This document shows positions 1 through 64,000 of a stretch of DNA of 64,000 bases, in pieces. A program made the translations under genes and the position numbers. This DNA comes from Nitrosomonas sp. (GTDB lineage Bacteria; Pseudomonadota; Gammaproteobacteria; Burkholderiales; Nitrosomonadaceae): positions 24,023 to 88,022 of the forward strand of contig NZ_JAHBZY010000005.1 of NCBI RefSeq assembly GCF_019635155.1. Reading direction: 5' to 3'. Positions within the stretch are counted from its first letter, which is position 1, and every line of letters starts with the position of its first letter. Under the pieces are notes generated by a model. It was not told where the DNA came from. It saw only the letters and a list, made by a program, of their open reading frames with translations, and did not search any database.

Positions 1-815
1 GTTCCGACTGGATGCATCGCGCCATGCAGGTTACTTCGATTGCCGCACAAACCATGGCGGCGCAAAGTCATGTGATTATTTGCGGTTATGGACGCAGCGG
101 TCAAAGCATTTCCCGGATTTTGGAGCAGGAAAGTATTCCTTTTATCGCATTGGATCTCGATCCGCATCGCATTCAGGAGGCAAGCCGTGCCGGTGAGTCG
201 GTGGTGTATGGCGATGCGGCGCGGCGCGAAGTATTGATCGCGGCCGGATTGATGCGTGCAAAAGTGCTCGTGGTGAGTTATTCCAATACCGTGTCCGCGC
301 TGAAAATACTGAAACATGTACAGGAATTGCGTCCGGATTTGGCGGTTGTGGTTAGAACGCAGGATGATGCCCATATTGATTTATTGAAAGAAGCGGGTGC
401 AACCGAAGTCGTTGCCGAAATCATGGAAGGCAGTTTGATGCTGGCTTCGCACGCACTGATGTTTGTCGATGTGTCGACCGTGCGGATCTTGCGCCGTATA
501 CGGGAAATTCGTGAGCAACGCTACAATCTGTTGCGCGGATTTTATTATGGTTTGGGCGGGATGGAAGATGACAATGAAAAGAATTTTCCCCGGCTGTTAA
601 CGATTACGATACCGCCGGATGCCGCTGCCATCAACAAAACATTAAAGGACATCGATCTTACCAGTTTGTCCGTTGAAGTAACCGCAGTACGGAGGCGTAA
701 TATTCGTGGACCGTTGCCGACGGATGCAACGCGATTGGAAGCAGGGGACGTAATCGTGCTGAGAGGAACACAAGAAAATCTTGCGGCTGCGGAAATTAAA
801 TTATTACAAGGTTAG
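1..815 (+). CDS. C-terminal part of a CPA2-family monovalent cation:proton antiporter (KefB/YbaL-like) with RCK TrkA-N and TrkA-C domains; the 5' end lies outside the window
   Basis: ORF 12..815 stays open in the same frame back to base 3. It has the Rossmann motif VIICGYGRSGQSI followed by ALDLD (TrkA-N) and a C-terminal TrkA-C-like segment (EAGDVIVLRG). Confidence 0.75.
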   Translation, partial: SDWMHRAMQVTSIAAQTMAAQSHVIICGYGRSGQSISRILEQESIPFIALDLDPHRIQEASRAGESVVYGDAARREVLIAAGLMRAKVLVVSYSNTVSALKILKHVQELRPDLAVVVRTQDDAHIDLLKEAGATEVVAEIMEGSLMLASHALMFVDVSTVRILRRIREIREQRYNLLRGFYYGLGGMEDDNEKNFPRLLTITIPPDAAAINKTLKDIDLTSLSVEVTAVRRRNIRGPLPTDATRLEAGDVIVLRGTQENLAAAEIKLLQG

Positions 816-1061
816 ACAATATTTTAAATAGAAAAAATGAAATGAAAATTAAGAAATCCCTATTTCCATTGTGACTTTTTGTGAAAAGATTTCAGTCATT
901 TACAGTATTTAAAAATGGACACTGCAGTGAAGAAAGTGTATATTCGCCGTTCCGCCCTTTGCTCTTTTTGAAGGGCAGGTGTTGGCGCAATCAGCGATTG
1001 CATCAACAAAATAGAATGGCGCATAAATTAAGCGCAAAGTTCATCATTTATGGAGGGAGAT

Positions 1062-2159
1062 ATGATTAAAGCTGTTCAAGCAATTGTTGGTTTAGGATTG
1101 CTTTGTTTTGCGGCATCGCAAGTAGCGGTAGCGCAAGACATTTCTAAATTGCCGCGGGTTAAACAAGAATTAGTGGCTCCGCCAAACGTTCCTGTACATG
1201 ACCAAGTTTCCAAAGGTCCGAAAATTGTTGAAGTAACCATGGAAACCGTTGAAAAATTGATCGAAGTTGCTCCAGGCGCGAAAGTATGGGCACTGACCTT
1301 CAATGGTAGCGTTCCTGGTCCGCTAATCGTTGTTCACGAAGGCGACTATGTTGAATTGACATTAAAAAATCCAAAATCAAGCACATTGGCGCATAACGTA
1401 GACTTCCATGCTGCTACCGGTGCATTGGGCGGTGCAGGTTTAACTCTGGTTCAACCAGGTGAAGAAGTTGTATTGCGTTGGAAAGCAATTAAACCAGGCG
1501 TATTCGTTTATCACTGCGCTCCTGGTGGAACCATGATTCCGTTCCACGTTATTTCTGGTATGAACGGCGCGATCATGGTATTGCCAAAAGGCGGCCTGAA
1601 AGACGAAAAAGGCAAACCATACCGTTATGACCGTGCATACTATATCGGTGAACAAGATTTCTATTTGCCTAAAGACAGCAGCGGCAAATTCAAAGAATAC
1701 GGTTCGCCAGCTGAAGGCATGGCTGATATGCTGGAAGTTGCTAAAGGACTTATCCCGACTCACGTAGTCTTCAATGGCGCGGTTGGTGCAATCACCGGCG
1801 ATAACGCACTGAAAGCTAAAGTAGGTGAAAAAGTTCTGTTTATCCATTCTCAAGCTAATCGCCCATCTTATCCGCACTTGATCGGTGGACACGGTGATCT
1901 GTACTGGGTAGGCGGTTCATTCAGCGATGTACCTCTGACCAGCCAAGAAACCTGGTTTGTACCAGCAGGTTCCGCAGTTGCTGCAGCCTATGAATTCCAT
2001 CAACCTGGTCTGCATGTATACCTCAGTCATAACCTGATTGAAGCGGTATTACTGGGTGCTGCCGCTCATATGAATGTTGAGGGCACATGGGATGATAGCA
2101 TCATGACTCAAGTTAAAAAGCCAGCCAGCTTTGATGCAAAAGCCGCAATGGACCACTAA
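1062..2159 (+). CDS. nirK: Copper-containing nitrite reductase NirK (periplasmic, signal peptide)
   Basis: Cu-ligand motifs are present: [37 protein letters not shown] (Cys-His-Met type 1 site), HLIGGHGD and SHNLIEA. The N-terminal signal peptide ends in VAVAQ. I prefer the ATG at 1062 because GGAGGGAG lies 3-10 nt upstream; the ORF-track start is 1050. Confidence 0.95.
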
Positions 2160-2191
2160 TATTTGATTTAGTGTAACTTCAGTTATCATCG

Positions 2192-2230
2192 AAGGCCTCA
2201 ACCAATCCAGGTTGAGGCCTTTTGTATTTT
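2192..2230 (+). terminator. Rho-independent terminator of nirK
   Basis: A perfect 12-bp stem, AAGGCCTCAACC (2192-2203) / GGTTGAGGCCTT (2210-2221), with a 6-nt loop, followed by the T-rich tract TTGTATTTT. Confidence 0.8.
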
Positions 2231-2255
2231 CAGGTGCTTATATTCAAATCCTATC

Positions 2256-2783
2256 ATGTCGATTAAAACGCATATCCGCACGGTTCCGCATTATCCGCAT
2301 CATGGTATCATGTTTCGTGATATTACGACTTTACTGAAAGATCCGGTCGGGTTGCGCACGACGATACAAGAAATTGCGCATCGCTATGACACGATCGCAA
2401 TTGATAAAGTGGCTGGTATCGAATCGCGTGGTTTTATTATTGGTGCGCCGGTTGCGTATCAGCTAGGCAAGGGTTTTATACCGATTCGCAAGCAAAACAA
2501 GCTGCCTGCGGAAACGGTTGGACGAGATTATCAATTGGAATATGGCAGCGACCGGATCGAGATTCATGTCGATGCCATTCAACCGGGAGACCGGGTATTG
2601 CTGGTCGATGACTTGATTGCCACAGGCGGTACCGCGGAAGCGGCTGCCGGTCTGATTACGGATATGGGCGGTATAGTGGTTGAATGCTGTTTTGTGATTG
2701 ACTTGCCGGATGTTGGCGGCCGGGTACGTCTGGAGAATCTTGGTCATACAGTATTCGCGTTATGCGAATTTTCCGGTGGTTAG
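2256..2783 (+). CDS. apt: Adenine phosphoribosyltransferase
   Basis: PRPP-binding motif VLLVDDLIATGGTAEAA. The 175-aa length and the N-terminal PHYPHHGIMFRDIT pattern are typical of Apt. Confidence 0.95.
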   Translation: MSIKTHIRTVPHYPHHGIMFRDITTLLKDPVGLRTTIQEIAHRYDTIAIDKVAGIESRGFIIGAPVAYQLGKGFIPIRKQNKLPAETVGRDYQLEYGSDRIEIHVDAIQPGDRVLLVDDLIATGGTAEAAAGLITDMGGIVVECCFVIDLPDVGGRVRLENLGHTVFALCEFSGG

Positions 2784-2819
2784 TTACCCGAAGTGCACGC
2801 AACAAAAATTCACCCAAAC

Positions 2820-4205
2820 TCAAGCTTGCCGCAAAGCAGTTAACAATTTTTCGTGAATGCCGCCGAACCCGCCATTACTCATAATTAAAATGTGATCGCC
2901 TGGTCGTGCAATGGCCGCGATGTTTTGAATGAGGAGATTCAGATCATCGATGCAATCCGCCTTTTTATTTAATGCGGCCATTGCGGTTGTCGCCCACTGC
3001 GAATCCCGCGTAAAGCAAAAAACATGATCGGCCGCTTGCAGGCTGGCAGCGAGTTGATCCTTCCAAATCCCCATTTTCATGGTATTTGAGCGCGGCTCCA
3101 AGACTGCAATAATTCTATCCTCATTGACATGTGCGCGCAGACCATCCAAAGTCGTTCGAATGGCAGTCGGATGATGTGCGAAATCATCATAAATCGTAAT
3201 GTCATTCACCGTGCCGCGTATTTCCATGCGGCGTTTTACGCTTCTGAATTGCGCTAACGCTTCGAGTCCGATATTGACCGATACGCCCGCATGCCGGGCA
3301 GCGATCAGTGCTGCGAGCGCATTCATCCGGTTGTGTTCGCCCAATAAATCCCATTGCAGCAATCCTTGATAACCGGTATTTGAATAAACTTCGGTATTAG
3401 TTTTCAATGATCGCGTGTGCCAACCGGATTCAGTTCCAAAGTATTCAATCGGCGTCCAACATCCTTGCTCCAACACGTGCTTCAGATTACTGTCTGTTCC
3501 ATTGACGGCAATCAAACCATTATTGGGAATAATCCGTACAAGATGATGGAATTGTCTTTTTATTGCTTCAAGATTCGGGAAAATATCGGCATGATCGAAT
3601 TCAAGGTTATTCAAAACGACTGTTCTGGGATGATAGTGAACGAATTTTGAACGTTTATCAAAGAATGCCGTGTCGTATTCATCCGCTTCGATGACAAAGA
3701 AGGGGGAAGCTTCGGTAGCATTCGACCCAACCTGGGTTGAAGGTGGTGATAAGTTTCCAACGCATGCTGATATACCGAAATTTTCCGGTATGCCGCCGAT
3801 GAGAAATCCGGGATTTAAACCGGCGTACTGCAATATCCAAGCCAGCATGGAGCTGGTCGTGGTTTTGCCATGTGTGCCGGCAACCGCGAGTACCCAGCGT
3901 TTTCTAAGAATATTGTCCGACAGCCATTGCGGACCCGAAACATACGGTAAGTTCCTGTTGAGAATTTCCTCCATTAAGGGATTGCCGCGCGAAATTACAT
4001 TACCGATTACAAATAGGTCCGGTTGCATAGTAATTTGCTCGGGTGAATAGCCTGCAATCAACTGAATGCCCTGTGATTCAAGCTGCGTGCTCATGGGCGG
4101 ATAAACATCCTGATCGCAGCCGGTAACGGTGTGTCCGGATTCGCGGGCAATGGCGGCGATGCCGCCCATGAAAGTGCCGCAGATCCCAAGAATATGAATA
4201 TGCAT
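2820..4205 (-). CDS. mpl: UDP-N-acetylmuramate:L-alanyl-gamma-D-glutamyl-meso-diaminopimelate ligase (murein peptide recycling)
   Basis: N-terminus MHIHILGICGTFMGGIAAIA, Mur-ligase P-loop AVAGTHGKTTTSSM, 461 aa. Confidence 0.92.
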   Translation of the reverse strand: MHIHILGICGTFMGGIAAIARESGHTVTGCDQDVYPPMSTQLESQGIQLIAGYSPEQITMQPDLFVIGNVISRGNPLMEEILNRNLPYVSGPQWLSDNILRKRWVLAVAGTHGKTTTSSMLAWILQYAGLNPGFLIGGIPENFGISACVGNLSPPSTQVGSNATEASPFFVIEADEYDTAFFDKRSKFVHYHPRTVVLNNLEFDHADIFPNLEAIKRQFHHLVRIIPNNGLIAVNGTDSNLKHVLEQGCWTPIEYFGTESGWHTRSLKTNTEVYSNTGYQGLLQWDLLGEHNRMNALAALIAARHAGVSVNIGLEALAQFRSVKRRMEIRGTVNDITIYDDFAHHPTAIRTTLDGLRAHVNEDRIIAVLEPRSNTMKMGIWKDQLAASLQAADHVFCFTRDSQWATTAMAALNKKADCIDDLNLLIQNIAAIARPGDHILIMSNGGFGGIHEKLLTALRQA

Positions 4206-4389
4206 GCTTGGATTTTTTGTAAGAATGATTACATCAAGTAAAAAATATGATTGTGAATGCCAATCGTTCGGAATTATAGTTTATCTATTGAGTGCCTAGA
4301 GGATGTTTGGGAATATTGTGGTGGTATAAACTGAATCATTCCGCCGGTATTGATCATATTTCTATTTTTTGTAATTCTTTCTTGAAAAT

Positions 4390-5277
4390 ATGCGATTAGC
4401 CGAACAATCTTATCGTGGACGATTTGCACCCTCGCCGACCGGACCTTTACATTTCGGTTCTTTGGTTGCGGCAATGGGGAGTTATCTCGATGCGAAGTTC
4501 CACAATGGTAAATGGCTGGTCAGGATTGAAGATGTTGATTGCCAGCGGGCGATGCCTGGAGCGGTAAGTGAAATTCTAACGGTGCTGGAAAGCTTTGGAT
4601 TCGAATGGGATGAAGAAGTGGTTTATCAGAGTCGGCGTTCGGATGCGTATCGGTATGCATTGAGTGTTTTGGAACAACGTAATCGTATATATCCTTGTGC
4701 TTGTTCAAGAAAGGAAATTGCGGATTCCAGTATCCGAGGGTTAGGCGGTCTCATTTATCCGGGAACATGCCGGGATCATCCGCCTCGCGGAAAAGAGTCA
4801 TATGCAATGCGAATTCGAGTAACCGATGAAATAATTTTGTTTCACGATCGAATCAAAGGTTCTTATTCGCAGAAACTGAGCAGTGATATCGGTGATTTCG
4901 TCTTGCGCCGGGCGGACGGCATCTTTTCTTATCAATTAGCTGTCGTGACGGATGATGCGCTGCAGAATATTACGCATGTCGTACGTGGCGCCGATCTTCT
5001 TGACTCAACGCCGCGCCAGATTTTCTTGCAGCGCCTGCTCGGTTTTCCGACGCCGCACTATCTGCATCTACCGGTTGTAACCAATGCATTCGGCGAAAAA
5101 CTCAGTAAGCAAACAAACGCTGCGCCGATTCAAGTCGAAAACGCTTTGCCGCAACTGATTAAATCGCTGCAATTCTTGGGGCAACCAACACCGGTTGAAA
5201 TGATGGAAGGTGATATCGCTTCTTTCTGGCAATGGGCTCAACAAAACTGGCGAGTGCATCGTGTTCCAAGTTCATGA
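4390..5277 (+). CDS. gluQ: tRNA glutamyl-Q(34) synthetase (truncated GluRS paralogue)
   Basis: Class I aaRS HIGH-type motif RFAPSPTGPLHFGSL and a KLSKQ KMSKS-like motif. The 295-aa size lacks an anticodon-binding domain. Confidence 0.9.
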   Translation: MRLAEQSYRGRFAPSPTGPLHFGSLVAAMGSYLDAKFHNGKWLVRIEDVDCQRAMPGAVSEILTVLESFGFEWDEEVVYQSRRSDAYRYALSVLEQRNRIYPCACSRKEIADSSIRGLGGLIYPGTCRDHPPRGKESYAMRIRVTDEIILFHDRIKGSYSQKLSSDIGDFVLRRADGIFSYQLAVVTDDALQNITHVVRGADLLDSTPRQIFLQRLLGFPTPHYLHLPVVTNAFGEKLSKQTNAAPIQVENALPQLIKSLQFLGQPTPVEMMEGDIASFWQWAQQNWRVHRVPSS

Positions 5278-5442
5278 AAATGACTGGCCGCGATGAATCG
5301 AAGCTATTCAAGCGCTATTTGTGCTAGTCTGTACACTGGATGGATAAGTGACCGAAGCTGTCTTTTTGGAAACATAGAAAGCCCGGCGATGCTGTAATGA
5401 CAAGGGCTTGTATTTTTCTGTTTGGTTGAGGAAGGAAATATT

Positions 5443-6606
5443 GTGGTTTTTTTGCCGTTTAGTTTCACGCAACAAAAAAAAATAAAAGTAGTGATTGTAG
5501 GCGGTGGCTATGCCGGATTGGCGGCATTAACGAATCTCTTGCAGTTTGCTCCGGATACGGACATCACAATCATTGACCCGCGGTCGTATCATATCAAGAT
5601 GACGCATTTGCACGAAACGTTCCGGTATCCCTTATCGGATCTGCTGGTTCCTTTTGAAACAATAGAAAAACGTTACGGTTGCCGGCATATTCAGGCATCT
5701 TTCCAGATTGATTCGGAAGCTTTACGGATCTGCCAGGATAATAAGCGATTGGTTGTCAATGATGAGATGGTCGATTTCGATTATTTGATCATTGCTTCCG
5801 GTTGTGAAAGTAAAGCCATTGATTCTGCCGGAGCTTCGAATATTTTGACGCTGAGCAATTTCACAACTGTCAGCGGTTCCGATTTGCTGCCAAATAGATT
5901 GAGTGACTACGATCAGCCGGTGCCATCGATTTCCGTTGTTGGCGGAGGCGCAACGGGCATACAATTTCTTTTTGAGATTCAGCAATTTCTTCTTCGTATT
6001 AATAAAAGAGCCAAATTATCTTTAATCCATTCAGGGAATCATGTGCTTGAGCAATTCCCGGCCGGTTTCGGCACCTATGTCGAATCGCGTATGGATGACA
6101 TGGATATTGCCTTCTATCCAAATATTTATTATTGTGAACAGCAAGTGGATCAAGTTTTATTGATCGACAAAGAAACGAAAGCGCAAAAAATGCTGCCCTC
6201 CGATCTGGCTATTTTATTTTTGGGCAAGAAACAGCAACATACTCTCTCTGCCAATGCGTTTGGCCAGATTCTTGTTGATCAGAAACCCTTGCATAACATT
6301 TTTACAGCCGGGGATTGCTCGCATTATCAATCACTTGGATCGAATACACTGACGGCGCAATCAGCGGTTCGGAAAGGTAAACTGGTGGCGCGCAACATTC
6401 TAAGGCACGCCGGTATCCCAGGATTGCTTGAACCGTATCTTCACCATGAATTAGGATATGTTGTGAGTTTAGGAGCTTCGGATGCAGTGGGATGGCTGGT
6501 TGCGGAAAGCAATATGATCACCGGAATGCCAGCCTTAACCATTAAAGAGCTAGTAGAAGCGCAATATGACTTATTATTGGCAGGAATCGATACTTACGTA
6601 GTTTAG
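5443..6606 (+). CDS. FAD/NAD(P)-binding pyridine-nucleotide-disulfide oxidoreductase, NDH-2-like
   Basis: Two dinucleotide folds: KVVIVGGGYAGLAAL and ISVVGGGATGIQF. The start is uncertain: GTG at 5443 follows GAGGAAGGA, while the ORF track uses TTG at 5422. Confidence 0.7.
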   Translation: MVFLPFSFTQQKKIKVVIVGGGYAGLAALTNLLQFAPDTDITIIDPRSYHIKMTHLHETFRYPLSDLLVPFETIEKRYGCRHIQASFQIDSEALRICQDNKRLVVNDEMVDFDYLIIASGCESKAIDSAGASNILTLSNFTTVSGSDLLPNRLSDYDQPVPSISVVGGGATGIQFLFEIQQFLLRINKRAKLSLIHSGNHVLEQFPAGFGTYVESRMDDMDIAFYPNIYYCEQQVDQVLLIDKETKAQKMLPSDLAILFLGKKQQHTLSANAFGQILVDQKPLHNIFTAGDCSHYQSLGSNTLTAQSAVRKGKLVARNILRHAGIPGLLEPYLHHELGYVVSLGASDAVGWLVAESNMITGMPALTIKELVEAQYDLLLAGIDTYVV

Positions 6607-6627
6607 TGCATCCTGCGGGAGACAAAT

Positions 6628-7107
6628 ATGCTTGGTTTGTTCAAAGATAATCCGGTAATTGGCAAGGCCAGTACAATCATTCAGAGTCCGCCCGATAAGC
6701 TTTTTGATTTTATTGGGAATAATTTGCTCGTCAATTATCCCCGGTGGTCGCCGGAAGTTAAAGAGTTGGAGAAAATCACGGATGGTCCTATCAACTTAGG
6801 AACGATATGCCGGCAAGTGCGAATAGATCAAGGCAATCGCTCGGAATCGACATTTAAAGTCAAAGTGTTCGATAACGGATCGCGTATTTGTTTCGAAGGT
6901 GTTTCCAATCCTTACCGGTGCGATTATTTGATTGAGTCGATCAATCCGCTGGACAGCCGCATCACTTTTATTTTCGAATTGCTTCGTTTGGATTTGCACG
7001 TTAGGCCATTTGAAAAGTTGGTACGCATCGCGGTTCAAGATGGCACTGAAAGAACAGTCATAAATATTAAAAAATTAATCGAAGCAGATCAGGCCAGTTT
7101 AAATTAA
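6628..7107 (+). CDS. SRPBCC (START/polyketide-cyclase-like) family protein
   Basis: 159 aa with no signal peptide. Its size and sequence pattern resemble small ligand-binding SRPBCC proteins. This is a weak motif-level assignment. Confidence 0.5.
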   Translation: MLGLFKDNPVIGKASTIIQSPPDKLFDFIGNNLLVNYPRWSPEVKELEKITDGPINLGTICRQVRIDQGNRSESTFKVKVFDNGSRICFEGVSNPYRCDYLIESINPLDSRITFIFELLRLDLHVRPFEKLVRIAVQDGTERTVINIKKLIEADQASLN

Positions 7108-7161
7108 TCAGACATGATTGTGCCTTAGTAAGCGAATTGTTGGTTAACTTGGAGAAAAATC

Positions 7162-7614
7162 ATGGATTTTATCGTTGAAAAAGACCCTGGACTCATTCCG
7201 CAAGTATTGTCCAAGATTCTTGATTCATGTGTAAATGGGGTAACTTTGGCGGATCCGGATCAAGATGACATGCCTTTGGTGTATGTCAACAAAGCCTTTG
7301 AACAAATCACCGGCTATACGCTGGAAGAAACGGTCGGAAAGAATTGCCGTTTTTTACAAGGTAATGAACACGATCAAGCAGGTGTTCAGCAACTGCGCGA
7401 CGCGATAAAAAATAGAAAACCTGTTGAAGTGGTGTTACGCAATTATCGCAAAAACGGTGAATTATTCTATAACCATTTGTTGATCTCTCCGCTCTTCGAT
7501 TCGCACGGCAATCTGCTTTATTTTCTCGGCGTGCAGTTCGATATCACACCGCGAATTCATGCGGAAGAAGAAATTAGGTCGCTTAAAGAACAGTTAGCTG
7601 CACTCAAGAAATAA
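7162..7614 (+). CDS. Short LOV (light-oxygen-voltage) blue-light photoreceptor: a single PAS/LOV core plus a C-terminal J-alpha/coiled-coil helix, with no effector domain
   Basis: Canonical LOV signature GKNCRFLQG with the adduct-forming Cys, followed by VLRNYRKNGELFYNHLLISP and FLGVQFDIT. The 150-aa architecture resembles the Pseudomonas putida short LOV proteins. Confidence 0.85.
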   Translation: MDFIVEKDPGLIPQVLSKILDSCVNGVTLADPDQDDMPLVYVNKAFEQITGYTLEETVGKNCRFLQGNEHDQAGVQQLRDAIKNRKPVEVVLRNYRKNGELFYNHLLISPLFDSHGNLLYFLGVQFDITPRIHAEEEIRSLKEQLAALKK

Positions 7615-7900
7615 GTTTCCAGGCGCATGCGCTCATTGTTCGTCAATGAACATGGTAATTCCGAAATGCCTCTGCATCTGATCCGAAGTTTTTCCGGATT
7701 TGTCCTTACTTTTTCATAAAAAAACCACTTCGGTGAGTTTCTTACGTATAGCATACCTTGCAGATATTAATTAAGAATAACGGAATGGATGATAGAAGGT
7801 GAGTATTGGACGGTTTTTAATTTTTTGGATAAGATGACATTCAATCTCGATGGCGGACATTATGCCTATCCTGTTTTAATATGCTTAGGGAGTTCTAATA

Positions 7901-9061
7901 ATGGCAAAAATTTTGTGTGTTCTTTATCCTGATCCCGAAGGCGGTTATCCACCCTCATATGCCCGCGACGATATCCCGGTCATTACACATTATGCTAACG
8001 GCCAGACTGTTCCGAATCCGAAAGGACCGCTGGGTTTCAAGCCGGGAGAGTTGGTGGGCTGTGTTTCCGGTGAGCTCGGACTGCGTCCCTATCTTGAAAA
8101 AAATGGTCATGAGCTGATCGTCACCAGTGACAAAGATGCGCCTGATTCGGTTTTCGAGCAACATTTACCCGATGCTGAAATTGTGATCTCCCAACCCTTC
8201 TGGCCGGCCTATCTAACCAAGGAACGCATTGCCAAAGCAAAGAAGCTGAAACTGGCATTGACTGCCGGTATCGGTTCCGATCATGTCGATTTGGAAGCCG
8301 CGGCACAAGCGGGGGTTACGGTAGCCGAAGTCACGGGATCGAATAGTATCAGCGTGGCTGAACACGTGGTGATGATGGTGCTTTCGTTGGTGCGGAACTA
8401 CCTGCCTTCACACGAAATAGCCGTTAAGGGCGGTTGGAATATCGCCGACTGTGTGCAGCGTAGCTACGATGTCGAAGGTATGCATTTCGGTGCCATCGCA
8501 GCAGGCCGGATTGGTCTGGCGGTGCTTCGCAGGCTCAAACCCTTCGGTCTGCACCTGCATTACACCGACCCGCATCGTCTGAGTCCTGACATCGAGAAAG
8601 AATTAGATCTGATGTTTCATCCGGATGTGGAATCGTTGATTAAGGTCGTCGATATCGTCAATCTGCAAATGCCGCTTTATCCTTCGACGGAGCATTTCTT
8701 TAATGATGCCATGTTCGCCAAAATGAAGCGTGGTGCATATCTGATTAACACCGCGCGCGGTAAATTGGTTGAGCGTGATGCAGTGGTGCGTGCGCTTAAA
8801 TCCGGTCATCTGGGAGGATATGCGGGTGATGTATGGTTCCCGCAACCGGCGCCGGCCGATCATCCATGGCGGACAATGCCGTGGAATGGTATGACGCCGC
8901 ATATATCTGGTACATCCCTCTCCGCGCAAACGCGCTATGCGGCAGGAACGTTGGAGATTCTGGAGAATTATTTCGAAGGTACGCCCATGCGTGAGGAGTA
9001 CCTGATTGTTGACGGTGGCAAGCTGGCGGGAACAGGCGCTTCTTCCTATAAACTGACTTAG
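7901..9061 (+). CDS. fdh: NAD-dependent formate dehydrogenase (metal-independent, D-2-hydroxyacid dehydrogenase superfamily)
   Basis: Near-collinear with the Pseudomonas sp. 101-type FDH as I recall it: MAKILCVLYPDPEGGYP, VISQPFWPAYLT, TAGIGSDHVDL, AAGRIGLAVLRRL, GDVWFPQPAP.DHPWR. Confidence 0.93.
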   Translation: MAKILCVLYPDPEGGYPPSYARDDIPVITHYANGQTVPNPKGPLGFKPGELVGCVSGELGLRPYLEKNGHELIVTSDKDAPDSVFEQHLPDAEIVISQPFWPAYLTKERIAKAKKLKLALTAGIGSDHVDLEAAAQAGVTVAEVTGSNSISVAEHVVMMVLSLVRNYLPSHEIAVKGGWNIADCVQRSYDVEGMHFGAIAAGRIGLAVLRRLKPFGLHLHYTDPHRLSPDIEKELDLMFHPDVESLIKVVDIVNLQMPLYPSTEHFFNDAMFAKMKRGAYLINTARGKLVERDAVVRALKSGHLGGYAGDVWFPQPAPADHPWRTMPWNGMTPHISGTSLSAQTRYAAGTLEILENYFEGTPMREEYLIVDGGKLAGTGASSYKLT

Positions 9062-9435
9062 ATTTTTTTATCGATCGGCGGATTGCCATCATCTGCATGC
9101 GATGCGATGTCTGGAGTTGCCGCATCCGGTGTTGATAGAATTTCTCTAAGGAAACTCTGAGTATCATTCGCGAGCCATCGCTTTAGCGCTATTTGCAGCG
9201 GCTTTTCTATTTATTGATCTATCGTTCGATATTGCTTACCAGCTTCATCCGTTCAGCTGACGTGAGCTATCTGGCTTTTTCTAACACTGCAGCAGCATAA
9301 ACAACACCAAGGGAAAATGGTTTTTTCTTTGTTATGGATCTCATAGCGAACCGTCAATAGAAAGCGTAAAGCGATTGCTTGAATACAGGTTATTTGGTCG
9401 GATTTACCGGATTGTTGCGGAAGTATGCGGATTTA

Positions 9436-9526
9436 TGGCGGAGGCGGTGAGATTCGAACTCACGGTAGAGTCACCCCTACGGCAGTTTTCAAGACTGCTG
9501 CCTTAAACCAGCTCGGCCACACCTCC
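9436..9526 (-). tRNA. tRNA-Ser (anticodon UGA), encoded CCA end, long variable arm
   Basis: The reverse complement reads GGAGGTG..GCCGAGCTGGTTTAAGGC..GCAGT-CTTGAAA-ACTGC..long variable arm..GAGTTCGAATCTC..CACCTCC-G-CCA. This gives a cloverleaf with anticodon TGA. Confidence 0.92.
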
Positions 9527-9738
9527 TTGTTACATCAACTGCGCATCATACCTTTTAGCGCCGCTTTTGGCTAGTTGCATCAAGCGTAATTTTTTCTCTA
9601 AACGAAACAACTCGTAAGAAGATTCCAGAAAAAATCGCTGGATCCGTTGTATTACTGGCAATTAGCCTTTTACCGGTTATGCCGGTTCTTCAGATACAAT
9701 TTCAATAAACCAGAGCGTATTCCAGAAGGGTAAATAAC

Positions 9739-11559
9739 ATGTGGTCGGATCCTGAGGTAGCACACCTTGAAGCGGTACGGATTAGCACCAATCAAGATAT
9801 GGTGCAGCGTATGCGGCTGGGCGGTTTGTTTTATGTGCTGTGTTGCAGCGCCGCTCTCTTGACGTCTCCGGAACTAACGGTACAGCCCTATATTTTTATT
9901 TTTGACGTGCTTTTTATTGTATTGGCAATCTTTCGCCTGACTATTTACCGCTATGCATCCAAATTCAGAAATAATAGCGAAGCGACGCTCGAGTATTCGA
10001 TTGCCGCAATTTATGTGGCAACAGCTCTGGTCTGGGGGGGCTTTCAGGTCTGGATTTTCTTTTCCGTTGAGGCAATTGACAATGGTGTCGCGCTGGCGAT
10101 TATTGCCACAGTGGGATTTATCGCGGGCGGCATTGCGGCGACCGCGCCTCGTATTCGGCTGATGCTGGCTTTCGCTGTGTTGATTTATTTGCCGAGTCTT
10201 ATCGGCTTAGTCATATTTATTCCCGATGAAGGCCGATGGGTATTAATGACGATCGGCTTGGCTTATTTTATTTTTCTGATTCACAATGGTAAGTTGCAGC
10301 ACCGGAATTATTGGATAGCAAGGGAGCAGGCTGTTTTGTTGCAACAACAAGCTGTCGATTTGGAGCAGGCGCGCGTGCAAGCGGAGAATGCCAACAAAGC
10401 GAAATCGGCCTTTTTGGCGTCAATGAGCCATGAGATCAGAACACCGATGAACGGTGTTTTGGGAATGACTGAGATATTGGCGATGACTGCTTTAAATCCT
10501 GAACAGAGAAATTACTTGAATGTCATTCGCGATTCCGGGCGGACGCTGCTGCGCGTTATCGACGATATTCTGGATTTTGCAAAAATAGAAGCCCACAAGC
10601 TGACGATTGTTAATCGCACCTTTGATCTGAGTATTCTGATCAATGAAGTTGAATTGCTATTTCGCCAGAAAGCTAAGGAGACATCGTTAAATTTCATTGT
10701 GACTCGTGATGGTATTGATCAGAACCAGTTGACTGGCGATCCGGACCGGATTAAACAAATACTATTTAATTTGCTCGGAAACGCTTTTAAATTCACGCAG
10801 CAAGGCGAAGTTAAACTGTCGGTGCAATGTAAGCCGGTTTCCGGGCAGGATAGCGTGGAACTGGAATTAACGGTAACGGATACCGGAATCGGTATTTCCG
10901 CCGAGAATCAAACGCAGTTGTTCCAGGAATTCACGCAAGTGGGTGAATCCGCCCGGCATATCCAAGGAACCGGGTTGGGTTTGGCGATCACGCGTAATTT
11001 GCTGGTGTTGATGGGGGGTGATATTTTGTTGACCAGCGAAATCGGTAAGGGGTCTCAATTTTGTGCGCGAATTCCGTTGAAATACGCGACTATTGAAACA
11101 GCGGTAGCAAAGGAAAACGATCCGGCGGATATCGAGTCTCAGGCCACCAGCGAGCACCGTTTGCGGATATTGGTGGTGGAAGATAATCAGGTCAATCAGA
11201 TGATCAGTAAAGCGATGCTGGAGCGGATGCAATGTGACGTGGTGATGGTTGATAACGGCGCTGAAGCAATTCGCGCCTATCAGGCACAGTCTTTCAATCT
11301 GATTCTGATGGATTGCAATATGCCGGTGATGGACGGGTTTGAAGCAACGCGGCAAATACGCGTACTGGAGCAACAACAAAACAAGGCGCCGATTCCTATT
11401 GTGGCGCTGACGGCACATGCCTACGAACATATCCGGAATGAATGTTTTGATGCAGGAATGAACGCGCATCTCAGCAAACCTTTTAGTTATGAACAATTGG
11501 AAAAATTACTGCAGCAATATGCTTCAGTTCATTCGCCGCCACCGGAAAAATTGCCATAG
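9739..11559 (+). CDS. Hybrid sensor histidine kinase/response regulator with a multi-pass membrane N-terminus
   Basis: About 6 hydrophobic helices; HisKA H-box [18 protein letters not shown]; HATPase N/G boxes ([23 protein letters not shown]); C-terminal receiver ([28 protein letters not shown]). Confidence 0.9.
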
Positions 11560-11670
11560 CGGCAATTAATCGCAACGGGAACGGTACATCAATGCGATAA
11601 TCACTATCTTGCTTGTATATACGCTGCAGTAACGTGTAGCTTGCCTACTTTTTTCATTTCGTTAGAAGCT

Positions 11671-12126
11671 ATGATTTGGAAACCTAATGTGACGGTTGCA
11701 ACCGTCGTTGAACAAAACGGAAAATATTTACTGGTCGAGGAAGAACCGGAAGCCGGGCTCGGTTTGTTTTTCAATCAGCCGGCGGGACATTTGGATCCCG
11801 GCGAGTCGATTATTCAAGGAGCTATCCGGGAAACACTCGAGGAAACCGCGTATACCTTCGTACCCGAGTACTTATTGGGTATTTACCAATGGCATTCGCA
11901 GCGAGCCGGGGTTACTTATATCCGATTCGCATTCGGTGGCCGGGCGACGCATCACGATCCGCTGCGAGTGCTTGATACCGGTATTGTCCGTGCGGTTTGG
12001 TTGAGTTTTGATGAAATCATGAAGGAAAGCCATCGGCATCGCAGTCCGCTGGTCATGCAATGTATTCGCGATCACCAGGCCGGTAAGCGTTATCCATTGG
12101 AATTGCTGACACATTATGAATCCTAA
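11671..12126 (+). CDS. NUDIX hydrolase
   Basis: NUDIX box [22 protein letters not shown]. It overlaps the mnmA start by 11 nt. I prefer the ATG at 11671 over the TTG at 11641. Confidence 0.85.
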
Positions 12127-13231
12127 TTCGGCGAAGAAATACCGGGTTGTGGTGGGGATGTCCGGCGGTGTTGATTCTTCGGTTGCCGCTTATTTGCTGA
12201 GGCGGCAAGGCTACGATGTGGTCGGTTTGTTCATGAAGAACTGGGAAGATGACGATACCGACGACTATTGCTCGTCCCGCCAGGACTTCCTGGACGCAGT
12301 GTCGGTTGCGGATGTAATTGATATTCCTATCGAAGTTGTGAATTTTTCCGCGGAGTATAAAGAGCGGGTGTTTTCACATTTTCTCGCAGATTACCAGGCC
12401 GGGCGAACCCCGAACCCCGATGTGTTATGCAACGCGGAGATTAAATTCAAGGCTTTTCTGGATCATGCGAATAAACTTGGCGCCGATTACATTGCAACCG
12501 GGCATTATGCGCAGGTACGCAAAACCGACAAATCTTTTCAGTTGTTGAAGGGCGAAGATGGCAGCAAAGATCAAAGCTACTTCCTGTATCGCTTGAATCA
12601 AACGCAACTGGCGAATACGCTTTTTCCAATCGGGCATCTGTACAAACGCGAAGTGCGAATCATCGCGAAAGAGGCGAATCTGCCCAACTCTTCGAAGAAG
12701 GATAGTACCGGTATTTGTTTTATCGGCGAGCGTCCGTTTCGCGAATTCCTCAATCGTTATTTACCGCATGAACCTGGAGAAATCCAAACCCCCGATGGTC
12801 AAGTGATTGGCCGGCATCTCGGCTTGATGTATTACACCATCGGACAGCGGCAAGGATTGGGTATCGGCGGTACACGCGATGGTACCGATGAACCGTGGTT
12901 CGTGTCCGCCAAAGATATGACTCGAAATGTGCTAATTGTCGTCCAAGGTCATAATCATCCGGATTTGTTAAGATCATCGCTTATTGCAACGGATTTGACC
13001 TGGATAAGCGGGAAAGCACCCCATTGTAATTGGGTTTATGCGGGTAAGACCCGTTATCGCCAAGCGGATGCTCCATGCGCAATTAGCGCTTTGACGCAAA
13101 AGCACTGTCAAGTTGATTTTGCGCAAAACCAATGGGCTGTGACGCCCGGTCAATCGGTTGTGATTTACGAAAGTAGAGTGTGCTTGGGAGGCGGGATTAT
13201 CGCCGATGAAAACGCTATTGGATTTTTTTGA
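12116..13231 (+). CDS. mnmA: tRNA 2-thiouridine(34) synthase
   Basis: PP-loop [17 protein letters not shown], catalytic Cys context [10 protein letters not shown] and [11 protein letters not shown], 371 aa. Confidence 0.95.
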
Positions 13232-13410
13232 TATCAAGCATTTTCTCGGCTTGCGGCGCTCATCGACTGTTTTACGGGGTTTTTGCGAGTTATAGCTAAT
13301 CGCGTAGTAGCTTTGCGATACTTCTTTTTTACAGTAATTTAAGTTCTTATATTATTATTGACTTAACTGCTGCTTCAATTCGATTCGCTATTATAAATAA
13401 GGAAATTTTT

Positions 13411-14094
13411 ATGAAAACACGAATAATACTTATGATTCCAGCAATTATCGCAACATTAGGTGGTTGTGCAACAATGTCCGAGTCGCAACGCGGGACGGCT
13501 CAAGGATCCGCGATTGGTGCCGGTGCCGGTGCTGCGATTGGTGCGCTCATCGGTGGTGGAAAAGGTGCTGCAATCGGCGCAGGTTCGGGAGCGTTGCTAG
13601 GGGCAGGCGCAGGTTATTTATGGTCGAAAAAAATGGAAGAACAGAAACAGCAAATGGAAGCTGCTACAGCAGGTACTGGCGTACAAGTTTCACAAACTGA
13701 AGACAATCGGCTCAAACTGAACATTCCCAGTGATATCTCTTTTGATTCTGGCAAATCTGATATCAAACCGGGCTTTAAGCCGATTCTCGATAACTTCGCA
13801 ACAAGCCTGACTAATAATGCGAACACAATCATCACAATTGTGGGCCATACAGATAATACTGGCAGCGATGCGATTAATAATCCCTTATCAGTTAATCGGG
13901 CTGCCAGTACACGCGACTATCTGGTTGGACGAGGTGTATCCATCAATCGTGTCCATATTGATGGTCGTGGTTCTCATGAACCAATTACATCAAATGACAC
14001 GACGGAAGGAAGAGCGGAGAATCGCCGTGTGGAAATCTTTGTAACGGAACAACAGGCATCACCGGAAGCGTCTCCTGCGTCGCATAAACACTAA
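13411..14094 (+). CDS. OmpA-family outer-membrane lipoprotein with a glycine-zipper N-domain
   Basis: Lipobox ATLGGC, Gly-zipper GAGAGAAIGALIGGGKGAAIGAGSGALLGAG, and an OmpA C-terminal peptidoglycan-binding motif (NTGSDAINNPLSVNRA ... AENRRVEI). Confidence 0.85.
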   Translation: MKTRIILMIPAIIATLGGCATMSESQRGTAQGSAIGAGAGAAIGALIGGGKGAAIGAGSGALLGAGAGYLWSKKMEEQKQQMEAATAGTGVQVSQTEDNRLKLNIPSDISFDSGKSDIKPGFKPILDNFATSLTNNANTIITIVGHTDNTGSDAINNPLSVNRAASTRDYLVGRGVSINRVHIDGRGSHEPITSNDTTEGRAENRRVEIFVTEQQASPEASPASHKH

Positions 14095-14360
14095 GATTTT
14101 AAGTCAAATGCCGCTGCCAAGGTCGTGGTGTTTGACTTATATAACAAACTATGTAACTCAAAGCCGGTTTTAATGGCACAATTCAGTTGTGCAAGTTAGA
14201 CTTGCAGAATCAGGTTGTCTGAAACCTTCTCCGTTACCGTTACTGATTGATAATAATTCCGAAGTTGTTTATTTTTTTATTCCGGTTTTATTTCCTTCCT
14301 TGCAAATAAGTTTTAAATCTAAGAGGTTGTAAATTGGGTCGTAAATTTTTTTACTATCTG

Positions 14361-14392
14361 CCCTTGAAATTCTCAAGCACAATCCCTAATAT
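14361..14392 (+). promoter_or_regulatory. Sigma-32 (RpoH) heat-shock promoter of groESL
   Basis: CCCTTGAA (14361-14368), a 15-nt spacer, then CCCTAATAT (14384-14392). This compares with the E. coli consensus CCCTTGAA-N13-17-CCCCATNT. Confidence 0.6.
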
Positions 14393-14418
14393 CAGCACTC
14401 ATGGTTAGAGAGTGCTAA
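14392..14418 (+). promoter_or_regulatory. CIRCE operator (HrcA binding site)
   Basis: TCAGCACTC-N9-GAGTGCTAA versus the consensus TTAGCACTC-N9-GAGTGCTAA (1 mismatch). It sits immediately at or after the -10 element and 114 nt upstream of the groES ATG. Confidence 0.75.
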
Positions 14419-14531
14419 AATAAGTATTATTAACGATTGATACCCTGATTATTTCGTAATTCCAAGAAAATTATGTGCTGTTACGTGACGGCATAGATTT
14501 TAAATCCATTATTTTTACAGGAGAAAACAGT

Positions 14532-14822
14532 ATGAAAATTCGCCCTTTGCATGATCGTGTGGTTGTCAAGCGGTTGGAAGATGAACGTAAAACCGCCTCA
14601 GGTATTGTTATTCCCGATTCTGCGGCTGAGAAACCGGATCAAGGCGAGATATTGGCTGTCGGCAAAGGAAAAATCGGTGACGATGGTAAACTGTGTCCAA
14701 TGGAAGTGAAAGTGGGCGATAAAGTATTATTTGGGAAATATGCCGGTCAGACAGTAAAAGTTCATGGCGAAGAGTTATTAGTCATGAGAGAAGAAGATAT
14801 CATGGGCGTGATTGAAGGTTAA
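14532..14822 (+). CDS. groES: Co-chaperonin GroES
   Basis: [14 protein letters not shown]...; GGAG 8 nt upstream of the ATG at 14532. The ORF-track GTG at 14475 would add a non-conserved extension. Confidence 0.97.
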
Positions 14823-14872
14823 TCGCGTCGGTTCGGCGACTCGCTAAAGATAATGTGTTGTTGAGAGATTAG

Positions 14873-16534
<1,662 letters not shown>

Positions 16535-16573
16535 CGAAGCAGTTCATAACTGAGTACCCAACTCTATGATATT

Positions 16574-16608
16574 AAACAGACCCCGATTATTTTGGGGTCT
16601 GTTTTTTT
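16574..16608 (+). terminator. Rho-independent terminator of groESL
   Basis: An 11-bp stem, AAACAGACCCC / GGGGTCTGTTT, with a 9-nt loop followed by a T7 run. Confidence 0.85.
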
Positions 16609-16699
16609 ATAGATACTGCTTATTGATCGGAGGAATATCGATGATTTTTCGACTGTTATTTTTGATTGAAAAATAAATTAACGTGATAAATTCTAAATT

Positions 16700-17446
16700 A
16701 TGGATGCATTGGAAAATTATTCTGCGCCTGAAGATCTGCTTAAGGATCGGGTGATTCTTGTTACAGGCGCGGGACAGGGGCTGGGTCGCGCGGCAGCATT
16801 AGCATATGCGCGCCACGGAGCGACAGTGATACTGCACGGTCGCAAGGTTAAGAAATTAGAGAGTGTTTACGATGAAATCGAAACAATCGGTAAAGCTCAG
16901 GCATTAATTTTTCCATTAGACTTCGAACGTGCGGAAGAAAAGGATTATGCCGTGTTAAGCCAGGCAATCGAACAGCAACTGGGGCGGCTTGATGGGATCC
17001 TGCATAATGCGGCTCTTCTATATAATTTGAGCCCGTTAGAGTATCAGACACCGGAGCAATGGCGAGTGATATTCCAAGTTAATTTAATCGCGCCTTTTGC
17101 AGTGACGAGGGCATGTTTTCCATTGCTTAAAGCATCACCCGACGCAAGTGTCATCATGACCTCAAGCACACAAGGTAATCAACCTGCAGCCTATTGGGGT
17201 GGTTTTGCAGTAGCTAAGGCTGGGATTGAAGCATTGACAAAGATTCAGGCAGATGAATGGGAAGCAATGCCTAACCTTCGCATCAATAGCATTGTGCCAG
17301 GCATCGTAAATTCACCTCAACGAATAAAAACACATCCGGGTGAACTCAAAAAAATCATGCGGCAACCCGATGACTTAATGAGAACTTACCTGTATTTGAT
17401 GGGCTCCGATAGCAAGGGAATCAGCGGCAAAACTTTTTATTGTTAG
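16700..17446 (+). CDS. SDR-family oxidoreductase, YciK-like
   Basis: Cofactor motif VTGAGQGLGRAAALAYARHGATVILHGR, plus SS...Y..AK catalytic residues (SSTQG...AYWGGFAVAK). Confidence 0.85.
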   Translation: MDALENYSAPEDLLKDRVILVTGAGQGLGRAAALAYARHGATVILHGRKVKKLESVYDEIETIGKAQALIFPLDFERAEEKDYAVLSQAIEQQLGRLDGILHNAALLYNLSPLEYQTPEQWRVIFQVNLIAPFAVTRACFPLLKASPDASVIMTSSTQGNQPAAYWGGFAVAKAGIEALTKIQADEWEAMPNLRINSIVPGIVNSPQRIKTHPGELKKIMRQPDDLMRTYLYLMGSDSKGISGKTFYC

Positions 17447-17521
17447 CACACTACCTCTATTAAATGATCGGGCTGCGGTTGGCAGGATTAATAGGTATAA
17501 TCGCTTAAAATATCGGAAAAT

Positions 17522-17606
<85 letters not shown>

Positions 17607-17701
17607 AATGGGATAATTGCTGAGAGCTTGGCTTTTTAAATGAGTGGTTGTCAGTAAAGAATTGAATATTTCTAAAAATAGTTAATCAGTCAGGAATTTG
17701 A

Positions 17702-19006
17702 ATGGGATCAAATGTAGAAAATCTTGGTGCGCTGGAACGCCGTTTTGATATCACGATTTCTCGAGAAGGTTTGCAGAATGAGATTGATGATCGATTGAAA
17801 CGAATTGCAAAAACAACTAAGTTGCATGGCTTCCGGCCAGGAAAAGTTCCTTTGAAAATAGTCACGCAAATGTACGGAGCGCAAGTACAGCAAGATGCGT
17901 TAAATGATGCCGTGCATAAGGAGTTTAAAGAAGCGATCAAGGAGCATAATTTGCAGATCGCAGGTTATCCACGCTTTGAGGAAAAATCATCTGACGGTGA
18001 TGCTACGCAATATACTGTTAGTGCTACATTTGAAATCTATCCTAAAGTTGTCCTGGGTGATTTAAGTCAACACAACATTGAGCGGCCTAAAGTTCAAGTG
18101 TCAGAGGGAGATATTGATAAAACTCTGGAGATGATTTGTAAACAGCGTACGATCTATCAGTTTGTTGACCGAGCGGCAAAATCGAGTGATCGGGTCAAGA
18201 TAGATTATCATGGCACAATTGATGGAGAGGGCTTTGCTGGTGGAACGGGTAACGATGTTCAATTGGTTCTTGGGGATGGAAAGTTTCTTAAAGATTTCGA
18301 GAATTCATTGATTGGTATGAAACCAGGAAATAGTAAATCATTTGATGTCATTTTTCCGGAAGATTATCATGGTAAAGATATCGCAGGAAGAACCGTTACT
18401 TTCGAAGTGAAACTTATCTTGCTTGAGGAACCAGTAATACCTACAGTAGATGTTGAGCTTGCTAAATCATTGGGTATCGCCGATGGAGATCTGAAAAAGC
18501 TTCGTGAAGGGATACAAAAAGACCTTGAGCGAGAGGTTTCCAGAAGAATCAGAACAAAACTTAAAGAGCAAGTTATGCAAGTATTGCTGGATAGTACTCC
18601 ACTGGAAGCGCCCAATGCTTTGGTTAATCAAGAGATTGAACGGTTAATGCAGGATGCGAAGAATGACCTTGAAGCACGTGGAATGAAATCCAAAGAGATC
18701 CCGCTAGCGGCTGATTTATTTAAAGGAAAAGCAGAGTACCGTATTAAGTTAGGTCTTATTTTGTCAGAGCTTGTTAAAGAACATGCGCTTAAAGCTACAT
18801 CCGAACAAGTTCGCAGTATTATCGAGGATGTGGCGCAGAGTTATGAGAATCCGGAACAAGTAGTGAAATGGCATTATGCCTCTTCAGAGCGCTTGCAGGA
18901 AGCGGAAGCGCTTGCATTAGAAGAAAATGTTGTAAATTGGGCTTTGGAGAAAATAAAGCAAAGCGACAAATCAGTAACTTTTGATGAGCTCATGGGGATC
19001 TCCTGA
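17702..19006 (+). CDS. tig: Trigger factor
   Basis: N-terminal ribosome-binding motif HGFRPGKVP, a central FKBP-like PPIase domain, and the conserved position upstream of clpP-clpX-lon. Confidence 0.95.
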
Positions 19007-19037
19007 AATGATTCAACTCAATAATGATGTGAGAAAT

Positions 19038-19649
19038 ATGGAACCAATGAATCTGGGATTAATTCCAATGGTCATTGAGACGAGCGGAAGGGGTGAACGG
19101 GCGTACGACATCTACTCACGATTACTAAAAGAAAGAGTTGTGTTTTTAGTGGGTCCAGTTACGGAAGCAAGTGCAAATTTGGTGGTTGCACAGTTATTAT
19201 TCCTTGAATCTGAAAATTCAGAAAAAGATATTTATTTTTATATTAATTCTCCTGGAGGGATGGTGTCTGCTGGTATGGCGATATACGACACCATGCAGTA
19301 TATAAAACCGGATGTTAGTACCTTGTGTATTGGGCAGGCTGCAAGTATGGGAGCATTGCTACTAACTGCCGGAGCGAAAGGAAAAAGACATTGCTTGCCG
19401 AACTCGCGCGTCATGATTCATCAGCCGCTGGGAGGTTTTCAAGGACAAGCATCGGACATAGAGATACATGCCCGAGAGATTTTATACCTTAAAGGTCGTT
19501 TAAACGAAATTTTAGCAAAACATACAGGACGCCCTGTTTCAGATATTGAAAAGGATACGGATCGTGATAACTTTATGAGTGCAATTGAATCAGTTAATTA
19601 CGGTTTAGTTGATGCAGTATTGTCGCATAGAGATGAAAGTGCTTCTTAA
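19038..19649 (+). CDS. clpP: ATP-dependent Clp protease proteolytic subunit
   Basis: [19 protein letters not shown], catalytic Ser in [11 protein letters not shown], His in MIHQPLGG. I prefer the ATG at 19038 over the TTG at 18981. Confidence 0.95.
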
Positions 19650-19721
19650 GTAGTAGGATTTGCTTGTTTCAATTTTATTTAGGATACGGGTCGTTAAACT
19701 CGATTACGATGGGAAAAGAAT

Positions 19722-20996
19722 ATGCCAGACAAAACGAGTGGTGAAAAACTTCTTTATTGTTCTTTTTGCGGCAAGAGTCAGCATGAGGTGCGAAAGCTCA
19801 TTGCAGGTCCTTCGGTATTTATTTGTGATGAATGTATTGATCTTTGTAATGACATTATTCGTGAAGAAATGCAGGGTGATGAAGCTACGAAATTAGTTAA
19901 ATCTAATTTACCCGTACCACGTGAAATATGTCAGATACTCGATCAATATGTAATCGGACAAGAATCGGCGAAAAAGATACTTTCAGTTGCAGTCTATAAT
20001 CATTATAAACGTCTGAGGAATGTCGTAAAATCGGATGAAGGTGATGATATCGAGCTATCCAAAAGTAATATATTACTGGTAGGGCCGACAGGGTCTGGCA
20101 AGACATTACTTGCGCAAACGCTGGCTCGATTGTTGGATGTGCCGTTTATCATGGCCGATGCAACTGCATTAACGGAAGCTGGTTATGTTGGTGAAGATGT
20201 CGAAAACATTATTCAAAAATTGTTGCAGAAATGTAATTATGATGCCGAGAAAGCACAGCGAGGTATTGTATACATTGACGAGATTGATAAAATTTCTCGT
20301 AAATCCGATAACCCTTCAATAACACGCGATGTTTCTGGTGAAGGTGTACAACAAGCGCTTCTGAAACTGATCGAGGGAACAGTTGCAATGGTTCCTCCGC
20401 AAGGTGGTCGGAAGCACCCTAATCAAGAATTTATTCAAGTCGACACCACAAACATTTTATTTATTTGCGGTGGCGCATTTGATGGATTGGATAAGGTGAT
20501 CAGGGCACGCACTGAGAAAGGTGGAATCGGGTTTGGTGTTGAAGTAAAAAATACTACACGTAGTAATGTAAATAAAGTCTTGCAACAGGTTGAACCCGAA
20601 GATCTTGTGAAATTCGGATTGATACCTGAATTTGTTGGACGTTTACCTGTGGTTGCTACATTGGAAGAACTTAATGAGGCGGCGTTAATTCAGATTCTTA
20701 CAGAGCCAAAGAATGCGCTTGTTAAGCAATATTGGAAGATGTTCAACATGGAAGGAGTTGATCTTGAATTTAGGGAACCAGCACTTAAAGCTATTGCAAA
20801 AAGCGCTTTGTCCCGCAAAACAGGTGCTCGTGGCCTTCGTTCTATTTTGGAGGAGATACTGCTGGATATCATGTACGATTTGCCATCGCTAGACAATGTC
20901 TCGAAAGTTGTAATTGATCACAACGCATCAAGTAATGATATTAAACCGATCTTAATCTATTCGGACCAACCCAAAGTAGCTAAGCGTTCTAAATGA
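19722..20996 (+). CDS. clpX: ATP-dependent Clp protease ATP-binding subunit ClpX
   Basis: N-terminal zinc-binding domain [11 protein letters not shown]...FICDECI, Walker A GPTGSGKT, Walker [10 protein letters not shown]. Confidence 0.97.
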
Positions 20997-21213
20997 AAGT
21001 CAGCTAGTGAAGTTGTGTAAAAGTTATATTAGGGTATTACTAAGCTTTTTCATAACGTCTTTTACAGAAATTGCGATAAAGGATAATTATTGCGTATTTA
21101 CACGTCTAATTGCTCGATTATAACCGGTACTTATATGCTAGTGTATTTTGCGTATTCTATGTTTCTCAATAGCGCAAATTTTTCCAAACAGTTATAAATT
21201 TTATTAAGCCGAT

Positions 21214-23625
21214 ATGAATTCTTTATTAGAAAATTCCGAGCAGTTGATATTGCCGTTGCTTCCCTTGCGAGATGTGGTGGTTTTTCCACATATGGTCATT
21301 CCACTATTTGTCGGAAGACACAAGTCGATTAAGGCGCTTGAGTTGGCAATGGAATCAAATAAAAATATTCTTCTCGTTGCTCAGAAAGTCGCATCGAAGG
21401 ATGATCCTGCTCCTGAAGATCTCTATGAAGTGTGTAGTATTGCCAGCTTACTGCAGATGCTCAAACTTCCCGATGGAACGGTCAAGGTTTTAGTTGAAGG
21501 CAATTATCGCGCACGTATTCATGAGTTGATTGATTCCGAGACTCATTATTCAGGAAGGGCTACACGAATCGAAGTTAATGTGGCTGATAATCCGGAAGCG
21601 GAAGCGATGCGGCGTGCTATCCTGACACAGTTCGATCAATATGTGAAACTTAACAAGAAGATACCTCCAGAAATCATTACATCAATGGGTGGTATTGACG
21701 ATGCAGGACGTTTAGTCGATACAATTGCGGCTTACTTACCACTTAAGCTGGAACAGAAGCAGGAGGTTCTTGAAATATTTGATGTTTCGAAACGTCTTGA
21801 ACATTTGTTAGGCTTGCTCGAAACAGAGCTTGATATTCTTCAAGTGGAAAAAAGAATACGTGGTAGGGTTAAGCGGCAAATGGAGAAAAGTCAGCGTGAT
21901 TATTACCTGAATGAACAGGTAAAAGCCATTCAGAAGGAACTGGGTGAAGGCGAAGATGGCGCGGATATTGAAGAGATAGAGAAAAAAATAAAAGCCGCTC
22001 AGATGCCTAAAGAAGCACTCACTAAAGCGGAATCCGAGTTAAAAAAACTGCGGTTGATGTCGCCGATGTCTGCTGAAGCGACCGTTGTGCGTAACTATAT
22101 TGATGCACTTGTTGCTTTGCCGTGGAAGAAGAAAAATAAAATCAATCAAGACCTAAAAGCAGCAGAAAATGCATTGGAAAAAGATCATTACGGCTTGGAG
22201 AAAGTTAAAGAACGAATTGTAGAATATCTGGCTGTTCAACAACGTGTAAGCAAAATGAAAGCCCCCATCCTTTGCTTAGTCGGCCCTCCAGGTGTTGGTA
22301 AAACATCACTGGGACAATCCATTGCACGTGCGACGAATCGGAAATTTGTACGCATGTCGCTTGGAGGGGTGCGCGATGAAGCGGAGATCCGCGGACATCG
22401 ACGGACATACATTGGGTCCATGCCGGGAAAAATCTTGCAGAATATGAGCAAAGTGGGGATCAAAAATCCATTATTTCTGCTTGATGAGGTGGATAAAATG
22501 GGTATGGACTTCCGAGGTGATCCATCATCTGCATTGCTCGAAGTACTTGATCCTGAACAGAACAATACTTTCGTAGATCATTACATCGAAGTGGAATATG
22601 ATTTATCAGACGTAATGTTCGTGGCAACTGCTAATACCTTAAATATTCCTCCCGCTCTTCTTGATCGCATGGAAGTGATCAAATTATCTGGCTATACGGA
22701 AGACGAAAAATTAAATATTGCCACTCGCTATCTGCTAACCAAGCAAATGCATAATCATGGACTTAAAGATAGTGAATTGACCGTTTCAGAGTCTGCATTA
22801 AGAGATATTGCTCGATATTACACGAGAGAAGCAGGTGTTCGGGCAATGGAGCGAGAAATTTCAAAAATCTGCCGAAAAGCTGTAAAAGCATTATTACTTA
22901 AGAAAGGGAAAGGCAAAGTAGCTGTGACATCAAAGAATCTTGATAAATTTCTGGGTGTGCGCCGCTTTACCTATGGCATTGCTGAAGAAAAAAATCAAAT
23001 TGGGCAAGTTACTGGTTTGGCATGGACGGAAGTCGGGGGCGAATTATTAACTATCGAGGCAGTGGTGCTGCCTGGTAAAGGGAAGACCATCACAACAGGT
23101 AAGTTGGGTGAAGTGATGCAGGAATCCATACAAGCGGCATTATCAGTGGTTCGAAGTCGTGCCCATATATTTGGATTGCCGGAAGATTTTTATCAAAAGA
23201 ACGATATTCATATACATCTACCGGAAGGCGCAACGCCGAAAGACGGTCCAAGCGCAGGAATTGGGATTTGTGTTGCAATGGTATCGGTCCTGACAAATAT
23301 AGCTGTGCGGGCAGATGTGGCTATGACCGGGGAAATCACTCTAAGAGGTGAGGTGCTTCCAATCGGGGGGCTGAAAGAGAAATTACTTGCAGCCCATCGT
23401 GGAGGTATCAAAGTTGTTATTATTCCTGAGCAAAATGAAAAGGATTTGGCTGACATACCAGCAAACGTAAAAAATCAATTAACGATCCACCCTGTTAAAT
23501 GGATCGATCAAGTACTTGATTTGGCATTGGAACACAAACCGGAGCTGCTCCCGGCATCTATTTCCCAACCGTCATTGCCATCCGGCCCTGAAGAGCAGAT
23601 TATCGAAACTGTTATAAAGCACTGA
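21214..23625 (+). CDS. lon: Lon protease (LonA)
   Basis: LON N-domain [23 protein letters not shown], Walker [10 protein letters not shown], catalytic PKDGPSAG with a downstream Lys (MTGEITLRG). Confidence 0.97.
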
Positions 23626-23630
23626 GTGAG

Positions 23631-23661
23631 AATGTCAACAGGATGAAATCTTGTTGACATT
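23631..23661. terminator. Possible bidirectional hairpin between convergent lon and the EEP gene
   Basis: A perfect 10-bp stem, AATGTCAACA / TGTTGACATT, with an 11-nt loop. No strong U-tract follows, so confidence is modest. Confidence 0.4.
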
Positions 23662-23664
23662 CTT

Positions 23665-24420
23665 CTAAGTCAATTTGAACTCGGCAAATAACGGGATATG
23701 GTCAGACATGCGGCGCCATGGCTGACCATGCAAGAAATTGCAATTGATAACATCGAGACCACGGAAATAAATACGATCCATTGATAATACTGGAAGCCAA
23801 GAGGGAAATGTGCGGGCATAAGTGCCATTGGTAGTTTTGAAAACCTCTTTTACGCCCAAATCACGATACAGATAGTGCTCCGCCCGACCGCGCCAGTCGT
23901 TAAAATCTCCCGCAATTATTAATGGTTCATCAGATGGTACATGCGAATTGATACGTCTTGCCAATGTGGAGAGTTGATGTTCTCTTTCCAGTCCAAATAA
24001 ACCGAGGTGTACACAAATGATATGAACTTTCAGGTTGGTGCCGGGGATTTGAATTGTTCCATGCAGCAAACTCCGGCTGGCCGATCGTAATAGTGATACA
24101 TTGATATTATCCCATTCGATAAACGGATATTTACTTAGAATGGCATTTCCATGATGCCCTGATTTATAAATGGCATTCTTACCATAAGCGAAGTGCTGCC
24201 AAACTTGATCTGCTAGAAATTCGAATTGCCGGTTATTTGGCCAATCGTCAAAACGGTTGTCGGAGATATTGCGTTCACCATGAACTTCTTGCAAGAAAAC
24301 TATATCGGCATTGATATGCCGCAGGGAACTCTTAATTTCATGAAGAATAAAGCGAAGATTACTCGCACTGAATCCTTTATGAATATTATAGGTGAGCACT
24401 TTCAGAGATAAGCCGGTCAT
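23665..24420 (-). CDS. Endonuclease/exonuclease/phosphatase (EEP) family protein
   Basis: EEP fold motifs: VLTYNIHKG, VFLQEV, GNAILSKYP, IAGDFN, MSDHIPL. Confidence 0.8.
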   Translation of the reverse strand: MTGLSLKVLTYNIHKGFSASNLRFILHEIKSSLRHINADIVFLQEVHGERNISDNRFDDWPNNRQFEFLADQVWQHFAYGKNAIYKSGHHGNAILSKYPFIEWDNINVSLLRSASRSLLHGTIQIPGTNLKVHIICVHLGLFGLEREHQLSTLARRINSHVPSDEPLIIAGDFNDWRGRAEHYLYRDLGVKEVFKTTNGTYARTFPSWLPVLSMDRIYFRGLDVINCNFLHGQPWRRMSDHIPLFAEFKLT

Positions 24421-24495
24421 ACGGTTCCTGAGTCATTAATTCTCAAACGGATCAAAAGACCGAGCGAAAAAAAGCATATTTCTCAAAATGGATTA

Positions 24496-24987
24496 TTGAT
24501 ATTGCCGATCGAATTTTTACAATTGCTGTTTTTAATTATAACCGCAAATGGTGCGCCAGTATTGGTACGGTTGCTACTGAAGGATCATTTAGACCTTGCA
24601 ATAGATTTTGGTGCAAAATTTGTAGACGGCAATCGTATTTTTGGGTCTTCAAAAACCTGGCGAGGAATTATAGCTGCATTACTGGCAACATCGATTGCGG
24701 CTTTTCTGCTAGAGCATTCTCTTGAGACGGGTTTTCAAATTGCAGTATTCGCAATATTCGGCGATTTGCTATCGAGTTTCATAAAACGCCGTTTGGGAAT
24801 GAAATCAAGCAGCAAGGCATTCCTGCTTGATCAAGTGCCGGAATCGTTACTCCCGGCTGTAATGATGAAGCATAGTTTTGCTCTTGCGCCAGTAGACATA
24901 CTATTTCTTGTTTTTATTTTTGTTGTCATTGATCTTGTAATGACATACATTCTTTATCACTGGAGGATTTTAAAGAATAAATCTTAA
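24496..24987 (+). CDS. CarS-like (CDP-archaeol synthase / DUF46 family) integral membrane cytidylyltransferase
   Basis: About 5 TM helices with NGAP....D.G....DG.RIFG..KTWRG and GDLLSSFIKRRLG, then LDQ. This pattern matches the archaeal CarS family as I recall it. Confidence 0.65.
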   Translation: MILPIEFLQLLFLIITANGAPVLVRLLLKDHLDLAIDFGAKFVDGNRIFGSSKTWRGIIAALLATSIAAFLLEHSLETGFQIAVFAIFGDLLSSFIKRRLGMKSSSKAFLLDQVPESLLPAVMMKHSFALAPVDILFLVFIFVVIDLVMTYILYHWRILKNKS

Positions 24988-25003
24988 CTTTCAGGGAAGA
25001 GTC

Positions 25004-25588
25004 ATGAATCATACAAAGAATCAGATAATTAATATTCCTAATCTGGTAAGCTTGATTCGCATTTTGACAATACCGTTTTTATTTTACTTTGCGCTTACTC
25101 ATCAACCTCGTTGGTTTATAGGTGTATTGTTATTCGCAGTATTTACAGATGTACTGGATGGTTTTTTGGCCAGATTGCTTAATCAAATAACTGCGGTGGG
25201 TTCACGTCTCGATAGCTGGGGAGATTTCTTTATCTATACCACCATGGCGATTTGTGCCTGGATTTTATGGCCGGAAATTGTTGTCCGGGAAAAATTTTAT
25301 TGGTCGATCATCGTATTGAGTTTCACGCTGCCAGTGGTTGTCAGTTTCGTCAAGTTCCGCACAATCAGCAGTTATCATACGTGGAGTGTAAAGCTGGCGG
25401 TGGCGATATCCGTAGTAAGCTATGTTTTGCTTTTTACGGAACTATTGGATTGGCCGATTAGAGTGGCTGCTATTTTTTGCTTATATGCTGCAATCGAAGA
25501 GATTGCTATCACCTTGCTGATTCAGCATGAACTGGTTGATGTTAGAACTGTTTGGCAAGCACTACGTTATAAAAAGAATAACCGGTAG
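25004..25588 (+). CDS. CDP-alcohol phosphatidyltransferase family protein
   Basis: A perfect family signature, DVLDGFLAR-x8-GSRLDSWGD (D-x2-DG-x2-AR-x8-G-x3-D-x3-D), in a multi-TM protein. It begins 16 nt after the CarS-like gene. Confidence 0.8.
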   Translation: MNHTKNQIINIPNLVSLIRILTIPFLFYFALTHQPRWFIGVLLFAVFTDVLDGFLARLLNQITAVGSRLDSWGDFFIYTTMAICAWILWPEIVVREKFYWSIIVLSFTLPVVVSFVKFRTISSYHTWSVKLAVAISVVSYVLLFTELLDWPIRVAAIFCLYAAIEEIAITLLIQHELVDVRTVWQALRYKKNNR

Positions 25589-25662
25589 GTATCGTATTAA
25601 ACTCTGAGGCTGGCTCGAAGCAAGCTTTGTCGACTGATTATTTTTCTAGTGTGATTTTGTTT

Positions 25663-26856
25663 ATGATAAAAAAAGTTCAGGCTAACGAAGTTCGATTAGG
25701 AATGTATATCCATGAATTGCGTGGAAATTGGCTGGAGCATCCCTTCTGGAGAAAATCATTTAAGCTGGAACAACAGAAGGATTTGGATAAATTGCTCGGT
25801 TGCAGTTTCGACGAGATATGGATTGATACCGCTAAGGGATTGGATGTCAAAAGTCTCGAACGCAATCCGGAGCCCACTAAATCCATCGCAGAGCCTGCGA
25901 AGCCGGTCAAAAAACTTCAGGCGCCGGTTTCGATTGAGGAAGAAATGCATGAAGCAAAAAAAATCCATAGTAAAGCGAAAGAAGCGGTCACCAGCATGTT
26001 TACCGATGTTCGCATGGGTAAAGCGCTGGAGATCGAGGAAGCAACTGTATTGGTGGATGAAATTAATCAATCCATGGAACGCAATCCGAATGCTTTGTTA
26101 AGCTTGGCACGGTTGAAAACTGCTAACGAATATACGTATTTGCATTCTGTGGCGGTCTGTATGTTGATGGTCGCGCTTGGAAGACAAATGGGATTGCAAG
26201 GTGAGCAACTCAGGCAAGCGGGTGTTGCCGGATTGCTGCATGATGTCGGGAAAATGGTGATTCCTAGCGAAGTATTGGACAAGCCGGGAAAATTAACCGA
26301 TGAAGAATTTGCGATTATGAAAAGTCATCCTCGGCGTGGTTGGGAAATTCTCAAGTCATGCTATCAGGTGAAGGAGTCGGCACTGGATGTATGTTTACAC
26401 CATCATGAACGAGTGGATGGGAAAGGTTACCCGGATAAGTTGTCTGGTGACGCGTTAACGTTGTTTGCCCGCATGGGGGCGGTTTGTGACGTCTATGATG
26501 CCATCAGCTCGGAACGTTGTTACAAAAAAGCTTGGTCACCCGCGGAATCTATCCATAAGATGGCTTCATGGAAAGACGGGCATTTCGACGAGACCGTGTT
26601 TCATGCTTTTGTAAAAACTATCGGAATTTATCCGAATGGTACACTCGTCAAATTAAAATCTGGGCGCTTGGGTGTGATTATCGAACAATCGAAAAAAAAT
26701 CTGACAACACCGATTATCAAGATATTTTTTTCCACGCGCGCTAACGCTCATATACCTATTGAAATTATGGATTTATCAAAAGGATCGGATAGCGTTGTCA
26801 ATGTTGAGGATCCACTCAAATGGCAATTCGATATCAATAAATTGCAGGGAATATAG
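25663..26856 (+). CDS. HD-GYP domain c-di-GMP phosphodiesterase with an N-terminal DUF3391-type domain
   Basis: HD motif LLHDVGK and HHERVDGKGYP (the GYP motif). The N-terminus MIKKVQANEVRLGMYIHEL is typical of DUF3391. The ORF-track TTG at 25627 is less likely. Confidence 0.88.
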   Translation: MIKKVQANEVRLGMYIHELRGNWLEHPFWRKSFKLEQQKDLDKLLGCSFDEIWIDTAKGLDVKSLERNPEPTKSIAEPAKPVKKLQAPVSIEEEMHEAKKIHSKAKEAVTSMFTDVRMGKALEIEEATVLVDEINQSMERNPNALLSLARLKTANEYTYLHSVAVCMLMVALGRQMGLQGEQLRQAGVAGLLHDVGKMVIPSEVLDKPGKLTDEEFAIMKSHPRRGWEILKSCYQVKESALDVCLHHHERVDGKGYPDKLSGDALTLFARMGAVCDVYDAISSERCYKKAWSPAESIHKMASWKDGHFDETVFHAFVKTIGIYPNGTLVKLKSGRLGVIIEQSKKNLTTPIIKIFFSTRANAHIPIEIMDLSKGSDSVVNVEDPLKWQFDINKLQGI

Positions 26857-26900
26857 CTGGTGCAATGAAAATTGCCAGCGATATTTGTAAACGTCTAATG

Positions 26901-26931
26901 AAAATACCCCGCAATCGCGGGGTATTTTTTT
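26901..26931. terminator. Bidirectional rho-independent terminator between the HD-GYP gene and the PEP-CTERM gene
   Basis: Stem AAAATACCCCGC / GCGGGGTATTTT with loop AATC. An A-tract lies before it and a T-run after it, so it can work on both strands. Confidence 0.8.
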
Positions 26932-26989
26932 AAGAGCGAGCAACTGGCAGCAGCTAACAAAGCCGCTACGGTGCTTAGCTTAGTAAAAC

Positions 26990-27628
26990 TCAGCCTTCAA
27001 CCTTACGACGGTGTGCAAATGCACCGACAACACCTAATCCGGCTAATAGCAGCGCGTAGGTTTCAGGTTCTGGAACTAATGATACATTGATACTATCGAT
27101 CGAGTAATCTCCAAAGGCACCGGAACTATTCATCCCCGTGATCGTTACAGACACCAAGTTCGTCCAGCCGATGGCTTCCGATTGAAAGTCGTTGACTCCA
27201 CCCACGCCATCGCGTATCCCGTCTAAATGAATGGTGGTGCTGAGTACCCCACCTCCAAACTGATTGCCGGTTAGGATCACGTCAGAGAAGTCGTTTAACG
27301 ATTCGCTAGGTAACCATAGCTCACCCACTTCGAGTCCGATCAGGTTGAACAAGCTGCCACCCGCGTGCGACATTGTGACTGATCTGCCTAGACCCAATGC
27401 TGCTTCGGCTGAGAGATAATTTGAACCGCTTGATACTACTCTCGAGTCAGGGGTATCGATGATATGGAAATGATCGCCAACAAAATTAAAACCATCCGAA
27501 GTGACGGCAGTAGAAATGCCATTACCGGTAGGCGCGAGATCGTCAAAGGTGATGGTGGCGGCTTGAGTTATTCCGGACAGGGCGAGAACGGCTGTACCGA
27601 AGATGGTTGCGTATGTAATATTTTTCAT
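26990..27628 (-). CDS. PEP-CTERM sorting-domain secreted protein
   Basis: Signal peptide MKNITYATIFGTAVLALSGITQA. The C-terminus VPEPETYALLLAGLGVVGAFAHRRK shows the PEP motif, a TM helix and a basic tail. Confidence 0.85.
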   Translation of the reverse strand: MKNITYATIFGTAVLALSGITQAATITFDDLAPTGNGISTAVTSDGFNFVGDHFHIIDTPDSRVVSSGSNYLSAEAALGLGRSVTMSHAGGSLFNLIGLEVGELWLPSESLNDFSDVILTGNQFGGGVLSTTIHLDGIRDGVGGVNDFQSEAIGWTNLVSVTITGMNSSGAFGDYSIDSINVSLVPEPETYALLLAGLGVVGAFAHRRKVEG

Positions 27629-27669
27629 TTGAATATATCTCCCATTAAATTGTGATAAGACTAAGGATA

Positions 27670-28671
27670 CTAAGCCGAATGTTGATTTTTACGGCGTCGA
27701 ACGATTGTGCCAATGGCGAATAAGCCTGTTAGCAGCATCAGATAAGTTTCAGGTTCGGGCACAGCGGTAATGCTTGCAATCCAGTCTGCATTTGGCAGTA
27801 AATAGGTATCGCCGCCGAGTTCACCGAAAGAGGAATTCAAATCATTGTCAATGTCTCCGAAGCCCAAGCCAAACGTGGCGCCGAACGAATGCACGCCCAC
27901 CAGTTTGAATTCACCGCCTTCGATAATAAAGCTGGGGCCGCCGGAGTCGCCGGAAGCAATCATTGCTTCATTGGGAAACGGCAAGCCAACGTCACAAGTT
28001 CCGGATATGATGCACAACACATCATGTGCTGCGGTACCATCATCGAAGTCATACGCCAAACTGCCGCCGCTCCAAGCGGCGTCATAGACATTATAGCCGT
28101 AATGCAACGTGCCAAAAGTACCAGGGATGGCGCCAGTTAAACCGTCTCCGATCAGTCCGTAACCGGCATGCAACACCGGTTGGAAAAGCGGGTTATCGGT
28201 TGCGAGTCCGAAACCGGGAATAGAATCAACAGGCGTATCCAGCTTGAGAATCGCGATGTCGTTATTGTCCCCTAGCGAATGTCCATTCCAGGTGGGAAAA
28301 ACAAAAGCCTCGGAAGAAGTGGTGGTTACCGCGCCGCCCTTGAAAGAAACGGTGGCGGAATTGAGCACATTGTTACCGTTCTCGTCGGTGACACAGTGGG
28401 CCGCGGTCATCAGAAAAGCGCCACCGCCCAGCAACGAACCACTGCAGCCAAAATCACCGTCGCTGCGGCTTAACAACAGCTTCGCCACGCCATCAAACGG
28501 CGAGCCCAGCGGCGCGATCCAATTATCAGGATCATCGCTGGCAACCATCAATGGTGCATATTCCTTAGCGCCTTCAAGTTCAAGCACCGGTAAAGTCGTT
28601 GCCTGAGCCGATACCGATATCCCTACGGTAGCGGAAAATAAAATAACCAAGTGATGTAACTTATTATTCAT
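27670..28671 (-). CDS. Trypsin-like (S1 family) serine protease with a PEP-CTERM anchor
   Basis: A signal peptide; the catalytic triad in MTAAHCV, NNDIAILKL and SGDSGGPSF; and the C-terminus VPEPETYLMLLTGLFAIGTIVRRRK. Confidence 0.85.
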   Translation of the reverse strand: MNNKLHHLVILFSATVGISVSAQATTLPVLELEGAKEYAPLMVASDDPDNWIAPLGSPFDGVAKLLLSRSDGDFGCSGSLLGGGAFLMTAAHCVTDENGNNVLNSATVSFKGGAVTTTSSEAFVFPTWNGHSLGDNNDIAILKLDTPVDSIPGFGLATDNPLFQPVLHAGYGLIGDGLTGAIPGTFGTLHYGYNVYDAAWSGGSLAYDFDDGTAAHDVLCIISGTCDVGLPFPNEAMIASGDSGGPSFIIEGGEFKLVGVHSFGATFGLGFGDIDNDLNSSFGELGGDTYLLPNADWIASITAVPEPETYLMLLTGLFAIGTIVRRRKNQHSA

Positions 28672-29032
28672 AATTTTTATTCCTACAGGTATACATTTAT
28701 TCAGGTAAAAAATCTGTTTATTAAAAAGAGCTATACTTAAAAAAATGATAATCGTAACAAGTGGATCGGATTGTTGTCGCTATATAATGGTTTTAGTTTA
28801 ATCTATCGTATCATTGCGCTAGCGTTCATAATTAATCCGATACATGAATTGTTTTTTTGTTATCTAAGTAATTGATTTATCAATTAGCTCAATTCAATAG
28901 ATGGCATTATAACGAATTTCTGAGAAATGAAAATGCATCATTGCGCAATGAAAGAGTCAGTTAAAAAATAACCGATATTTGGACTGCAGCCATTGATCCA
29001 TTGTCGGCAATCCAAAAAATATAAATTCATGA

Positions 29033-30355
29033 ATGATCATGACAGCCAAAATAACCCCAAATAATCCGATTCAAGATTTACTTAATTTCATCGATCGCAG
29101 CCCGAGTCCCTGGCATGCTGTCGCTGCGGTTGAGGCAACCGTACAAGCCTTTCAATTTGTCAAACTCGATGAAACCTTTAAATGGCAGTTGCAAGCAGGC
29201 GGGCGCTATTATGTGAAGCGCGATGATTCGTCGATCGTATTGTTTGTGCTGGGCAATCAAGCACCGGCTGAGGCGGGTTTTAAAATTGTCGGCGCGCATA
29301 CCGATTCGCCGGGGTTTCGCATCCGGCCGCATGCAGCTACCGTGAGCAATGGCTTTGCCCGGCTCGGTGTCGAAATTTACGGCGGACCGATCCTGGCGAC
29401 ATTCACCGACCGTGATTTAAGTCTTGCGGGCCGCATCAGTTATCTCGATGAGCACGACAAGCTATCGTACCGGATGGTGCGTTTTGATCAATCGTTATTG
29501 CGCTTGCCGAATCTGGCGATTCATATGAACCGCGGCGTCAATGAGGATGGCTTAAAGCTTCATAAGCAAAATGAATTGCCACTGCTACTCGCGCAGCTAA
29601 CCGGCGAACAATTACCGCAACCGTATTTTCTGGCATTGCTGGAGCAAGCCAGTGGTATCGCCGCCGCGCGAATCCTGTCGTGGGATCTGGCGGTTTACGA
29701 TACCCAGAAAGGTGCGGTATGGGGCGCTAACCGGGAGTTCTATGCCGACAGCCAGATCGACAATCTGGCGTCGTGTCACGCCGGGTTGCAAGCGTTGCTT
29801 AGCGATGCCGTGATGAGTGATGCACAGAGTACGCTGGTATGCGCGTTTTTCGATCACGAAGAAGTCGGCAGCGAGAGCCATGTCGGCGCCGCCGGCAGTT
29901 TCCTTGCCGATACTTTGCAGCGAATTTGCATCGCCACCGCGATGGATCGCGAAGATACCGTGCGCGCCTTGGCGAATAGTTTTTTGATCAGCGCCGATAT
30001 GGCACACGCTTTTCATCCGAATTTTCCCGCCTCATACGATGCCGATCACCGCGTGTTTGTCAATCAGGGACCAGTGATTAAATCCAATGCCAACCGGCGT
30101 TACAGCACCGAAAGCGTATCCGCCGCGCAATTCATCCGTTGGTGCGAAGATGCGGAAGTGCCTTATCAGCGCTACTCGCACCGCAGCGATCTGCCGTGCG
30201 GCAGCACCATCGGACCGATTGCTTCAGCGAAACTCGGCATCCGCAGCGTCGACGTCGGTTGTCCGATGTGGGCGATGCACAGTGTGCGCGAGAGTGCCGG
30301 AGTGAGCGATCATGATTTCATGATCCGCGTGCTGAAGCGATTTTTCAGCGACTGA
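29033..30355 (+). CDS. M18-family aminopeptidase (aspartyl aminopeptidase-like)
   Basis: SPSPWHAV, the GAHTDSPGFRIRP motif, FDHEEVGS and ISADMAHA, which are metal ligands typical of M18. Confidence 0.88.
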   Translation: MIMTAKITPNNPIQDLLNFIDRSPSPWHAVAAVEATVQAFQFVKLDETFKWQLQAGGRYYVKRDDSSIVLFVLGNQAPAEAGFKIVGAHTDSPGFRIRPHAATVSNGFARLGVEIYGGPILATFTDRDLSLAGRISYLDEHDKLSYRMVRFDQSLLRLPNLAIHMNRGVNEDGLKLHKQNELPLLLAQLTGEQLPQPYFLALLEQASGIAAARILSWDLAVYDTQKGAVWGANREFYADSQIDNLASCHAGLQALLSDAVMSDAQSTLVCAFFDHEEVGSESHVGAAGSFLADTLQRICIATAMDREDTVRALANSFLISADMAHAFHPNFPASYDADHRVFVNQGPVIKSNANRRYSTESVSAAQFIRWCEDAEVPYQRYSHRSDLPCGSTIGPIASAKLGIRSVDVGCPMWAMHSVRESAGVSDHDFMIRVLKRFFSD

Positions 30356-30368
30356 ATCCGGTGAATTT

Positions 30369-31814
30369 TTATTTCAACAATGAATGAATATCGACCGGTT
30401 CCCATTGCCTGTCAGCATTCATTCGAATAGCGCCGGCTGCTTCGCGTAACAGCAGCGGATAAATTTTATGGCGGACGTCGGACGGGATGTTCTCGGTGTC
30501 TGATGAATGCGGGTCGAAATGCAGTTTTTCGATATGACTGTGATAGTGACCGCTAACCGGGAAACCGTACTTGCTTAAATGATGAAACGTATGTTCCAGC
30601 TCTTCGTCACCGGCTAGAACCAGCTTATGGATATTCGCCTTCAACCAGTTGACATTGTGTTGGTCATAACCGATCTTGGAATAATCGAGATGATTGGCAA
30701 GGCAGAATGACAGAATACGCATGCATTTCTGGCAGGTGCCGCATGGCATGATTCTGTCGCTACCTTTGTGCGCATGGTGGCACGATACCTGCAATTCGAA
30801 TAGCTCCGGATAATGCTTGGCCAGTGTTTTTTGCACTTGATAACCGGTAATTGAACGGATTGGCGCCCACTGCCGGATACCATAACCGGCATCGCCAAAC
30901 CAGCGGGTCATGTAGCGGTCGTATTCCTGGCTTTGATCGTAAATCCCCGGAAAGAAATCGACATCGTTGATGCGGTTGCGGCCGTCGAGTATCTTGGTCG
31001 GTTCGATATATTCGTTGCCGACGCAGACATTACCGATTTTTTCCTGCTCCATCAACGGCAACGACGAGAAAATGAAATAAGCGAAGCTGAAGAAATGCAG
31101 CGGATCGGTGATCGACTTGATGCCGCGGATATTGGTTTCGACCAGCGGTGAATGCCTCACCATGAATGCCCACAGCCGGTCGGCATTGGTCCAGATGCGG
31201 CGGGTGCGGATATCGTTCTGCTTGAACGAACGATAAGCGGTTATCGCGGTGCGCCAATGCCCGCCGGATTCGTTGATATATACCGGATAGACATCCATCC
31301 CGGCTTCCTTGAGCAAACCGTAGCACAGCAAGCTCTCTTTGCCACCGGACGATAGCACCACTATCTTGTTCGGATCGGTCTCGAAACCGGTCAAGTCGTG
31401 CCCGCTGCCGGCAATCAGTCGGGCTTTGCACGAGGCATTGGCTAACGTGACATCCGATTCCGATGCGGCGTATTCCGGTTTGATAAACACCGGGTCTTGA
31501 TAAAAACGGCTGACAAAAATTTCGATGCTCGTTTTCTTTAACATATCCTCAAAAAAGCGGATTTCCTGCGGTCCGAGATCGAACTCAAACACGATTTCCC
31601 GGGTATAAAGCCCATAATTGACCGCCGTAAGACCGCACGTCAGATTGGCGAAGTGCTGCGCATTGTCACTTTCGATGCTGTCTTCGTACTTGTTGCGTAA
31701 TTCGCAAGCGCTACGCTCGCCGTCTTTCTCCAGGATATAGTGGGTATGGAAGCCATATTTTGTAACAGTGGGTTTCTCGACGATGATTTTATCGAAGCAA
31801 ATCAGATCGTTCAT
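30369..31814 (-). CDS. Uncharacterised PP-loop (adenine nucleotide alpha-hydrolase superfamily) protein with a QueC-like C-terminal Cys cluster
   Basis: PP-loop IVVLSSGGKESLLCYGLL at about residue 155. Downstream lies VSCHHAHKGSDRIMPCGTCQKCMR (C-x15-C-x2-C-x2-C). An N-terminal domain of about 150 aa and a C-terminal extension of about 100 aa are unassigned. Confidence 0.6.
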   Translation of the reverse strand: MNDLICFDKIIVEKPTVTKYGFHTHYILEKDGERSACELRNKYEDSIESDNAQHFANLTCGLTAVNYGLYTREIVFEFDLGPQEIRFFEDMLKKTSIEIFVSRFYQDPVFIKPEYAASESDVTLANASCKARLIAGSGHDLTGFETDPNKIVVLSSGGKESLLCYGLLKEAGMDVYPVYINESGGHWRTAITAYRSFKQNDIRTRRIWTNADRLWAFMVRHSPLVETNIRGIKSITDPLHFFSFAYFIFSSLPLMEQEKIGNVCVGNEYIEPTKILDGRNRINDVDFFPGIYDQSQEYDRYMTRWFGDAGYGIRQWAPIRSITGYQVQKTLAKHYPELFELQVSCHHAHKGSDRIMPCGTCQKCMRILSFCLANHLDYSKIGYDQHNVNWLKANIHKLVLAGDEELEHTFHHLSKYGFPVSGHYHSHIEKLHFDPHSSDTENIPSDVRHKIYPLLLREAAGAIRMNADRQWEPVDIHSLLK

Positions 31815-32021
31815 GATTGTCAGTCCTATGAGCGGTTAAAGTGTTCGCAGTGCCTGTTGGGATTTGTTACTAAACGGCGGCTTGTGGCAGTCGATAGTTT
31901 GCATAAAACACCGGATAGGTGATTTTGGTTGACACGAAGCGGCGCAAATGCCGGGCGTAATGCCAAGCATATGAAAAGAATGATCCGGAATGACTTGGTA
32001 TCGGCGTCGATCGGAAATTCG

Positions 32022-32516
32022 TCAGCGTTGCCGCTGATAATGTCCGACCAATTCCGTCTGCGCCAGGATATGGCCGTGCATTGCTTGTTCGAGTTTTGCT
32101 TTGGTAGGCTGGTGCAGATCCGGCAGCATTGTATCTAAAGCGTAGAGTTTGTGAAAATAGCGGTGCGTGCCAATGGGCGGACACGGGCCGCCGTAGCCGG
32201 TCTTTTTCCAATCGTTGAGTCCTTGCAGAGTACCGGTTGGAAGATCTTTTTCCTGGATGCCTTCCGCTAGACCGCTCGCGCTGGGAGGAATATTGTAAAG
32301 TATCCAATGGACCCAGGTCATTTTCGGCGCGGCAGGATCGGGCGCATCCGGATCATCGACGATCAGCACCAGACTCTGCGTACCTTCCGGTAATCCGTTC
32401 CACGACAACGCTGGTGAGCGATCCGCGCCGTCGCAGGTGTAGCGCGACGGGATCGCGGCATTATGCGAAAATGAAGCTGAAATGAGAGTAAACATGGCTA
32501 TCATCAAAGCAGACAT
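32022..32516 (-). CDS. Periplasmic YbhB/YbcL-family (PEBP, Raf-kinase-inhibitor-like) protein
   Basis: DDPDAP and GPCPP.GTHRY.F.LYALD signatures, plus a signal peptide. The ATG at 32516 is preceded by AAAGGAGG. Confidence 0.88.
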   Translation of the reverse strand: MSALMIAMFTLISASFSHNAAIPSRYTCDGADRSPALSWNGLPEGTQSLVLIVDDPDAPDPAAPKMTWVHWILYNIPPSASGLAEGIQEKDLPTGTLQGLNDWKKTGYGGPCPPIGTHRYFHKLYALDTMLPDLHQPTKAKLEQAMHGHILAQTELVGHYQRQR

Positions 32517-32603
32517 AATTCCTCCTTTGGAAATACCGATCAATTGCTACGCAAGTAAGGTAACAAATTCAATTATCACATCAAATGACAATGGAGGTAA
32601 CCG

Positions 32604-33566
32604 ATGCGGGCGATATTTTTTGATTTCGGTTCAATCACTCGCGGTGACATGGATTGTAACGCACTGGAGCGGACGATTTCGCCGTGGCAGTATCATCACG
32701 ATTCCACCGAAACGGAGGTACTGGAACGGATTTGCGAAGCCGAAGTAGTGGTTAGCAACAAAGTGTTTATCGGGCGTGAAGCCATTGCAAACGCTAAACA
32801 GTTGAAGCTGATTTGCGTGGCGGCGACCGGGTATAACAATGTCGATCTGGCCGCGGCAGCAGAATACAACGTACCGGTGTGCAACGTGCGCGGTTATGCT
32901 ACACCGTCGGTGGTGCAGCATGTGTTGATGCTGATGCTGAACATGGCGCGGCATTTTTCCGACTATCAGGCATTGGTCAAACGCGGTGGCTGGCAGCAAA
33001 GCCGGTTTTTTTGTCCGCTCGATTATCCGATCATGGAATTATCCGGGAAAACGCTCGGCATCATCGGTTATGGTGAGCTTGGGCATGCGGTAGCGCAGGT
33101 TGCGCAGGCATTCGGCATGCAAGTGCTGATCGCCGAGCACAAAGGCAAGCTTTCGCGTCCGGGCAGAATCGCGTTTGATGAGGTATTGCAGCAGGCGGAT
33201 TTTATAAGCTTGCATTGTCCGTTGTCGCCGGACACGCATCATCTGATCAGCCGCCGCGAGTTCGAATTGATGAAACCATCGGCGTATCTGATTAACACCG
33301 CGCGCGGCGGGCTGGTGAATGAAGCCGATTTGCTGGCATTCTTAGCCAGCGGCCGCATTGCCGGTGCCGCGACCGATGTTGTCCAGGGCGAACCGCCGAG
33401 TTATGACCAACCGCTGTTGCGGCACCAACCACCCAATTTGATCATCACGCCGCATATCGCTTGGGCCAGCCGCGAGTCGCGCCAGCGTTTACTCGATCAA
33501 CTGGCTGGTAACATCGGTAATTTCTTTCAGAACAAACCGTTCAATCAAGTTAGCGATGCGCTTTAG
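32604..33566 (+). CDS. D-isomer-specific 2-hydroxyacid dehydrogenase (glycerate/hydroxypyruvate reductase-like)
   Basis: NAD fold GIIGYGELGHAVAQ, the catalytic Arg/Glu/His context (INTARGGLV, TPHIAWAS), and GGAGG upstream of the ATG. Confidence 0.88.
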   Translation: MRAIFFDFGSITRGDMDCNALERTISPWQYHHDSTETEVLERICEAEVVVSNKVFIGREAIANAKQLKLICVAATGYNNVDLAAAAEYNVPVCNVRGYATPSVVQHVLMLMLNMARHFSDYQALVKRGGWQQSRFFCPLDYPIMELSGKTLGIIGYGELGHAVAQVAQAFGMQVLIAEHKGKLSRPGRIAFDEVLQQADFISLHCPLSPDTHHLISRREFELMKPSAYLINTARGGLVNEADLLAFLASGRIAGAATDVVQGEPPSYDQPLLRHQPPNLIITPHIAWASRESRQRLLDQLAGNIGNFFQNKPFNQVSDAL

Positions 33567-33601
33567 CAATAGCGTTGCGTGATTAACCAAGGAGTCAACC
33601 A

Positions 33602-33934
33602 ATGCAGTCATGGATTTTTCTGGCCGTCGCCATCGTCAGCGAGGTGATCGCGACATCGTTTCTCAAAGCGACTGAAGGTTTCACCCGGTTCTGGCCATCA
33701 TTGATCGTCGTGGCCGGTTATCTGCTGGCGTTTTATTTATTGTCGCTGACGTTGAAAACAATTCCGGTCGGAGTGGCTTATGCGATTTGGTCCGGTGTTG
33801 GCATTGTACTGATCGCGCTGAGCGGCTGGCTTTTTCTCGAGCAATCGCTGGATACGCCCGCGATCATCGGTTTGATGATGATCGTGGCGGGTGTGGCAGT
33901 GATCAATGTGTTTTCCCGCACAGTACCGCATTAA
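33602..33934 (+). CDS. SMR-family small multidrug/quaternary-cation efflux protein (EmrE/QacE-like)
   Basis: 110 aa with 4 TM helices and the essential membrane-embedded Glu in AIVSEVIATS. Confidence 0.9.
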   Translation: MQSWIFLAVAIVSEVIATSFLKATEGFTRFWPSLIVVAGYLLAFYLLSLTLKTIPVGVAYAIWSGVGIVLIALSGWLFLEQSLDTPAIIGLMMIVAGVAVINVFSRTVPH

Positions 33935-33942
33935 CAAAGTGT

Positions 33943-35259
33943 TCAGGCAATCCGCAGATCGGCAAGAAACCGGTCGAGAATTTCTTTGGTCACATGCGGC
34001 ATGATCACGACATGTGCGCAGGGTGTCAGCTTTCCATCGAGACTGAGCCGCATCGTGGCGAGTGAATAGCGATCGATTACCGTTTTGTCCGGCGCGATGA
34101 AATAAACAATGTTTGAGTGGTCGTTGATGCGTACAGGGCGCAAGTGGCTGTAGTGATTGTTCATCTCTTTCAGCAAGTAGGCGGTGTTATCCAGTATGTC
34201 TTTAGCGTCCGCGGCTTGCTGTGCCAACGCTTTTTCCGAGCTGAAAAAATAAAATTCAGCCGGTTTGACAGCATCGCGCGAACAGGTGATCGTGCCGGGT
34301 ACTTGCTGGATATATTCCGGGTCGTGGATTTTGCTGAATGGCGTCAGGAACGATGTAAAGTTTTTCCGCGTAGTAATGAATAGTCCTGCAGGGGATGGAA
34401 AACCAAAGAATTTATGACACGAAACAGCGATAGAGTCGTAACGCTCCGATGTGTTGCCAGTCAGCGGATTCACTGTTTGCTGCATGAGCTCGGCGGCAAA
34501 CGGCGTGTGCGGCAAGAAACCGCCAAAAAGTGCGGCATCGAGATGCAGATATGCATTGCGGTTTTTTAACCTTTCCTGGATTGTGTCGATTGGGTCGATC
34601 GCACCTTTGAAGGTGGTGCCGATGGTGGCGACCACCAACGCGGGGCGGTCGCGATGGATGTTCAATTGCCGCTCCAGATCATCGGTATCCATAGCACCGT
34701 CCGGCTTGGTATCGACGATCACTGATTCGAGTTGCAAGACATCGCGCAAAATTTGTATCGAATAATGCGCTTCCTTGGTGAAATAAATTTTTGGCGGCAC
34801 ACCGGTGCGGCTATGCAGAATCGTTCGTCCCATATACAGTCCGTGCATGTTGCTATCGGTACCGCTGTTGCTGAGAAAACCCCACGTGTTGCCGTCGGGA
34901 AAGCCGTAGAGTGCGCCGAAACGATCGATCAATTCGCGCTCGAACGAATGGCTGTTAAAAGGGATATGGCTGTGCTCGTAGGGATTGCCGACATTATTAA
35001 AGGCGAATTGGTTAAATCCCGCGGTGGCGAGTTCGTTGCGCCAAGCGAAGAATTCTTTCGGTAGCGTATTCATATTGATCGGGTAACCGAGGAAATGCTC
35101 TTTTTGGCGAGCAAGACTCTGGATGGTTTCCATCTTGGCAGATACTTTCTGCGGCGGCTGATTTATTTGCGCAGAAGTCGCTAATGCGTATGGTGAGCAT
35201 ACGGCTGCTAAGGCCGTTGCACCTGTCATGCTCAGAAAATGGCGCCGGTTGATAGTCAT
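33943..35259 (-). CDS. Group II PLP-dependent (histidine-decarboxylase-like) decarboxylase with a twin-arginine signal peptide
   Basis: Tat motif NRRHFL, then a hydrophobic region and ALA cleavage site. HDC-like blocks GYPIN, SNSGTDSNMHGLYMGR, ATIGTTFKGAIDPI and LHLDAAL, with the PLP-lysine motif SCHKFFG. AGGAGG lies upstream of the ATG. Confidence 0.8.
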   Translation of the reverse strand: MTINRRHFLSMTGATALAAVCSPYALATSAQINQPPQKVSAKMETIQSLARQKEHFLGYPINMNTLPKEFFAWRNELATAGFNQFAFNNVGNPYEHSHIPFNSHSFERELIDRFGALYGFPDGNTWGFLSNSGTDSNMHGLYMGRTILHSRTGVPPKIYFTKEAHYSIQILRDVLQLESVIVDTKPDGAMDTDDLERQLNIHRDRPALVVATIGTTFKGAIDPIDTIQERLKNRNAYLHLDAALFGGFLPHTPFAAELMQQTVNPLTGNTSERYDSIAVSCHKFFGFPSPAGLFITTRKNFTSFLTPFSKIHDPEYIQQVPGTITCSRDAVKPAEFYFFSSEKALAQQAADAKDILDNTAYLLKEMNNHYSHLRPVRINDHSNIVYFIAPDKTVIDRYSLATMRLSLDGKLTPCAHVVIMPHVTKEILDRFLADLRIA

Positions 35260-35401
35260 GATAATGGCCTCCTGAACAAATAAGCGTTAGATATTACGCG
35301 GTTCGCAAGGTTTCTTACAGTCTTGCAAATAGGTGCTGTCTTGAATTGATGATCGAAGACCGCTATCGTAGTCGATTGATTAATTTTTCTGACATGTGAT
35401 T

Positions 35402-35950
35402 ATGAGCAAGGCATTCACCAAAGAAAGCGAAGACGACGAAGATCCGGACGGCACGCCGCAATTACCGCAGGGCGTGAAGAACTATATTACGCCGGGTGGT
35501 TACCGGCGGTTGAAGGATGAATTCGATCACTTATGGAAGATGGAACGTCCGGAGCTGGTTAAAACCATTACCTGGGCGGCATCGAACGGCGACCGCTCGG
35601 AAAACGGCGATTATATCTACGGTAAACGCCGCCTGCGTGAAATCGACCGGCGCTTACGCTTTTTATCCAAACGCCTGGATAATGCCGAGGTGGTCGATCC
35701 GGCGCAACGCGGCGACTGCGATCAAGTATTTTTCGGTGCTACTGTAACCGTTTGCAATGATCAAAACGAAGAACATACTTACAGCATCGTTGGCATGGAC
35801 GAAGCCGAACCAAGCCGAGGCCGCATCAGTTGGATTTCGCCGTTGGCCAAAGCATTACTCAAAGCGCGCGAGGGCGACATGGTGATGCTGCAAACACCGG
35901 GTGGGTTGGAAGAATTGGAAGTGGTGGCGATTCGCTACGAGGCGTTGTGA
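35402..35950 (+). CDS. greB: Transcription elongation factor GreB (with an acidic N-terminal extension)
   Basis: WAASNGDRSENGDYIYGKRRLREIDRRLRFL closely matches the GreB coiled-coil signature. The C-terminal FKBP-like domain contains ISWISPLAKALL. Confidence 0.88.
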   Translation: MSKAFTKESEDDEDPDGTPQLPQGVKNYITPGGYRRLKDEFDHLWKMERPELVKTITWAASNGDRSENGDYIYGKRRLREIDRRLRFLSKRLDNAEVVDPAQRGDCDQVFFGATVTVCNDQNEEHTYSIVGMDEAEPSRGRISWISPLAKALLKAREGDMVMLQTPGGLEELEVVAIRYEAL

Positions 35951-35959
35951 GTTAGGATT

Positions 35960-36376
35960 TTATTTATGCAGAATCTCGCCATCTACATATAGCCATAATT
36001 CATATTCACGCACAAAGCGACTGATTTCGTGTAAGCGGTGCGCGCGACCATTGATTTTGTAACGTGCAATGAACTCCACGATGGCTTGATCCGCAGCAGT
36101 TTGCTCGTGGCGTTTGACGGTCAGTCCTAACCACTGTTGCGCCGGCTGTCCGGTTAATTCCAGCGATGCCGGGCGCGACTCCGGGTGCCAGGTCGCAAGT
36201 AGATAGTCTTCACGTTTCAAGGTATATGCGGTGTAGCGTGAGCGCATTAGGTTTTCTGCGGTAGAGGCTGTCTCGTTCTGATCCAGATAACGGCTGCAGC
36301 AGTTTTCATAATGCTTGGTGCTGCCGCACGGGCAGGGCGATGTTTTCAAGTGGGCGGTTGGGGTATTCATATACAA
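35960..36376 (-). CDS. ychJ: YchJ-family (UPF0225) protein with a SEC-C metal-binding motif
   Basis: CPCGSTKHYENCC SEC-C motif at the N-terminus, followed by an NTF2-like region; 138 aa. Confidence 0.82.
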   Translation of the reverse strand: MYMNTPTAHLKTSPCPCGSTKHYENCCSRYLDQNETASTAENLMRSRYTAYTLKREDYLLATWHPESRPASLELTGQPAQQWLGLTVKRHEQTAADQAIVEFIARYKINGRAHRLHEISRFVREYELWLYVDGEILHK

Positions 36377-36412
36377 TGCGGTTTGTTCGCCGTGTAATTT
36401 ACCATAGTCCGC

Positions 36413-37606
36413 ATGAATATCGCGTTGACCACTTCATCAGTGGATCCAGTGAATCTCCAATCGCGCCGGATCGCGCATCTGGACATGGATGCGTTTTATG
36501 CATCGGTCGAGTTGTTGCGTTACCCCGAATTGCGCGGATTGCCGGTGGTGATCGCCGGGCGGGATGAACATCAACCGGTGATTCAAGCGGATGGTCAACG
36601 ACATTTTTTTCGTTTGCGCGATTATGCCGGACGTGGTGTCATTACCACCGCGACCTATGAAGCGCGGGCATTGGGCGTGCATTCCGCGATGGGTGTGATG
36701 AAAGCGGCGAAACTGGCGCCGGATGCGGTTTTGTTGCCGGTCGATTTTGCTGCTTACCGGCATTATTCACGGTTATTCAAAGCCGCGGTTGCCAGCATCG
36801 TTACGAGGATTGAGGATTCCGGCATCGATGAAATCTATTTGGATCTCAGCGACCTGCCGGACGATACGTCTGTACTGGCTATCCGGCTTAAACAAGCGGT
36901 CAAAGATGCAACCGGGCTTTCATGTTCGATCGGTATCGCACCGAATAAATTATTGGCGAAAATCTGCTCCGATCTGGAGAAACCGGATGGACTGACGATC
37001 CTTGGCTTATCTGATATTCCGCAGCGTATTTGGCCGTTGCCGGTGCGGAAAATCAATGGCATCGGTCCGAAAGCCGCAAGCAAACTGGCATCGCTGGGTA
37101 TTACTACGATCGCCGAATTGGCGCAGACCGAACTAAGCGTGTTGTACCGGCATTTCGGGCGCAGTTATTCGATTTGGTTGTACGAAGTATCCCGCGGTGT
37201 TGACCATCGTCCGGTAATCGTTGATGCGGAGCCTAAGTCGATGAGCCGGGAAACGACATTTGAACGCGATCTGGATGCGCGCCGGGACCGGCAAGAATTA
37301 TCGATTGCATTTACCGCGCTGTGCGAGCAAGTGGCCGATGATTTACGGCGCAAAGGTTATGCCGGACGCACGATCAGCATTAAATTGCGTTTTGATAATT
37401 TTCAGACAGTTACGCGCGATCTTTCCCTGGTCGTACATACCGCCGATCCAATCCGAATCCGCCGCACTGCGGGAGAGTGCTTACGGCGAGTGTCATTAGA
37501 TAAAAAGATCCGTTTACTAGGAGTTAAAGTCAGCGGATTGTGTGCGGCTTCCTCCACTCCTACCACCGAGACGTGCCGTCAAAGGGAGCTACCACTGATT
37601 CCCTGA
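36413..37606 (+). CDS. dinB: DNA polymerase IV (Y-family translesion polymerase)
   Basis: IAHLDMDAFYASVE, SIDEIYLDL and the SIGIAPNKLLAK motifs. The start is uncertain: in-frame GTG codons at 36440 and 36449 are alternatives. Confidence 0.92.
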   Translation: MNIALTTSSVDPVNLQSRRIAHLDMDAFYASVELLRYPELRGLPVVIAGRDEHQPVIQADGQRHFFRLRDYAGRGVITTATYEARALGVHSAMGVMKAAKLAPDAVLLPVDFAAYRHYSRLFKAAVASIVTRIEDSGIDEIYLDLSDLPDDTSVLAIRLKQAVKDATGLSCSIGIAPNKLLAKICSDLEKPDGLTILGLSDIPQRIWPLPVRKINGIGPKAASKLASLGITTIAELAQTELSVLYRHFGRSYSIWLYEVSRGVDHRPVIVDAEPKSMSRETTFERDLDARRDRQELSIAFTALCEQVADDLRRKGYAGRTISIKLRFDNFQTVTRDLSLVVHTADPIRIRRTAGECLRRVSLDKKIRLLGVKVSGLCAASSTPTTETCRQRELPLIP

Positions 37607-37780
37607 GTATTGCGATGTTATTTATCTAAACCGCAATCAAGGCCCTATAAATCCGGTTATTACTCATTAAATGTTTGTCTGGTTTCTTATACACTTGTGA
37701 CGATGACAGAGGTGGGCTCAATACTCGCCGGCTGTTTTCAATCGCGTAACAACAAGAAAAATTTCAGAAGGAAATGAAGA

Positions 37781-38446
37781 ATGGTTGATCGGACGAATCT
37801 TTATCGGATAGCACCTTTTGCTGCGTATGTTTTTTTCATGATCCTGGAAGATGTGTTGTTGAAGTTTGGCTGGGAAGCAAACGATATACGCTGGCTCTAT
37901 GCGGCGAAAATAATTGTTGTGGCGGGATTGCTCTGGGGCATGCGTAGTGCTTATAGCGAATTACGTTGGCCTGGTGCTGCCGGTTTCCGCACTTGGGGTA
38001 TTGCGGTTATTGCCGGCATCGTGGTGTTTGTTGCTTGGATTAATATGACGGCGGATTGGATGGTCATGGGGGAAGCGGTGGGCTTTGATCCACGCAATGA
38101 TGACGAAATCGATTGGGTTTTCGTTGCTGTGCGGATAGCTGGTGCGGCTTTAGTGGTTCCGGTAATGGAAGAACTTTTTTGGCGATCATTTTTGATGCGG
38201 TGGATTCAACATCCGAATTTTCTGAGTGTGGATCCCGCTCAAGTAGGTCTCAAGGCATTGGCCATCGCAGCGATATTGTTTGCGGTCGCGCACAGTTTAT
38301 GGTTCGCCGGTCTGTTCGCCGGGATCGTCTATAGTTTGTTGTATATGCGCAGCGGGACGTTATGGTCGCCAATACTGGCTCATGCCGTTACCAACGGGAT
38401 ATTGGGGATCTGGATTGTGGTTACCGGAAATTGGGGGTTTTGGTAA
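37781..38446 (+). CDS. CPBP/CAAX-protease-related intramembrane metalloprotease (the type associated with PEP-CTERM/exosortase systems)
   Basis: Multi-TM protein with EELFWRSFL (the EExxxR motif), FAVAHSLW and HAVTNG motifs. Confidence 0.78.
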   Translation: MVDRTNLYRIAPFAAYVFFMILEDVLLKFGWEANDIRWLYAAKIIVVAGLLWGMRSAYSELRWPGAAGFRTWGIAVIAGIVVFVAWINMTADWMVMGEAVGFDPRNDDEIDWVFVAVRIAGAALVVPVMEELFWRSFLMRWIQHPNFLSVDPAQVGLKALAIAAILFAVAHSLWFAGLFAGIVYSLLYMRSGTLWSPILAHAVTNGILGIWIVVTGNWGFW

Positions 38447-38477
38447 AGGTGATGGATGGTGAATTTCTCACCATCCG

Positions 38478-39362
38478 CTAAATAACATTCTCAGGGTGTT
38501 CGACAATTTCGTGGTAAATCATATGATGCAAGGTAAATACCTGATCCGGCTTTATGTCGGAGAATTCAAGGCCGGTGCAAATGACTTTCTGATTGTTTTT
38601 GTTTATTTGTTTGGCGGACCGAATAACCGCTTTGATCGATAGATGCAGTTCTCTGCTGAGGATATTGATATTAAAGGATAAGGTAACGGTTGAGCCGAGC
38701 GTTCCCAAAGGCAGCTTCGAACTGACCCCGGCTCCGCAGATACTCAGATCGGTAATGGCTATCGGGATTGCCTTTTCGGCTACCGTTGCTTCAATATTGC
38801 ATTTAATTCTTCGGGATTTCCGGATGTTTTGACCCTGAACGACTTTGGGGAACGATAGATGTAGGTATTTGAAAGGAGCTTTGATTACTTTATCCACAAA
38901 AGCTGTAAATTTGTAAGCGTACTGACCGGTTACTAAACGAATATTCAACTGATCCCCTTCGATCAAAGGCTCTCCGATGATCTGATCGGATACCGGCATG
39001 GTGACGATTAGAGTGTTATTCGGTACGTAGCCGATCATAGATACCGTATAAGAATTCTGAGAGAGATCGCATGATTTTCTTAATTTTGAATAAGCCGCTA
39101 GAGTGATGTACATTTTTTGTCCCACTTTAATTTGCATATCTTCAAAACCGATCTGATCCGGTATTTTCTTGTCAGCTTCGGTTTGCTGAAGGGCGGGCGA
39201 TTGCATACGAAAGACTGACAGTTCCTCCAATTCTCTGAGTTCATCCGCTGTTTTGAAGATATATCCGCGTTTTTGTATCGGTTTCTGGGATTGATCAAAT
39301 AAATCCCATGGTAACGGTTGTCCTACAGTCAAATCGGATGTTTGTATCGGTGTCATGTTCAT
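38478..39362 (-). CDS. PilZ-domain c-di-GMP receptor, YcgR-like two-domain architecture
   Basis: C-terminal PilZ signature RKSRRIKCN (RxxxR), followed by DLSICGAG (D/NxSxxG). The N-terminal half is YcgR-N-like. Confidence 0.72.
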   Translation of the reverse strand: MNMTPIQTSDLTVGQPLPWDLFDQSQKPIQKRGYIFKTADELRELEELSVFRMQSPALQQTEADKKIPDQIGFEDMQIKVGQKMYITLAAYSKLRKSCDLSQNSYTVSMIGYVPNNTLIVTMPVSDQIIGEPLIEGDQLNIRLVTGQYAYKFTAFVDKVIKAPFKYLHLSFPKVVQGQNIRKSRRIKCNIEATVAEKAIPIAITDLSICGAGVSSKLPLGTLGSTVTLSFNINILSRELHLSIKAVIRSAKQINKNNQKVICTGLEFSDIKPDQVFTLHHMIYHEIVEHPENVI

Positions 39363-39756
39363 AGTTGATTATTATTGATTATTAACAAATTGGATGACTT
39401 GATATTGATTCTTCTATCTATTCAGTATGCTTTCTCATTTTTTGATAAGTACCGGTCTGATTTTTTACGGAGTCGATTCGCCAAAACTTTAATGTTTTGA
39501 AATGAAATTAACATTGCGTGTTGCGGATTATATGAAAGGTTCCCTGGTAACATAATATTTGAGAAAAGCGTATTGTTATGATTACGTGAATCGCGCCGCG
39601 GGCGTGTTGTAATTTATATCAACCAATTCATTTGTTTCGCGTATTTGCGTTGACCCTTAATATAATTCAATGATAGAGTTCTTACCATGGAGTTATCAGG
39701 GTCTTTGTCATTAACTTATCTGTATCTTTTTTAACAATATTTCAGAGGGGGGGAGA

Positions 39757-41154
39757 ATGGAATATAAAACAAAATATAAGGACCAGATGATCAATACCGT
39801 GGCTGGAGGATTGTTGTTGCTCGGTATGAATTCGTCTGGTGTTTATGCGAACAGTGCGATTAGCAGTAACGAATTGAGCAATAACCCTTTTGTTAGAGCA
39901 ATCAAAAACAGCGGCATTGAATTCGGCGGCTGGGTGCAAGGCGGTGCAACGTATAATCCAAGCCAAACACATGGCTTTATGGGACCTGTTACTTTTGCGG
40001 ATCAAGCAAACAGGTTTCAATTAAATCAGTTGAATTTCTTCGTGGAACGGGGTGTGAAAACTGAAGGAAAGGGGTGGGATTTTGGTTTCCGGGCTGATTT
40101 CCTGTTTGGTACCGATGCTATTTTTACGCAAGCTTACGGTAACCCGGCTTTTGATGTTAATAACGGTAGACCGCTGGCGGATCGCGGCAATTGGGATTTG
40201 GGAATTTGTTGTAATTCCAGTCGTACTTACGGTATTGCAATTCCTCAGGCTTTTGCAGAGATATATGTGCCAATTGGAAATGGCTTGAATGTTAAAGTGG
40301 GGCATTTCTACACACCGATAGGTTATGAAACGGTTCCTGCGCCCAATAACTTCTTCTATACCCATGCTTATACCATGCAGTATGGCGAACCATTTACGCA
40401 TACCGGTGTACTGGGTAACTACAATGTCAACAAAAATATCGTTGCGATGTTTGGTACCATTGGCGGCAGCGGAACCGGCGGTTGGGATGGAAACTTTGAC
40501 AAGCAAATGGAAAACTGGGGAGGTATCGGTGGTGTTACCTGGACCAGCGATGACCACAAAACTTCTTTTAATGTCAGCGGTACCGGTAGCACGACATCGA
40601 CCCGGAATAGCAGCTTCTGGGGAATGTACAGCATCGTCTTGCAACACCAATTTACCGACAGAACACATTTAGTCTTGCAACACGATCATGGTTTTGCGGA
40701 TAACGTAATGTTATTTAACAATGTGTATTCCGGTGTTGTCAAAGATGCCCAGTGGTATGGTGTAAACACGCATTTTTACTATGATGCGACGCCTAATGTC
40801 TCGGTGGGTGTTCGCGCCGAATGGTTTCGTGATCGCGATGGCTTTCGGGTGTTCGCGCCGGGCAGGGTGACTGCGGCTACCAATTATCTTGGAACCAGTT
40901 ACGCCAGTAACGTTGGCTTACTTGGCACCAGTACGCCTGCTGATTATTATGCTGTAACGATCGGTGCAAACTGGAAAGCGGCAAAAACATTGAATGTGCC
41001 TTGGAAAGGCATGAGAAATTTTAATCTTCGTCCGAATATTCGCTATGATCGCGTAGATGCTTTGCACGAATCATTGCAAGCTTCCGCTTATCGTCCATTC
41101 GGTGGTAATAAAGATCAAATCATCTTCTCGCTGGATGCTATTTTACCTTTCTAG
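39757..41154 (+). CDS. Outer-membrane beta-barrel porin (OmpL-like / DUF1597-type)
   Basis: A signal peptide, alternating amphipathic beta-strand pattern, many aromatic girdle residues, and a terminal Phe (LDAILPF). GGGGGGAG lies before the ATG. Confidence 0.7.
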   Translation: MEYKTKYKDQMINTVAGGLLLLGMNSSGVYANSAISSNELSNNPFVRAIKNSGIEFGGWVQGGATYNPSQTHGFMGPVTFADQANRFQLNQLNFFVERGVKTEGKGWDFGFRADFLFGTDAIFTQAYGNPAFDVNNGRPLADRGNWDLGICCNSSRTYGIAIPQAFAEIYVPIGNGLNVKVGHFYTPIGYETVPAPNNFFYTHAYTMQYGEPFTHTGVLGNYNVNKNIVAMFGTIGGSGTGGWDGNFDKQMENWGGIGGVTWTSDDHKTSFNVSGTGSTTSTRNSSFWGMYSIVLQHQFTDRTHLVLQHDHGFADNVMLFNNVYSGVVKDAQWYGVNTHFYYDATPNVSVGVRAEWFRDRDGFRVFAPGRVTAATNYLGTSYASNVGLLGTSTPADYYAVTIGANWKAAKTLNVPWKGMRNFNLRPNIRYDRVDALHESLQASAYRPFGGNKDQIIFSLDAILPF

Positions 41155-41183
41155 ATATTGACGATCCTGATAATTATGGAACA

Positions 41184-41208
41184 AAAATGCGCCTTAGGGC
41201 GCTTTTTT
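41184..41208. terminator. Bidirectional terminator between the porin gene and rluD
   Basis: AAAAATGCGCC-TTAG-GGCGCTTTTTT: a short GC stem flanked by an A-run and a T-run. Confidence 0.65.
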
Positions 41209-41218
41209 GTATGCACGC

Positions 41219-42238
41219 TTAATTCTTTTTAAGTTGCCGCAAGGTTTGTAGCAACACATCGATATCTTCCGGAGCCGGGGCTTCCCAGTTGCAAACTTGC
41301 CCGGTTTTCGGGTGAATCAGCGATAGTTTCCGTGCATGTAACGCTTGCCGGGGAAAACTCGATATGAGTTGCCCTGTTTTTGATTCCGGGCTTATCGGCT
41401 TTCCGCCATAGACCGGATCGCCGATCAACGCATGACCAATAGTATTCATATGTACCCGGATTTGATGCGTGCGGCCTGTTTCAAGGCTGCACTGCAACAA
41501 AGTGCATTGAAAGAAAGTTTCAATCACTTGGTAATGTGTCCGTGCGGGTTTGCCTGTTGCAGTGACCGCCATTTTTGTGCGCTGCGTGGGATGACGTCCA
41601 ATGGGTGCATCGACAAGACCCCCTTGCTGAATTTCTCCTAACGCCAACGCCAGGTAATCACGCTTTACAGTTCGTTGCTGTAATTGACGCACGAGACTTG
41701 TTTGTGCTTCCACGGTTTTTGCAATGACTAGCAAACCGGTGGTGTTTTTGTCCAAGCGGTGCACGATCCCGGCTCTAGGAACATGTTCCAATTGCGGAGC
41801 ATGGTGCAGTAATGCGTTCAGCAATGTACCGTTCCAGTTGCCATTTCCTGGGTGGGTTACCAATCCGGCCGGTTTGTCGATGACTATCAATGCATCGTCT
41901 TCATAAATCACGGTGAGATCGATATTTTCGGGCCTAAATGCCGTTTCGTGGGTGATATCGTGTGGTAAAACCCGCACGCATTCATTTCCCCAAACCTTAT
42001 GTTTCGCAGTGGTCGGCTGATCGTCCAGTGTTACCCGATTTTCGGCAATCCATGTTTGCAAACGGCTGCGAGACCAATGGGGTAACAATTTTGCTAATGC
42101 TTGATCCAGCCGCAAACCGGCGCAGCCGATTGGAATGATTAATGCAAGCACCGCACAATCCGGATCACTCGGTGTGAGTGAACCCGGCTTTACGCTATAA
42201 TCCCCGGATTGATCATCGCTATTAATGGAACTTGTCAT
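41219..42238 (-). CDS. rluD: 23S rRNA pseudouridine(1911/1915/1917) synthase RluD
   Basis: S4 domain (RLDQALAKLLP.WSRSRLQTWI) and the catalytic motif GIVHRLDKNTTGLLV. The start is uncertain (ATG at 42238 or 42304, or GTG at 42151). Confidence 0.88.
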   Translation of the reverse strand: MTSSINSDDQSGDYSVKPGSLTPSDPDCAVLALIIPIGCAGLRLDQALAKLLPHWSRSRLQTWIAENRVTLDDQPTTAKHKVWGNECVRVLPHDITHETAFRPENIDLTVIYEDDALIVIDKPAGLVTHPGNGNWNGTLLNALLHHAPQLEHVPRAGIVHRLDKNTTGLLVIAKTVEAQTSLVRQLQQRTVKRDYLALALGEIQQGGLVDAPIGRHPTQRTKMAVTATGKPARTHYQVIETFFQCTLLQCSLETGRTHQIRVHMNTIGHALIGDPVYGGKPISPESKTGQLISSFPRQALHARKLSLIHPKTGQVCNWEAPAPEDIDVLLQTLRQLKKN

Positions 42239-43043
42239 GTTACGTAGTTTAGCTTTATTTCTGGTTATGGGGCTATCAGGTTGCGGATTGTTACCGGACC
42301 GCACGGAAGATCAGGAAGACTGGTCCGCCAATAAATTTTATTCAGAAGCAAAAGATAAATTAAATGATGGTAGTTATCCAGCGGCAATCAAGCTCTATGA
42401 GTCGCTGGAGTCCCGCTATCCTTATGGCCGGATTGCCCAGCAAGCGCAACTGGAAATTGCCTACGCGCATTATAAAAATGAAGAACCGGCATCTGCAATT
42501 GCAGCAGCGGATCGTTTTATTAAGCTGCACCCCAATCATCAGCACGTTGATTATGCTTATTATATCAAAGGATTGGCTAACTTTAACGATAGCTGGGGAA
42601 TGATCAGTTTTCTGATGAAGGGGCCCTTAAAGCAGGATATGAGCGAACGGGATCCCAAGGCATCGTATGAATCGTTTGAGATTTTCAAGGAACTGGTAAC
42701 CCGGTTCCCGGAGAGTAAATATGCCATGGATGCCAGGCAGCGGATGGCTTATTTACTGAATGCCCTGGCGATGGGCGAGATTCATGTGGCGCGTTATTAT
42801 ATGAAGCGTAAAGCTTATATCGCGGCTGCCAATCGGGCGCAAAATGCGGTTAAAGAGTACCCGCGCACACCGGCAACCGAGGAAGCCCTGTATATTATGA
42901 TCAGAGCGTATGAAGCTTTAGAAATGTATGATTTGCGTGATGATGCGGAACGCGTCATGCGAATCAATTTTCCTGATAGCATTTTTCTTGCGGAATTACC
43001 CGAGGTGGGAGGAAAAGCTTGGTGGCAATTCTGGAAAAACTAA
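42237..43043 (+). CDS. bamD: Outer-membrane protein assembly factor BamD
   Basis: Lipobox LSGCG, TPR-like repeats, and the conserved divergent position relative to rluD. Confidence 0.9.
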   Translation: MLRSLALFLVMGLSGCGLLPDRTEDQEDWSANKFYSEAKDKLNDGSYPAAIKLYESLESRYPYGRIAQQAQLEIAYAHYKNEEPASAIAAADRFIKLHPNHQHVDYAYYIKGLANFNDSWGMISFLMKGPLKQDMSERDPKASYESFEIFKELVTRFPESKYAMDARQRMAYLLNALAMGEIHVARYYMKRKAYIAAANRAQNAVKEYPRTPATEEALYIMIRAYEALEMYDLRDDAERVMRINFPDSIFLAELPEVGGKAWWQFWKN

Positions 43044-43055
43044 TAAAGCTGAATT

Positions 43056-43502
43056 CTAAATCGGTTCCTTGATATGGACCGCCAGCACATCACATTCGGC
43101 GTGATATAACACATCCTTAGCCGTGGACCCCATCAACACGGCGAATCCATGCCGCCCATGCGAACCGACAATAATCAGGTCTATTTGTTGTTGAATTGCC
43201 AGCTGCGTGATTTCCTGCTGTGGCTCACCCCAGATAAGCCAACGGCGGGAAGGTGCAATATTAAGCTGATTGCTGATTTTCACTAATTTGTTTTTTTCCT
43301 GTTCCAATAATTCATAGGCTGAATCTTCCGTTAACGGAACGACCGTTCCATAGGGGGTATCGGGCATTGGTATGTTGTCCAATACATGAAGAATATGCAG
43401 GGTGGCATGAAACTGTTCGGCTAGAGCGCTTGCTCTTTGGACGACGAGCTGGTCGTGCTCGGAAAAATCGACAGTGAGTAAAATATTTTGATAATTGAGC
43501 AT
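43056..43502 (-). CDS. Universal stress protein (UspA family)
   Basis: 148 aa; ILLTVDFSEH..., and the ATP-binding-type motif VGSHGRHG...GSTA. Confidence 0.88.
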   Translation of the reverse strand: MLNYQNILLTVDFSEHDQLVVQRASALAEQFHATLHILHVLDNIPMPDTPYGTVVPLTEDSAYELLEQEKNKLVKISNQLNIAPSRRWLIWGEPQQEITQLAIQQQIDLIIVGSHGRHGFAVLMGSTAKDVLYHAECDVLAVHIKEPI

Positions 43503-43705
43503 GTCAGGATATTGGAACGCTTGAAGAAATAATTGAGGCGCACTTTAGCATATCCTGCCGGGATTGCGTCGAACTTTGTAATACCGGTAGGGAAGCGCTG
43601 ATTAATTGCTTGCGCAAGCGATTTGCTATGTTGGGTGATGCTCAGAAACGCGCTATATCCCGTGGCTCGCATCTCATCTTGTGCGGCGAATTAATCAGCG
43701 CTTCT

Positions 43706-44578
43706 TTAGTAATCCTCAGATCGTTTAAGATACTCTGATAAGAATTCGTCCACGCGGTGTTCATATTCTCTTCCGGCATAGGTATGCATATTAAAATGCT
43801 TGGCACCCGGAACAATCCACAGTTCTTTTGGAGCCCTGGCCGAAGCATATAAGCGTTCTGTTTCCGATTGGGTTGTATGGGCATCATGTGTTCCTGAAAT
43901 GAACAGAACGGGTGCGTTAAGGCGATCGATTCGGGCGATCGGATTTAATTCTGCGATAGCGATATCCAGATTGAGCGATAGTTGCCAGAGCATCAACGGC
44001 AGTAATATGCTGCCATAATCTCCAAAATGGAGTTTTAAGCGATTATCGACCGCTTCTTCAAGGGTCGGGTGGAGCGATTCCAGAATCACTGCATTCAATT
44101 TTAGATTTTGCTTGGCAAGTACAATTGCAGCGGCTCCCAGCGACGTACCGATTGCACCGATTCGCTCATTCGGGAAACTCTTCCTCAGAAAATCGACCGA
44201 TGCTTCAATATTTTCGGCTTCTTTCAAGCCGAAAGTAATTTTATCGCCGACGGTTTCACCGTGTCCTTGCAGATCAATGAGTAAAACACTATATCCCTTG
44301 TCTCTAAGAAAACGAGCCCGGCTTAACATCTCTACCCGGTTGCTTCGCATCGAATGCGCCAGAAGCACAGCGCCTTCACCGGGTATTCCTGGAACGAGCC
44401 AGCCATGAACAATGACATTATCCCGGCTTGGGATTTGCACGGACTCAACAGGAAAATCAGCGGAAAGCGCGGAAACCGTAGTGGGCGCCGGTGAAGTCAG
44501 AATCGTTCCAATAGCAAATAAAAGTGAAAATGCGATAAGAATAGCTATAACGAGTTTGAAAATTATGTTGGAGTGCAT
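43706..44578 (-). CDS. Membrane-anchored alpha/beta-fold hydrolase
   Basis: N-terminal TM helix, nucleophile elbow GTSLGAA, and a downstream Asp/His (SGTHDAHT, GAKHFN). Confidence 0.78.
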   Translation of the reverse strand: MHSNIIFKLVIAILIAFSLLFAIGTILTSPAPTTVSALSADFPVESVQIPSRDNVIVHGWLVPGIPGEGAVLLAHSMRSNRVEMLSRARFLRDKGYSVLLIDLQGHGETVGDKITFGLKEAENIEASVDFLRKSFPNERIGAIGTSLGAAAIVLAKQNLKLNAVILESLHPTLEEAVDNRLKLHFGDYGSILLPLMLWQLSLNLDIAIAELNPIARIDRLNAPVLFISGTHDAHTTQSETERLYASARAPKELWIVPGAKHFNMHTYAGREYEHRVDEFLSEYLKRSEDY

Positions 44579-45212
44579 AACAGATGCAAAGTGAATAAAA
44601 AACGCATGATATTGATCGACTGATTCTTGGCTGTCGCCGGTAGCAGTTCTTGCTCAGTTATTTCATAGGATTCTATGACCGGAGTTTAATGGAATAGAAA
44701 TTTATTTTAATAGTTGGATAAGCATAGGTTACTTTTGTTATCTGTCAAAGCTGAGGAATATGGTAGCAGAAACAAGGCAATAAAAATGATAACTAGCAGG
44801 TTTTTCGGTGCTAGTTCGAACATTTGAATTTTGAATCTTTACATACAATGGGCGGAAAGTCGGGAAGGAGCAAACCGGGATAACCCGATAATCGTCACCT
44901 ATTTCGGGGTTATAAGCACTGATGACGGAGTAATTTAGATTGCAAAGAGAGGGCGTTCATTCAGCGGACAAGATAACTGAGCTGAAAATTATGGGAAGCT
45001 GAATGGTAATGCGAAAGCAGTAACCCGCTAAAGTAATAAAATATCTTAGGTAGTGTGGATATATATTACAACTCATTGATAAAAATGCTATATTAGTCAC
45101 TTTTAAAGTGCAACCAGGCAAATGAGAGTTTTGATGAGATTCGGTATCGCTGTTGTTATCGAGGAACCATTTGATTTCAAATATGTTGTTAAGGTCGGAT
45201 ATTTTTGGGTGC

Positions 45213-46880
45213 ATGACTATGGAAAATAAATTACACGATGAATTTCAGGAAAGATTATGTTTGCTGGCTACTACGTTTATCGAAGAGCTACCGGACAAAA
45301 TTAATGAAATCGAAGGATTGTGGAGCAAACTGTTGGGCGAATGGGAGTCGGGCATGCTTCAGGAAATTCATCGCGCCGTCAATAATCTGGCAGGCAGTAG
45401 CAAAACATTCGGTTTTTCGGAATTGAGCATCGAGGCCAGAGTGCTGGAACAGATTTTTAAGAACTTGTTGTTGCAGCAAGTTTCTGCCGATGCGTTTCAA
45501 GCTAACCGGATTTCACAGCAAATCCTGGAGTTGAAGAAAATTTCGGAAGATAAAGAATCCAATCCAATTTTTATCCGGCAAACGATTGCTAATAAAGAAG
45601 CTTTCTTTACGATTCCACAGCCTTCGGATTTGATTTTTGTTGTAAATGCCGATGCTGAAGCCGCAGAGGAATTGGCATTGCAGTTGCGGTATTATGGCTA
45701 TGAAGTGGAAGTTTTTAATCAGTTGGATAAATTTCGCGCAGCGATTTTACAGATACCCAATGCCATCGTACTGATGGAAATAGAATTTCCGGACGATGAA
45801 ATGGCGGGAATTCGTGTCATGGAAGAAGTGCAGCGGGAATTGACGCAACCGGCCCAGGTCATTTTCATTTCGGTTCACGACGGTTTGGATTACCGGCTAG
45901 GTGCAGTACGGGCGGGCGGCTTGGCCTATTTTACCAAACCGTTTAATCCGGTCGAGTTAATCGGCCAGCTTGATCTAATAACAGCCTCGCAAATCCAGGA
46001 TTCTTTCCGCATTCTGCTGGTTGACGATAATCCGACTATTCTGGCCTATAACGCCGCGGTACTGGAGCGGGCCGGCATGACTGTAAAAGCTGTTACGGGA
46101 CCGTCGCAGCTACTTGAAACATTGAATGGCTTCAATCCGGATTTGATTCTGATGGATCTCTATATGCCCGGTTGCAACGGTATTGAACTGGCAAAAGTGA
46201 TCCGGCAAATGGAAGGCTTTATTGCAATTCCTATCGTATATTTATCGTCTGAAAATGATTTCAATACGCAACGTGAAGCAATGAGTTTAGGGGGCGATGA
46301 TTTTCTCGTTAAGCCTGTTTTCTCCCGGCAGTTGATTTCAGCGGTTACATTGCGGGTCATGCGCGCGAGGTCTTTGCGCGCACTGATGGTGCATGATGGT
46401 TTGACAGGCTTACTGAATCATGCGGCGATCAAAGAAGAATTGGTACGCGAAGTGGTGCGCTCCGATCGACTGAATACGCCACTCTCGTTTGCCATGGTGG
46501 ATATTGACTTCATAAAAAAGGTCAATGATTTGCACGGGCACGCCGCAGGTGATCGCGTCGTTAAAAGTTTGGCGAGGTTGTTGAAGCAGCGGTTGCGTGG
46601 TACGGATATCGTGGGGCGCTATGGTGGTGAAGAATTCGCTGTGATCATGAATGATACGGATGCAACATCGGCTGCCAAAGTTATCGATGAAATCCGGCAT
46701 GTTTTTTCACGGCTACTGCACTTAAGCCAGGAGGAGGAATTTTCGGTCAGCTTTAGTTGCGGGATTGCGGATCTCGAACACTTCCCGGATGCCGCGAAAC
46801 TGAGCGAAGCGGCTGAGAAAGCGCTTTTTCATGCCAAGCAGCGCGGACGGAACAAAGTGGTAGTCAATAACGGGGATTAA
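45213..46880 (+). CDS. Hpt - receiver - receiver - GGDEF diguanylate cyclase response regulator
   Basis: Hpt-like HRAVNNLAGSSKTFGF; REC1 is degenerate; REC2 has ILLVDDNPT...LILMDLYMPGCNG...FLVKP; the GGDEF active site is RYGGEEFAV. The start is uncertain (45153 or 45213). Confidence 0.85.
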   Translation: MTMENKLHDEFQERLCLLATTFIEELPDKINEIEGLWSKLLGEWESGMLQEIHRAVNNLAGSSKTFGFSELSIEARVLEQIFKNLLLQQVSADAFQANRISQQILELKKISEDKESNPIFIRQTIANKEAFFTIPQPSDLIFVVNADAEAAEELALQLRYYGYEVEVFNQLDKFRAAILQIPNAIVLMEIEFPDDEMAGIRVMEEVQRELTQPAQVIFISVHDGLDYRLGAVRAGGLAYFTKPFNPVELIGQLDLITASQIQDSFRILLVDDNPTILAYNAAVLERAGMTVKAVTGPSQLLETLNGFNPDLILMDLYMPGCNGIELAKVIRQMEGFIAIPIVYLSSENDFNTQREAMSLGGDDFLVKPVFSRQLISAVTLRVMRARSLRALMVHDGLTGLLNHAAIKEELVREVVRSDRLNTPLSFAMVDIDFIKKVNDLHGHAAGDRVVKSLARLLKQRLRGTDIVGRYGGEEFAVIMNDTDATSAAKVIDEIRHVFSRLLHLSQEEEFSVSFSCGIADLEHFPDAAKLSEAAEKALFHAKQRGRNKVVVNNGD

Positions 46881-46916
46881 GCATCCATAGAAAACGATTC
46901 CGGCGAGCACGGACAA

Positions 46917-47918
46917 TTACCAGCTGTGATCATTACGACGGGTTCGCAATTCGCGAGGTGGTGCAATCGCCGGATCAATTGCAAATTGCTGCTTGCTGAA
47001 ATCGGCGCGTGATCCGGGATCCGGATCAATTTCCTGAATGGATTCGATAACAGCGATACGCGGCGCCAGCCCTGCGGCATTGGCGACTTGAATGGAAAGC
47101 CCCGGCCGCGCATTCAGTTCAATAATCATCGGACCATGATCACGATCCAATACAATGTCGGCTCCCAGATATCCAAGGCCGGTCATTTCATAGCAAGCTG
47201 CCGCCAGTTGCAGCAATTTGTCCCAATGGGGAACCATTAATTCCGAGAAGGTCTTGCGCGTATCCGGATGGAATAATACCGGTTCGCCGTGTTGCACGGC
47301 ATGTAATGCGCTACCGGTTCCCATATCAATTCCGACACCCACGGCACCCTGGTGCAGATTGGCTTTGCCATCGGAAGCGTGCGTGGTGAGCCGCAGCATT
47401 GCCATGATTGGATAACCGCGAAAAACGATAATGCGCAAGTCAGGAATGCCTTCATAACTATAATCAGCGAAAACCGGATCCAACTGAATCAGCGATTCGA
47501 TCATCACCATATCGGGCTTTCCGCCGAGACTATGCAAGCCGCTCAGAATATTCGAAACATGCCGTTCGATGTCATGCAATTGTAATGCATCGCCGCTTGG
47601 CTTGAAGTAGAGATTGTGTTCATGCTCGGTAATAACCAGGATGCCTTTGCCGCCGCTGCCTTTTACCGGCTTAATGACGAACTGGGCATGAGGATCCAAT
47701 ATATCTTTCAGAAGCCTGACATCATGCTGATATTGCACGGTGCCAAGTAATTTCGGTACTGTGATCCCAGCTTGTTGCGCCAGTAATTTGGTTTTTAACT
47801 TGTCGTCGACCAATGGATATAGATGGCGCGGGTTATACCGAGAAATCAGACCAAAATTTCTCTGATTCATACCGATGATGCCGAAGCTCCTAAGTTTCTT
47901 AGCGCTGGCTAGAAGCAT
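46917..47918 (-). CDS. Alpha-L-glutamate ligase-related ATP-grasp protein (RimK-like)
   Basis: ATP-grasp pattern (VIKPVKGSGGKGI, GADIVLD....PMIIELNARPG). The N-terminus SFGIIGMNQRN is typical of the RimK-related family. Confidence 0.82.
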   Translation of the reverse strand: MLLASAKKLRSFGIIGMNQRNFGLISRYNPRHLYPLVDDKLKTKLLAQQAGITVPKLLGTVQYQHDVRLLKDILDPHAQFVIKPVKGSGGKGILVITEHEHNLYFKPSGDALQLHDIERHVSNILSGLHSLGGKPDMVMIESLIQLDPVFADYSYEGIPDLRIIVFRGYPIMAMLRLTTHASDGKANLHQGAVGVGIDMGTGSALHAVQHGEPVLFHPDTRKTFSELMVPHWDKLLQLAAACYEMTGLGYLGADIVLDRDHGPMIIELNARPGLSIQVANAAGLAPRIAVIESIQEIDPDPGSRADFSKQQFAIDPAIAPPRELRTRRNDHSW

Positions 47919-49446
47919 GACGCCGCTCCAGTGCGTGAAAACGATATAGTTCAGATAATCGGTACCCGGTATATTGTCCGAGAATTAAGATAAGCGCCAG
48001 ATTCACCAGCATCAATTCAGGAAAATTGAACGTTAAATACTCGATCGTCCGATTTGTCATGAATAGATAAGCTATCACCGCGGTTAACAAACTGCCGCCA
48101 CCTTGGATAAATACTTCGCGAGGTCCATCTTCTTCCCATAACACGGACATCCGTTCGATGGTCCATGACAGAATGATCATCGGGAAGAAAGTAACGGTCA
48201 TGGCCTGGTCGAGCCCGAGTTTATTGCTGAGTATGCTGATGCTCGCCATAATCGCAATAACGACGATGATGACCGCCGAGATACGCGCGACAAATAACAG
48301 ATTTAAACGCGATAAGTAGGAACGAATCAGAAGCCCGATGCCAACCACGGTCAGAAAGATAAGAATCCCGGTCAGCAAAGTAGTTTGTATTAAGGCAAGT
48401 GCGATCAGTATCGGCATAAAAGTGCCGGAAGTGCGGATGCCGACTAATAGGCGCATGATAACAACGATTAAAGCGCCGATTGGTAACAGTAAAATCATTT
48501 TGAATGCATTTTGCTGTTCGATCGGTAAACTATAAATTGAAAAATCGATGATGCCGGCCTGCTTGTTCATGCTATCGCGAACCACTAGGTTACGGGTTGA
48601 ATGAACATTTTTGATAATTGAAAAAGATATTTGCGAATTTTTACCGCCGACGACATCGAGTAATGATTGGTCGCCACGTTGCCATATCAGAAAATTTTTC
48701 GGTTTGCCGATTTCGCCGGAGTCTTGATTGAAGAGCAACCACTGTCCACCGATGTATACCTCGATAAAATTGACCAGTACTTGTCTGCGGCGTCCATCTT
48801 GCAAATAGAGTCCGCGAACAATGTGCGCGCTGATACCTTCAAGCGCCAGTAAATTGATAATGAGGTGTGTTTTGTATTCTTCGGAGGATTGGTCATTAAG
48901 CAGCAAGCTTTGATTCTGGCCGGGCGCGTTGGAATTGAGGGTGGTAATAAGCTCGCGAGTGAAAGTTTCAGTGTTGGCCGATCGGCTGCGGACTTGATCC
49001 AGAAGCGTGGTCGCTGCTGTTTTAAGTACTTCATCAAACTCCGGTTTTTCCGGTTCGGGTGGAAGATCCGCAGTGCCTTCTTCGGTGATGGAGTCGGTCT
49101 CGTACATACTGAGCCGGTAATAAGCTGTTTGTGAACCGGAAGCCGTTCTTTTGCTCCATTGCGCACGGCGGCCGGTGGGGGAAACTAATTCACTGAATCC
49201 GTAATCAGGGGACGCGAAATCTTCTTCAATAATCGCAATATCCGAAGTTTTGGGTGGCAGGGCGAACGAAACGATAATCGGATCACCGCGCGCAATGAAA
49301 TCGATTTTGGCTTCGATGGTCCAGACCGGTTTTTTGTCATCCGGCGATAATGGAAACCCCAACACGAAGTGCTTATAGAGAATCAAACCGATTCCCAGAC
49401 CGATAAGGAGTATGACGATAAAATATAATCTTAATTTCGTGTGCAT
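47899..49446 (-). CDS. Inactive-transglutaminase-like domain fused to a 7-TM domain (membrane protein of the RimK-related cluster)
   Basis: An N-terminal TM helix, a periplasmic domain of about 300 aa, then 7 hydrophobic helices. The ends overlap both neighbours (20 nt and 1 nt). Confidence 0.68.
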   Translation of the reverse strand: MHTKLRLYFIVILLIGLGIGLILYKHFVLGFPLSPDDKKPVWTIEAKIDFIARGDPIIVSFALPPKTSDIAIIEEDFASPDYGFSELVSPTGRRAQWSKRTASGSQTAYYRLSMYETDSITEEGTADLPPEPEKPEFDEVLKTAATTLLDQVRSRSANTETFTRELITTLNSNAPGQNQSLLLNDQSSEEYKTHLIINLLALEGISAHIVRGLYLQDGRRRQVLVNFIEVYIGGQWLLFNQDSGEIGKPKNFLIWQRGDQSLLDVVGGKNSQISFSIIKNVHSTRNLVVRDSMNKQAGIIDFSIYSLPIEQQNAFKMILLLPIGALIVVIMRLLVGIRTSGTFMPILIALALIQTTLLTGILIFLTVVGIGLLIRSYLSRLNLLFVARISAVIIVVIAIMASISILSNKLGLDQAMTVTFFPMIILSWTIERMSVLWEEDGPREVFIQGGGSLLTAVIAYLFMTNRTIEYLTFNFPELMLVNLALILILGQYTGYRLSELYRFHALERRHASSQR

Positions 49447-50207
49447 TATTTCACATCACCGGTTTCGAGAGTTTCAGTTTTGACGGCAGTAAAATCTTTA
49501 CTAACATCCACAATCGCCAAGTCATTGAGAAAATTCCTGCCGATTAAGACTTGATATTTGAATTTACTGCGATTTTCCAAAGTAAAGTCAATTTGTTCAT
49601 TGATATCAGCAAGAATAACCCGCATTCTGACCACGGGGCGCCGTTGCGCTTCCCTGTCGCCGCGTTCCTTAATGCGGACATGACGGCGCAAGCGTCGGGT
49701 AAGCTCCAGTATTTCACCGGTTTCAGGATGTGTCAGCTTAAAATTCACAAACGGTTTCCCATCTCTCTCGAACTCAACAATATCGATTGCATTCAACGAT
49801 GAAGTTCGCGCACCGGTGTCAATTCTGGCGCTAAATTCCAAACCGGGCGGGTCGAGATACACATTTTCAATACCGCCGATCAGAGTTTTTCCATCCATTT
49901 TTCCAGGAGAATCCGGCTGTGACTGAGTGGTATTGTTGTTATCACAGGAACAGTGGTTGATATTGGTTGAAATTGTATCTTCTTTTGTGCTTGCTAATTT
50001 ATCAGACTGACTCTTTTCCAAGAATTTTCTGGTTTCAACCAGCTCCGAAAATAGATTAACCAGCTCCGATTCCCGATCCCGGATCATCGCTTCCCTCTCC
50101 GATAGTTGATCGTCCCGCGTATTGCAAGCACTGAGTATTGCAATAGCGAGAATGGCGAATAAATGGTTCAGACAATTTCTGGTGATAGATGAATGCGGGA
50201 TGCTCAT
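49446..50207 (-). CDS. Retropepsin-like aspartic endopeptidase (formerly called the 'putative ATP-dependent zinc protease' family; RimB-like) with a lipoprotein signal and coiled coil
   Basis: Lipobox ILSAC, then a coiled-coil region. The C-terminal domain carries the RIDTGARTSSL (D-T-G) motif. Confidence 0.72.
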   Translation of the reverse strand: MSIPHSSITRNCLNHLFAILAIAILSACNTRDDQLSEREAMIRDRESELVNLFSELVETRKFLEKSQSDKLASTKEDTISTNINHCSCDNNNTTQSQPDSPGKMDGKTLIGGIENVYLDPPGLEFSARIDTGARTSSLNAIDIVEFERDGKPFVNFKLTHPETGEILELTRRLRRHVRIKERGDREAQRRPVVRMRVILADINEQIDFTLENRSKFKYQVLIGRNFLNDLAIVDVSKDFTAVKTETLETGDVK

Positions 50208-50317
50208 GAATGAAATTGCACCGTAAATAGTAATAATTTGTTAGAAAGTGAAGTAGGGTTTTGCTGCGTTTGAGATAACCGCTCGGGCAGTTATATATTC
50301 GCTTCGTGCAAAAATTG

Positions 50318-50725
50318 TTACGGATTCTTAAGCTGAATGGTCAATGATTGGTTTTTATAGGTACACGCATAGCGGTGAATTTCCAGGCAATGAGACGTGA
50401 TGGTGATTTGATAGCTGCCGGGTGTTTCGTTTCCGGTTTCAAACTTAAATTCAAATTGACCTTCCGAGTTACTGGGGTAGGATTGATCCGCCAAGGTGGA
50501 GCCATCTGGCCGGGTTACTTTGAAATTCAGCAGTACATCGGCGGTTGCTTGATCGTTATAGTTGACCCAGCCGTGAAGAATGACAGATTCGCCGATGGTA
50601 TATTGTGTTTTAGGACTGATAAGAATAGGTTGCGAGATATGGGTTGCCCATGAATTGGTAATGCCGCCGCTTAGGAGCAGCAAGCTTGTCCACGCGATCA
50701 TGAAAGTTTTTCCGTAGGCCGTCAT
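50318..50725 (-). CDS. Small secreted hypothetical protein, probably Ig-like beta-sandwich
   Basis: A signal peptide (…SGGITNSWA) and beta-rich composition (GSYQITITS). No family recognised. Confidence 0.45.
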   Translation of the reverse strand: MTAYGKTFMIAWTSLLLLSGGITNSWATHISQPILISPKTQYTIGESVILHGWVNYNDQATADVLLNFKVTRPDGSTLADQSYPSNSEGQFEFKFETGNETPGSYQITITSHCLEIHRYACTYKNQSLTIQLKNP

Positions 50726-50788
50726 AATATTTATAATGTATAATTATTTAATAAACAATGAATTGCGATTAATAACTGATTAAAAGTA

Positions 50789-52543
50789 TCATTTCTTTGG
50801 TAAATAAAGATCGGTAATGGTTCCGGTTGCCATTTCAGCCGCAAACAAAACTGTCTCCGACAATGTCGGATGCGGATGGATAGTCAAACCGATATCCTCC
50901 ATGTCGGCGCCCATTTCCAGTGCTAAAACGGTTTCGGCGATGAGTTCACCGGCATTAATACCCGTGATACCGGCACCGAGTATTCGACCTGTCCTGCTAT
51001 CATATAACAACTGCGTGCATCCTTCTTCGCGAGCCATCGAGATGGCGCGGCCACTGGCCGCCCAAGGAAAGCTGGTTTTTTTATAGTCTATTCCTTGCTT
51101 GATCGCTTCTTTTTCGGTCAAACCCATCCAGGCGATTTCAGGGTCGGTATAAGCAACTGAAGGGATGGTGCGTGCATCGAACAATGCTTTGTGGCCGGCA
51201 ATAACTTCGGCAGCCAGTTTTCCTTCGTACGTCGCTTTATGCGCCAGCATCGGTTCACCCGCGATGTCTCCAATCGCAAAAATATGCGGTAAATTGGTGC
51301 GCATTTGAGAATCGACCGGAATAAATCCCCGCTCATTGACTTGGATGCCGATTTCATTGGCACCGATGCTGTGCCCGTTTGGGCGCCGGCCAATTGCCAC
51401 TAAAATTCGATCGTAGGTTTGTTGCGGTGGCGCATTCTCACCTTCGAATGTGACAGTCAAACCCGCTTCTGCCGGGTCAATCCGATTTACTTTGGTTTTG
51501 AGATAAATTGCTTCATAGCGTTTCTTGATGCGGCGGAATAGCGGTTTGACCAAATCGGCATCCGCTCCCGGAATTAATTGATCCATCCATTCAACGACGC
51601 TGATTTTACTTCCCAGCGCATCATAGACGGTTGCCATTTCCAGGCCGATAATGCCGCCGCCGACGATCAGCAACCGCTGCGGAATGTCTGTCAGATTCAG
51701 AGCATCGGTGGAGTCCATTAAGCGCGGATCGTCATACGGAAAACCGGGAATGCGGGTGACACTGGAGCCGGCGGCAATGATGCAGTGGTCGAAAGAGATT
51801 GTTTTAAGCCCATCGGGTGTGGTCACTTCCATCAGATGGGTTGCAATGAATTTTCCAACACCGTGAACGATTTCGACGTTGCGCTGCTTCGCCAATGCTT
51901 TCAATCCCTTGGTTAGTTTGCTTATGACCGATTCCTTCCAGTCGCGCAACTTACCAAGATCGATTTGAGGTTTGCCGAATAAGAGGCCGTGAGACGATAG
52001 CTCCTCCGTTTCGGTGATGATCTTGGCTGCATGTAATAGCGCTTTGGATGGAATGCAGCCGACATTCAGGCACACGCCGCCGAGAACCGGATAACGTTCG
52101 ATCAGGATGACTTTCTTACCCAGATCGGCTGCGCGGAAAGCTGCGGTGTAACCGCCCGGACCGGCACCGAGTACAACGATGTCAGCATGCAAATCACCCG
52201 GTTTGCCTGCTTGTTGCGATCCTGATGGTGTTGAGGATGGCGAAGCTGCTGAATCTCGAAACACGTCGCGTGTAGGGCTTGTTTGGGCGGATGTCACAGG
52301 TTGGGCAACCGCTAAAGTCAGAATCACCGATCCTTCCGAAACTTTATCGCCAACGCGTACAAGAATATCCTGCACGATTCCCGCTTGGGGAGAAGGCACT
52401 TCCATTGAGGCTTTATCGGTTTCCAGCGTAAGTAGTGACGTTTCTTTTTCAACAGTATCGCCAGACGATACCAGTACTTCGATAACCGGCACATCTTTGA
52501 AATCACCGATATCGGGAATCTTTACTTCAATCATTTGTGCCAT
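50789..52543 (-). CDS. lpdA: Dihydrolipoyl dehydrogenase (E3) with an N-terminal lipoyl-attachment domain
   Basis: Lipoyl motif [13 protein letters not shown], an Ala/Pro/Ser-rich linker, FAD fold [13 protein letters not shown], and the redox disulfide [16 protein letters not shown]. Confidence 0.93.
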
Positions 52544-52564
52544 GATGACCTTTAATGGGTGTGT

Positions 52565-53830
52565 TTAATTCCTTAACTGACCATCACCCAACACGATGAA
52601 TTTTTGACTGGTCAGGCCTTCGAGACCGACCGGTCCGCGCGCATGGATTTTATCGGTGGAAATCCCAATTTCGGCACCCAGTCCGTATTCAAATCCATCT
52701 GCGAAACGGGTGGTGGTATTGACCATCACCGAACTGGAATCGACCTCCCGGAGAAAACGCCGTGCTTTGGTGTAGTTTTCGGTTACGATGGCGTCGGTAT
52801 GTTGTGAGCCGTATTGGGTGATGTGATCGATCGCCTGATCCAAACTTTCGACAATGCGTATACTCAGAATCGGCCCTAAATACTCTTCATACCAATCGGT
52901 CTCGGTGGCTTCTTTTATTTGTGGAATAATGCGGCGAGCTGTTTCGTCGCCGCGTAATTCAACACCTTTGTCGAAATAGATTTTGCACAATGGCGGTAGA
53001 ATTGTAGGCGCCATACTTTGATGAATCAGTAACGTTTCCATGGTATTGCAGGTGCCATAACGCTGCGTTTTAGCATTGTCCGCTATGCGGATCGCTTTGT
53101 CGAAGTCGGCCTGATCGTCAATATAAACATGACAAACACCGTCCAAATGTTTGATAACCGGAATTCGCGCTTCATTGGCGATGCGTTCGATCAAGCCTTT
53201 GCCGCCGCGTGGCACGATCACATCGACAAAATCTTTCATCGTAATCAATTCTCCGACTGCTGCGCGATCGGTGGTTTCAATCACTTGCACGGCGGTTTCC
53301 GGTAATCCGGCAAGCCGCAATCCTTCTTTTACGCAGACTGCAATTGCCTGATTGCTATGAATCGCTTCCGATCCGCCACGCAGAATCGCCGCGTTACCTG
53401 CTTTTAAGCACAAACCGGCTGCATCGGCGGTTACATTCGGGCGGGCTTCGTAAATAATACCGATGACCCCTAAAGGAACGCGCATTTTCCCGACTTGTAT
53501 TCCGGACGGGCGGTAATTCAAGCCACTGATTTCACCGACCGGATCCGCCAGAGCGGCGATTTGTAACAACCCTTCGGCCATGGTCGCGATGTTTTTGGAT
53601 GATAGAGTTAAGCGGTCGATCATCGAAGCTTCCAAACCTTTTGCGCGTGCGTTATCCAAATCTTTGGCATTGGCGGCTATTAAGGCGGATTCATCGCGGC
53701 GGATGGCATTGGCCATTGCTGTCAATGCTTGATTCTTAGCTGCTGTTTCGGCTTTGGCGATTTGCCGCGATGCTGCGCGCGCTTTTTGGCCGACGATTTG
53801 CATATAACTTTTGATATCAGAAGTGTCCAT
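52565..53830 (-). CDS. proA: Glutamate-5-semialdehyde dehydrogenase (gamma-glutamyl phosphate reductase)
   Basis: Aldehyde dehydrogenase fold with VIIPRGG and [10 protein letters not shown] (catalytic Cys), plus typical ProA N- and C-termini. Confidence 0.95.
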
Positions 53831-53860
53831 GGGTTTAATTTTTAGGCTGTCAATATCGAT

Positions 53861-54018
53861 TTGCTAAGGAAACACTGAGTAATTGACTATACGAGTGCAT
53901 CACTTCGTTGCACGGTACTCGTTTCCTCGCCTATCTTATTGATAGATCCCAGTTGCTGCGTTCCGTGCGTCTCGTACTTCATCTTGTCTATCAAATTAAT
54001 CAGTGTTTTCCCTAGCAA
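53861..54018. repeat. 158-bp MITE-like palindromic element with terminal inverted repeats of about 27 bp
   Basis: Left end TTGCTAAGGAAACACTGAGTAATTGA versus the reverse complement of the right end TTGCTAGGGAAAACACTGATTAATTTGA (2 mismatches, 2 single-base indels). The interior is also partly self-complementary (TACGAG, GCACGG, CTATC/GATAG). Confidence 0.4.
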
Positions 54019-54438
54019 GGTTCATAGTAGGGAATTATAGTACAAGATGCGGATTTTATTGCATGCGGCGATGTGCTTGGGTAAGGATAAATCCGTATCG
54101 GCTGAGACTGCAGAGAAGAATAGCTTGCCGGATGCAATGATGTAATGTGCTCAATCTTTTTTCAGTTTTATCATCCATGTTTTTTTGAGAATAGCATCGG
54201 AAATTCCTGCTAATTCATGGAAATGAATCTTTCTTTCCGGCTACGGCTATCAGTACTTTCGGAAATAATGGGTAAAACGGGTTCTATTCTCAGTTATTAA
54301 AATGACTGCCGACATTATGATTCGCCAGAGCAGAAATCTATCCCGGTTATTCGACCGAGAAATATTCTATGAATTAATCAGATGGAATTTTTGCTCAATC
54401 TCTGAAAGTTTAATCCACCTTATCTCAGTGAGGAAAAA

Positions 54439-55611
54439 ATGAGTCATCAGCTTTTCAAACTTATTCGAACCACAATTTTTCTTGGTGGAATTTCTGCAGT
54501 TTCAGTACCGGCTGCTGCAGCGACAGATTGGTCTATTGTAGGTTTAGGAACGCTTAGCGGCACATACAGTGTCGCTCGAGCCATCAATGACTACGGGCAG
54601 GTGGTGGGTAACGGTAATGGTGTCGATCTCGCATTTATTACCGGTGCAAACGGCGTCGGTATGCACTATTTGGATACTCTGGGTGGTACTAGAAGCTTTG
54701 CGTTTGATATTAATAATTCCGGACAAGTGGCCGGCTATTCTTCGACAAGTTCCGGCTATCTTCACGCCTTTATTACGGGTGCAAACGGGGTAGGTATGAT
54801 GGATCTGGGAACACTGGGAGGGGATTACAGCATTGCATACGGTATCAACGACCAGGGGCAGGTGGTCGGCATCTCTTCCACCGAGGGTAATGCTGCTTAT
54901 CATGCGTTTATTACAGGTCCCGGCGGCGTGGGAATGACCGATTTAGGAACATTGGGTGGAGACTATAGTGTTGCTTACGGTATCAATAATTCTGGAGAAG
55001 TGGTGGGTGCTTCCACCATTGGAGATGGTGCCACGCAACACGCTTTTATATCGGGCGCCCATGGTACGGGAATGGTCGATCTCAGTACGCTGAACGGGAC
55101 GACCGATAGTTTGGCCTGGGATATTAATAACTCGGGGCAGGTTGTGGGGTTTTCCGGGTTTTACGATGACTTCTTCGGTTATTATTCGGTAAAAGCTTTT
55201 ATTACCGATGCTGGTGGCGCCAGTATGGACGGCTTGGAAATTTCGCAGGATAGCCGAGCGAATGCCATCAACGATTTGGGGCAGGTAGTTGGTGGCATTA
55301 ATCAGTACTGTAGCGATTGTACTCCCAGTTCATTTCTCTACAGCGATGGAACAGTGACCGATCTCTCGTTACTTGAGCCGGTTGTTGCGGCAGGATGGAG
55401 CGAATTGACTGCCGTCGGCATTAATAATCATGGACAAATCATTGGTTGGGGGCAATTGGCCGGATCGCCAGGAGGTGGTTCCCGGGCTTTCTTGCTATCC
55501 CCGGTTGTTGCAGTACCGGAGCCTGAAACTTACATGATGTTATTGGCAGGTTTGGGGTTGCTAAGTTTTGCATGGCGGCGCGAGGGAAAGCAATCACCCT
55601 TCCAGCGATAA
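54439..55611 (+). CDS. HAF-family extracellular repeat protein with a PEP-CTERM anchor
   Basis: A signal peptide; about 7 tandem units of about 45 aa (HAFITGANGVGM.DLGTLGG.YS.A.GIN..GQVVG); C-terminus VPEPETYMMLLAGLGLLSFAWRR. Confidence 0.85.
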   Translation: MSHQLFKLIRTTIFLGGISAVSVPAAAATDWSIVGLGTLSGTYSVARAINDYGQVVGNGNGVDLAFITGANGVGMHYLDTLGGTRSFAFDINNSGQVAGYSSTSSGYLHAFITGANGVGMMDLGTLGGDYSIAYGINDQGQVVGISSTEGNAAYHAFITGPGGVGMTDLGTLGGDYSVAYGINNSGEVVGASTIGDGATQHAFISGAHGTGMVDLSTLNGTTDSLAWDINNSGQVVGFSGFYDDFFGYYSVKAFITDAGGASMDGLEISQDSRANAINDLGQVVGGINQYCSDCTPSSFLYSDGTVTDLSLLEPVVAAGWSELTAVGINNHGQIIGWGQLAGSPGGGSRAFLLSPVVAVPEPETYMMLLAGLGLLSFAWRREGKQSPFQR

Positions 55612-55710
55612 CCGCGACGCAATTAATTTTGCGATAAAGACTCGATGAGCTGAGGTCGCCCAGAGCGATCACTCAAGCTCATTGGGGTTTTCTGAAATTT
55701 TATGCCTTGA

Positions 55711-56361
55711 CTATCGATCCGGCTGATTGCCTATCTCATGCCTGATTGTGGACAAAGCCTGAATACCCGCATTGAAAGTTTTGATTTCCGAACGATCAAG
55801 TAGCACGCACGGTTTTTGTGTGTATCTGCAAAAGCGTTTGACCATCAGGAATGCTTCGTGATTGACGCAATCGACCGGGCAAATGATCATATCGGCCATC
55901 TCCAGCAACAGTGGCAAACGATCCAACGAATCATTGGCATCGCCGTGAAATGCTAAAAAATGGCCTCCGCAAGTGGCAACTAATCGCTCATAGTACGAAT
56001 ATAGTTTGATACGACCGCCAACGCATAATACGGAACGGTTTTTCAAATGGGCAGTGTCACAATAATGATCCCACACATCGTTTGAGTTGCCGGCAATCGC
56101 TGTATTAATTTTCGAGGATGCTTTGATCAATGGCGCCCAGCCGGTAAAAGCGGAGGTCTTATGTGCGCTTGAATCATCATCAATATTGGTTATTAATACC
56201 TGGCCTAAACCATCGTACCATTGCTTGAGCAGTGTAAACAGCCGCGTAACGCTACCCAGTCGATAAGATAAAAAACTATTTGCATGCGTTGAATTTGAAG
56301 CATGATAATGAGGAGCGGTGCACAGCGAAGCGGCAATAACCGATTTATTGATGAATTTCAT
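55711..56361 (-). CDS. DUF2325-type protein (C-terminal domain); function unknown
   Basis: The C-terminal block VLCVGGR....Y......GG.F..H.G........L......AD.IICPVDCVNH.A matches my recollection of DUF2325. It lies downstream of bfr on the same strand. Confidence 0.55.
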   Translation of the reverse strand: MKFINKSVIAASLCTAPHYHASNSTHANSFLSYRLGSVTRLFTLLKQWYDGLGQVLITNIDDDSSAHKTSAFTGWAPLIKASSKINTAIAGNSNDVWDHYCDTAHLKNRSVLCVGGRIKLYSYYERLVATCGGHFLAFHGDANDSLDRLPLLLEMADMIICPVDCVNHEAFLMVKRFCRYTQKPCVLLDRSEIKTFNAGIQALSTIRHEIGNQPDR

Positions 56362-56485
56362 TTTCGAGTCTCCTACAAATCATCAGCAACTAAAAAAAGC
56401 GGCTGGCTGACCCGGGAGAAGCAGGCTGGCTGGCTAAATACGCCGCTGGATAAGGAAGAGGAATTCCAGCGGCGATGGCAAAAAA

Positions 56486-56950
56486 CTACATCTGGCTTTG
56501 CAGCCAATTATGGATACCGACTTTTTCCATGACGCTCAGTTGGGTTTCCAACCAGTCGATATGTTCTTCGGTATCCTCTAGAATCTGTTCAAAAATTTCC
56601 CTTGATACAAAATCTTGTGCGGATTCACAAGCGGCTATTGCAGCGAGCAACGTGTCCCGCGAGATATACTCAAGCTTCAAGTCGCATGCGACACACTCTT
56701 CCGCTGTTTCCCCAATCATCAATTTACCCAAATCTTGCAGATTGGGAAGGCCTTCTAATAGAAGGATTCTTTCGATCAAACTATCCGCATGTTTCATCTC
56801 TTCGCAGGATTCTTTAAATTCATGCTCTCCAAGGCTGCTAAATCCCCAATTTTTATACATGCGAGCGTGGAGGAAATATTGATTGATGGCGGTTAATTCA
56901 TGTTGCAATTGCAGATTCAACCAGCGAATAATTTCTACATTACCTTTCAT
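56486..56950 (-). CDS. bfr: Bacterioferritin
   Basis: [37 protein letters not shown] is near-collinear with E. coli Bfr, including the haem-ligand Met and the ferroxidase Glu/His. GAGGAG lies 7 nt upstream of the ATG at 56950. Confidence 0.95.
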
Positions 56951-57170
56951 TTCTATCTCCTCAGACAAGTCTTTTGCATATCAATGGCTGTATCGGAAAA
57001 TATATCGCGCAGGTATTGTATTTTAGCTTTCTCAATCCAATTGCTTGTATTGTGATGAGCAGCATACCTTGCATGAATCTTTATCATGCACTCGTAAATC
57101 TGACTTTACGAAGAGCGATACCACTAACAACTTACAAGCATAAATATACATGATATGTGCTTTTAATCCA

Positions 57171-57356
57171 CTATTTGTTCAGAATCAGCTTGCCATTTCG
57201 TGTGCGGCGCAGTGCATATTGTTCACCCCTGTGCACAATGATCACAACATCGCCATGTTTGAATAACGTATCGCTATCGATGAGTTTGTTTATTTCCACT
57301 ATTCCGGATTGCGGTAAGCTTCTGGCGCTGATCTGTTGAGAACTTAAAGTATTCAT
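57171..57356 (-). CDS. hemP: Hemin-uptake protein HemP/HmuP family
   Basis: 61 aa. The C-terminal signature LFKHGDVVIIVHRGEQYALRRTRNGKLILNK is typical of HemP. Confidence 0.85.
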   Translation of the reverse strand: MNTLSSQQISARSLPQSGIVEINKLIDSDTLFKHGDVVIIVHRGEQYALRRTRNGKLILNK

Positions 57357-57374
57357 GATGTATTAATTGATGTA

Positions 57375-57396
57375 AATGAGAATGATTCTCATTATA
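57375..57396 (-). promoter_or_regulatory. Fur box upstream of hemP
   Basis: A perfect 19-bp palindrome, AATGAGAAT-G-ATTCTCATT (57375-57393). Read as hexamers, GAGAAT GATTCT CATTAT matches 15/18 of GATAAT GATAAT CATTAT. It lies 19-40 nt upstream of the hemP ATG. Confidence 0.65.
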
Positions 57397-57441
57397 TCTA
57401 CTTTCAATTAAAGTGCAAGTTTTTTTGTGATGTTGTGATGA

Positions 57442-57814
57442 AGTGAGATTACCATCATGATTAATAGCGATGGTATGGTGCTAGTGGTTGAGACCACTGT
57501 CGCTAATTGCCATGACAGTAAATCGCTTCTGGACTTGTTGGATAAAGCCAAAATCCAGTCAGCAGGAATCTATGTTTATGCCGTCAAATCCTATATCCTA
57601 TAGCAGCCAGAAACACCGCGATGCTTTGAAATCGTGCGGCATTAAAAACTGCATCCAGGATAAGGCTGCGAAAAATAATCCATTGATGCTACGAAAATTA
57701 CTGCTTAACAGTCTAATCACAAAGGCCTGCTATGTCGTTGAACGAACCTCCGTCAGCCAGGCACACATTAGTTCGATGTCAAGATACTGCGTCACAGGCG
57801 GCTTACCTCATTGA
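57442..57814 (+). mobile_element. Internal fragment of an IS5-family (DDE) transposase gene: a frameshifted pseudogene truncated at both ends
   Basis: Frame 1 (57442-57603) reads INSDGMVLVVETTVANCHDSKSLLDLLDKAKIQSAGIYVYAVKSYIL*. Frame 2 continues SQKHRDALKSCGIKNCIQDKAAKNNPLMLRKLLLNSLITKACYVVERT.. These resemble the IS5 C-terminal blocks (ADKGY, IQDKA.KN.PL, R..VE). I found no terminal inverted repeats. Confidence 0.7.
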
Positions 57815-57815
57815 A

Positions 57816-59363
57816 TTAAGGACAAGCAGGAGTGCCATCCGCTCGCAATTGCGCTGTGGCATGCCCCGATGCTGGAAACGGATTTAATCGACCGACTACT
57901 GGTGCGCCTTTCTCAGGTCGATCTAAGGTAGTGAGAGGGCCACTATCGTTTGTCAAAAAACAAAAATTTTCGAATGGTACAGGCACAGGATTCTTGTACT
58001 GACCAAAACGAGTGTTTTCAGGATATATATATTCGCTGACCGGTGCAGTATATTGACCAGAATTGAGTCTACCGACTTTAAAAGTGTCATGATTTTCGAT
58101 CCTAATACGCACTTCACGCGTAATAGGCAAGAAATTGGCTTTTGCCGGCAAAGTTACTCTTATGCGTCCTACTTGAGCCGTAGGACTTGGGGTAAGCGTG
58201 GTTAACGGTCGTTCATTTTCCACCCATTTATTTGTTGTGACATCAAACTGATAATTCAATACGAAAACCTTTACTCTTCGGGCTGGATCGGTAGTGAAAC
58301 CAACCAAACGAAATCGTGACGTCTCTTCCTGATCAATACCAGGAAATGGTTGACCTAAAGTACCAGAAATGGCTTCTTCGATAAAAACGTAGGCTGGATC
58401 TTCGTTAGGAGAGGTATAGATACCTAGTTTGGCGTGAATTGCATGAGCTGCGATGAACCAATTCCCGCTATTAGGTGTTTCTTCCGTTAGCATTCCGGAA
58501 TAGGTTATGAAATCTCCTTCCTGGAGTGGCATCTTTTTTTGGGGATCGCACTCTTTGTGCGGTATGGCGATAGGATCTATCGCAGCAACTTTACCACAAG
58601 TAAAACGACGAATAGTTAATGGAACCGGTCGATTGGATATAGGGCATAAATCATCTTTTTTAACCGATGGATTAGAGCGGGGAATACACATAGGAAAACC
58701 CGTTTCGGCAACAACCGGCGCATTGCCAGCATCGCTGGAAAAACGCTCATCCATAACATCGGGATTTCCTGGGAATTTATCTTTATTCTGATTCCCATAT
58801 TCTCCCTTCGGGTCATTGATACGCACGCGAGCAGTTGCAACGCCTGTGCCTGCTTCAGGGCCTACAAGCAATTCACCTTTGTCGTAGTCGATTGATTGAA
58901 TAAATCCCTCACCGACATTTAATCCTCCCTGGGATATGCGGACTACCCCTGCAATATATTCACCATTAACAATGTTACCGATAATCTCAGCTTCAAAAGA
59001 AACTGCTGGCGTGATAACAGGCGGGGATGCAGTTAAATTACGATCTTTGAGTGCTAAACCACTTGGCTTAGTTGCAGGCCTGATGGCCCCTCCCGTATCG
59101 AATGGATGAGATCCTCGGAATAGGTCGTTAAGCGTTAGGTACTGTCCAGGCATTGTAATTAGTAAATTTTTCGGGAGGGTAATGCGCAATCCATTGACGA
59201 CAATAAAACCCTTAGATAAAGGATCGTTAAGGTCGTCAACATCCAGTTCCTGAATATGGCCCAGCACACTAAAAGATGATGTAGGCACCTGCGCGAATGC
59301 CCAACCACTTGCGCAGTATATGATTGCAAACATTACAGATTGTAGCCAATGTTCCTTCTTCAT
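57816..59363 (-). CDS. Secreted 515-aa protein of unknown family (last gene of the operon)
   Basis: Signal peptide MKKEHWLQSVMFAIIYCASGWAFAQ. AAGGAGG lies 6 nt upstream of the ATG. Several spaced Cys residues follow the signal peptide. No motif recognised. Confidence 0.6.
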   Translation of the reverse strand: MKKEHWLQSVMFAIIYCASGWAFAQVPTSSFSVLGHIQELDVDDLNDPLSKGFIVVNGLRITLPKNLLITMPGQYLTLNDLFRGSHPFDTGGAIRPATKPSGLALKDRNLTASPPVITPAVSFEAEIIGNIVNGEYIAGVVRISQGGLNVGEGFIQSIDYDKGELLVGPEAGTGVATARVRINDPKGEYGNQNKDKFPGNPDVMDERFSSDAGNAPVVAETGFPMCIPRSNPSVKKDDLCPISNRPVPLTIRRFTCGKVAAIDPIAIPHKECDPQKKMPLQEGDFITYSGMLTEETPNSGNWFIAAHAIHAKLGIYTSPNEDPAYVFIEEAISGTLGQPFPGIDQEETSRFRLVGFTTDPARRVKVFVLNYQFDVTTNKWVENERPLTTLTPSPTAQVGRIRVTLPAKANFLPITREVRIRIENHDTFKVGRLNSGQYTAPVSEYIYPENTRFGQYKNPVPVPFENFCFLTNDSGPLTTLDRPEKGAPVVGRLNPFPASGHATAQLRADGTPACP

Positions 59364-59375
59364 TCTTAATCCTCC

Positions 59376-60791
59376 TTATTGCCAAATAAAACCCTCAGCC
59401 AGAGCGTGCCGGGCTTTAGGTGTGAATCGAACAGATAAACCAGGGATAGGTTCGAATTCCTGAGGATTATCTAGTACCGAAATTAATCGATCCTGGTCCA
59501 GGATTCGCCCAGAGCGTGCAATAGCTTCGGCTATCAATCCGATTGCAGCGTGACCCAGTGCGGTCCATAAATCCGTTGCTGCCAATACATGTTGAGGTAC
59601 CGGAAAAACTACGACTCGATTTGCGTGGTTAGCTTGAAGTGACGTACCTGAGATGCTTGCTAGTGTAGCCACGCATAGATGCAAAGTGTCTATGTCTAGC
59701 TGTGATCGTATACTCTCAATGTCGTCAGAAGGAAGTAAAAAGATCAATTTATCAGCCAAACGGGAATCAATCGTTTTCTTCAACTGCTGTTCAACCTGCG
59801 ATACATGAACCACTCGTAATGGTGGCTTATTATTTACCGAAGTATTCGAGAAAGCTCCACTAACCGGATTTATTGCTGGTAAATCCTTTTCGTTCACATA
59901 CCATATTTCACTGCCAAGATCTGAAGTACAGCGTTCCTGCAAAAGCGCTAGGGCCGATACAATTTGTTGTTGTACACTCGGCAGCAGATAAGTCGTCAAT
60001 CGATGGTGCTGAGTCGCAATCGGCATACCGATGGCACCGACGCTGGGAGTGTTGCTTGCAGTAAGAGCTTGTATCAAGCCATCGGATGGCTCAGCAAGCC
60101 AACTACCCACCAAGGCAAATATATCTTGCGATTGAATCAAATCGAGTGTGGCGGCATCTAGCCCATCGGTAGTTGCATCTACCGATTTTAATTGCAAGAC
60201 ACGCCCAAAAATCCCGCCTGTTGCATTAATTGCATTAATCCGTTGTTGCATTCCTTGCAGAATGGAATATCCTGCTGCTGCTTGCGTGCCGGTAAGTGGT
60301 AAAACGGTACCTAGAATAATTGTATCGGCAGACACCCCACGTACAGGAACTGCCTCAGTTCCAATTATCCGCAGATATTCAATCAGTGCATCACGTTCTG
60401 AATTGGTCAACATGAATCGCGGCATGCTTTCAGTCAGCAAAGTGTCATTTGTCCGTGCGATTCCTTTCTCAATTGCACTAAGGATTTGCTGTGCCGAATC
60501 ATAACCTGGAAGATTTGAACGTTTATTCGTTAATGAGTGCCATTGAACGGATGGTGCAATAATGCCGCCTTCCACACGTCCCTCTCCATGTGATCCATGA
60601 CAAGCTGAGCAATGTGCATCGCTCAACGGTATTGTTACACCCGCAACCTGAGGAGCATGAGTGAAAGGGTGTTTTCCTTCATAAAGTGCGCGCCCAAGCT
60701 TGATTTCATCAGTAATGTTTGCTGCTAATGTGACAGAACAAGCTATAAGCAAAGTACTTAAGATACCTAAGCGCTGGATTTGAGGTTTCAT
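59376..60791 (-). CDS. Mono-haem cytochrome c domain fused to a type-1 periplasmic binding protein (LivK/Amide-receptor-like) domain
   Basis: A signal peptide, CSACH haem-binding motif and a distal MP (ESMPRF). From about residue 150 it shows a PBP1 pattern (IILGTVLPLTGTQAAAGYSILQGMQQRINAINATGGIFGRVLQLKSVD). The ATG at 60791 shares its A with the SCO1 stop (TGATG); GTG at 60794 is the alternative. Confidence 0.72.
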   Translation of the reverse strand: MKPQIQRLGILSTLLIACSVTLAANITDEIKLGRALYEGKHPFTHAPQVAGVTIPLSDAHCSACHGSHGEGRVEGGIIAPSVQWHSLTNKRSNLPGYDSAQQILSAIEKGIARTNDTLLTESMPRFMLTNSERDALIEYLRIIGTEAVPVRGVSADTIILGTVLPLTGTQAAAGYSILQGMQQRINAINATGGIFGRVLQLKSVDATTDGLDAATLDLIQSQDIFALVGSWLAEPSDGLIQALTASNTPSVGAIGMPIATQHHRLTTYLLPSVQQQIVSALALLQERCTSDLGSEIWYVNEKDLPAINPVSGAFSNTSVNNKPPLRVVHVSQVEQQLKKTIDSRLADKLIFLLPSDDIESIRSQLDIDTLHLCVATLASISGTSLQANHANRVVVFPVPQHVLAATDLWTALGHAAIGLIAEAIARSGRILDQDRLISVLDNPQEFEPIPGLSVRFTPKARHALAEGFIWQ

Positions 60792-61369
60792 CACTGCGCT
60801 ACCTCTCGGACTAATCTTGATAGTACATCAGGACCATTGAGAGCTGCGACACGCATCCAGCGTTTGTTTGGTTGATAACCGATCCAAATCATTCCTGTAT
60901 GAGAATCAGCCGCATAACCACGTTCACCAAATGCACGCATGATACGACGCACCTGTTGCGGTGTGCCTGTCAGAAAAACCCAGCCGTTATTAATCCCTGT
61001 TTTTACGTCGAAACGTTGAGCATAATTACGCAGTCGGGAGGGATTGTCAGTTAATGGATCAACTGTGATCGAAATGAAGAGTATTTTGTCTTTGACATCG
61101 GTAACATTCACAGCGTCCATTGTTGCACGAAGAATAGCTGTTTGCGGAGAACAGCTGCTGGTACAACTAGTAAACATAAAATTTACCAGCACTATATGTT
61201 CGTGAATGAGCTCATCCAATCGGACACTGTGGTTATCTTGATCTATAAGTTCTACTTTGGGTATAACAGGGGGTTCACTAACCCAAGTCGAAGCTATGGC
61301 AGCATTCTTTGTAAGCAGTACGAATACAATGAAGCACAGTAACGAATGATATTTAATCAGTTTGGGCAT
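60791..61369 (-). CDS. SCO1/SenC-family copper chaperone (thioredoxin fold)
   Basis: N-terminal membrane anchor/signal; VLVNFMFTSCTSSCSP (the CxxxC copper site); ISITVDPLTD; a downstream conserved His in DSHTGMIWIG. I prefer the ATG at 61369 (signal-like N-terminus) over the ORF-track 61531. Confidence 0.8.
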   Translation of the reverse strand: MPKLIKYHSLLCFIVFVLLTKNAAIASTWVSEPPVIPKVELIDQDNHSVRLDELIHEHIVLVNFMFTSCTSSCSPQTAILRATMDAVNVTDVKDKILFISITVDPLTDNPSRLRNYAQRFDVKTGINNGWVFLTGTPQQVRRIMRAFGERGYAADSHTGMIWIGYQPNKRWMRVAALNGPDVLSRLVREVAQ

Positions 61370-63278
61370 GCTGTAACCCCTGAGTCGTTTCAACTTCAGT
61401 TTCAATATATAAAGATCCGATTCGACCTGAGGTAAAATCGAGCGTGAGTGAAGGTACGCTAACCAGGAGCTCATAGCGCCCAGAATGAGGTAGCTTTGCG
61501 GATGCTTCATAAACACCAGCTTCGTGTTCATGTAAAGTTATTCGGGTTTGCCAGCCGGTTGTGCGATGAAAAACCAGTAGAACACCATCCGCAATGCCTG
61601 CAATGGTTTGTTGCCGGGCATCCCGTAACGCAATTCTGAAATTGCGTTGTGTTTTATCTGAAGAATCTGAGCTATCCAGTAAAACTGCAAGTACCGAGTA
61701 TTCGTGTTCCTCCGGTTTGGAATCCGGTACATTTACTACGATCGGTAAGCAGGCTGTAATTGAGGGTGAAAGGGTCTTCACTATGACTTCGTATGTACCA
61801 CTGGTCGAGAATTTAACCGGTGCAACGTATTCACCTGCTCCGCGCTCGGTTAATCCAGAGTCCATGATCATGACGGCGCGCGCCTTGCGGCGATAATTGC
61901 TAAAATTGCCTGAGGGCGCCATCAATCCTTCAGTATAGCGATAAAGCATACCGTCGGCTGCATTAGCTACGATGACGCCATTACCTTCTGGTACCGGTAC
62001 AATCATTGGCGCAACGCCAATATCTTCACTGGTAGCGTTGGGAGCTAACCGTCCCATTGGGACTTGCGCCACATTTAATCGTCCTTGTGCAGCTTCACGC
62101 AAATTGATTACTGAGACATTGTTTGAGCCTTGTCCGCGTACATAAGCATACCCGGGCGATAAAACAATTTGATCCGGTCCAGTAGTAATTTGCGCAGTTG
62201 CCTTTACAACACCCATTGCAAGATCAATCAATGTAATCGTGCTACTTTTACTATTTGTGACCAGTGCGTTACGTCCATTATTAAATAATGTCAGCGCTTG
62301 CCCTGCTTCTTCAAGTTGGATACGCGTTGTAATTTTTCCAGTCGAAGGATCGATTAAAAACAAATCATTGCTATTAGCTGTAATAACCGCTAATCGCTGT
62401 GCCAGGGTACTCCATGTTGCAGCAAGAGGAGTTCCGGGAACTTTGATTTCCTGTAAATGTTTTTTTGTAACCGCGTTGATGACGGACACCGTGTCAGCTT
62501 GGGGATTGATTGCAAACAACCATTGTTGATCATCTGATGTCGCTAAGATATGTAAACCCGCCCCTACAGGAATACGTTCGATTTTTGTTTGTGTTTCGCT
62601 TTGATTGGCAGTTAAATCGATTGCAGCAATTTGTGCGCGGCCATCCAACCCCACCCATAAAATCTGCCGTTCTTCATCCAACAGCATTCGAGTGGGATGA
62701 TCATCGGTATCAAAAGCAATGGTTTGAATCAGTTTTCGGCTTACTGTATCAATCACAGCAATAGTATTTTGATTGCGCAGTGTTACATAAATGCGCTGTA
62801 GTTTAGGTGAGTATGTCCAATCAAAACCTTCACCCGGTAATGAGACGATTGACTCGAGTTTGGCATTATTCAGAGATACAAACGGATTGATAAATGCTAC
62901 TGTCTGATCATGGTTTAAAGTAACGATCCGATAAGTATTGAGATCTATATCCGCACGCAGGCTCATGTTTCCTGACATCAATTGCTTAGCCTTGAATTCG
63001 CACGACAGCTCTCCGTTATCGTAGAGATTTCGTTTGGCAACGATCCATGATAAGGGTTTTATATCCCTATAGGCGCGGCCGCTAATTGAATCTTTCACTG
63101 TAATGGAAGCCAACCCTAATCCTGGCTGGTTTGGCTCAGCCGCATTTTGCAGAGAAAAATCAATTGTTATACCGCCTGCTTCAGTTTTTGCTTGTAGCGA
63201 CTCGATGGCAAACACAGTAGTTGCAGAATGCAAAACACATACAAGTACAGCGGTCAGAGTCGATTTCACTGAGCTCAT
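61353..63278 (-). CDS. Secreted YVTN-type beta-propeller protein flanked by FixH/YtkA-like Ig-fold domains
   Basis: A signal peptide. Repeated blades: YVTLRNQNTIAVIDTVSRKL, LFAINPQADTVSVINAVTKK, LAVITANSNDLFLIDPSTGK, ALVTNSKSSTITLIDLAMG, YAYVRGQGSNNVSVINL. Two C-terminal motifs, GEYVAPVKFSTSGTYEVIVK and GVYEASAKLPHSGRYELLVS. Confidence 0.7.
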   Translation of the reverse strand: MSSVKSTLTAVLVCVLHSATTVFAIESLQAKTEAGGITIDFSLQNAAEPNQPGLGLASITVKDSISGRAYRDIKPLSWIVAKRNLYDNGELSCEFKAKQLMSGNMSLRADIDLNTYRIVTLNHDQTVAFINPFVSLNNAKLESIVSLPGEGFDWTYSPKLQRIYVTLRNQNTIAVIDTVSRKLIQTIAFDTDDHPTRMLLDEERQILWVGLDGRAQIAAIDLTANQSETQTKIERIPVGAGLHILATSDDQQWLFAINPQADTVSVINAVTKKHLQEIKVPGTPLAATWSTLAQRLAVITANSNDLFLIDPSTGKITTRIQLEEAGQALTLFNNGRNALVTNSKSSTITLIDLAMGVVKATAQITTGPDQIVLSPGYAYVRGQGSNNVSVINLREAAQGRLNVAQVPMGRLAPNATSEDIGVAPMIVPVPEGNGVIVANAADGMLYRYTEGLMAPSGNFSNYRRKARAVMIMDSGLTERGAGEYVAPVKFSTSGTYEVIVKTLSPSITACLPIVVNVPDSKPEEHEYSVLAVLLDSSDSSDKTQRNFRIALRDARQQTIAGIADGVLLVFHRTTGWQTRITLHEHEAGVYEASAKLPHSGRYELLVSVPSLTLDFTSGRIGSLYIETEVETTQGLQHAQTD

Positions 63279-63856
63279 TGTGGGATATAACGAAGGGTGT
63301 TGATTGCTACGTGCGTTGCTGGATCAGATAAATAGGGTGCAGTTTCCGAATGTGTAAAATATGCATCAAAGGTTACCGTGTCAATCAGTTTTCCTGCAGG
63401 AGCTTGGCCACCTAAGAAAGGAGCTGTACCACGTACCTTATTGGAAATGCCACTCTTAATTAATCCTTTCTGACCTGAAAAATTCGCGCGCAGTTGTCCC
63501 CAGTATTCTTCCCCAATTTTTCTTGCATCAACAGAAATGTGCGCGCCTACCGCTAGAACAGCGGGTTTGAAAGTAAGAATAATTACTCTATGCTCGTTTC
63601 TTGTGGTTCGCAGCAATGGATCGCCATCAAAGAAATTATTATCAAGTAGAGTCCCGTTCCCACAATTATTTACCTGGATTTCATTATGATTTGTTATATC
63701 AACAGTAATTGTTTGATGATCATAAATGTAATTCATGCTAACAGTATCCAAAAGATCTCTACGATTAATTATAACGTTCGGATGTGCTGTCCAATTGACT
63801 GTGTTGGCTTGACTGAAGCCAGAAAACTCTAGTTGTGCCAATTCATCATTTGACAT
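63275..63856 (-). CDS. 193-aa protein of unknown family, no signal peptide
   Basis: A strong AAGGAG 7 nt upstream of the ATG at 63856. Its stop overlaps the next start as ATGA. Beta-rich sequence; no motif recognised. Confidence 0.6.
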   Translation of the reverse strand: MSNDELAQLEFSGFSQANTVNWTAHPNVIINRRDLLDTVSMNYIYDHQTITVDITNHNEIQVNNCGNGTLLDNNFFDGDPLLRTTRNEHRVIILTFKPAVLAVGAHISVDARKIGEEYWGQLRANFSGQKGLIKSGISNKVRGTAPFLGGQAPAGKLIDTVTFDAYFTHSETAPYLSDPATHVAINTLRYIPQ

Positions 63857-63867
63857 TTTGTATCTCC

Positions 63868-64000
63868 TTATTTATGTTCTTGTGCTGTTTTAGGTACAAC
63901 ACGCAGTAATCCCCAGATACCGCCATCAAACAAGAAACTGGCCTGGCTGCGATATAAATAATCCATGGGTATTTCTCTCTCACCACCCGCTTTAAACACC
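63868..64000 (-). CDS. 3' end of an upstream operon gene (C-terminal 43 codons only), unknown family
   Basis: An open frame reaches the window edge, reading ..VFKAGGEREIPMDYLYRSQASFLFDGGIWGLLRVVPKTAQEHK*. Its stop TAA (63868-63870) is embedded in the next gene's Shine-Dalgarno sequence. Confidence 0.45.
   Translation of the reverse strand, partial: VFKAGGEREIPMDYLYRSQASFLFDGGIWGLLRVVPKTAQEHK

Follow-up and report, generated by a model that had tools for sequence, protein, structure and literature searches.

A complete MnxG-type operon in a Nitrosomonas-like genome contains two conserved protein families that lack a name

The stretch of DNA analyzed here (64,000 bp of a Nitrosomonas sp. contig, referred to as the window) was found to contain, at positions 57816-64000, the distal part of a complete six-gene operon, the first gene of which is cut at the window edge. 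The operon almost certainly belongs to the MnxG family in the broad sense, which takes in the Bacillus and Pseudomonas types, and a Nitrosomonas-like genome is thereby seen to hold a complete MnxG-type operon. Our overall proposal, which we regard as probable, is that this MnxG-family six-gene operon is a Mn(II)-oxidizing system with accessory maturation partners. The MnxG-type operon and the existence of homologues in Nitrosomonas and Nitrospira were known previously; what is new is the recognition of two orphan protein families in a widespread subclade.

Table 1. Features of the operon and its downstream boundary (window coordinates).
Feature	Position	Strand	Remarks
3′ end of MnxG-family multicopper oxidase gene (43 codons + TAA)	63868..64000	-	remainder past window edge
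193-aa protein of unnamed family	63275..63856	-	without N-terminal signal peptide
641-aa YVTN-type propeller, secreted	61353..63278	-	TIGR02276, YtkA
192-aa SCO1/SenC copper chaperone, membrane-anchored	60791..61369	-	PF02630, CTSSC
471-aa mono-haem cytochrome c::type-1 periplasmic binding protein fusion	59376..60791	-	CSACH, Cytochrom_C, Peripla_BP_6
515-aa secreted all-beta protein of unnamed family, final operon gene	57816..59363	-	homologues all "hypothetical"
IS5-family transposase gene remnant, abuts operon end	57457..57814	+	weak DDE_Tnp_1 and tblastn matches

The gene junctions were checked by direct reading of the minus strand, and they were found where a preliminary description of this DNA had placed them. 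The oxidase stop codon TAA (63870-63868) sits within the sequence TAAGGAG, 11 nt ahead of the ATG (63856) of the 193-aa ORF, and an ATGA overlap (63278-63275) joins the 193-aa and 641-aa ORFs. The stop codon of the 641-aa ORF (61355-61353) and the SCO1 ATG (61369) give a 17-nt overlap, and gene calling on the parent contig independently chose the same SCO1 start (192 aa). The sequence TGATG (60793-60789) contains both the SCO1 TGA and the ATG of the next gene, and the TAA of the cytochrome gene is followed by a 12-nt spacer and then by the ATG (59363) of the 515-aa ORF. This spacer had been said to contain an AAGGAGG motif; the spacer length was correct, but the motif overlaps the cytochrome stop codon by two bases and so lies partly outside the spacer. 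By-eye reading found hydrophobic N-termini on the 641-aa, SCO1, cytochrome fusion, and 515-aa products and none on the 193-aa product, in agreement with the earlier count of signal or anchor sequences on four of the five complete products. The six genes are a single translationally coupled periplasmic operon.

The IS5 scar that had been noted at the end of the operon was recovered weakly, by a DDE_Tnp_1 match on a 48-aa ORF (E 0.0023) and by tblastn, which aligned 49 aa at 43% identity (E 4e-4) with a transposase annotated as IS5 family. On the other side of this IS remnant, the operon is adjoined by hemP and bacterioferritin genes.

The preliminary description had also stated that the operon runs past the window edge at position 64000 and had suggested extending the contig. 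When this was done, the first gene was indeed seen to continue, and it was found in full on the parent contig (L002:3801-9989), encoding a 2062-aa MnxG-family oxidase. The 43-aa fragment within the window, which had been thought to match no family that could be named, matches positions 1862-1893 of the 1894 positions of the NCBIfam MnxG model NF041487 (E 2.2e-5), and the full oxidase matches the model over seven aligned stretches with 832.5 bits (E 6e-250). The equivalog cut-off of NF041487 is 3100 bits, which is above the 832.5 bits of the window oxidase; the oxidases of related operons score 521-1409 bits against the model. On the comparison of 832 with 3100 bits, therefore, the window oxidase falls outside the clade of the tested Pseudomonas enzyme and is a homologue, not an equivalog.

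The oxidase was also aligned with the Bacillus MnxG structure (PDB 9bxa_A; E 5.7e-95, nine aligned stretches over residues 49-1498), with near-identical blocks KETHVFHxHxHQW, HCHLYPxFxxGMW, HIHxVKFDV, and HDH..SHQQHG. Its homology to the MnxG proteins of Bacillus and of P. putida GB-1 (NF041487) extends along the chain. The ligand pattern by which we recognized a multicopper oxidase (HxxHxH, HCHxxxHxxxxM, and two further HxH pairs) is present as HVFHLH (residues 516-521), HCHLYPHFAQGM (570-581), HIH (927-929), and HDH (1065-1067). Judged by these motifs, the oxidase retains a type-1 copper motif and four His pairs that could form the trinuclear O2-reducing cluster; which His pair serves which copper site we infer from the sequence. 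The motifs are kept in 35-38 of 42 relatives, and where they are missing, the oxidase gene is in most cases truncated or broken. The N-termini of the oxidases have a Sec-type appearance, without a twin-arginine motif.

The three recognizable accessory proteins were largely as previously described. The SCO1-SenC match (PF02630) scored 65.9 bits relative to a gathering cut-off of 22.8, and the protein carries CTSSC and the downstream histidine of a DSH sequence, which identifies it as SCO1; CxxxCP was present in 43 of 44 homologues. A dedicated SCO1 had been taken to imply a cuproprotein partner, and that partner is the 2062-aa multicopper oxidase. Both domains of the 471-aa fusion were above cut-off: Cytochrom_C (PF00034) with 27.9 compared to 21.3 bits and a CSACH haem motif, and Peripla_BP_6 (PF13458) with 55.7 compared to 31.7 bits, the latter covering the first lobe only (profile positions 2-127 of 343). 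The CxxCH motif was kept in 44 of 46 homologues of the fusion. For the 641-aa protein, the YVTN repeat (TIGR02276; 72.4 bits relative to a cut-off of 27.85, in three stretches) and YtkA (PF13115; 30.0 relative to 25.9 bits) stood, as did YNCE and Cytochrom_D1, but FixH, also claimed earlier, was below threshold (16.6 relative to 23 bits). We read this protein as a beta-propeller of seven blades that carries a YtkA/FixH-like Ig domain at its C-terminus. The position of the propeller is kept in all loci at 27-43% identity, and a propeller is also present in more distant MnxG-like operons. Comparison of homologues revealed no conserved metal-binding histidine cluster in the propeller or in the 515-aa protein.

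The arrangement of the operon was evaluated in the 40 related loci that have enough upstream DNA. The order oxidase, 193-aa protein, propeller, SCO1, cytochrome c fusion, and 515-aa protein, all on one strand, was found in 40 of 40 loci, in Beta-, Gamma-, and Alphaproteobacteria and in Nitrospira; the carriers include chemolithotrophs, and the majority are ordinary heterotrophs. Cultivable bacteria that have the oxidase gene include Hydrogenophaga sp. RWCD_12, Variovorax sp. RHLX14, Mesorhizobium liriopis, and Roseomonas gilardii. Because order and strand recur in every one of these loci, the six-gene arrangement is far beyond chance. In the reference annotation, the oxidase, propeller, 193-aa, and 515-aa proteins are all called "hypothetical".

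The earlier statement that no family could be named for the 193-aa and 515-aa proteins held in both cases. An ORF of 185-250 aa fills the gap between oxidase and propeller in all 40 loci, and an HMM built from these gap ORFs matched the window 193-aa protein with 106 bits (E 9e-29). The family has no Pfam, NCBIfam, or structural match (DUF1521 was below cut-off, in one of 25 members), and its profile matched no PDB chain. It comprises 83 representative clusters among 1.84 billion proteins. AlphaFold2 modeled the protein as a beta-sandwich, with low confidence (pLDDT 54.7), and the model had no significant match in the PDB.

The 515-aa protein has at least 478 homologues, each annotated as "hypothetical" and none with Pfam domains, and the family has six invariant cysteines. 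Searches of the protein itself gave no Pfam or NCBIfam match, and SurA_N was likewise absent. Its AlphaFold2 model is all-beta (pLDDT 76.6, pTM 0.77), and a Foldseek search of the PDB returned nothing at E <= 1e-3. The gene is terminal in every locus, with no conserved seventh gene downstream. Both families are real and conserved, and they mark this subclade.

The putative role of the operon is likely Mn(II) oxidation aided by dedicated maturation factors. In the mechanism that we propose, the apo-oxidase would be exported in an unfolded state and would receive periplasmic Cu(I) from the membrane-anchored SCO1. The propeller-Ig protein, the cytochrome c::binding-protein fusion, and the secreted 515-aa protein may be partners in maturation, scaffolding, redox poising, or localization, and the signal-less 193-aa beta-sandwich protein would be cytoplasmic, for example, as a dedicated chaperone for the giant precursor. 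The mature oxidase would then act on a metal, most probably by converting Mn(II) to Mn(III/IV) oxide, and O2 would receive the electrons. The roles of the individual accessory proteins are conjecture; in the literature searched, we found no demonstrated role for any mnxG-operon accessory gene, and no activity test for any member of the subclade of the window oxidase.

On balance, we slightly favor Mn(II) as the substrate of the oxidase. A rather unlikely alternative is that the same MnxG-family operon acts on Fe(II), Cu(I), or a phenolic or other organic compound, as a metal-detoxifying or laccase-like oxidase. This would fit the score of 832 of the 3100 bits set for an MnxG equivalog, the published caution that homology is of little help in predicting what these oxidases do (bioRxiv 10.1101/2024.12.25.630300), and the iron-related hemP and bacterioferritin genes nearby, although these lie beyond the IS remnant and such iron neighbors are not kept beside the operon in other genomes. 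Both experimentally studied members, the MnxG proteins of Bacillus and P. putida, oxidize Mn(II) despite being only 25% identical (bioRxiv 10.1101/2022.11.10.515945), and the copper-site blocks of the window oxidase are near-identical to those of Bacillus MnxG, which argues for Mn(II).

It is improbable that the system conserves energy, with substrate electrons passing in part through the cytochrome fusion to the respiratory chain as an auxiliary donor for Nitrosomonas or Nitrospira. Such a route from Mn(II) through c-type cytochromes has been the subject of published speculation (PMC13631088), a mono-haem cytochrome c is kept in the superfamily operons examined (with none detected in Indioceanicola), and there are chemolithotrophs among the carriers. 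However, most carriers are ordinary heterotrophs, and the operon encodes neither a quinol nor a cytochrome oxidase partner. The Mn(III)/Mn(II) potential is also unfavorable for the reduction of a typical cytochrome c, which counts against this route. Moreover, the preliminary description had regarded the cytochrome as an electron outlet, but no outlet is needed because the oxidase has the full set of motifs for its own four-electron reduction of O2.

That description had further concluded that the genes form an undescribed copper/haem redox system. A self-standing periplasmic oxidoreductase outside known pathways, acting on a small molecule held by the binding-protein fold, is highly improbable: no family name or recognizable fold could be given to two of the six products, and no transporter accompanies the binding-protein fold in the operon, but the cuproprotein is an MnxG-family oxidase, the accessory set is as in a published mnxG operon (PMC11409713), and there is no sign of a separate catalytic center in the accessory proteins. 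Profile searches placed the cluster in an already characterized pathway (MnxG), an outcome that the description had itself named as grounds for rejecting its idea; conserved co-localization, the absence of which it had named as another such ground, was found in all 40 loci. What the operon reveals is not a new type of redox system.

The cycling of metals and carbon is shaped by bacterial Mn(II) oxidation, a process that is also put to work in drinking-water filters, and to our knowledge, only a handful of Mn oxidases have been tested so far. Within the reading of the operon as a Mn(II)-oxidizing system, we raise the rather unlikely possibility that the 193-aa protein (as a cytoplasmic beta-sandwich chaperone for export or assembly) and the 515-aa protein (as a secreted all-beta subunit in the periplasm or at the outer surface) may be obligatory, previously unrecognized partners in a distinct MnxG-like clade, in a module that would give Nitrosomonas, Nitrospira, and many Burkholderiales a real Mn(II)-oxidizing capacity. 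If true, this would explain the suspected part of nitrifiers in manganese removal by sand filters; published work describes MnxG homologues in genomes of Nitrospira and Nitrosomonas from sand filters that remove Mn (bioRxiv 10.1101/2024.12.25.630300; PMC12070406). The conserved accessory genes are testable candidates for the machinery by which giant multicopper oxidases mature, and when Mn oxidation is to be predicted from metagenomes, the six-gene signature would be a cleaner genomic marker than homology of the oxidase by itself.

Several known systems may be compared with this operon. The mofA-mofB-mofC operon of Leptothrix discophora SS-1 encodes a large putative Mn-oxidizing multicopper oxidase and a protein with a cytochrome c domain (PMC8218464); by published description, mofB is of the Mip/FKBP type, and the propeller, 193-aa, and 515-aa families are absent. 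The MnxG of Bacillus sp. PL-12 (PDB 9bxa) is homologous to the window oxidase and has near-identical copper-ligand blocks, although it is 1227 aa in length compared to 2062 aa. The Bacillus operon, too, encodes small accessory proteins, namely the approximately 12 kDa subunits MnxE and MnxF, from genes upstream of mnxG (PMC5622069), whereas propeller, SCO, and cytochrome genes are not reported for it.

Alphaproteobacterial plasmids carry more distant MnxG-like operons, the oxidases of which are only 31-36% identical. The core of oxidase, propeller, SCO, and c-type cytochrome is shared by Sphingobium xenophagum pSH1, Paracoccus yeei pTT13-4, and Methylobacterium sp. DM1 pLVM1; in Indioceanicola profundi, the oxidase, propeller, and two SCOs were detected, with no cytochrome. 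With this exception, the core appears common to the whole MnxG-like superfamily, and these distant operons lack the 193-aa and 515-aa families. In RefSeq/GenBank, the oxidase and all other products of the distant operons, except where an SCO or cytochrome was called, are annotated as hypothetical.

[quoted passage not shown] 2c). As in the window, there are six genes, of which the giant oxidase gene is first, and the propeller, SCO, and cytochrome c::binding-protein fusion are on the same strand; four of the six gene types are shared, with the accessory proteins compared by published annotation. The GB-1 operon has two SCOs and the SurA-N protein, whereas the window operon has one SCO and, unlike GB-1, the signal-less 193-aa gene in the oxidase-propeller gap and the 515-aa gene in last position. 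On this comparison, the 193-aa and 515-aa proteins take the place of the second SCO and the SurA-like protein of GB-1.

Of the product of the truncated first gene, 43 residues lie in the window, and they align with the very C-terminal end of the NCBIfam family NF041487, "manganese-oxidizing multicopper oxidase MnxG". A 109-kb public contig, which extends the window and encodes the exact 515-aa and 193-aa proteins, was found to carry the whole of this gene, with a product of 2062 aa. The oxidase scored 832 bits (E 6e-250) against NF041487, far below the equivalog cut-off of 3100 bits, and matched the solved Bacillus MnxG chain 9bxa_A at E 5.7e-95. Its sequence is clearly homologous to NF041487 MnxG, and the assignment to the MnxG family is secure. 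The presence of SCO1 had been taken in the preliminary description to imply a cuproprotein partner, which was correct, the first gene of the parent contig encoding an MnxG-family multicopper oxidase. Because the copper-ligand blocks (KETHVFHLHAHQW, HCHLYPHFAQGMW, HIHLVKFDV and HDH..SHQQHG) are near-identical in the alignment of the oxidase with 9bxa_A, the oxidase is predicted by motif count to have a type-1 site, together with eight histidines that could form a trinuclear cluster, and it is predicted to be able to reduce O2 alone.

The C-terminal residues of the oxidase (...FLFDGGIWGLLRV) resemble the ...FAQGMWELWRV stretch that follows the domain-2 HCH motif (residues 579-587), with the Cys and His ligands missing; the final cupredoxin domain appears to be a degenerate copy that binds no copper. 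Tat export of the oxidase, in which the 193-aa protein would be the Tat chaperone, is unsupported because the N-termini of the oxidase and its relatives are Sec-like, without a twin-arginine motif.

Every gene junction reported earlier for the operon was borne out by the ORF listing and by direct reading of the minus strand (see table), and genes called independently on the parent contig have the same starts, among them those of SCO1 (192 aa) and the cytochrome fusion (471 aa). The domain calls SCO1-SenC, Cytochrom_C with Peripla_BP_6, YVTN repeats and YtkA-like all scored above the curated cut-offs; the FixH call that had accompanied them scored below its cut-off. The signal sequence of the cytochrome c::binding-protein fusion ends, as judged by eye, in a lipobox-compatible LLIAC, and the fusion may be a lipoprotein instead of a soluble periplasmic protein.

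Coordinates of features in the window, the parent contig (L002) and two plasmids
Feature	Record	Position (strand)	Detail
Stop of the truncated oxidase gene	window	63870-63868 (-)	TAA inside TAAGGAG, 11 nt ahead of ATG 63856
Overlap of 193-aa and 641-aa ORFs	window	63278-63275 (-)	ATGA
SCO1 start	window	61369 (-)	overlapped 17 nt by the 641-aa ORF (stop 61355-61353)
SCO1 stop and next start	window	60793-60789 (-)	common TGATG
Start of the 515-aa ORF	window	59363 (-)	ATG preceded by TAAGGAGG and a 12-nt spacer
Signal sequence of cytochrome fusion	window	60720-60791 (-)	
3' end of oxidase gene	window	63871-63999 (-)	
Iron-related trio	window	55711-57356 (-)	hemP (61 aa), bacterioferritin-like ferritin (160 aa), DUF2325 protein (216 aa)
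Secreted repeat protein	window	54439-55611 (+)	DUF3466
ATP-grasp cluster	window	46917-50207 (-)	ATP-grasp (RimK/YheCD-like), 7TM transglutaminase-like, RimB-like
22-nt tandem direct repeat	L002	3667-3710	beyond window position 64000
Oxidase ATG	L002	3801	
515-aa homologue	Roseomonas gilardii plasmid pRo-1	18823-20315	two overlapping CDS, 124 and 383 aa
Two tandem SCO paralogues	Indioceanicola profundi plasmid	14836-16330	

Co-localisation was evaluated by querying a single genome of each species with aligned 515-aa homologues. The 47 loci returned were from Burkholderiales, Nitrosomonadales-like and Hydrogenophilales MAGs, Pseudomonas, Pseudoxanthomonas, many Alphaproteobacteria and three Nitrospira. 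In tblastn searches with all six proteins, the gene order was found to be fixed in all 40 of the loci that had enough upstream DNA, and so the grouping seen in the window is conserved in other genomes. Identities across the loci were 47-59% for the oxidase, 27-43% for the propeller, 29-43% for SCO1, 27-39% for the cytochrome fusion and 39-60% for the 515-aa protein, with a gap of about 600 nt between the oxidase and the propeller. This gap always held an ORF of approximately 185-250 aa (starts approximate; 40 loci) without a signal peptide. Because an HMM built from the 40 gap ORFs scored the 193-aa protein of the window at E 9e-29, this protein is, on profile evidence, the sixth conserved family of the operon. 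Functional motifs were retained in the set: 43 of 44 SCO proteins have CxxxCP, and 44 of 46 cytochrome fusions have CxxCH.

For the 515-aa protein, at least 478 homologues were found; none of them has a name or a Pfam domain, and six cysteines are invariant in the family. Its AlphaFold2 model is all-beta and of usable quality (pLDDT 76.6, pTM 0.77). A Foldseek comparison with the PDB gave no match at E <= 1e-3, and no fold was assigned because the best partial matches, OB-fold and Ig-like, had TM <= 0.15. The 193-aa family evolves rapidly and is small (83 representative clusters among 1.84 billion proteins); word-indexed searches returned one and then seven proteins, which restricted the alignment depth for structure prediction. 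The resulting model is a beta-sandwich of low confidence (pLDDT 54.7), with the fold not assigned further, and Foldseek found no significant match to it, the hits being to beta-sandwich or jelly-roll domains of a generic kind (E >= 6e-3). No Pfam family was supported for the 193-aa protein; DUF1521 (E 7e-4) was below the cut-off and was seen in one of 25 family members. Among PDB sequences, the profiles of the 193-aa and 515-aa families matched nothing above noise (ribosomal protein L18, E 0.7; TagV/YvhJ, E 0.06). The description of both ORFs as orphans therefore held in profile and structure searches, neither having a significant match. Our best guess, which is conjecture, is that the giant precursor is the cytoplasmic target of the signal-less 193-aa protein; equally conjecturally, the 515-aa protein may act as a partner in the periplasm or at the surface, in place of the SurA-like protein of the published mnxG operon of Pseudomonas putida GB-1.

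The full six-family operon is also present on plasmid pRo-1 of Roseomonas gilardii, for which RefSeq names only the SCO and cytochrome genes and gives the others, among them the oxidase, 193-aa homologue and propeller, as 'hypothetical protein'. The split annotation of the 515-aa homologue in this clinical-source strain suggests a frameshift or pseudogene. More distant MnxG-like operons encode oxidases only 31-36% identical. Those of Sphingobium, Methylobacterium and Paracoccus all keep the oxidase, propeller, SCO and cytochrome c; in that of Indioceanicola the oxidase, propeller and two SCOs were detected and a cytochrome was not. The tandem SCO paralogues, an arrangement also reported in P. 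putida GB-1, lie on an essentially unannotated plasmid record. All four of these operons lack both the 193-aa and the 515-aa family. Scores against NF041487 differ by clade: the Indioceanicola oxidase, with two SCOs as in GB-1, had the highest score among the oxidases tested (1409 bits), followed by those of the window (832), Roseomonas (758), Sphingobium (667) and Paracoccus (521). Because of this clade dependence and the absence from the distant operons, the sequence comparisons indicate that the 193-aa and 515-aa families mark a single subclade within a wider superfamily, which has a four-gene core in common.

In the mechanism that we propose as the best supported, the apo-oxidase would be exported by Sec and loaded with copper by SCO1 in the periplasm, the remaining products would aid maturation or localisation, and the enzyme would oxidise Mn(II) with O2. 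Mn(II) is the putative substrate by analogy with two studied MnxG relatives, whose mutual identity is only 25% (bioRxiv 10.1101/2022.11.10.515945), and a published caution is that homology predicts the function of such oxidases poorly (bioRxiv 10.1101/2024.12.25.630300). A functional role of the conserved cytochrome fusion would fit the requirement of Pseudomonas Mn oxidation for cytochrome c maturation that is attributed to de Vrind 1998. An energy-conserving electron route through the cytochrome has a low probability; the "electron outlet" that the cytochrome had been thought to offer is not required, because the oxidase has, by its motifs, an O2-reducing site of its own.

Upstream of the operon, the 22-nt direct repeat (CAGTGTGAGTT[T/C]TATCACTAAA; two copies, one mismatch) lies about 90 nt before the oxidase ATG in an otherwise AT-rich leader and, as a candidate operator, may bind a regulator of the operon. 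Consensus scans gave fewer sigma-70-like promoter sites than in shuffled sequence, and slightly more terminator-like hairpins than in shuffles, none of them convincing. The IS5 scar that the preliminary description placed beside the operon was weakly supported, and truncation of the operon by the IS5 remnant was ruled out: across 42 loci, the 515-aa gene is not followed by any conserved seventh gene. The iron-related trio, just downstream of the remnant and on the operon's strand, is not kept beside the operon in other genomes. The DUF3466 protein ends in a C-terminal PEP-CTERM sorting signal, which implies an exosortase system in the organism, and the ATP-grasp cluster was recognised from the Pfam annotation of the parent contig. 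The GC content is about 45%, and the best named homologues are Nitrosomonas sp. MAG proteins with 80-89% identity; on these grounds the source is probably a Nitrosomonas relative.

Sand-filter metagenomes have already yielded reports of MnxG homologues in Nitrospira and Nitrosomonas (bioRxiv 10.1101/2024.12.25.630300; PMC12070406), and the layout of the mnxG operon has been published before. In the literature searched, three features appear to be undescribed: the fixed subtype of six genes, the two orphan families conserved in it and the breadth of the four-gene core. The P. putida GB-1 operon has six genes, encoding in order MnxG, a YVTN/lactonase-family propeller, SCO1/SenC, a second SCO1/SenC, an ABC substrate-binding protein with a cytochrome c domain and a SurA-N-domain protein (PMC11409713 Table 4; PMC8218464 Fig. 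2c). By published annotation, it has in common with the window operon the oxidase, propeller, SCO and cytochrome::binding-protein genes. Therefore, the cluster that had been regarded as unassignable is an MnxG-type operon, which shares four gene types with that of GB-1.
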